Positions 1 to 64,000 of a DNA stretch of 64,000 nucleotides are shown piece by piece. Position numbers and translations under genes: made by a program. The stretch is taken from positions 43,276,001 to 43,340,000 of the forward strand of contig JAGIQG010000008.1 in assembly GCA_024679065.1 (NCBI GenBank). The letters are read 5' to 3'. Position 1 is the stretch's first letter; every line of letters starts with the position of its first letter. The notes under the pieces are model-generated. The model was not told the origin of the DNA. It did no database searches and saw only the letters and a program-made list of their open reading frames with translations. Origin of the DNA: Sphyrna mokarran (Eukaryota).

Positions 1-2
1 CT

Positions 3-52
3 GTCTTGCCATCTGATGTGACTTAATAAAGTGTCACATCAGATGGCAAGAC
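3..52. repeat. Perfect 20-bp inverted repeat with 10-nt loop
   Basis: GTCTTGCCATCTGATGTGAC (3-22) / GTCACATCAGATGGCAAGAC (33-52). Confidence 0.95.
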
Positions 53-2565
53 CATGTTTCAGAGATATTGAAATATAAATTTGTGGAGGGGATTATACAC
101 AGGAAATAAGGGTGTAATTATGAAGATCCACCCAAGCCTAATTCAGGAGTAATAATAGACCAGGAGGAAATGCTCAGTTTCATTATTATGAAAGCAGAGA
201 AATGACAAATCAGATCAAAGTTGACTGGAGAAAGAAAGGTAAAGAGAACAAATTTTATATGTCCAGTTTTTTCAAACATCAGAATTGCAGTAAAGATTGC
301 AAGGGCCAATGATCCAGCTTTTATCTGGGTAAATCTGTGCAGATTCAATGGGCTGAATGGCCTCCTTCTGCACTGTGGGGGTTCTATGATTCTATGAAAT
401 CAACAGTTTGAAGGAACAACAACAAAAAGCAAACTACTGCAGAAACTAAAATGTGGAATAAAAACAAAATGTTAGAAACAGTTACTTAGATGGCACCTAT
501 GGAGAGAGGCTGGCAGAGTTACTGGATAGAATTTTCTTGTGGACTTTGCTGTCCCAACATTAGGACCAAATAGGGGTCTTTAGCTCACTCTTTATATAAG
601 TCATTTCAACTCAAGTGACATTCCTGGAGGCAGCTTCCAAATAATCCACTTTTCCACTTGCTTTCCTACTAAGAACAATGGGGGAAATTTAGATGCTGCG
701 TCCTACTCACTGGCATGGCAACTCTGGAATGTGGCAGTCCCATCAAGAGAGATGGGCACTTCTGAGGTAAATTGAAGATCTCGATGGCACCTCACATTGG
801 AGGCTTACTTAGAGCCGATAAATGTATTTAATATATCAGTGGATGAAAGGTGGTTGGTCACTCAGGTAAAAGGAAAAGTCCATTCAACCGATTCATTGCA
901 GTCATTGGAGCTGCTTTTAGTCCCTACGGCCTCTTTTTTAGGGATGACTCCAATGGCCCCTCAACTACTTAAGGGAGGCCACCTCCATTGCACTCTTGGC
1001 CTATCTCTTGTTTGTGGAGTCTCCACAGCTGGCAAATGCCAATGAGTACTCAAGATGATTCCTAATTTGGGCCTTGACTGTCTAAATTGGCAGCTGGCAT
1101 TAGTGGGCAGGCAGCTGATCCCATTTAAAGGTGTGCACTAACAGAATCACTGGAGCTGTGGAGTTATAGAGCAATGGTTTAGAGACAGGAAGTGCTGTCA
1201 CAAGGAGTAAAATAGGATGAATTGTGCTTGGGAAGAGTGTGTCAGCATCTCTTAAGGGAGTAGCAATGAAGGAGATTCCTAATAGTACTAATGGTAAGGT
1301 AGGCTGGCAAATGTGGGGGAAAGGAAGTAGAATGTCTGCTGCTTGAACTGAAAGTTGGCAGAAATATGGAAGTGTGAACTACTGGGGAAAGAAATGTCAG
1401 GTTAAAATCACTGTAAGAATGCAGACCCTGATCTCCGGCACCTCCCCCATAGAATCCTCTGGACATAACCCCATCTGTAGAACATCCCACTACCACACCC
1501 ATTCCCCTCCCTTTCTGGGCATTGTACTTTCCTGTGTGCTTCCAGCAGGTTCTGCTTGCCAGTGCACGTCATGGGGGACCTGTTGTGATTCATGTCATTA
1601 TAACTTCATACTGACGTGAGTGGATAATTTACTGTAGGGGGACTATCAAGCTTATATTCCTGATATGCACATTTAAAGGCATGTAAATCGGGATCCTGAC
1701 TTTTGAAGTTGGTTGAGATTCTCATTACGTCATTGGTAGGGAGCGGAACAATTGATTCGTGAAATCCCACCAGTGTGGAACATGTTTTGGGACTCCTGCT
1801 CCAGCCTCTGTCCCCTTTGCTGTTCCTGTCCACCTCCCCCATCTGCCTCCCAGATGGCGGGAGCAGAAAATTCCTCCCAGTCTTTACAGCCTGAACCAGA
1901 GTGTCCGTTTGAACAAAGGTGTGGTTGAAAGGCGACACTAATTATTGAGTTAATTTATGAAGCAATTATTTGCTTAGTCAACTGAAACCTCAAGTGTCAC
2001 TTCATTTATATTAATTAAACATCAAATTACTTAAAACTACTTAGAATGCATTATTTGTACATTAAAAATCAAAGCTTTCTTGGAGAACATGCAGCAGATT
2101 CCAATACAAATGCAATGGAAATGCATTTCAGATACACGCCCATAATTCTAAATTTGCTGCCTATAGTTCTCACTGAAATGCTTCAGTAGGTGAAAGGACA
2201 ATAATTCAAATCACCTATTTACCAGTGGACATTTTTCTAGAAAAGGAATTTAATAAAACATTTCTTTTTAACAATGAATTATTTGTTGTTTTCAAGCGAT
2301 TGAAGCTTTAAAAATAAAAATAGAAGGAATTCATTTCTAAATGCTGATAAAAAGAACCTGTTCTTTTACAACTTAAATAGCACTGTGATCTAATACATTG
2401 CAGTACAATAAGAGAAAACTTTTGAATTGTTATTGTCAGGAATTATTACCAGTGAAGGTGATGGTATTATTAACTAGATTATATCTCTATGGAATGAATA
2501 AGTTAGTTGTATGGAACATGAATGTGTTACATTAATCTGTGCTTTTTTTCTGTTTACTTCGTAAG

Positions 2566-2721
2566 AGCTAAATTCAGGAATCATCACAAAGGCTTTAATG
2601 AGGCCTTTGATAAACTAGATAAGAAGAATGATGGTTGTGTATCAGTAAATGATTTTCAGAGAGTTCTGAAGGATCATAACTACCATCTGGGTGAAGAACA
2701 GCTCAAACAGCTCTTGGTCAG
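2566..2721 (+). CDS. EFCAB6: EFCAB6 exon ([23 protein letters not shown]...KQLLV)
   Basis: Pyrimidine tract + taag acceptor, cag|gtatga donor, 156 nt, phase 2/2, EF-hand motif. Confidence 0.85.
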
Positions 2722-5700
2722 GTATGAACAGACAAAGTATAGTTGAATATCTAGGTACCTTTTCCATTGAGCCATTATCTTAGGAAATACCTATTTGTGA
2801 ATTTTATTAACTTTAACTTAAAAGAATATAAAACCATGTGTGTATTTAAAGCCCACAGGGATTAAAATAAAGTAATCAGAGCAGGGATAGATCATGTAGC
2901 CTGCTCCACCATTCAATATGATCATGGCTGATTTTCCTGAACTCAATTCTCCGCCCACCTCTCATAACCTTCAATTCTCTCAGAGACCAAAAATCTATCT
3001 ATCTCAGCCTTGAATAACACCAGCAATGGGGCTTCCACCCGTTAAGGGTAAAGAATTCCAAAAATTAACAATCCTCTGAGTAAAAGAATTTCTCCTCATC
3101 TCACTGAAATGACCAGCCCTTTATCCTGCGACTGTGGCCCAGCCAGGGAAACAGCCTTTTAGTATCTATCCTGTCAAATCTCATCAAAATGTTGTACGTC
3201 AGTTCTTATTCTTTCACAAGTCCAGAGCATATAAGCAAAATTTATTCAACACCTCATCTTTGGACAACCTTTTAGGAAGCCAGTCATTTTTTGAAGACCT
3301 AGAATGGGTGATTAGAGATGTCTACCTGATATCCTGCCACTGCCATGCCATTTTGCCAGTGGCATGAAAGATGGCAGGTCATCTGGAGACTAATTGCTCC
3401 ACTTAAATAACCAACTATTTCCTGCCTTTGTGGACATTTTACCCATGTCAGAAGAGCTCACTGCTATGTAAGGACACTGACACATGAATTTTTTTCTAAG
3501 TTCGCAGCAGGTCTCAGTTTGCCCTGCTGGTGGCAATAGCCCTCAATCAATCATCAGGGTTTGCCTGCCTGTATCCCTCAACCCCACTTAACTTTCTTCA
3601 AACAAATCCAACCATTTAAGTACCGTCTCCCTACAGCTTTGACCTCAATATGACCAATGATAGTGTGTTTGTGCTGCTGCGATGCTGATTCTCTGATTGG
3701 GCTGAAGCTCTTGGGGCTAGGCCTCCTTTTTTAATTGGACAGTGACCCCAGCAGCAACTTGATTTAATTGATTGCTGCCAATAAAATGCCGTTCAGCAAA
3801 GCATGATTTCACTGCTTATCAAAGACAGGAGCAATTCTTCTAACCTGTATTTCTCGAGTGCAGTTGTGCTGAAGAGGAACTAACATTTCTTTATATTTGC
3901 TTTTGCTTTTCCCTCCTCACTCCAGTTTAGCAATCCCAATGCACAATTGCAAATTTTCTTATTCCAATTTCTTGAGAGCCATTGAGGATATTGAGGATAA
4001 GCCATTGAAGCGTGGCTCAAAGCTTACATTTATTCCACCAGAAAACTTTCAAATACCATCTCCGGAGAAAATGCTTGCTAAACTAAAGGGAATTGTCGTC
4101 AAATCTTCAGGTGCATTATTCAAAGTGAGTCATTTTTGAATTCTGGATGGAGAACTTTTCTGTGTCGGTATAATGTAAGCAAGTGTGGTTTAAATTGGCC
4201 AAACATTGTACATTAACATCAACCTCTAACCAAATTTGGTTGCTAAACCAAACTGGTATTTCCTCATAGAGGCCTTTTTTATGGTCTCTCTGAGGAATAA
4301 AATCCTTTTCATTAGTATAAACACATTTCAAATAGGAGTTAATTTTTTGTAATCACCTTTGTTTCATACAGTTCACAGCTATATTTAGGTGCTAGGGAGG
4401 TGTGATCTTACTGGCCGGTCAATTGGCAGGATGAGCCAATAAAATCATGTGAGAGGTGTAAAATCAGGTTCATACTCAGTTTTGCGCCTTTTGCATGATC
4501 TTACTGACCCCGGATTTCCAATGTGGTCAGCCTCACACCGGGAAAGAGTGCTAGGCTGATTTTAATATTTAAATTTGAATTTTAATGTAATTAATTAGTC
4601 CAGGACATAATTGTCTCTGGCCACTTGCCTTAATGGCCTCACTGATGGAGGTCCTCACTGGTGACGATCATGTTTAGTCCCCATCAACGAAGACTTGATG
4701 TGTTGGTCTTGCAGATAGGACCAGAAACCATTGAGGCCCCCTGGGTGGTTGGGAACAAGAGAACTAGTGTACCCTGGGCAGTGCCAGCCTGGCAGTGCTG
4801 GTTTGACTTTGGCCCTGCCAGCCTGTCTCTATCCACTGGGCACTCCGGCATTGCGCATGCACAATAGCAGCCTCTTGTGTGAGCTGCCAATTTTCTAGCA
4901 AGAATAGACTCTGTTCACTCCCTTTACTGGTGGGAATCAAATGATCGTGCATCACGTTTTGCACTGAGTGGTGTAAGATTTCATTTTTGGACTCACAAAA
5001 AAGGTCTAAAACTCTCATGTTTTATCCTCATTCATCACTTAGAATTGTTTTGATAAGATTGTTTTTTAATACTTGGAATACTTTTTAGAAGCTGAGTTGT
5101 GTTGAGATTTACTGAAAACAATACATGTTGAGTGGTCAGTAATAAAGCATCTCAGTGGGATAAATAATGGGCCAATCCAATTTGCAATATGCAACTTTTA
5201 GACAGGAAAAAGCTAAATTACAAGGAGATCCATTATATACCAGAAACAATGGCTTGGATTTTAAATGCCAACAACATTCCAGCAGGAGCCACTAGTTTCA
5301 TTCATTCCCTGCTTGCCCATTGCAAATGAGGTCACAATGATTTAAAGACCAGGTGCCATTAACTTGCCACTGGCTGACTTTTCAACCTCAACAGGCAGCA
5401 AGTAGGTCAAAGGAGCTGTTAATTTGTAGAAGTTATGGCAGCCAGAATTATGGACTGGTGTCTCATTGTAGGTTATGGGAAGAGATTTGGGAGAGAGGAA
5501 TTTGTGGGACCCAGAGAAGTACTCCTGCTCTCCCTGTCCCAACAAAGGCAAGTTAAAACAAGGCATTACTGGCCTTTTCTGTTTCTGATTTTCTTCTGAC
5601 TGGAGTTTACCTGGAGGAAAAGCCAGATTAGGTCTATTCAAATGCCTAATAGCAGCCGCAAAGTAGCTGTCAAAATAACAGTTGAGATATAATCAATTCA

Positions 5701-8700
5701 CCAGTTGAGTTTTTTGCAGCCTATCCTCAGGTTGTTCTTTATTGCCAGTGTAAGACATACTATTGCATGGCCCGATCATGCTATCCTGTTACTGGGACCA
5801 TTACAGCTTTCCTGGGTCATTTGCCATCGCCCATTGGTTGTCCAAAGAAGTACAGCGGGTGGTTGTTATGGTAGGGGCTAACAACCCAGTAATGTAGGGG
5901 TTGAAATTCATCGTGGATAGTGGTGCAAACTGGGTGATATGAGATCAGCCTGTTAATACACAATGCCTGAAATTTAATTCTACCGCCCAAGATAAATTTT
6001 AAACCATATATGTTAAATTTCTATCATGGGAATTTATATAATTCAATGTAATTTGTGAGTTGCCATGATCAAAAAAGCTCCAAGGTTGCCATATATGCTC
6101 AACTACATGGTATTACTTACGATTTATGGCGCAGAAACAGGTCTCTGAGCCCAAACAGTTCATGCCAATGTTTTTGCTCTAATAGACCATCCTCTCATCT
6201 TTTCTCATCTAAATATATCATTGTATTTTCTACTTGCTTTTCCCTGATATACTAGCTTCCTCTTAAACGTATATGTATTATTCACTTCAACCATTCCCTG
6301 TGATAGCAATTTCCACATTCTCACCCTTCTGGATAAAGTAGTCTGTTCTGAAATCCCTGTAGGATTTCTTGGTGATTGTACCTTTATATTGATGCCTTTA
6401 GTTATGCTTTCCTCCCTTCTGAATCTGCTGTATCAAAATCAAAACCTCTACAAGGTTACCCCTCAGTCTTTTTTCTAGAGCACAGATATCAAGTATGTCC
6501 ATCCTTTTCTTATACATTTCTGATATCATCTTTGTAAATCTTCTCTGCATTCTTTCCAGTGTCTCTTTATGATTTTTATACTATTGTAACCAGAACTTTC
6601 CATAACACTCTAATTGTAGTCTTACCAAGGTTCACTACAGATTTAGAACAGCACCCCTACATTTCAATTTTATCCCTTTAGAAATAAAATCTTAACTGGC
6701 CTTGCTAATCTGTGATGTGATGTTTAATTATTGCTGCATTTAGTATATGTGAGATCCCTTATTTCTTCTACCCAGCCAGACTCTCATCTTCCAAGCAGTA
6801 AGTAAATATTCACTTCTTGTTACCTCACATCCATCTGTGTAGAATTTCATTTGCCCATTCTGTAAATTTATTTACATTCTTCTGTAATTTGCTGCAACCG
6901 TCCTCAGTATTGACCATCCCCCACTCCCACCCCATAAACTGGTGTCATCTGCAAATTTAGAAATAGTGTTTTTGATTTCAAAGTCAAAATTGTTAATGTA
7001 AATTATGGACAGCAGTAATCCTTGTGGAACACACTTCCTTCTTCTGGCACTCTGAATAACTACCCTTTACTCCTACCCTTTGTTTTCTGTCTTGAAGTCA
7101 GTTAACAATGCATTCTGCCACTTGTCTCCAACTTCACATTTTCTAATCTTATTCAGTAGCCTGTTGTAGGATATCTTATTGAAGGCCTTTTGAAAATTCA
7201 AATAAATTATATCTGCTGTGTTACCATTGTCTACTCTGTTTGTTACTTCTCAAAATATTCAATAAAGTTGGTCAAGCAATATCTCTTTTTGAAATCCATG
7301 CTAACTATTAATTATTATTCCTTTCATTTCTGGATGTTCTTTTATTTGTTCTTTTAATAGGATTCCATTATTTCTACCTCTATCAATATTAAGCTTACAG
7401 ACCTATATTTCTTGGACATATTCTATCCTCTTTCTAACGAGTGAACTAACTCATTGACATCTGACTGACTTGTCATATCCTGATTTGATTTATTATTGTC
7501 ACATGTATTAGTATATAGTGAAAAGTATTGTTTCTTATGTGCTATACAGACAAAGCATATGTGCGTGAAGGAGAGTATGCAGAATGTAATGTTACAGTAA
7601 TGCTAGGATATAGAGAAAGATCAACTTAATGCAAAGTAGGTCCATTCAAATGTCTGATGGTAGCCCAGAAGAAGCTTTTCTTTAGTCGGTTGGTATGTGA
7701 TCTTAGACTTCTGTATCTTATTTCCAATAGAAGAAGGTGAAGGAGAGAATGTCCATGATGTATGGGTCCTTGATTATGCTGGCTGCTTTCATGAGGCAAC
7801 AGGAAATGTAGAGAGACTCAATGGATGGGAGGCTGGTTTGAGTGATGGACTGGACTTCATTCACAACCCTTTGTTGTTTCTTGCGATCTTAGACAGAGCA
7901 GGAGTCATACCAAGCTGTGATATAACTGGAAAGAATGTTTTCTATGGTGTAGAAACTGGTAAGAGTTGAATATAGAGGCATTGGTGGGCTTTCTTAACTA
8001 TAATGTCAACATGAAGGGACAAGGACAGGTTGTTGGTGATCTGGACACCTAAAAGCTTGAAGCTCTCGATCTTTTCTACTTTGTCCCCATTGACGTGTAC
8101 CAGGACATACTCTCCGTTATGCTTCCTGAAGTCAATGACAATCTCCTTCATTTTGTTGACATTGAAGGAGAGATTATTGTTGTCATACCAGTTTATCAGA
8201 TTTTCCATCTCTTTTTTCCTTTCTCATCACTGTTTGAGGTCTGACCCACAACAGTGGTGTCAACAGCAAATTTGAAAATCGAGTTGGAGGGGAATTTGGC
8301 CACACAGTCATAGGTGTATAAGAAATATAGTAAGGGGCTGAGACCACAGCCTTGCAGAGTACTGGTGTTGAGATGATTGTGGAAGAGATATTATTCCCTA
8401 TCCTTTCTGACTGTGGTCTCTGGCTTAGGAAATCTAGGATCCAGTGCAGAGGGAGGAGCCAAGCCCCAGGCCACAAAGTTTGAAGATGAATCTTGTAGGA
8501 ACAATGGTGTTAAAGACTGAGTTATAGTCTGTGAATAGGAGTCTGACATAGATGTCTTTGTTATCTACATCTATAGATATATAGATATCTATAGATATCT
8601 ATACTATAGATATATAGTATATCTATAGNNNNNNNNNNNNNNNNNNNNNNNNNNNNNNNNNNNNNNNNNNNNNNNNNNNNNNNNNNNNNNNNNNNNNNNN

Positions 8701-11700
8701 NNNNNNNNNNNNNNNNNNNNNNNNNNNNNNNNNNNNNNNNNNNNNNNNNNNNNNNNNNNNNNNNNNNNNNNNNNNNNNNNNNNNNNNNNNNNNNNNNNNN
8801 NNNNNNNNNGGGCCAAGCAGATGGCATCTGCTGTGGATCTGTTGCTGTGGTAGAAGAACTGTAATGGATCCAGGCAGACTGGGAGGCAGGAATTGATTTG
8901 TGCCATGACTATCCTTTCAAATGATTTCATAATGATGGATGTCAAAGCTACTGGATGATGGCCACTAAGACATGCTGCTTGGCTTTTCTTTGGCACCAGG
9001 ATGATAGTCATCTTCTTGAAGCAGGTAGGGACCTCAGATTTATGTAAAGCGAGGTGGAAAATGTCTGCAGATTCCCCTGCCACCTGGTCATGCAGGATTT
9101 GAACGCTTTTCCGGGGTAGTTGCTTTCCATGGCTTGACTTTGAAGAAGGCTGCTGTTACGTCAGCAATGGTAGTCTCAAATACAGGTTCATCTGAGGCTT
9201 CCAGGGTGGAGGTTGTGCTCTCATTGACCTCTTGCTTAAAATGGCCATAGAATGTATTGATCTCATTGGGGAGGGGTGCATTGGAGCCGCTGATTTTATC
9301 TGCCTTCATCTTAAACCCTGTTATGTCTTGTGGACCTTGTCATAGTGAGCTGGAGTCCGTGTGGTTAGCCTGGGACTCTAGCTTGGTCCGGTACACATAC
9401 CAGAAAGCTGTGCAGACCAGGTCATTGAGTGTCTTTAAGACAGACAGATAGGTTCATGATTAATAAAGGGATCCAGAGTTATGGAGAAAAGACAGGAGAA
9501 TGGGGATGAGAAACGTATCAGCCACGATTGAATGGCGGAGCAGACTCGATGGGCCGAATGGCCTAATTTTGCTCCTATGTCTTATGGTCTTATGGTCATA
9601 TGATTGTCTGGTTTACTCTTAGGGCTGCTTGCAGTGGACAGTGCATATTGTTGTCCTTGTCCCAATAAGAAATAATTAAAAACTACCTGCACCCTCCAAG
9701 GATATTTTAGAGCATGTCAATATATTAACAAAGATGATGGGCCATATTTAATGGAGGTGACGAGAGACAGCAAGAGCCCTATACTATCTCTTGGAGAGAA
9801 GGTCCACCTAATTAAGTGCCTATCAGGAATAGCAGTTGGACTTCCCCAGAATCAAGGACCTCAGCGATGGAAATCCTGCCCACCAAACTTTTATGGCAAG
9901 CCAAAGGCCAACAACTCCAATGAACAGCAGCCGAGAAACAGTGACTGCTGCCAGTATGACATCTACTAAGTCCCAGGATCATCGTTGCATTCCAGGCCAG
10001 CATTAATTGTCCATTTAAGGGTGTCAGTTGGTGGCAAGGTGGGAAAACCATCCACAGTTTTCCCACCTCAAGCTTAGTTGGAATGGAGATGAGAAGGCAA
10101 CATAGTCTCCATCTGTCATTCTCCAGCTTGATTTAATGCACCCCCCCCCCCATCTTTAAACTTGCCATTTGGAAATGCATTAACTTCTGCCCGACTGTCC
10201 AAGAGCTGTTGTCGGGATCTTGGTCAACATCAGTACTTCTCTCTCTCAAATTATGACCAAGTTGCTTAGTAATGACAAAGAGAGAGATGTATTCTCATTG
10301 CTGTGTTTTCTCTTCAGTATTTATCTCAACATCTGATAAGTTGCACAATGAAGCTAATTGCAACAAAAAAATTATCCTAATGCCCAAATTTGAGTTTGAG
10401 ATAAGTGAAAGGGATAAATACAGTAGAATTCCACCATTTATGGAGGTTATGTTCACGTGCATTCTCTCAAAGAATAGAATTGCAAATGGTGAAGGTATTT
10501 AATAATGGGCACCAATTAGATAATTTTGAGATGCCAAACCCTATGTTTTGAGTAAATTCAAAATGATTTTACTGGAGAAATTGTCTAACAATCCAAGAAA
10601 ACGAGAAGAAATTTTCACTGAGAGGCAATAAAAACTATGAGTATACAGTAAAATTTTGTCAGCACAAACTATTGAACAGTAGTTAAGAATGGAGGTAGAG
10701 GGAATGGGTGAAATGACTGATGTAGATATTGGATGAAATGAACAATGTTATGCTTTCAATATTGTAAAGTTCTCAGTAAAGAGTAAAACATTGTCAGTCG
10801 GTCTATTAAAGGCAATGTTTCTTTCCATGTTTGTATCATGATGTGTCGCCAGTTTTCTTCAGCTGATCTTATGAGATCTGCCATTGTCTAGTTGTAAAAT
10901 GTTTCTTTTAGGATTTTCTTCCTGCTCCTGTTTACTTTCCTTTAATTTAACCAGTTTGGTCAGTTCTTCTATCTCTTGCTGAGATTGACCCCATTTCTTC
11001 ATCTTATGTACTTCATCTGTGGTTAGGTCTTCAAATCCATCCTCTCCAACTTGTTTTGGCAAGCCAATAATCCTGGCCACTTCAGCACCTTCATTGGGAA
11101 TCTGTGAAATCATAGAACATAGAACATTACAGCACAGAACAGGCCCTTCGGCCTTCGATGTTGCGCCGACCAATATAAAAAGCAATGCCCTCCAAACTAA
11201 ACCATTCCCTTCTCTTCCATATACTTATCAACTAACCTCTTAAACGCCACCAAACTTGGCGCATCTACAACTGCTGCAGGCAGGGCATTCCACTCCCGAA
11301 CCACCCTTTGGGTAAAGAACCTACCTCTGATATCCGTCCTATAACTATCACCCCTTAATTTAAAGCTGTGTCCCCTCGTGCTAGCTTTTTCCATCCTAGG
11401 AAAAAGGCTATCACTATCCACCCTATCTATACCTCTAATCATCTTATATGTTTCGATTAGGTATTCACAGCTTCAGGCCAAACCTTTTTCCAGCACCCAT
11501 TTATCATTGAAGTTCTAACTCCCATGAGTTCTTAATTATGCCTATTGCTATGAGGACGTTGAACTCTTTCCAGTAATCATACATAGTGGTTGAAAGGTTT
11601 GCTTCCTTGCTTTCATAAGATGAAGGATGTGGCTGAAATTTTGGGTATGGTAAGTCTTGAATAAGGCAGTGATCCTTGGTCTAATTGCTGGCTAAATGAG

Positions 11701-14700
11701 ATATATTGGGGGTAAAAACAGCATTTGGATGGTTCTCTGCAAGAGTGTATGGATGTCCACATGCATTATTGAGGATTAGTAGGACCTTAAAAGACAGTTC
11801 TGACTTCTGTTGGAACACAATTTTCAGACTAGTCTTCAAATATTCGTGTTAAAACCAGGCTTTACTGTTAGCCTTGCAAGAGATTGGCAGATGAGATTTA
11901 TTTTTCCCTTTAAAACTTGAGGATTTTCATACTTATAAACCTCACTGGTTCACATTTAAAACTAGCCTTGGCACTTAATATACATTCACCTGACCTTTGC
12001 TGCATTAAAACCTGGAGTATGTAGGTTCCAATGGTATTTTCTTTCAGAATAGGCCAGTCTCGCCTGCATTAAAGACTTCACTAACTTCAGCCCAAATGCT
12101 TTTAAAAGAATCAAATCATCTTGTAGTGCTTGAGAAGATAAAGAGGCACCTTCCATACCACCTTCACCATCATTATTGATACCAGTGACAACAGCACTAC
12201 CCTCCTTAATACATTTTTGTGCTGATACAAGTCAAGTGTCTTATTTCTAATAATCAGACCATTAACTGGAGTCTTCCCTTGATACTGGCGCTTTATCCAC
12301 ACATTTAGTAACTTCTCTGTTTCCTATAAGTGTGAATCCCTCTAACATACAAAAATTAACCGGGCAGTATGACTACTAGCAACACTAATGACCCTTATTT
12401 TTTCTTCAGACTGTTTAATGTACCTGACAATGGATTCATTCACAAATTATTCCCTGGTCAATATGGTATATTTGCACTTTTTTTTTAATCTATCAAAGAG
12501 TGGGAATGTTTGTGCAAGTTTCATTACTTTCCTGAGACATTTTCTGCTTGGCTGTGACTCACATTTTTAGTGGAGTGTTGCAGTGTACCCATAATGCAAA
12601 ATACTGATTGGATGTTATTGTATCCTGCAAATCATTGCAAACTGCATTCCATTTGAGATGGCACATGTACAGTGCACATTTTCCATGTAGGAAATGCACC
12701 ATGGAAACCTTGTTTTTTATGGCTTCTAGAAGTTGGCTTTTCTTTATTTCAGGACCAATATATATTCAGGTAAAAACTTCTAATGTGTCTAATGAAATTG
12801 CAGATGGGCAAAGATTTGAGACCTTGATGGGCAATTTTGTTTTGCGTAGGTAATCAAATTGGTAAGAAGTCATCACAGATAGCAAAAGTTTATTGTATGC
12901 CTAAAAGATATTATATTTGCAGCTCCCACAAGCTGTGGTCCATGAGACAACTATCTGTTGTTAGTAGGACCCTCAGCCATATTAACAAAAAAGGAACAAA
13001 GTGAAGTCTGTACCATTACAAGAATTCTGTTGAAAATTCAGTAAAGAAAACAAACTTGTTAAAAACTCTTTTTTAAAAATCTTGTAGCCATACCACCTCC
13101 AATCCAACCGTTGTACAGTCCATTATCTGATTTTTAAATCAGTTCAACTCTTTAACTAGCAGCTATATGAGGTGCATGAGATGAACCGTGGGTCTTTTGT
13201 TTTATTATTTCTCTTTATTATAGTTATTACTTTCACAATACTTGTATTTCCCATGTAGAGGTGGTTACTTTGATTATTCCCGCCTTTTCTTCGTCCTCTG
13301 TAGAACATACGTAATTTCTCTACCACTGACTTCTCAAGCACCCAGATTGTTGAAGTTGGGATAAGTGGGAAATTCTGGCTGTATATCCATACCAGTCCTT
13401 CCTAATCTATGTGCAGAATGTTCATACACTAATGCATCTTTCTGTGCTTTAAGAATTCACAATTTTTAACAGCTTGAATAATAGAACTACAGAAGCATGC
13501 AGGACAAAATGAAGCCAATCTGCCCATCATATCTGTGCTTTAAAAGTTAAAAACTAATTTAACTGATCTGTTATATCACCATACCTGTATATTAGTCTGC
13601 TTCAAAATTGAACCAGATTGCGCATTGAGTCATCAAAGGTAATTGGAAGTTTTTTTTTTGTAATGAGCATGGATATGAAACATTGTTCCTTGACCTTTTT
13701 TTCATTATTTTTCCTCAGGCCTTCAAATCATTTGATAAATATGGAAATGGGAAGATCAATTCATTAGCATTCCGCCAGGTGCTTCATAATGTATGCTTCA
13801 AACTGACAGACAGGGAGTTCAATTATCTCCTCAGCAAATTGAAATTAGACTCAGACTATATGGTAGACTGGCTTGACTTCCTTCAGAGCTTCAATATTCA
13901 CAATTACAAGGTCAGCAAAATTCACATCCTAGTGTTTGTTTCCCAACTACTCATTTCTCTACTTTCAACATTTTTTTCCAACAAGCACATATAACCTCCT
14001 CACATTGCGCATCTACAAATCATTTTTGAGAAATATTTAATCAGCAATTTTTATAAAGCTTTAGAATAAAATGCCAAGCTATTGAGTATTTCATAATTGC
14101 AGTCATGTAACTTATTTGTTTTAGTGCTGACATATTAATTAGGATTTTAGAAACAGATTTATAATTTAAAATTCACTTCAAGTTCATGTTGTGTTTTACT
14201 ATTACAACAGTTTCTACTGTTTCATCCTGTAATGTGTTGCTTATACAATGAATTTTGAATTCTGAGAATGGAAGAAGTTCATTATATTTATAATGGAGTG
14301 TGAATCAACAACCATAGCTTAAAATTGGAGTTTAACAATACTGGTTTAGCAAGTGATAATTAACTTGCTGTTTGATTTACAGCTTTATGTCCTGGCTACT
14401 CTGGAAAGCTCTCTTGAGGAGGCTCCATTTGGTGGTTGCCCATGATATCAGAAGTTAATAGCTGCCGTTAAGATTATTAGAGCCAGGTTTCCTACATCCT
14501 GGTCTTTATTCTCCATTTATGTCAAACATTTCCACATTGATTTGATTTATTATTATCACATGTATTAACATACAGTGAAAAGTATTGTTTTTTGTGCATA
14601 TAGAAGAAGTTCATTAGATTTATAATGGGGTATGGATCAACAACCACAGGTTAAAATTGGAGTTTAACAACACTGGTTTAGCAAGTGGTAATTAACTTGC

Positions 14701-17700
14701 TAAACTCAATTTACAACTTCATGTCCTGGCTACTATGGAACATAAAGAGTACAGAGAAGGAAATGGGAGAGTGCAGAATACAGTCATAGCTAGGGTGTAG
14801 AGAAAGATCAGCTTAATGCAAGATAGGTCCATTCAAACATCTGACAGCAGCAAGGAAGAAGTTATTCTTGAGTTGTACATGACCCCAGACTTTTGTATTT
14901 TTTTCCCAATGGAAGAAGGTGGAAGAGAGAATGTCCGGGCTGTGTGGGATCCTTAATTGCTGAGAAGAATGTGTATTGGAGAAGTAACTACTTACTTCAT
15001 CACATCACAAACTAACTCTCCACATACAAGATTATATATGTTGAGACTTGCTGCTAGCCCACCGCCTATATTTATCACTGAGAGAAGATTTAGGTTATGT
15101 TACAGAGCCACTTAACATAAAGGGAGGAATTTTCCACTTCTATCAACAGCTGGAACCAGGCCTGGCTAGGGCACAAACTTTGGCATGCTGGCAAAATTCA
15201 GTTTCCACCAGTTGGAAATTAATTTAGAATTTTGTGCTCCTGACTTTGATGGTGGGTTAAAGGAGAGGCAGGTGTCAGGAACCATATTTGCATCTCATGA
15301 ATGTTCAGAGTGGAATAGTGAAAGACTGTCCCGGGGCAAGGGTTATATGGCTAAGGAGGAGTCAGAGACTGCCCTTGGGCTGAGGCTATTCTGTCAGGTT
15401 TTTTGAACAGACGGCCCTGGGGCTGCGGCCATGCTGTCAGGGGCATATTGAATAGACAGCCCTGGGACAAAGGCTGTACTGTCACAGACATATTGAACAC
15501 ATTGCCCTGGGGCTGAGGCTGTGTTGTCGGGCGTTTTGAACAGACTGTTCTGGGACCATGCTCTTGGCAATGTTTTGAACAGTTTGCTCTGGGGCTGAGG
15601 CCATGCTGTGACAGGCACGTATTGAAATACTATCCTAGACGGGATATATCATCAGGAGCGTATCAAACAGGTTATGCAGGGCATGCATGTCTTTGTCCTG
15701 GTCGGACAGAGAAGACCTGTCTAGGTCGTGATGATCACTATGCAGGGCATGATCAGTCAGCTAAAAATTTGGATCTTAGGAGTTAAAGTATAGCACTGTG
15801 AGGCAGATGGCATAGTCATGGTTAGGGGAGGCATCTGTAACCTGTATGTCAGTAGTTGAAAAGTCATGAGGGGTTATTGGATGGTCTCATTGCGGGGGCA
15901 GGGTGTACAGCTGGAAAGCCAGGGTGAAATGTGGCTTTGAGAAAAGGAAGAGTCAATTTGACAAAGATTGTAGGGACATCAACATTAATGGATTGGGAGT
16001 TAGAGGAGAACAAGAATATCAACATGCACAACGATGGAGTCCAGAATAATAGGAGTGGGAATTAGGAGACTGTGACTATGGAGAAGGATGGAAGGAAGTT
16101 AATAGGTAATGGGGGAGGGCGGATCTGGCCACGTTCATGAATCCAATTAGCACAATGCTTGCCTTCAGTCATCAGTGACACAGTTAGAAAAACAAGTTTG
16201 AAAAAAATTATATACAGGCGAGTCTCAGGTGTGTGAGTAGAGTTGTATGCGACAATTTGGGCAGATTGAAGGGCACTCTGTAATTATGAAAAGCATACTG
16301 GACAGATGAGTGTCATGCACAATGAATAAGCATTGTTCCTTTTTTAATGGTGCACATTCAGACAATGATCCATTAAGTTCTCAGTGCTGCACAGCATATG
16401 GCCTTAATTGTTATCTGATTCTCATAGACATATGTCAAAATGGATGCAGGCTTTAAGAGTCAAAGCCCACACCACATCTACCATTAGGGACAGCATGGCC
16501 CCTCAAAGCCTCCATCTTCCCAGTGCCCAAGGTTTTGGAACTCTTCCCTAAACCACTTCACCTCTTCTTCCATAATTTAAAATCCATCTTAAAATTTAGC
16601 TCCTTGCTCAAGCTTTTGATCACTGATTCTAATATCTTCTTATCTGACACTGTGTCAAATTCTGTTTGATAATTCTCCTTGAGATATTTTACAACATGAA
16701 GAATTGTTAAATAAATGCAAGTTTTTATTGTTGAATCAGAAAATGGTGGGTTCAAACCCCACTCTTGAGAGTGGATTACATAATTTAGACTAATGCCTCA
16801 GTAATTCTTGGGAAGTCCTGTGCTATCAGAGTTTCAGCCTCATGTGGCCACAAAAAAGGTCCCATGGGAATATTTGAAGAAGAGAAGAGGAGTTTTCACC
16901 ATGTCCTGGCCAAAATTTATCCCTCAGATTTGTATGAGAAAGAATGAAAAGTGATAATCCATTCATTTATTTCATGCTGTTAGTGAAGCTTTGCTGTGCA
17001 TAATTAGTTTGTCACAAATTGCTATAGTTATTCCACTTCAGAAGTACTTCACTGACTGTGAAAAGTCTTGTGATACCCTGAAGTAGTGAAACACATTATA
17101 AAAATGCAAATCTTTCTTACGATTACACAAGAAAAGAGAGAATCAAGCCAAATAACAGGAGATGTGCTTGATGAATGGGAAACAATTGAAACATTGTTTG
17201 CTATTAGCTCTGAACCAACTAGCATGTCTTTGCAATGGCAGCTAATATTTCTTGGCCTGCCTTTCAATTATTGTTATTATAATGTCATAGAGTATCCATC
17301 ATATCCTGTTAATTTGGTTAAAACTATCAATGGGCTTCTTCACCCTATCCTTTATCTTTTACCCTGACAATTTTAAGACCCCAGTCGGAGCAGGCATAGA
17401 ATTGGGGATTTGTAGAATTTCACACCGCCAACAGGAATGCTTAACTCCACCTCACTTCAGGCCATTTTCCTGGAGGTGGGTTGGGGTGATAGGGAACAAT
17501 AGGGTTACCTGCCTGTTAGTGGTGGGTAGCCAATTCAACTGATTAAAGGCCTATTTGAGTCTAGTGCCAGAGACCAACTGAATTTTCCAGTCAGCCTTCA
17601 GGCCCCAGAGGGGAACAGGGTAGTTCCCGGGAATTGACCTTCTGGTGGCAGATGTAGATGGCAGACTCCAGGCTTCAGCAGCTGCCACCATGTTTGAGCT

Positions 17701-20700
17701 GCCAACCCCATGGTAGCCAGGATGCTCAGAATTTCTTAAGTTTCATTTTTGAAAAGTTGAAAAGAGGGCACCTCCATCTTGGGGTACCCTTTCCCTTACA
17801 TACTCACAAAGGCACTCTGCTATGTTGTCTGAGCCTACTAGATCCCTTATTGGCCCTCTGGTTTCAGAGCCCTCCCTCTGGACATTACTTGGCCATTTAG
17901 TCTTGGTCATGGATGTTGTTCACATACTGCAGACTTACGGCCCTTACTTAAACCCAACGGCAGGGTCTTGAAGTTTTAAACTAGAAATTAATATATTTTT
18001 TCTCTTTTCAGATGCTAATGGTCAGCTATGAATTTATTAACAACCATTCTTCTATATTTCAGGTTTCTGCTATTCATAATTCTTTATTTTTATCTCTTTT
18101 CTTGGGCTCATACCGCCATCTCTCTTCAAATTAATCTCTTATATACTTCATCACTGCTTAACTTCATGGGGATACTTGTTCCTATTGCTGTTGTATTACA
18201 ATAAACATTCTTAGAATGTTTTAAATCCCAATCCAGATTCCAGGACATCACATTCCAAAACGCATCACATTTTGTGTTTTCTTTAAAATGATTTTCTAAC
18301 TGATTTTATTATTCTTTGATTGTTGCCTGATAGCCTTCATGATATGTGTGTGAAAACATAATTGCATTACTTGCTGTGCATTTCTGCGTGGTTTAATGGA
18401 GTGTGATAGTTATTAAAATATTTGAAAAGTTTTAAAATATTCTTGTATTTCATAAATAAAAGAAAAGTAAGAAAGCTGTTAACCTCCCCATCAATATAAA
18501 ATAATGGTGAGTATAGTTTTTATATTGGAGTGAATATTGATCGTGTAACATTTCTACATCTATGATGATGTCACAACGATTATTAATAGAGAGCTGTCCT
18601 GCATCATGCACTCCACTCAAATTTAGTGTTGAGATTGCTTACAGTTGGGAATTATTACAATAGGCACTGTGAGAGATATTAGCTGGCATATGTGCTATAA
18701 TCTCTGTACAGTCTGCAGCCAACTCTTATCAATAACTACACTTGTCTTACTCAATAATTTTTTTCTTTTCTTTACAAAAAAGTAATAATTTGGCTTCTCA
18801 GCATTGGATACTGGGGACAGGTATACACTGTGCATATAAAATAGTGCTTCTTTCAATAGAATAGTTTGACCAGCCACTGTCACTGGTACCAATTTTTGAT
18901 ATAGCAGCTGGTCTGTCATTTTTGAGTTTGGATTAGCTGGATAAGGGAATGTCTGGAAAAGTGTATTTTTACTGTATTACACACAGTGGGTCGAATCTTC
19001 TGTTCTTGCTGATGGCGAACTAGGAGACAGGAAAGGATGATGGTGTATCTGACCTCTTTCTGTGTCCATCCAATTAATTTCTGGGCACTTTCCTACTCTG
19101 CTAATATAGGCCCTTAAATAGCCAATTAATGATAATCAGTGCTTGATCGAGAGACTGAACATGGGGAAAAGAAGACCTTGCCCTTCCAATACCCATCCTC
19201 ATCCATTCTTCTCTCCCTGTAACCATCCTTCCCATCCTGCGAAACCCACCCACTCCCACATTCCTTACCTGTAGCTTGGGCCCTCCGCAGTTTGGAGATC
19301 CAGGTTCAGTTTCAACCTTGGGTAATTGTCTGTGTGGAGTTTGCACATCTTCCCTGTGTCTGAGTGTGCTCCAGTTTCCTTTCACGCTCCAAAAATGTTC
19401 GGATTAGGTTGATTGGCCATGCAAAATTACCCCTTAATATCAGGGGGACTAACTTGCAGAGTAAATATGTGGGGTTACAGGGTTAGGGCCTGGGTGGGGT
19501 TGTCAGTGCATGCTGATGGGCTGAATGGCCCATCTTCTGTACTGTAGGGATTCTATGAGCCTAGAACTTCCAGGGGTATCCTTCCAGCAGCAGACATGGA
19601 TTCCTCAGTGTTACTGAGGAATAAGAACTACCAGCCTTTGACTGGCAGCTCTTGCTAGGCGAGACTTCTGTTCCTGGAATCTTAATTCCAGGGAAAGGCC
19701 TACTGGGTCTCACCACTGCCTATTCGACCTATAGTTTGGCTTCTCAAAAACAGGCACCAGTTTCTCATCAGTTGGCAGGCAAGGGCCTCGATATCACAGC
19801 AAAATTTCGTTCAACATTGCAGCAGACTTTGTCTTTCATTGCAGGATAGACAATGAAAAATATTGCAGTATCATTCCATCAATCAGTGAGTCAAGTACCT
19901 CAGATGTGAAATTGCCATGCAGTTGAAGCATATATTGAACTGCGTGCATAAAAATACGTTCTTTTGATTTACTTGTGCTGTCGTGAGTAGATTGTACAAC
20001 TTACGGTCTCATCACTAAAAGTGATCTTGTGCTGCAGGCTGCCCAGTCACTAGAAGGACAAGATAAAACCACCAGACCCAAGTCGTCTCAGCAGTTAACA
20101 ATGGATGAAATTATGTCTCACATCCGGGAGGTTGTCAACTCATGCCTTTACACCATTACTCAAGAATTTGAAGAGGTTGATTACGCTAATATAAAAGTCA
20201 TTTCTAAGAAGCATTTTAAGGAAATATTTTCCAAGCACTTCATGAGCCTCACAGATGAGCAGGTGAGTTCTTTAGAAACAGGAATTAAATGTTTATGCAA
20301 TGTCCCCTCCTTTTACTTCAAAGCCTTTATTTTCTTAGGGTAAAAAAATGGATTAATGAGTAGTAGAAACTATGCATGTTTAATCAGAGTATAGGAGGAT
20401 TTTCTTGCATGGTTTCAATTCAAATACCACAATACCTTGAATTAGACAACATTGAATGAAGGTTTTGTTTTTTTTTATTTCTCAGTATATAATTGAGAAA
20501 GAGGATGCAAGATAGCCCTGTAGCATCACCATTAGATCAATTGTTTTCAGGTAAAGAGTAATAAATTTGAGTTCTGTTAAAGGTTAAAGCATCTGATTTG
20601 AATGAGTGATCATTAATGTGGAAATAAAGAATATTGTGAAAGGGTAGAAAGCACAAGAAGGTCATTGCTAACCAGTAGAAATGACTGTACTGGCTGTCTT

Positions 20701-23700
20701 GCTAGTTTGATGCTGAATTGATTTAACCCCCAGTCTGATCTAGCCAATCACTACAATGACAGTAGTCTCAAACTCTTGTATTCTTTATGGGGAATTAAAT
20801 CAACCACGTAATCGTCCTTGATGGGAAGTCCCACAAGTGAGCACTAGATGTGGACCAACATTCATCCTCAGGAAAGAATGAATAAAGAGGTGGAATTTTC
20901 CCATAATTTGTCAGTGGCTGGAATTCTCCAGCTGCTCATACCCCTGGAATTCACCAGTTCCGCCAGTTTCCTGCTGGTGTGGGGTGATGTCAGTAAGAAT
21001 TTCCATTAATAGCAGTGGAACGAAAGAATAAAAACAGAAAATGCTGGAAGATTTCAGCAGATCTAACAGCATCTGTGGGAGAGAATAGACCTGAAATTTT
21101 GTGACTAGATGATCCTTCGTCCAACATCTGCAGTATTTTTCTTTTATCTAAGTGGAACCAGATAATCCCACTGCTGTGGCCAACTTGCCACCTCCAACTG
21201 GCAGGAATACTTGGCTGGAGGGGCCAGCGAATCTCTCCCAGAATGTCAGGCTCTGTCTGAAAAATGGCGCATATCTTACCAGGTGCACTGCTGAATTTTC
21301 AGACCAGATCTTGAGGCTTTCTGACACAAAAACCAGTGGATGTGGTTATTGTCGTTAATCTGGTGGAGAAAGGCTGAATAGAGCCAGGTGTGCCATCTTT
21401 AAAAGTTCCCCAATCAGAACTGATGTTAAACTTCCCTAACCCGCCTCCCCTCCCAACCCTTCACTACCAGGAATATATTGGGTATTATCTCTTACCCCAC
21501 TCATTCTCATCATTATTGGAGACTCTTATCCCTCTCATGGCACAATTATTAGTGTCTCTCCCCCTTCCCCTCCCCCACCCCACTCAACCATCCTGCCCCC
21601 AGCTCCAGTCAATGCCCGTTCCCCCATCCAGTCAATGGCCATTTCCCCCTGTCACTGAAAGATCCCCGTCAATGTCTGCTCTCCTCCTGACAGAAGGTTT
21701 CCCTATCTGAATGATTGCTCCTGTCATTACTGCCAAGTCCCCCCCTTCAAAGGCCTCAGTGCTGTCCACCCACCACACCAATTGGGAAGCTCCCCTATCC
21801 ATCTTCTCCCTAGTTGGGCTCTCCAGAGGACTCACCCTGGTATAGTTCACAGTGCCAAACCTGGCAATATCATCCTGTGCCAAGGGCAGTGCCCGAGCAT
21901 GCCCCCCTCTTCGCGGGGGAAATGGTGCCCCTGGCAAGATTCTCTGGACTGTTTCCCACCTTCATAAATCTGTTGTAAACTCGCCATGAATATTTAGTGA
22001 GGAGGGACTCATGGCACTTTAGTAAAATGTAAATTAATTACATACATTTAAATAAAGTTCCCAAGTTTGTGGGTGGAAACCTTGCTTCATCACTGGAGAG
22101 TGGCACGGAAAATTGAGAAACAAGATTTTTCTGTCAAGAATCTTATCTCCTGGTTCTCGCAAGTTTTGTGTCTATGTCACCATTGTCAGTGACGGTGAAT
22201 GTGAACACAAAATCACCTCCAGGTTAAATAGACGAATATATGCCAGGATGTCACCACTTGCAGAAAAGTTGCAAACGTGGGTCACGTTGATGGTTACTTT
22301 TGCAGAAATGTGTAAGTCATCAGGCACTGTTGCTAAGTTTGCAGATAACGCAAAGATCTATACAGGAACAGGTAGTATTGTGGAAGCAGGGGGACTGTAG
22401 AAGGATTTGGGCAGGTTAGGAGAATGGGCAAAAGAGTGGCAGATGGAATACAATGTGGAAAAGTGTGAAATTATGCACTTTGGAATAGAGGCATGAACTA
22501 TTTTCTAAATGGGAAAATGCTTAGGAAATCAGAAACAGAAAGGGAGTCATTTTCAGGATTCTCTTAATGTTTACATGCAGGTTCAGTCAGCAGTTAGGAA
22601 GGCAAATACAATTTTAGCATTCATGTCGAGAGGGCTAGAATACAGGAGCAGAGATATATTTCTGAGGCTATAGAAGGCTCTGGTCAGACCCCATTTGGAG
22701 TACTGTGAGCAGTTTTAGACCCAATATCTAAGGAAGGATGTGCTGGCCTTGGAAAGGATCCAGAGGAGGTTCAGAAGAATAAGCCCTGGAATGATAAACT
22801 TGTTGTATGAGGAAAAGTTGAGGACTCTGGGTATGTACTCATTGGAGTTTAGAAGGATGAGGGGGATCTTATTGAAACTTACAGGATATGGCGAGGCCTG
22901 GATAAAGTGGACCTGGAGAAGATGTTTCCACTAGTAGGAAAATCTAGAACCAAAAGGCACAACCTCAGACTAAAGGGATGATCCTGTAAAATAGATGAGG
23001 AGGAATTTCTTCAGCCACAGAATTTTTTGAACTCTGCTACAGAAGACTGTGGAGGTCAGGTCATTGAGTGTCTTTAAGATAGAGATAGGTTCTTGATTGA
23101 TAAGGGGATCAGGAATTATGGGGAAGAGGTAGGAGAATGCAGAAAAGACTCGATTGGCCGAGTAGCCTAATTCTGTTCCTATGTCTTTTGGTCTTTATCA
23201 GCATAGATATAATTGAAGTTTGAATATGTGTTGTAATGGTGAAATATTAACTGGTAGAAATCTGTCTTCAGAAATCTAAATGTCTAATATAGAAATATTG
23301 GGTTTCAATAACTTGTGACTAGGGACTACCAACAGTTGATGTTTATTAGCAGTAACTGAGCAGTCTTCCATGCTGTGTCTCTGCCCACGCTCCATGAAAA
23401 CTCCTGTTCTCCCAACACTTGCCAGTTTTTGTACCTATGTCATCTCGACATCTGTATAAACACCCAGTCTACATCCAACATCAAGTGAACTTCTTGTAGT
23501 TTTGGGTTGGATTTTCACCGGTTTATCATTTTTAATTTCTCACTTCTTACCTCCCGGTATATTACATTTTATTGAAAAATAAGGTTTGAGTATTGCATTT
23601 AAATTTCCATTTTCTTTCAGTTTGAAAACCTATGGAATCATTTGCCAGTCAACGATTTTGGGAATCTAGACTATCACAAATTTCTGAAGCAATTTACTGG

Positions 23701-26700
23701 ACAGCCATTGGATGCACAGTCGAAGGGCAGTCGAACAGCGTCACCAGCAAAACAGTCACCAACTGGACCCATGAGTAGGTCTCCTTCTGAAACTGGACGT
23801 CCCAAAACTTCATCTTCTATCCACAGTGAAGGCAAGGTAATATCAAAAGCTATTTATTGTTCTGCTAAAGTCATTGGACCAGAAATTCACAATGGCACAT
23901 CTTGCAGCAAACAGTGTTAACTGGGCTTTCTAACCTCTCCATTCATAAACCAGTACTTTTTCAGTAGCAATTGATCTCTTACAACTTAATGATGGAGAAC
24001 ACCATTGAAGCATCATTATTTTTCCAGCAATTTTTGGCTGATTTTGTTTCTTTTAAATAACTCTGTTGTTCTTCATCTAGGTCTTTAGTTAATTATGTCG
24101 CTTTCTGTAATTTTTGTAATTGCAGTCCGCATGCAATGCAGAAGTATTTGATAAAAAGCTGGAAGACTAATTTCGAGAAAAGCTACATTGGGAATTTTGT
24201 AAATCAGTCATTGGACTAGAAAAGAATGTCAACTACTAACAAAACATTGATGGAAATCATTTGCAAGTGATGAACTTGCTTTATTAATCAAGCTCCAAAT
24301 TAACTGGGATGCTCATTTGGCATCCCAACCAATAAATTGACAGCCTTGCTCCAGAGGTAGAAGCTGAGGTCCAGGCTAAGGTGAGAACCCTGGCTCTCAC
24401 CACACATGCTGCTTGGTACCCTGAGTTTTTATCAGCCAGTTTCTATGATTGGGTTACAATACACAGAGGGATCTCTTCAGTACTTACATCTGATGCTTGA
24501 TAGTCCAACAAATGTGGTGGTAAGCAATTCTCTAGCCTAAAGAGCACCCACCCATCTTGAGCAGCCAGACTACACAAGAATTATAAATAGAAAAATGTAA
24601 GTAAAAGCAAATTACTGCAGATGCTGGAATCTGAGACATAAACAGAAAATGTTTTAAAATCTCAAGAGGTGATGCTATCTGTGGAGAGAGAATATCTAAT
24701 CTTTTGATTCTGGATGACTCTCCATTAGAGTTGAAGACAAAGGAAATTAGACAGGATTTAAATTGTGAGGATGGGGTGGGGTATTAATTGACAAAGATGT
24801 CATAGACAAAAAGACAAAGGGACTGATTTATTTGATAGTAAACTCACAAGTTTTCGACCCTCTGGCCTTCGTCAGGTGAATGAGGTGTTCTGGTCTCAAA
24901 CAGCACACATAATAGCACAGACTGTTTACAGATTACTGATTAGAATGCAAATCTTTACACCTAACCTGGTTTTCAAGTCTTAAAGTGGCTGATAATGTGA
25001 GTGGAAGGAGCACTGAACACAAGTTAAAGAGATGTGTGTTGTCTCCAGAGAGCACAGTAAATGAGGTTTTTTGCTAACCCAGGCAAGTCATGGGGGTTAC
25101 AGATAGTGTGACATGAAGCCAAGATCCCTGTTAAGGTCGTCCTCATGTGTGCGTAACTTGGCTATTAGAGTCTGCTCAGCAGCTCTGCACTGTCATGTGT
25201 CGTGAAAGCCCCCTTGAAGAACGTTTACCCAAAGGTCGGAGGCCGAATGCCTGTGACTGCTGAAGTGTTCGCCAACAGGAAGGGAACAGTTTTGCCTGGT
25301 GATTGTCAAGTGATGTTCATTCGTCTGCTGTCGTAGTGTCTGTATGGTCTCCCCAATGTACCATGCTTCGGGACACCCTTTCTTGCAACATATTAGGTAG
25401 ACAACGTTGGTCGAGTTGCAAAAGTATGTACCATGTACCTGGTGGAGGGTATTCTCACGTGTGATCATGCAATCCATGTCAATGATCCGGCATTGCAGAG
25501 GTTGCTGTGGCAGGGTTGTGTGTTATTGTGGTCCAGTACTTCCCCGGAGCGGCGAAGCTACGACATCTTCTCCGGAGTCTTCAACATATCATTGATGAAG
25601 ATGAATATCTCGCCAGGGCCATCTCCACACCCCCACTTCTTGCCTTCAGACAACCACACAACCTCAAACAGATCATTGTTCGCAGCAAACTACCCAGCCT
25701 TCAGGAGAACAGTGACCACAATACCACACAACCCTGCCACAGCAACTTCTGCAAGGCATGCTGGATCATAGACATGGACGACATCATCAAACGTGAGAAT
25801 ACCATTCACCAGGTACACAGTACATACTCTTGCAACTCGGCCAATGTTGTCTACCTAATATATTGCAAGAAAGGATGTCCCGAAGCATGGTACATTGGGG
25901 AGACCATGCAGACACTATGACAGCGGATGAATGAGCATCGCTCAACAATCACCAGGCAAAACAGTTCCCTTCCTGTGGGAGAACACTTCAGCAGTCATGG
26001 GCATTCGGCCTCCGACCTTCGGGTAAATGTTCTTCAAGGGGGCCTTCACAACACATGACAGCGCAGAGTCGCTGAGCAGAGACTGATAGCCAAGTTCCAC
26101 ACACACGAGGACGCTCTTAACAGGGATCTTGGCTTCATGTCACACTATCTGTAACCCCCATGACTTGCCTGGGTTAGCAAAAAACCTCACTTACTGTGCT
26201 GTCTGTAGACAATACACATCTCTCTAACCTCAGTGCTCAGTGTTCCTTTGTTAGCCACTTTAAGACTTGAATAGCAGGTTAGGTGTAAAGATTTGCATTC
26301 TAATCAGTAATCTGTAAACTGTCTGTGCTATTATGTGTGCTGTTTGAGACCAGAACACCTCATTCATCTGACGAAGGCCAGAGGGTCGAAAACTTGTGAG
26401 TTTGCTATCAAATAAATCGGTTGGATTTAAACCTGGTGTTGTCAGACTTCTTACTGTTAATTAAGAGATCAGAATGTGTAAATAGCAGAATAAAGTAAAC
26501 TGAGTTTCCAAGGATAACCTAAGTCATGTAACAGATAGTGGGGTGGGGAAGTGGGGGTGATAGGGGAACAAGATGGAAAGCAAGAGTTTTTTAAAAAATC
26601 AATGGAAGAAATGAAAATGAAAACTATAATTAAAAATATTTTAAAATGTATAAATAAATAAATAAGATGAAAAGAAATGAAATAAAATAGCTGGAATGGA

Positions 26701-29700
26701 GATGGAGGAGAAATTCATGAAGTTGTTGAATTCAATGTTCAGTCTAGAGGGCTGTAAAGTGTCTAACTGGAAGCTGATGCGCTGTTCCTCCAGTTTGTGT
26801 TGGGCTTCAGTGGAACATTGCAACAGGCCAAGGACAGACATGTGGACAGGAGAGCAGGATGATGTGTTGAAATGGCAAACAACAGAGAGACTGGGTCCTG
26901 CTTGTGGATGGACCAAAGGTGCTCTGCCAAGAGCACTCCGATGTAGAGTAGACGAGATTAGGAACTGTGAATGCAATAGATTAGATTAAAGGAGGTGCAA
27001 ATGAATTGCTGCTTCACCTGAAAAGAGTGTTGGGGCCTTAAGACGGTGAAAAGGGAGGAGGCAAAGGGACAGGTGTTGCATTTTCAGCAGTTGTATGAGA
27101 AGGTGGACAGTAGATAAGAAGTTGGGTGTGATGGACAAATGGACCATAGTTTTCCGAAAGGAACGGGGGAAGATGTATTTGGTGAGGGCATTACGCTGGA
27201 GTTGGTAGAAATGGCAGCGGATTATCCTTTGAATGCAGAGGCTGGGGGATTAAAAGTGAGAACAAGGGGATCTTAGCTGATTCTGTGAGGGAGAGAAGGT
27301 GGTGAGAGCAGTGGCTTGGAAGATAGTTTGGGCATGGTTGAGAATCCCGTCAACAAGAAACAGATACTTTGCTTACTATGTAATTGTGAAGAAAACTAAA
27401 AGGCACAAATTTAGAAATCAAAACATCAAATCTTACATTTTTAATGTCTGTCACTAATTTTCTTTTATTGAATGTTTTCTTGCATGCCAAATACATGATT
27501 TGTTTTATTTTAATCTATTATTACAGTAATCTGAACAAGCTTGTGAACCATTTTTCATATAAGATGTACGTTTGTTCCCCAACCATGGCATGGCCTAAAA
27601 CTTCTTGGTGCAAGTTTTCTCACTGTGGATTGACAGGGTGTCTCCTTGCACCTCATTAACACTTTATTTTGCGTTTTGCAGCCAGCGGAGTTACCACAAC
27701 AACCAACCTCGGTGACACCATCAACAAGCTGTGAGGTGATTGAGCAAAAGCTGAAGAAGATTGTTTCCAAGCTCTGGAAAGAAATAGAGAAGAATTGCAA
27801 AGAGAAGGACACTGAAAAACAGGGTGAAATTGATGCCAAAGATTTTCAGGGTTTGTCATCTTTGCTAATAGCCTGTTGTTAATCACAATAATATTGCCTC
27901 ATTCACACCGCTCACCTGAAACATAACGGTCTTCTCCAGTGTGGGAATTAGTTTTGTGAAATCAGACTTTGCCCATTTACATTTCAAACATGGGGCAGAC
28001 ATGGGTTGAGTCCTCATTTGTAAGAGTTGAGAACAGACTGGTTGATCAGGTACCCCATCTTAATCATTTCTATTAGTCACTGAAATGGTGGAATCAAGGA
28101 AGGAATTCTTAGAAACGAAGGGGACATAATAAATATTTTGGATTCACCACTTTGTTCAGCAATTCTCAAATAAGAGTTTCTTTAATTTTGAAGCTGAAAT
28201 TCTCTGTAGTTTCTAGTTTAAATTATAGAAGAAGTTCCACCTCTTGGAGCAAGCCGATTTGACACTATTTTAATCATTGGGTCACTATCTGTAGTATTTG
28301 CTAATCTTTATAAAGAGTTGATTGAAAAGTAAGACACTTTGTCAACTTCCTTTCTCTTTCTACACCTGAGTGATCGGTTCCCAGCTCCTTCAGACTAACA
28401 CGGAGTATTTTCTTAACTTTGGTGCTTCTCAATGTTTGCAGACCAAAGTCAACATAATGTTTAAATTTCCCATGCTGCTACCAGGTGATCTGAAATTGTA
28501 CCTTTTTAATGTTCTGCGACTTACACCTTGTTATTTCTATCATTAAGTGATTCTGCGCAAACAAGAAAATACTTGAGAGTTGAAAGTGAAACTTATGCAA
28601 ATCTATCATCAAAGTTATACTGGATAATCAGGAGAAACCCTTAAAATTTCCTTCCTAAATTACTAACTCTGAGTCTAATCATCATAACACAGCTCACCGC
28701 TGTGTTCTGACAGTATGAACTAGTTTTAGAGTGATCAGTGATTGTAACACAAATTTTTTCAATGTTACACTCAACAGTCAGAGGGAATTAGCACCAGATA
28801 GAGCAGGGGAAAAAAAACATTAGTGGAGAGGTGATCTTACCAAAAAGAATTCTAAGTGATAAACAAGACTGAAAATGAGAGAGAATTGTGCTGTTTATTT
28901 GGGTGAGTTAAAAATCAAATCTTAACTCAACTTGAAGAAAAGGTGAAGCAAGATATGTTTCCTGCCAGCAGGGGGAGGAAGAGGAGCCTGAGCTTACCCA
29001 AAAGCTAGCAGATTGCAGTAGAGGATGCCATTGAACTCAGATATCTGTCAGGTACCTTTACCCAACTGCCACTGACCTCCTCAAACAATTGCTCCTCCCC
29101 CGACTATCATGGGGCAGTGTGGTCAATTTCCACCCTTCCCCCTAATATGACTCATTGACCCCCTGCCCCAGCACGGTCCTGCCGAACACCCCCCCCCCCA
29201 CCCTCCTCTATGCCGCCAATCCCAGTTGCATCATTACCCTGTCCCTTTCAGGCCCCACTGCCTCAAACTGCATTGCCAGGTGCTCAGTGGGTACTGCCAG
29301 TATGCCAGACTGGCAGTGCCAGGATGCCCAGTAGGCAGTGCCAGAGTACCAAGCTAGCATTGCCAGAGGCTACATCCCATGCCCAACCTCTCAGGGTGGC
29401 CTCAATGGGTCTTTGATCATACTGGCAAAGCCATCACCAAAGGTCCCGTTGATGGAGACCATATGTGTCCCTTGCCGGTGACGACCTTGACCGGCAATGT
29501 TGCTAAGGCCAGTGAGCCCAAATAATTGCATCCCAGGGCTCACTATTTCATTAAAAATGAGATTCAAAATATATTTACATAGTATAATCAGCCTTGCACC
29601 AGAAAAGAGCACAAGGCTGACATTGATGTTTATCCAGTGCTGGTAAGATCACAAGAGGTGTGAAATTGGTTGCGAACTTGATTTTTTTTGGCTCTCTTGT

Positions 29701-32700
29701 GATCTTACTGGCTCACCCCACCTATTGCCTGGCATGATGAGAAGGTATTGTATTTGCTTGAAAGTACATTTTCTCTAAGCTAACAAAACTGTATAGCTTT
29801 TGAAACTAAATATAAGCAATTACATACTATTCCACCTTTTAGTGAACAAAACCATATTCACATCAGTTTTGTTTGCAAAATTGGTGTAGTTAGGGATGGG
29901 CAACAAACGTTGGTCATGTTGGTTTCACATGCATACTGAGAAAAAAAATTTTAAACATGTGGCTTTACCAGAAATCTTTGTTTTAATACCTACATATTTT
30001 TGGCTAATGGATAGATAATGTTAGATCTTTTTCATATGTGCACATATACATGACAACAGCCCAGGTAGTGATTTCAGAGTGATATACATGCATGTCCACA
30101 TCCGTGTGCAAAATCAGATGCTATCTCCTCCAGTGGTACTCTCTGCTCCTAGAGGTTGGCTGCTGACTGGGATGTGCAATGGCAGTCAATCCCCAGGGTA
30201 GCACCAGGAAAAAAGTAGAAACTAGAAGTGATGCTGATGAATAACAGAATTGGGAGAGCGTTAAGACCAGCACTAGCATAATGGGAAGAGTGAGGATGGA
30301 GATCATCAGCTTGAACTGAGCCAGCGAGGAGGATATAGCTTGGTATACATATACGAAATATGCAAAAATGAAAACGTATGTAGGAAAATAGGAAGAATGA
30401 ATAAAGTGCATAGAAAATGATATAGTTTGGTCAAGTAAATGGGGAAAAAAGCAGATGGAACATAACGTGCACAACTGTAAGGTTACCCAAACAGTTTGGA
30501 AGTAGAAAGAATGTAGATATTCCTGGACTACAAAGAGGTCTGCAAAATGCTTGGGATAGAGGGTTGTGTGTTGTTCCTATATATGAATCTGGAAGTATAT
30601 TATGGAGTTAACATAAGAAAATAGGGAGATGAATTAAATATTGACTTCATTGCAAGAGGGATGCAATATAATTATAGGCAACCTATATCAAACTGTACAT
30701 AATATTGATTGCAGCTCAGGTCAAAAATGTAATAAACTTTAGAATAGTTACTTAAGGAAAAATATATCTAAATTGGAAACTGGGCAATTTCCAGTCGGCT
30801 GATTTCTAAATTGAATGTATTAACGTAAGCGCTCTGTTCACTACTCATTTGATGTTAGCATGGAAGGTATTACTGTCCATTATGCTATTTATGCTGCATC
30901 TTAATCATTTCCAATGCATTTCAGTGTTTTGCTTGTGCCCTATATTCTGGATTTGTCTCTTCAGGTATTTATTGGATTGTGTTGATTGAATGTTGACATT
31001 AAACCTACCTGTTCTGTGGTTTCAGGCAGTGGAACAAAGATAGGCTGGTAGATTGGGCAGATAGATGGCAAATGGAATTTAATCTGGATAAATGCGAGGT
31101 GATGCATTTTGGCTGGAATAATGTAGAGGGGAGTTATAGGATAAAAGGTAAAACTATCCGGAGTATAGAGATGCAGAGAGACCTGGGGGTGCAGGTTCAC
31201 AAGTCTCTGAAGGTGTCAGTACAGGTGGAAAAAGTGATAAAGAAAGCATATGGTATGTTAGCCTTCATAGGAAGGGGTACAGAATACAAGAGTAGGAGTT
31301 TGATGTTGCAAGTGTATAGAACGTTGGTTAGGCCTCACTTGGAGTACTGCGTCCAGTTCTGGTCGCCGTACTACCGGAAGGATGTGGAGGCCCTGGAGAC
31401 AGTGCAGAGGAGATTTACCAGGATGCTGCCTGGTATGGAAGGGCTGTCTTACGAGGAAAGATTGAACGCACTGGGGTTGTTTTCCCTTGAAAGACGTCGG
31501 CTGAGAGGGGATTTATTAGAGGTATATAAGATTATGAGGGGTATAGATAGAGTAAATGGTGGTAAGCTTTTTCCACCATTAGAAATGGATAGAATGAGGG
31601 GTCATGGCCTTAGGGTGAGGGGGGCTATGTATAAGACGAATATTAGAGGGCATTTTTTCACACAAAGGGTAGTGGGGGTGTGGAATGCGCTACTGAGTAA
31701 GGTGGTGGGAGCAGGCACACTAGGGTTGTTTAAGGGTCTCTTGGACAGCCACATGAGCGGTCTGCAGATAGAGGGATATAGGAGGACTGTTTAAATACTT
31801 TATTTGTTTCCACAGGTTATTCGGTCCACCTTGTTGACCAACAAGGTGCATGCATTCGGCAGGTCGTGCGAGGGCTGCTCTTGGATGTTACTTCAGGAGT
31901 GGCCTAGTGCTTCATGTCGTTAGTGTATGCTTAAACTGGACCATCAGATGGGCAACATGACAGCTCAGAGACTATCGCTGCTGCTGTGCAGACACATGGA
32001 TTTGGGCCTGTGTCTGCGGGAGTTTGCGCATTCTCCCAGTGGTTGCGTGGGTTTTCTCCGGGTGCTCCGGTTTCCTCCCACATCCCAAAAATGTGCTCTT
32101 AGGCTGATTGGGTAACAAATTGTCCCTATATTGGTCCCTATATGTCATTAAGATGTTAGGACGGTGGCGCGGGCTCGTTGGGCCGAAGGGCCTGTTTCCT
32201 GTGCTGTGTTGTTTTTTGTTCTTTTGGTAGCACAAATAAACAAGAAGATGAATGGCTAGGGACAGGAGGCAGAAGATGAGCATTAGGGGTGAAATAGTGC
32301 AATGGTTGATGGTGGGGCAATGGGGTGGAGAGGGTGACATATTGAAGCTGATATTTTAGTAACAGAGAGCTGAATCTTCTGATCCTGCTGACATGATCTT
32401 CCAGTTTTACCGATGGCAGATGTCCTGGCAGCATGGCCAGCCAGCAATGCCAAATGCCATTGATGTTGGCAGGACTGGAAAACACGCAGCAGAAAATCCC
32501 ACCCGGAGAGCATGAACATGAATCCACAATATCTGCAATGTCTCTTCAGGTTACATCATGATGACACCCTGCTCTTCAGTGTAACTTCATGCCATAGGCC
32601 TGACCTTCTGTTGTCAGATTTTCTGGGATATGTCTGCCAGTTAGAATTTTCTAGATTGGCATTATGTTTATGGGACTATAACTATATTATTTACTGGATT

Positions 32701-35700
32701 GCATTTAAGATCTTTTTTTGTGGTTAGAATAAATTAAACATTTCTGGATTTTCTTTACCCTAAAGCATATTAAACATTCTTGAATGTAGCCAATATTGCA
32801 TTCACATGAAGTTTATGCTAATTTCATTCAACTTATTAACTCAGAAAGTTAGACTGATAGAAAAGTATGTTTGCACTCAGTATATATATTTGCAAAATAT
32901 GTAAGCTTTTGGATGTTTCTCTTCAAAATTCTAACTTTTCAGATATAATGAACAAGTTTTGCATAATAATAAAACCAGAAGAGTTCCAGCAGCTGGCAAA
33001 GAAATATGACACCAAGAATACCGGGCGTTTTGCATACAATGAATTTCTTCAGCGTCTTGTTCTGTCACTGAGGCCATTAGACGTGAACTCACTGCAGAGA
33101 ATGAAAATCCCACATCCAAAGATCCCAGTGCGTACAACGAACAATAAAACAAATTTCTAAATAATTATCTGTTTTATCTCTACTCTGGGAAAAGTCTATT
33201 TTTCTTTCTTGGTTGTTTTAAAGCTGGATAGTTTTTTGAATCTGCTACAATACGATTAAAAACGATTGGCTAAATTTTGGGGTCCTTGTTTTAATCAAAT
33301 AAATGTACAAGTTAATTTTTCTTAAGTCTGATATTCTGCGTCTCCCTTCCACCCACCAACACATTACTGAACATTTCTAACTGGCTCATTAGAAGAGGTG
33401 GATTACATAGAACACTACAGCCCAAACAGGTCCTCTGGCCCACAAGTTGCGCTGATCATATCCATATTTACCAGGTCACAGAATTATCTGTAACTCCCAA
33501 TCCCATTAAATCCCATGTACTCATCCAGAAGTTTTTTAAACGACCCCCAACGATTATTAGCAGAAACTGTGAACAAAAGACTAAGTCAATATTTCCTACC
33601 CAAAATTATTTAAAAAATTACCGTATATTGATTATGCCTACATAAAGTAAGGAATGTCCATGAATACCAGAATTTTTCTTTAATTTAAACCAGAGATACC
33701 TATGTACTAACAGAGGAATGAGTCACAAGGAGTATTTTTGATTTGAACAAGAATATAAAGGAATGCTGCTTTGTTTGTTTACTTTCTGACTCTAGTATTG
33801 TGATCATATGACCATTTTTTTTTAACATTGTCTTGGTTCAGCTGATCACTTCTGATTCAAAAGATTGTGACCTTGAATCCCATATTAAGAGTCTGAGATG
33901 CAACCCAGCAGTTTATAGCTGGAAATAATATTCTACAGTCAAACGTTGAACTGATGCCCCATGATTCTTTCATAGAGTCAGAGTATAGAAAATGCTTTTT
34001 AGCCCATCATATCTGCACTGACAATATTTGCCATGAAAGGCACGCAAATCCCATTTTCCTGCTCTTATATCCTTGAATATGATGATATTTCAAGTTCTCA
34101 ACCAAATATTTTTTAAAGATTGTAAGGCTTCCAGCCCAAACTACTTTTCCAGATATTGCATTCCAGATTCCCACAACTCTGAATGAAAAATTTTTTTCTC
34201 AAATCCCCTCTGAATCGGCTGCCCCTTACCCTAAAACTATGCTCCCTTTTGATTGACCCCTCAGCCAAGGCAAACAGCTGCTCCCTACTCACCCTATCCA
34301 TACCCCTCATAGGTGAAGAAACATTCACCACATAGTCAGTCTACAATTAAAAGTGAGGTGCTAATCCCACATTTTCTATCTGGTCTTCTCTTTGGTGGCT
34401 GTGAATTATCTAAATTATCTGTCCCTGCTCTTGGTGCCAACCATAACCAGATCTGTGCCCAACTAACCAGTGAACTCTTCTATCTTCTTAATATACTGAT
34501 TGAATGATTTTTTTTTCATAGGAGTAAATGTGTCATATTCTGGTGGGATGTATCCTACTGGAATACTTTTTCTAGCATTTTATACGAAACATACAGCTGA
34601 CAAAACTTACACTGAGGCCAAAGAATAAAGCATGCATAAGCTATAACAAATAATTTTGACATAATGATTAACAATGATATAAATCATCATTGATTGCAAT
34701 GTATAAAGAAAACTCTTTAGAATAAAAATTGCTGCAATGGCACAGTGATGCAGTACCGTTTTTCAGCTTTTTGTTCCATTTATGCTGACTAAAATCGTCT
34801 CAGTGACCTTTTTCATTACAAGTGCAGACGTGCATTGTAACTGAGAAATGAAGTAGACTTTTACCTGTGAAATAATTACTTTCTGTTCCTCTCTCACAAT
34901 CCTTAGTCTTCTATTATAATTCTAGCCATTTCATTTCTTTTTTTCTTTCTTCTCAATTTTACCTTTGGATATGGATGTTTTGAAGTTGAGTGGGCAAGTG
35001 ACCAGCTGCTAGGCTCTATTTATCCAAGAGAGCTGATCACATTAGCAGCTTGTGAAACAAGAGGAAAGTTTTTACCATTATGGAACTTTATGTTTTTTCC
35101 TCTGATGTGATTTGGCCACTTTGGAACCATAGAATCTTTACAGTGCAGAAAGAGGCCAGAGATTGAGTCTGCACTGATTTGCCAAAATAGCATCCCGCCA
35201 AGGTTCTCCCTTCCACCTTATTCCCATAACTACCACTACCCACCCCCCCCCCCCCCCCCGATATTAACATGACTGGTCCACCTAACTTACACATCTTTGG
35301 ACACTAAAGGGCAACTTAGCAATGCCAATTCATCTAACCTGTAGATCTTTTTGCTCTATTCTTTACACCACCTTTTTCAAATAGTTTTATTCCTTGGGGT
35401 CCAATCAAATTGGTTAAAGGAGATTCTCTCTTTCAGATGGATCCTGGAACAGAACATGAGATATTTATTAACTTAATGATGCGGATCCAGCCATGTTTAA
35501 TAAAATGTTGGAAGCTAATACGGCGGACTTTCAAAGCCTATGACGACGTTGGGAGTGGGTACATCTCACTTTTTCAATTTAGACAGGTTTGTGTTCTGAT
35601 TTTAAAGCAAGACTGGATTCTATTGAGAACAGTGAAGCTGGAAGTTTATTTCAACAGAATAGTTGACTATTTTGCTTTGACATTCCTGAATTTAGGCGAA

Positions 35701-36337
35701 TAAGCTTGTTTTGTTTTAATCTTTCCATGACAGGTGTTATTGTCATGGTGTTGGAGTATTGGAAAGACAAAACCAAAAATACAATAATTGCTTTATTCAA
35801 AACTTATTTTCCTGTTAATTTGTCTTCACTTTTCCATTCATCACCTCTCTATTTTCCAGGAAATGCTTGCAACTCTCTGCTTCTTTTTGCTCATGACATA
35901 TACAAACAGCCAAATGTAGTTTCATAAAAGGCAGCCAAATAATGTTTTACCTTGGTAGATGTAGCACACTGTAAATGGGGTGATATTCTTCCCACTAAAA
36001 TACAACCTGTCAGTTTGTGTTTAGCAAATGAACTGAAACCTAACATGCAGTAAGACTTAGTCGTCATAATGATATTAATTTTAATAAAATTGCCTCAAAG
36101 TAGCTTAACATCTGAAAAATGGACAAAAGTATTTTCAGATGCTTTAATCCATCAATTATTAATGTAATTTCCACAGATGTTCAGAGTTCTCAATTTTTTT
36201 TAACCTTTCTTGTGCAGGTCCTGTGGCAATATGGCATCAACATAACTGAGGAGGAATTTTACTACCTGTCTACTTATTATGACAAGCATCTACAAGGAAT
36301 GATCTCATACAATGAGTTTCTGCGTGCTTTCCTCTGA
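2566..36337 (+). CDS. EFCAB6: EF-hand calcium-binding domain-containing protein 6, 3' part (9 exons: 2566-2721, 3926-4124, 13719-13910, 20038-20262, 23621-23836, 27682-27850, 32943-33127, 35437-35586, 36218-36337); 5' exons lie upstream of the window
   Basis: Exons have AG/GT boundaries and compatible phases (2,2,0,0,0,0,1,0,0). Repeated EF-hand pairs ([18 protein letters not shown]; [18 protein letters not shown]; [18 protein letters not shown]). C-terminus [11 protein letters not shown] resembles the recalled vertebrate EFCAB6 end (ISYNDFLRAFLQ). Confidence 0.9.
2870..3265 (-). mobile_element. CR1-type LINE 3' fragment
   Basis: Reverse-complement CR1 tail motifs (cctgctccaccattcaatatgatcatggctg; aaagaatttctcctcatctc). 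Confidence 0.7.
3926..4124 (+). CDS. EFCAB6: EFCAB6 exon ([21 protein letters not shown]...SSGALFK)
   Basis: ctccag acceptor, aaa|gtgagt donor, phase 2/0. Confidence 0.88.
4395..5000. mobile_element. Non-autonomous DNA transposon-like (MITE) remnant; related sequence at ~21270-22220 and ~28830-29740
   Basis: Shared gtgatcttac/gtaagat motifs and ctggcagtgcc-rich cores; 4400-4510 resembles 29640-29720. Confidence 0.4.
6105..7435 (-). mobile_element. Old CR1-type LINE, RT region and 3' end
   Basis: ggtgtcatctgcaaattt is the reverse complement of KFADDT; tattgaaggccttttgaaaa is the DFQKAF motif. Confidence 0.75.
8562..8628. repeat. (TATAGA/TATC)n low-complexity microsatellite abutting the gap
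   Basis: Direct reading. Confidence 0.85.
8629..8809. other. Assembly gap (181 N)
   Basis: Run of n. Confidence 1.
9400..9598 (+). mobile_element. CR1-type LINE 3' tail
   Basis: gggccgaatggcctaattttgctcctatgtcttatggtcttatggtc; same family as the tail at 23040-23195. Confidence 0.8.
10800..12350 (-). mobile_element. Tigger/pogo DNA transposon, decayed CENP-B/DDE transposase, split by a CR1 insertion
   Basis: Minus-strand motifs [27 protein letters not shown]...[24 protein letters not shown]...[10 protein letters not shown]. Confidence 0.8.
11110..11460 (-). mobile_element. Young CR1 LINE 3' end nested in the Tigger element
   Basis: [18 protein letters not shown]...TRGHSFKL...[14 protein letters not shown]; (catagaa)n tail; CpGs retained. 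Confidence 0.88.
13719..13910 (+). CDS. EFCAB6: EFCAB6 exon ([15 protein letters not shown]...FNIHNYK)
   Basis: ttcctcag acceptor, aag|gtcagc donor, 192 nt, EF-hand pair. Confidence 0.9.
14539..14960 (-). mobile_element. Rex1/Babar-type 3' end (same family as 7481-7790) carrying an inserted copy of local DNA
   Basis: Colinear with 7481-7790 apart from the insert at 14603-14740. Confidence 0.8.
15366..15626. repeat. Degenerate minisatellite, ~43-45 bp unit, ~6 copies
   Basis: Recurring gacNgccctggggctgaggc...tgctgtc...ttgaaca. Confidence 0.8.
16735..17118 (+). mobile_element. Old tRNA-derived/Deu-domain-type SINE
   Basis: B-box-like gggttcaaaccccact; tatttgaagaagagaagaggagtttt...gtcctggccaaaatttatccctca; tail tataaaaatgcaaatctttctt. 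Confidence 0.55.
19295..19557 (+). mobile_element. HE1/V-SINE-like element
   Basis: tgtgtggagtttgcacatcttccctgtgtctg core with CR1-type tail (gggctgaatggcc...ctgtagggattctatg). Confidence 0.75.
20038..20262 (+). CDS. EFCAB6: EFCAB6 exon ([10 protein letters not shown]...FMSLTDEQ)
   Basis: ctgcag acceptor, cag|gtgagt donor, 225 nt in frame. Confidence 0.88.
21030..21147. mobile_element. Short Penelope-like terminal remnant with a decayed hammerhead motif
   Basis: aaaacagaaaatgctggaa...catctgtgggagag...catctgcagtatttttctttt; related to 24604-24730 and 45580-45830. Confidence 0.5.
22325..23195 (+). mobile_element. CR1-type LINE RT C-terminus and 3' UTR
   Basis: [10 protein letters not shown]; [26 protein letters not shown]. 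Confidence 0.88.
23621..23836 (+). CDS. EFCAB6: EFCAB6 exon ([22 protein letters not shown]...HSEGK)
   Basis: tttctttcag acceptor, aag|gtaata donor, 216 nt. Confidence 0.9.
24842..24881 (-). ncRNA. Minimal type-I hammerhead ribozyme motif (mirror copy)
   Basis: Reverse complement reads attcac-CTGACGA-aggccagagggtc-GAAA-actt-gtgagt. Confidence 0.65.
26362..26401 (+). ncRNA. Minimal type-I hammerhead ribozyme motif (PLE-associated)
   Basis: attcat-CTGACGA-a-ggcc(agag)ggtc-GAAA-ac-TT-gtgagt; stems I and II can form. Confidence 0.65.
27682..27850 (+). CDS. EFCAB6: EFCAB6 exon (PAELPQQP...[17 protein letters not shown])
   Basis: ttttgcag acceptor, g|gtttgt donor, phase 0/1. Confidence 0.88.
30330..30820 (+). 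mobile_element. Highly decayed CR1-type RT fragment
   Basis: tatgcaaaaatgaaacg resembles the FADDTK region; gcagatggaacataac; gacttcattgcaagagggatgcaatata. Confidence 0.5.
31038..31794 (+). mobile_element. Young 5'-truncated CR1 LINE with an uninterrupted 240-codon ORF2 C-terminus
   Basis: [16 protein letters not shown]...[15 protein letters not shown]...[10 protein letters not shown]...[13 protein letters not shown]. Confidence 0.92.
31948..32225 (+). mobile_element. HE1/V-SINE-like segment with CR1 tail, directly downstream of the CR1 ORF
   Basis: ggagtttgcgcattctccc...gggtgctccggtttcctcccaca; gggccgaagggcctgtttcctgtgctgt. Confidence 0.75.
32943..33127 (+). CDS. EFCAB6: EFCAB6 exon ([23 protein letters not shown]...HPKIP)
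   Basis: ctaacttttcag acceptor, cca|gtgcgt donor, phase 1/0. Confidence 0.88.
33960..34312 (-). mobile_element. CR1-type LINE 3' fragment
   Basis: [13 protein letters not shown]...[19 protein letters not shown]. Confidence 0.8.
35128..35350 (-). mobile_element. HE1-like SINE 3' half
   Basis: catagaatctttacagtgcagaaagaggcc; acctaacttacacatctttggacactaaagggcaa. Confidence 0.7.
35437..35586 (+). CDS. EFCAB6: EFCAB6 exon (MDPGTEHE...SLFQFRQ)
   Basis: tctctttcag acceptor, cag|gtttgt donor, 150 nt. Confidence 0.9.
36218..36337 (+). CDS. EFCAB6: EFCAB6 terminal coding exon ([14 protein letters not shown]...EFLRAFL*)
   Basis: tgtgcag acceptor; TGA stop ends at 36337. Confidence 0.92.
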   Translation, partial: VLWQYGINITEEEFYYLSTYYDKHLQGMISYNEFLRAFL

Positions 36338-36625
36338 TAACTGTTTACACCCAGTTTTCTCTGCTTTGAAATCTTGCATTTGCAGTGATATGGTAACAGT
36401 TTTCTGATGAATTCATAGACTGTCAACATTATGGCTAATTGTATCCATCCCATACCATTCCAGTTTATATTGTATTTTTTCACTTTTCAAAGTTTGGAAA
36501 CTATATTTTAAGAACTCTCATCTTTTTGTTTGTTGGACCCTGTGCTATTGACCAAAAATTAATCAGACATTCATGGAATAATTGACTGCATTGATTTAGT
36601 CAGCCATGTAAATGAGAATGTATTT

Positions 36626-36631
36626 ATTAAA
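36626..36631 (+). terminator. Candidate EFCAB6 polyadenylation signal (ATTAAA)
   Basis: First canonical-type hexamer I found ~290 nt after the stop; AATAAA alternatives at 37621, 37841 and 38051. Confidence 0.35.
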
Positions 36632-36770
36632 GATATAACTATCACACTGACACCATGTAGGTTATTTCTTGCCAAAATTTACCAGTAACATTGCTATGAT
36701 GCCAACTGATATTACCACTGGATAGTCAGATGCTGGATGGACCTTGGTTCAATGGATCGTAACTATTTTT

Positions 36771-37845
36771 TGTTCGGAGACCTGGATGAATGGAATCACA
36801 GGACTTTTAACAGAAGAATAAGATTTATTTACAAGAAAGTATTAACTATAAAAAATACTTTTTCACCCCAGCTATAAGTTTAGAGGTATGAAAGAGGACT
36901 CGCCTACTTTGGGGGCATTCAAATGGTCGGTGGATAGGCATGTGGATGATATTGGAATAGTTTAGGTTAGAGGGTCCACTGGCCGGTGCAACATCGAGGG
37001 CCGAAGGGCCTGTACTGCTCTGTAACGTTCTATGTTCTATGAATTGTAAGAATAACTTAAGTTACAAAATCTACCTTATACTCTAATATTTTCAGTATGT
37101 ACACTCCATGTAAACCGATAGGTGATATGTGGACAGATACACCACATTCTGAAACTGAATGACAGCTGTTTCCCAAAAACAACTTCGGTGGATTTTTCAT
37201 CAATCCTCCCAAATGCTTGATACTTCATGAACCAGCTGGAACTCTGACTTCGATTTCAGGGTTTCCAAACTCCACTCTCAAAAAACACACTTGGAATCTT
37301 CTCCCAAACAAAGCTTTTTCTTGGATGCATTTGCCAAGGATCCACAGTCAGGTTTTCAACCTCCTTTCAGTATTAAGTCATGTTAGATTGCCATACGCAT
37401 TTATGTTTCCATGCTATCTCTCAGGTATCCAATCATACTAACAAGCTTTGCAGACTGAATGAAAGTGTCACCAAATCTTTGATTTAATTCAAATGTTTGG
37501 CTTCTCACCTAGTCAACTTTAAAACTGGTTTTTGCAACTGTCTCTTGAATTCTGGGCACCTACCCTGCTTTTTTACTTGAAAACTTCTGAACAGGATTTT
37601 GTTCAACTTCTAGTCCTTTAAATAAACTGCCTTCCTGAGACATTCTTTTGTCTTCACTGTTTTTTTGTGGGACTTTCTTTCGGGAAATCACTCTTTGCAG
37701 TTTCCTTGTCTCCTGTACAGTTTCTTCTGGCACCAGCTTACAAATAACTCAAAAGTCTATCTGTTCCAAAGTGACCTGTGGTTGCTAAGCAATAGCCTGA
37801 TTTTTCTTTAAAATCAAACAGCGTTTATGTCATATACTGTAATAA
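36771..37845. mobile_element. Possible solo LTR containing a nested CR1 tail (36890-37042)
   Basis: TGT start and LTR-like composition; clear CR1 tail gggccgaagggcctgtactg...ttctatgttctatg; ends and TSD uncertain. Confidence 0.35.
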
Positions 37846-38934
37846 ATCATTTGAAAGCAGAGCTTGCATCAGTAAAAAAAATTTCAAATCAGACCTTGAT
37901 TGTTGCAGAGGCATTATGGTGATCAGCAGGATAGAGAACTGGTCTCCTCACCTGCATATCTCTTCCACCAAAACATGAAGGCACTGGTCACAAAATTGTG
38001 GGACACCTGGACCCGTCCCTTCATCCGCATCTTCTGTGTGACACTCTACCAATAAAAATATAAGGTGAAAAATGTCTTGAGCATTCAGATTACTGTGTCC
38101 TCATCAATTTTTGTGTGCTCGCATGCACTAATCATTTTTCCCATATCATCAATGACTCCTGTTAAAGTATGGTGGGGGAAATAGCTCTGCATAAATGTTT
38201 GATACCAAGCATGTTGTAGCTGTGATTCCAAGAAAGCATGCTGTGCTCTGAAACCAACTCTACTGGTTTACTCTTTTCATTTTCACACTTTAACGCCTTG
38301 ACAGTGTACAGCTGTAAGGTACCTGATCAAGGGCCAACTGTGTGGCTGCATCTGATAGATAGGTGGCAAGAGGACAAATGGATGGGATAATGACCATGAA
38401 ATTGTCCATCATTCATCCACTTAAGTCTTGGCAACAAACTACATAATATTTGTACCAGTTCATGGTACCTCTATGGCCGTCTCTTATGAATCCATCACTT
38501 ATCTTTCATTGCTTCAGTACAGTACACTGAATAGACAGCAACAGTTATATTTTTTCCCTAGAGAAAGCTAGTGATAGGCAATGTGTTCTGGGGCCACATT
38601 TACAGAAATTCCACTCACCTGACGAGTCAATGATGTCCCCTCAAAGGCACAAGCTTCACCATGGACAACCAATCTCTCCAAAGTTCTTTCTGAAGACCAT
38701 CTTTTTACCCGTGCCTGAGTCATTCAGTCCCTTACTATTTTTGAAACATCCACCCAGATCCTTAATATAGCCTGCTAACCCCAGACCAAATGCTGTCGTT
38801 TGACATTTTTTGAAGTTGGGTTCACAGAGATGGAATTGCCCCAACACTGTCACTGGACACGTGGATTAAAATCTGGGCCTGGGTGTACATTCCATCCACT
38901 GATCCAGCAATTTCTAAGAAGAACACAATTTTTT

Positions 38935-40636
38935 TTAAAGTAATCTTTGTGGTTTATTATGAAGATGATTAAACAAACAAAAATCCTTAATGTGCCTCCC
39001 TTAGAGGTCTAACAGAAAAAAAACTAAATACAGAGAGAAGACCAAGTAGTTAAAGTAAAATGAGTGGAGCTATAAGTTACATTTACAATGGTTTACAATG
39101 ATAAAACTGGTAGTATTAACACAAATGTATGGATCCCTTACTGTATGTCTATGACCAGAACCATTTATATAAAGTAACAAAATCTTATTGCAGTTTATAC
39201 AATTGTATTTTAACTTCTTTTTCTATCTACCATAGTAAATATTAACTTAATTTCATATGGAAAACATTGCCAACATTTGTACATAATTTACATATTGGTA
39301 ATAATGCTTATAAAGCAGCATCTACATTTTTTTAGCTTAGGTAAAGTATCAATCAGACCCAGTAACCTAAGAATGGGAGAAAAAAAAACAAAAGAATCTG
39401 TAAAACACTTCCAGTTCTGTACAGACAATGAAACTTCAGATTAACAGGAACACCTGCCTATTCCAGTTACTATATCAGCCAGTAGCTTTGCTACTGTTAC
39501 AGCACTAAATCAGTAGCATAAATACACAAGAGAATGCATTGCTTTTTTTTTAAGAAAAAGAAACAGTGTGTGTCCAATTATCACCACCTCTTCACCTATT
39601 CCACTAAAAACAACCAATATGGCTGTATCAAAAAGAGCTGAGAATGTCTACACTGATTTCTTTTACAAAGGGAAAAGATTACCGATCATTCAAGCACAAC
39701 ATTCTTCTGTTATCAGAAAATATATGGGGAATCATTTTTCTTCCTCCTCCACCCAAGAAATGATAAAAAGTAAACATTAAAATTCTGTGTCAATTTTGAA
39801 AAATGTTCTTTTCTTTTAAAGAAAAACTTTATATATATATTATATGTATACAATATATATATAATATATATATATAAAGAATAAAGTTTGTGTACCTGCA
39901 TCAGAGGCAAGAAAGATTATATATTCTCTTCTCTGATCATGCAGTACAGGAAATTAGAATAGTTGTTCCAATTCTGATTCATCTCTGAAGAACAGTTACA
40001 AGTTTATACAATTGAAAGAGTATTTTTTCGGTAAGACATAGATCTAAGAAGAATACAATTTAGATTTTTTTTTCTAAATTGTTCCAAATACAAAGTTCAA
40101 GTGCAATTAAAATTCCAAATATTAGTTACATCTTTTTTATTTATTTCTATTGCATCATTTTGATACTTTTGCAGGTAGTTGCCAATTTTTGCTATTTTCC
40201 AACATACTGATAGAATGTTTTTGTTCTACGGGATCTAACCTTCTTTCCTGTAGAAGAGATTGAAAATGAAAATTTTTTTTAATAGAGATCATTTTCTGTT
40301 AGAATCAACTGTTCTTTGAACATATAACAAAAGACAGAAAGCATTCACAGCGTACAGATTCATAGCCACGGCTGAATGCACGCAAGTCTTCCGAAATTCT
40401 TTCTGCTCCCAGAAGAATATTATCGACTGTGAGCAGGATAACTGCTTGTACAACATTATATCATTTTAGAATAGGTTCTTCACCAAGGAAGAATGGAAAA
40501 AAAAATTTAAAAGTAAAAATTGAAGATTATTAAACAGAACTTTTGAGGAGAAAGTGTGACACCAGTGTTGAAGGAAGGGTTGCCTCTTTATTCAGAATGC
40601 AATAGAACAACATGTTAAACATCTCTAGCAGCAAAA
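38935..40636 (-). other. SCUBE1: Probable SCUBE1 3' UTR (~1.7 kb, AT-rich, no recognisable transposons) with AATAAA at 38958-38953
   Basis: TE-free AT-rich stretch after the stop; tttatt on + at 38953-38958; the 3' end is inferred. Confidence 0.5.
39829..39876. repeat. Imperfect (TA)n microsatellite in the probable SCUBE1 3' UTR
   Basis: Direct reading. Confidence 0.85.
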
Positions 40637-60541
<19,905 letters not shown>

Positions 60542-61871
60542 CTATGGAGGAAATCAATGCAGAGTCCTACATTAATGGTTAGATCATCTGGAACCTGCTT
60601 ATTTTTCCATTTATCTTGAAATCTTAACCAAAGAGAACACTATTAAACCAGAAACAAAAAATCTTTAAATTGCTAGAGTGCATTTAAATTAATTTGCAAG
60701 ATCAGTTTGTTGATGGATATTGTGGATACGTTTTATCATCTTACCTTGGTGTTGTATTCAAAGAATAAAGGCAGACATTCTGAGATTCTTAAATATGCAG
60801 AGTTTTGGACCAGAAAATGCCTCACTGGTAACAGCCATGTTAGATTCATTAAAGTAGACTTGAAGCAGCCTCGTGTGGGCCTTTAAAAGGATAGTGGATA
60901 AATATTTGGAAAAAAAACACACAAATGGAAATGGGGAAAGAGCTGAGGAATAGAACTGAGGGAATAGTCTTTTCAGAAAGCTGTCATGGGTCTGGATTTA
61001 CAATGGGTTTGAAGGCAGGGGGTTTATAAAACCCAACCTTCCCAATGCCCTACTCTAAATTTTTATGGAACTTATAGTGGATGTGGCAGCCTGCCTGTTC
61101 TTTGGCCTAGTGAGGTCCATAGCAAACCAGTTAATGTGATGATGTTCCAATATGCCTGTTACTCTTGTCCTGGGAGCTTGAGGCTGAGCGTTTGGGAAAT
61201 GTTGTGGAAGCATGTTTGTACATCAGGTCACTTTGTCATTGCCTGGTTGACAAGCTACAACATATTTTTAACATATTTTACTTCGAATGGTGTGTCTGGC
61301 ATGTTTGGATACTATGTTTTCCTCCACCCCTGGTCACGAGGTATGAGGGCCTATATTTTCTATTGAATGTGGCATTGCTGGTGCTAACCTAATCCAAAAG
61401 TGCAAGTGTCAAGTGTTATAACCATGCTGCAGACTTGATCAAAGCACAAAAAAATTTGAACCCCCTTGGTAGATAGGGCCAGTTACAATAATAACTTGCA
61501 TTTCTATTGTGTCATAAAGCATCTAAATAATGCTTATCGTAAAGCATTATTAATTCAACTGATGGGCTGAGCTTCCTCATCATTGAAGATGGGGCTATTT
61601 CTTCACATGCAAACTTTGACATTGAATTCCTGTGGGAATTGCATAACAGGTGTATCTTGAGTACAAGTTTGATCTAAAACAAAATGTTTGCCTACTACCT
61701 TGTCACTGGGGAAAGTCATCTTAAAATCAGTCTCCATGAGTTGTTATATTTCCTTAATCCTTTAATATTTGGGCTAACCTCAGCGTAAAGTTGAGGATGA
61801 TATACACTAGGACCAAATCTTCCAAGCAATTCTGGTCAGAATTTCTCATAATTCATTTCTTTATTCCAGGT

Positions 61872-61904
61872 ATCATTCTTGGCATTTTGGCTAAGACCAA
61901 GTGT
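61872..61904 (+). pseudogene. U2 snRNA 5' fragment (nt 1-34), 3'-truncated
   Basis: ATCA-TTCTTGGCATTTTGGCTAAGACCAAGTGT vs U2 ATCGCTTCTCGGCCTTTTGGCTAAGATCAAGTGT: 29/34 identical by hand alignment. Confidence 0.7.
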
Positions 61905-61938
61905 TGGGTCAAGCCCAAGATGAGACACAATGCTCTAT

Positions 61939-62295
61939 CTTGTCAGTTTGGTTTGTGTTTGTCTTCCTGTGGGACCATGAATTGAAATTTGAATTTGGAT
62001 TTTGGAATAAGTAAAAAATAAATTTGGATCTGTCTGGTCTACTCTAGGCATTGACTTTGTAATTTTGAGAATGGAGTAAAATTTATTTAATACATCATTC
62101 TAGTGAATTGTCATGCCTTAACTTGTCAGTTTTGATCTAATCTGTCTCTCTTGTGGGACCACAAATTGGATTCAGTTTGAATTTGGTTTTTGGAGCAAGC
62201 AAGATGATGGATTTGTGTCTGTCCAGTTCATTCTGAACATTGCCTTTATAATTTTAAGAATGGAGTTAAAAGAAATAACTCTAATGAATTGTCAC
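61939..62295 (+). repeat. Diverged ~180-bp tandem dimer following the U2 fragment
   Basis: Both units run cttgtcagttt...gtgggacca..aattg...tttgaatttgg.ttttgga...aatttt..gaatggagt.aaa...tcta.tgaattgtca. Confidence 0.85.
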
Positions 62296-64000
62296 AGGAT
62301 GTTCTCCAAGATCAGTGTTCATTCCTAACTGGGTTGTCCAAAGTTGAGCATAATGGAGTGTTTTTTTTCAATTCTTAACTCCCAGCATGGTGTGCAATTT
62401 CATCTGCCAAACGTGCATCAAGATAAGTTGCTTATAGACTGCTCATCATTTCTATCCATTAAAATTAATGAATAAAAATCAAGGGCTGCACCCTCTTCAT
62501 TTTAAATTGTTTCTGATAGTGGTGGCTCCATTCCAATGTGGTGAATGTTTCATGTTTATATTTGAAAATGTGCTCTCTCTCCCATGCTCTGTGCTAGCGA
62601 GTGCTTTGCCCCCAGTCTTTGTGCATTTCTTAACTTTCATATTTTCTTCTGATGAGTCCCATTACCCTCTTGGATTAAGTAAAAAAGACAAAGGCTTTTG
62701 TTTAATTTAACTCCTTAGTTCATAAACAGACTTCTGACATGGATGGATGAAAATGGAAAATTAATTTCGTATCAATGACAGTTGGATAGAAAAATGGATT
62801 ATCTGATCATTATCTCACTGCTCTTTGTGAGACATTGCGATACGTAAATGAGATGACTTGTTTAAAAAGAAAAGACAGATTTCAGTATCTTAGGTGGATG
62901 CCCTTCTTAAGTCCGCCCTCCCAACCTTTTTTCTGTTTTTAATCCAGCAGTTTATGGCTTGTATATTTATCCATTGTCAGGCTTGCCAATAGAGGGAGCT
63001 GGAGACCTGCTTAGTGACTGTGATGTGTCCGATCAGCTACAACACAGCTCTGAGTTATCAATTTAAACCCATTTGGACATCCCTGTCTGAAACTCTAATT
63101 ACCCTGCCAAACAAAAATGCAGAGCCTATAGAATTGGATGGCATTTCACAATTAGATGACTCAACAAACAGACAGGTTATGTTTTCAGAATGAGCAAACT
63201 TCATTCCTAAACTACTTCAACAACTTATTTCTAAAAGCATGATTTTCAAGTTTTAGTTGTAATCTATGATCTCAATGCATTGATAATGGTGGATACTGAC
63301 TTTAAATTGCTTAAAACATATCTGTTAACACATACATGTTCCAATATGAGGTAACCAGCCTAGATCAAGTTTACTAGTCATCATTACTGGGGCTGAACTG
63401 CTCTGTTCTGTTCTGTTCCACAGAAAGGGAAAAATATCTTTGTTTGTGCCAGGAATTCACATTACCTTCTTGTTAACTGAAGTCAATCATGCAAAATGGC
63501 AAACTGAGCTATAATTAAAGCAAAGCAGCAACCTGGCCCTCAAGTATAGCTGGATGTGTAAGAAATAAGTTTCAGATATCTACTTATATTTCACTACTTC
63601 AAAATAACTCAACATCCGAACAGCAATGTATCCAATTAGGAAAGGAAATCCATTGGCTATTTTGTAGAATATGAGAAGGCATTACATGAGTGCTAATTAC
63701 ATGTTATACTTGTGCAGCAAGTAAGAGCATACAAAATACAAATAAATAACACCAAAAAGAGGTGAGCTCCATATCAGGTAACACTGAGGAGAGATGGACT
63801 GAGAATCACTGCCCTGGCACACTAAAAACTAAACTGCCCACTTTGTAGGGACTTTTCCTTTCCATTTCTTTCATTAAACTTGTAAATGGGATACATTGGG
63901 CCCTATTTTATCATTGCATCACACAAAAGTCACGTGTTGAGGCCATTAACGCAATCCGTGCCTGCATCTGTGCAAATGCCACTTTTCTGGGAATGGCTGT

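What the first reader, a model, noticed from the sequence alone, without database searches (positions are those of the whole stretch)
24821..26456. 1.6-kb palindromic Penelope element with a hammerhead motif on each strand, inside an EFCAB6 intron
Seen: ~710-bp arms (24821-25533 and ~25714-26420) around a ~180-bp spacer. Each arm has a GIY-YIG remnant and an intact CUGACGA...GAAA hammerhead core (26362-26401 on +, 24842-24881 on -). Known: Penelope-like elements form inverted pseudo-LTRs and carry minimal type-I hammerheads thought to cleave as dimers. Inference: EFCAB6 pre-mRNA would contain both a ~700-bp dsRNA hairpin (possible ADAR or Dicer substrate) and a sense hammerhead whose folding competes with that hairpin. 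That would be a potential self-cleavage versus silencing switch in a host intron.
Basis: partly seen in the sequence, partly recalled or inferred. Interest (0 to 1): 0.7.

Follow-up and report, generated by a model that had tools for sequence, protein, structure and literature searches.

The report
Decayed mirror-image Penelope insertion, shark intron
This is a real but ordinary, decaying head-to-head insertion of a very common Penelope-type jumping gene in a shark gene's intron; its self-cutting RNA motif is damaged and predicted to stay zipped inside a long hairpin, so it is likely not a switch.

Summary
In detail: two inverted arms (24822-25533, 25714-26421; 640 of 702 columns identical), each with a broken endonuclease remnant and a hammerhead core, inside an EFCAB6 intron (23837-27681). 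It is one 5'-truncated insertion of a Neptune-like Penelope family with thousands of copies here; 39 of 74 other sampled loci share the head-to-head layout, which is in print for this class, as are opposite-strand hammerhead pairs, ADAR editing of Penelope and siRNA from its inverted repeats. The switch is not supported: forcing the hammerhead fold costs 74 kcal/mol against the hairpin, the stem III palindrome needed for dimer cleavage is broken in both arms (73 of 75 other arms keep the base), and only one copy is sense. This copy is older and more damaged than most: no tail, no target duplication, some host bases missing. Editing and small RNA could not be tested. By-product: 36 of 37 complete sister palindromes carry the long tail on exactly one arm, 18 on the longer, 18 on the shorter, which fits priming from both target nicks. 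The scan noted such palindromes before, in this and other genomes.

The parts
24822..25533 (-). Left arm: inverted, 5'-truncated copy of the element's 3' 708 nt; ends about 35 nt short of the usual short end and lacks the long tail
25526..26456 (+). Right arm plus spacer: one continuous 5'-truncated copy of the element (end of RT-thumb region, linker, endonuclease, 3' pLTR part), ending at the family's short end
   Evidence: 90% to a near-full-length copy over 926 nt
25526..25533 (.). Head-to-head junction; the two arms' alignments to a family copy overlap by 8 nt (microhomology, imperfect)
25534..25713 (+). 180-nt spacer: not foreign DNA but the extra 5' reach of the right arm; forms the hairpin loop
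25534..26154 (+). ORF remnant with C-X4-C-X2-C linker, [13 protein letters not shown] endonuclease core; stops at 25918-25920 and 26056-26058
26362..26401 (+). Sense minimal type-I hammerhead motif: core intact, stem III AACU (family AGCU), closing pair of stem I changed from C-G to U-G
24842..24881 (-). Antisense copy of the hammerhead motif (same AACU change); in EFCAB6 pre-mRNA it is the complement that pairs with the sense motif
23837..27681 (+). EFCAB6 intron (GT...AG, 3,845 nt) holding the insertion
24600..24821 (-). Left part of an older repeat, likely a distant Penelope-like family, into which the element inserted
26457..27360 (-). Right part of the same older repeat, with a decayed endonuclease-like C-terminus

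Best explanation
This is a dead, 5'-truncated head-to-head insertion of an abundant shark Penelope-like retrotransposon (likely Neptune clade) nested in an older repeat within an EFCAB6 intron, and its pre-mRNA copy is predicted to fold into a ~700-bp hairpin that buries a damaged hammerhead, so it likely neither cleaves nor switches. Shown: the two arms, the broken reading frame, the host intron, the family size and the frequency of the layout, the stem III change. Inferred: the arms were made during one insertion by two reverse-transcription events that each began at the element's 3' end and were joined at their truncated 5' ends; a later (or integration-linked) deletion removed the left arm's tail, the left target duplication and some tens of host bases; the arms then decayed neutrally, mostly by C>T and G>A. 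Predicted: the hairpin, if it forms before splicing, is an ordinary ADAR substrate like many others in this genome.
For: Family: at least 3,948 and 4,294 candidate copies for two parts of the element; near-full-length copies carry RVT_1 (E 2e-9). Layout: 37 of 74 other loci called head-to-head by script, 39 after re-reading three by hand; junction points differ from copy to copy, so the palindrome is remade at each insertion. Among the first 100 of 347 exact hammerhead matches listed, 6 pairs lie minus-then-plus within 1 kb and none plus-then-minus (counted by eye). Damage: no target duplication here, whereas 20 of 38 pairs have one of 12-16 nt and 0 of 60 random controls reach 8 nt; host bases missing at the site 22-53 in six of nine host-repeat copies, 2 in one, two misaligned. 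Arm-specific changes 23 and 37, of which 14 and 19 are C>T or G>A, A>G 2 and 2. Arm divergence 7.5% against 0.5-8.0% in 15 other pairs. Folding. Literature passages: inverted 5'-truncated copy with one-sided tail (PMC8557442; PMC3846280); opposite-strand hammerhead pairs, no cleavage by the monomer tested (PMC4209133); a lizard element's hammerhead needs the element's protein and is dispensable for insertion in vitro (PMC11167929).
Against: Both arms keep the catalytic core and both stems, while 18 of 77 sampled arms have a broken core; that is unremarkable for two arms but is not decay. The 56-nt motif on its own folds into stems I and II with probabilities 0.53 and 0.64. Equilibrium folding ignores RNA-binding proteins, ADAR unwinding and fast splicing. 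No raw RNA reads were available, so absence of cleavage, editing or small RNA is not shown. Presence of the insertion in related species was not resolved. Loci were the best hits to this copy, and palindromes are hit twice, so the 39 of 74 is not a genome-wide rate. Clade rests on the linker motif, not on an RT tree.
Confidence: 0.88

Rival explanations
1. One reading: the sense hammerhead and the hairpin are alternative folds of EFCAB6 pre-mRNA, choosing between self-cleavage and silencing.
For: The motif is sense to EFCAB6 and the core is intact; alone it folds weakly into stems I and II. Editing could in principle loosen the duplex (inference).
Against: 74 kcal/mol gap and stem probabilities under 1e-18; the motif lies in the longest unbroken helix, 101 bp; stem III broken; the only other sense core of this kind found in the window is at 59461, beyond the last mapped exon; even in 161 nt of its own context the stems do not form; minimal hammerheads were reported weak even as dimers (PMC4209133).
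Confidence: 0.02
2. The hairpin has a real effect on the host (hyper-editing, nuclear retention, altered splicing or endo-siRNA that silences the family), without any ribozyme role.
For: Predicted helices of 101, 75 and 67 bp; it is the only strong inverted repeat among two found in the mapped gene span. Elephant shark brain has about 200,000 hyper-edited sites, mostly in repeats, and lizard Penelope is heavily edited (PMC5625713 passages). Penelope siRNAs map to inverted regions in transgenic flies (PMC3681739 passages).
Against: Nothing singles this locus out among many similar ones; arms have drifted 9% apart with no excess of shared changes (7 shared, 1 rare), so pairing is not being maintained. 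No RNA data tested. Being edited is likely; mattering to the host is a separate claim.
Confidence: 0.08
3. The palindrome is itself a mobile unit (MITE-like or retrozyme-like) copied as a whole.
For: One other locus (L002) matches across the junction region at 90%.
Against: L002's junction differs by about 20 nt on one arm; all sampled palindromes have different break points; no tandem hammerhead array here.
Confidence: 0.01
4. Assembly artefact (fold-back chimera).
For: Inverted repeats trouble assemblies (PMC8557442 passage); no read spanning the locus was seen.
Against: Arms differ at 62 positions plus gaps with a neutral decay pattern; flanks are two halves of one older repeat.
Confidence: 0.01

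Closest known systems
Insertions of endonuclease-positive Penelope-like elements with an inverted 5'-truncated copy and one-sided 30-40 bp tail (Craig et al. 2021, PMC8557442; Arkhipova et al. 2013, PMC3846280; Schostak et al. 2008, PMC2377424; passages read)
   Same: Head-to-head inverted 5'-truncated arms, hammerhead near each 3' end; sister copies have the one-sided tail and 12-16-nt target duplications.
   Different: This copy has lost tail and target duplication, has no tandem part and no RT.
Neptune/Nematis clades of Penelope-like elements (PMC8557442 passages)
   Same: [quoted passage not shown]
   Different: No RT tree was built, so Neptune versus Nematis is not decided by test; Neptune is the one reported in vertebrates (bioRxiv 10.64898/2026.07.22.740005 passage).
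Minimal type-I hammerheads (min-HHR) of metazoan Penelope-like elements (Cervera and de la Pena 2014, PMC4209133; main text read)
   Same: CUGAnGA and GAAA boxes, extra base after position 9, G10.1-C11.1 pair, no stable stem III, pairs on opposite strands.
   Different: Positions 15.2-16.2 are not palindromic here (A-C), and the motif is predicted to be paired with its own antisense copy.
ADAR hyper-editing of inverted repeats in pre-mRNA, including lizard Penelope (Porath et al. 2017, PMC5625713; passages read)
   Same: Long near-perfect intramolecular duplex from a repeat.
   Different: Editing at this locus is untested.

Membership tests
Endonuclease-positive Penelope-like element | Single ORF with RT followed by a C-terminal GIY-YIG endonuclease | tested here: met
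   Met by the family: 625-aa frame in L103 with RVT_1 E 2e-9; homologue P0005 has RVT_1 and a weak GIY-YIG hit. The window copy is 5'-truncated and has no RT.
Endonuclease-positive Penelope-like element | CCHH motif with two cysteines between GIY and YIG | tested here: met
   [19 protein letters not shown] followed by two conserved histidines in the right arm; definition from PMC8557442.
Endonuclease-positive Penelope-like element | Inverted 5'-truncated copy adjacent to the 5' end | tested here: met
Endonuclease-positive Penelope-like element | Optional 30-40 bp tail at one end and target-site duplication | tested here: not met
   Absent in this copy; present in sisters (one tail in 36 of 37; duplication of 12-16 nt in 20 of 38 pairs). 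The feature is optional in print and its loss here goes with missing host bases.
Neptune/Nematis clades | CX2-5CxxC linker before the endonuclease | tested here: met
   CHSNFCKAC in the right arm; definition.
Neptune clade | Placement by RT phylogeny | not tested
Minimal type-I hammerhead | Core boxes, stems I and II, extra base after 9, G10.1-C11.1 | tested here: met
   stem I co-varies between subfamilies (TTCAC/GTGAG in 13 arms, TTTGC/GCAGA in 6, TTTGC/GCGGA in 4).
Minimal type-I hammerhead | Palindromic 15.2-16.2 allowing a dimer helix III | tested here: not met
   AACU in both arms; 55 of 59 arms with an intact core have the palindrome; exact 20-mers in the genome: 347 palindromic, 20 of this variant.
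Minimal type-I hammerhead | Self-cleavage | not testable with these tools
   Needs a bench assay.
Minimal type-I hammerhead | Match to an Rfam hammerhead model | tested here: not met
   0 matches at E<=5; no family-typical copy was scanned as a control, so this says little.
RNA conformational switch | Two folds of comparable energy | tested here: not met
   74 kcal/mol apart.
RNA conformational switch | Conservation at the orthologous site | tested here: inconclusive
   Contigs of a relative cover both unique flanks but stop inside the repeats.
Non-LTR retrozyme | Tandem, same-strand hammerhead-bearing units | tested here: not met
   One motif per strand, inverted.

The most novel reading that the evidence does not exclude
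Not this locus but its family: the mirror-image insertions record how Penelope elements integrate. In 36 of 37 complete sister palindromes exactly one arm has the long tail, none has two, and the tail sits on the longer arm 18 times and on the shorter arm 18 times. A simple snap-back of one cDNA cannot give the shorter (copied) arm a tail that the longer arm lacks. The pattern is what twin priming would leave: the protein nicks both strands 12-16 nt apart, each nick primes its own cDNA, one from each of the two internal start sites, and the truncated cDNAs are joined head to head. This links the unexplained inverted layout to the two-strand, two-start-site activity reported in vitro for a lizard element, and is testable with that assay.
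Probability: 0.35. Interest if true: 0.45.

Novelty: new member of a known kind. Interest (0 to 1): 0.13.

Why it matters
For the locus itself, little: it is one of many such fossils, and more damaged than most. It does show that shark introns hold many ready-made long hairpins from Penelope insertions, a likely large source of ADAR substrates, as reported for lizard. The tally of tails across sister copies is a cheap natural data set on an open question, how Penelope elements make their inverted arms.

Tried and rejected
Rfam scan: no match. Pfam on the remnants: no family. RNA evidence: no RNA holder listed; only contigs were available, which cannot show editing, ends or strand, and thousands of other family copies pile on the element, so the A>G counts there were not used. 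Presence of the insertion in relatives: unresolved. Idea that AACU marks an active sub-lineage or arm-to-arm conversion: rejected as unsupported; none of the 18 other exact AACU matches is paired with a second one, the partner arm reads AGCU in 5 of 5 readable cases, and about one coincident shared change is expected from 23 and 37 arm-specific changes in 702 columns (my arithmetic; 1 rare shared change seen). ADAR imprint in the DNA arms: none (A>G 2 and 2). A mobile palindromic unit: rejected. First palindrome tally used a poor reference and was replaced; L020 was mis-paired and L081 and L087 were missed, corrected; L051 and L055 were left out of the tail count because one end runs off the locus; duplicates L031, L047, L092, L096, L097 were dropped before counting. 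Protein search with the host repeat's frame found nothing; its Penelope-like nature rests on weak local matches. Lunse et al. 2016 was not held: only its title was seen. Paper searches: none listed a paper on this locus; 'Penelope' + 'twin priming' + 'inverted' gave 2 papers, seen as listings only, neither about Penelope by title or abstract start; subscription journals are not covered and no supplements were read, so the twin-priming idea may be in print.

Full report
Observation. The inverted repeat is there. Arms 24822-25533 and 25714-26421 align over 718 columns with 640 of 702 ungapped columns identical, around a 180-nt spacer. The right-hand copy runs from 25526 to 26456 without a break, so the spacer is simply the part of the element that the right arm has and the left arm lacks. 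Both arms point their 3' ends outward. Hammerhead motifs lie at 26362-26401 (+) and 24842-24881 (-), each with a 6-bp stem I, CUGACGA, one extra A, a 4-bp stem II and GAAA. Rfam found nothing at E<=5.

Host gene. The exon at 27682 finds four proteins, all named EFCAB6, from sharks and rays. A 1,532-aa homologue maps to nine exons on the + strand between 2561 and 36334. The element lies in the GT-AG intron 23837-27681. Contigs from two runs guessed to be RNA, from one study of a related species, join the flanking exons. The genome is therefore likely a shark's (inference from the hits).

What the element is. The right-arm frame finds 33 homologues, up to 86% identical, several with RVT_1. Longer copies fetched from the genome hold frames up to 625 aa with RVT_1 at E 2e-9. 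[quoted passage not shown] Both arms are broken by stops, the left also by a 4-nt deletion. Two parts of the element gave 3,948 and 4,294 candidates in the genome, lower bounds.

How common the layout is. I examined 74 other distinct loci: 29 and 28 best hits to the two queries (20 of them re-fetched at 6.6 kb) and 17 carrying the AACU variant. A script called 37 head-to-head; re-reading three loci raised this to 39. The sample favours palindromes, which offer two targets, so the true share of insertions is lower, perhaps a quarter to a third (inference). Break points differ in every case. Of the first 100 listed among 347 exact hammerhead matches, six pairs are minus-then-plus within 1 kb and none the other way (by eye). 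Two more, older palindromes of related families lie in this same window. The layout is in print: an inverted 5'-truncated copy next to the 5' end, with a 30-40-bp tail at one end (PMC8557442, passages; PMC3846280, passages; PMC2377424, passages), and minimal hammerheads 100-700 bp apart on opposite strands (PMC4209133, parts 1-2 of 4). Eleven earlier notes of this scan hold the same words, two of the eight shown from this genome; they are unchecked AI notes and I formed my reading before seeing them.

This copy is a damaged one. Sister copies end either at a short end (equal to 26456) or about 35 nt further on, after a long tail. Of 37 sister palindromes with both outer ends in view, 36 have the long tail on exactly one arm, one has none, none has two (33 by script, three by hand; in three of the 36 the other arm is cut short). 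Here neither arm has it, and the left arm stops 35 nt before even the short end. No target duplication is found, against 12-16 nt in 20 of 38 pairs and none of 8 nt or more in 60 random controls. The flanks are two halves of one older repeat with 4,470 candidates, weakly similar to the Penelope protein (a database search with its frame found nothing). Aligning the flanks to nine copies of it suggests 22-53 missing bases in six, 2 in one, and failed in two. A deletion across the left end explains all three losses (inference). Arm divergence is near the top of the range seen (7.5% against 0.5-8.0% in 15 other pairs), and the changes are mostly C>T and G>A.

The hammerhead. Stem I co-varies between subfamilies, so the motif was under selection in the active elements. 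In this copy stem III reads AACU in both arms; 73 of 75 other arms have G at that place, and exact 20-mers number 347 with G and 20 with A. The self-pairing octamer goes from -6.5 to +2.1 kcal/mol. The sense copy also has U-G instead of C-G at the pair next to the core. The shared change does not show conversion or a special lineage: about one coincidence is expected, and elsewhere the variant is one-armed. In print, the minimal motif tested did not cleave as a monomer and cleaved weakly as dimer or trimer (PMC4209133); the lizard element's motif cleaved only with the element's protein, was not needed for insertion, and no RNA-seq ends mapped to its site (PMC11167929, parts 1-2 of 4).

The switch. 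Folding 24800-26470 gives -1,258 kcal/mol with 663 of 708 right-arm bases paired to the left arm. Every hammerhead base pairs with the left arm at p>=0.997, and forcing stems I and II costs 74 kcal/mol. A transcript cut off just before the motif is already zipped to its last base, and the motif falls in a 101-bp unbroken helix. Alone, the 56-nt motif folds weakly (stem probabilities 0.53, 0.64), and not at all in 161 nt of context. The left-arm motif is antisense in this pre-mRNA and is the blocker, not a dimer partner. These are equilibrium predictions without proteins. They leave no second state within reach, and the ribozyme would be poor even if freed.

The hairpin. It is a plausible ADAR substrate, but that is generic: about 200,000 hyper-edited sites in elephant shark brain, mostly in repeats, and over 40,000 in lizard Penelope (PMC5625713, passages); Penelope siRNAs from inverted regions are reported in flies (PMC3681739, passages). 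I could not test it: no RNA holder was listed and contigs cannot show editing. Whether relatives share the insertion is also open.

By-product. The long tail sits on the longer arm in 18 sister palindromes and on the shorter in 18 (two are near ties). If one cDNA folded back and copied itself, the shorter arm could not carry a tail missing from the longer one, unless the tail were trimmed later. Two cDNAs primed from the two nicks of a staggered cut, one from each internal start site, fit better, and match the both-strand nicking and extension, two start sites and predicted dimer reported in vitro (PMC11167929). An earlier proposal is self-priming on an antisense template (PMC3846280), which my counts do not exclude. 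This is inference from a small, biased sample; my one search for it in print listed two unrelated-looking papers. No supplements were read.

Verdict. Observation confirmed; interpretation partly supported; a new copy of a known kind of insertion. Interest 0.13.

Noticed in passing
window 58348-59589: A second, older head-to-head palindrome of a related family (73-83% identity), with long tail on the right arm and a sense hammerhead core with intact AGCU at 59461; it lies beyond the last mapped EFCAB6 exon.
   Followed up: partly
window about 42300-42492: A third, tiny head-to-head stub of two element ends, long tail on the right, hammerhead cores decayed.
   Followed up: partly
window 24600-24821 and 26457-27360: The element sits inside an older, abundant repeat on the minus strand with weak similarity to the Penelope protein: one Penelope-like element nested in another.
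   Followed up: partly
L044:557-1804: Palindrome with arms 99.5% identical but 4.5% from their nearest sampled neighbours (17 shared differences): a young insertion from an unsampled source copy, or arm-to-arm conversion.
   Followed up: no
L055:960-2134: Two copies of different subfamilies joined tail to tail, the only such case among 75 loci.
   Followed up: no
proteins P0008 and P0031: Shark proteins named NOXP20-like and septin 5a isoform X1 contain this family's linker/endonuclease region (82-83% identity): exon capture or annotation error.
   Followed up: no
window 15358-15617: Five loose copies of a 45-nt unit in an EFCAB6 intron.
   Followed up: no
window 11282-11449 and 31524-31691: A weak (71%) inverted pair of another repeat 20 kb apart within the gene span.
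   Followed up: no
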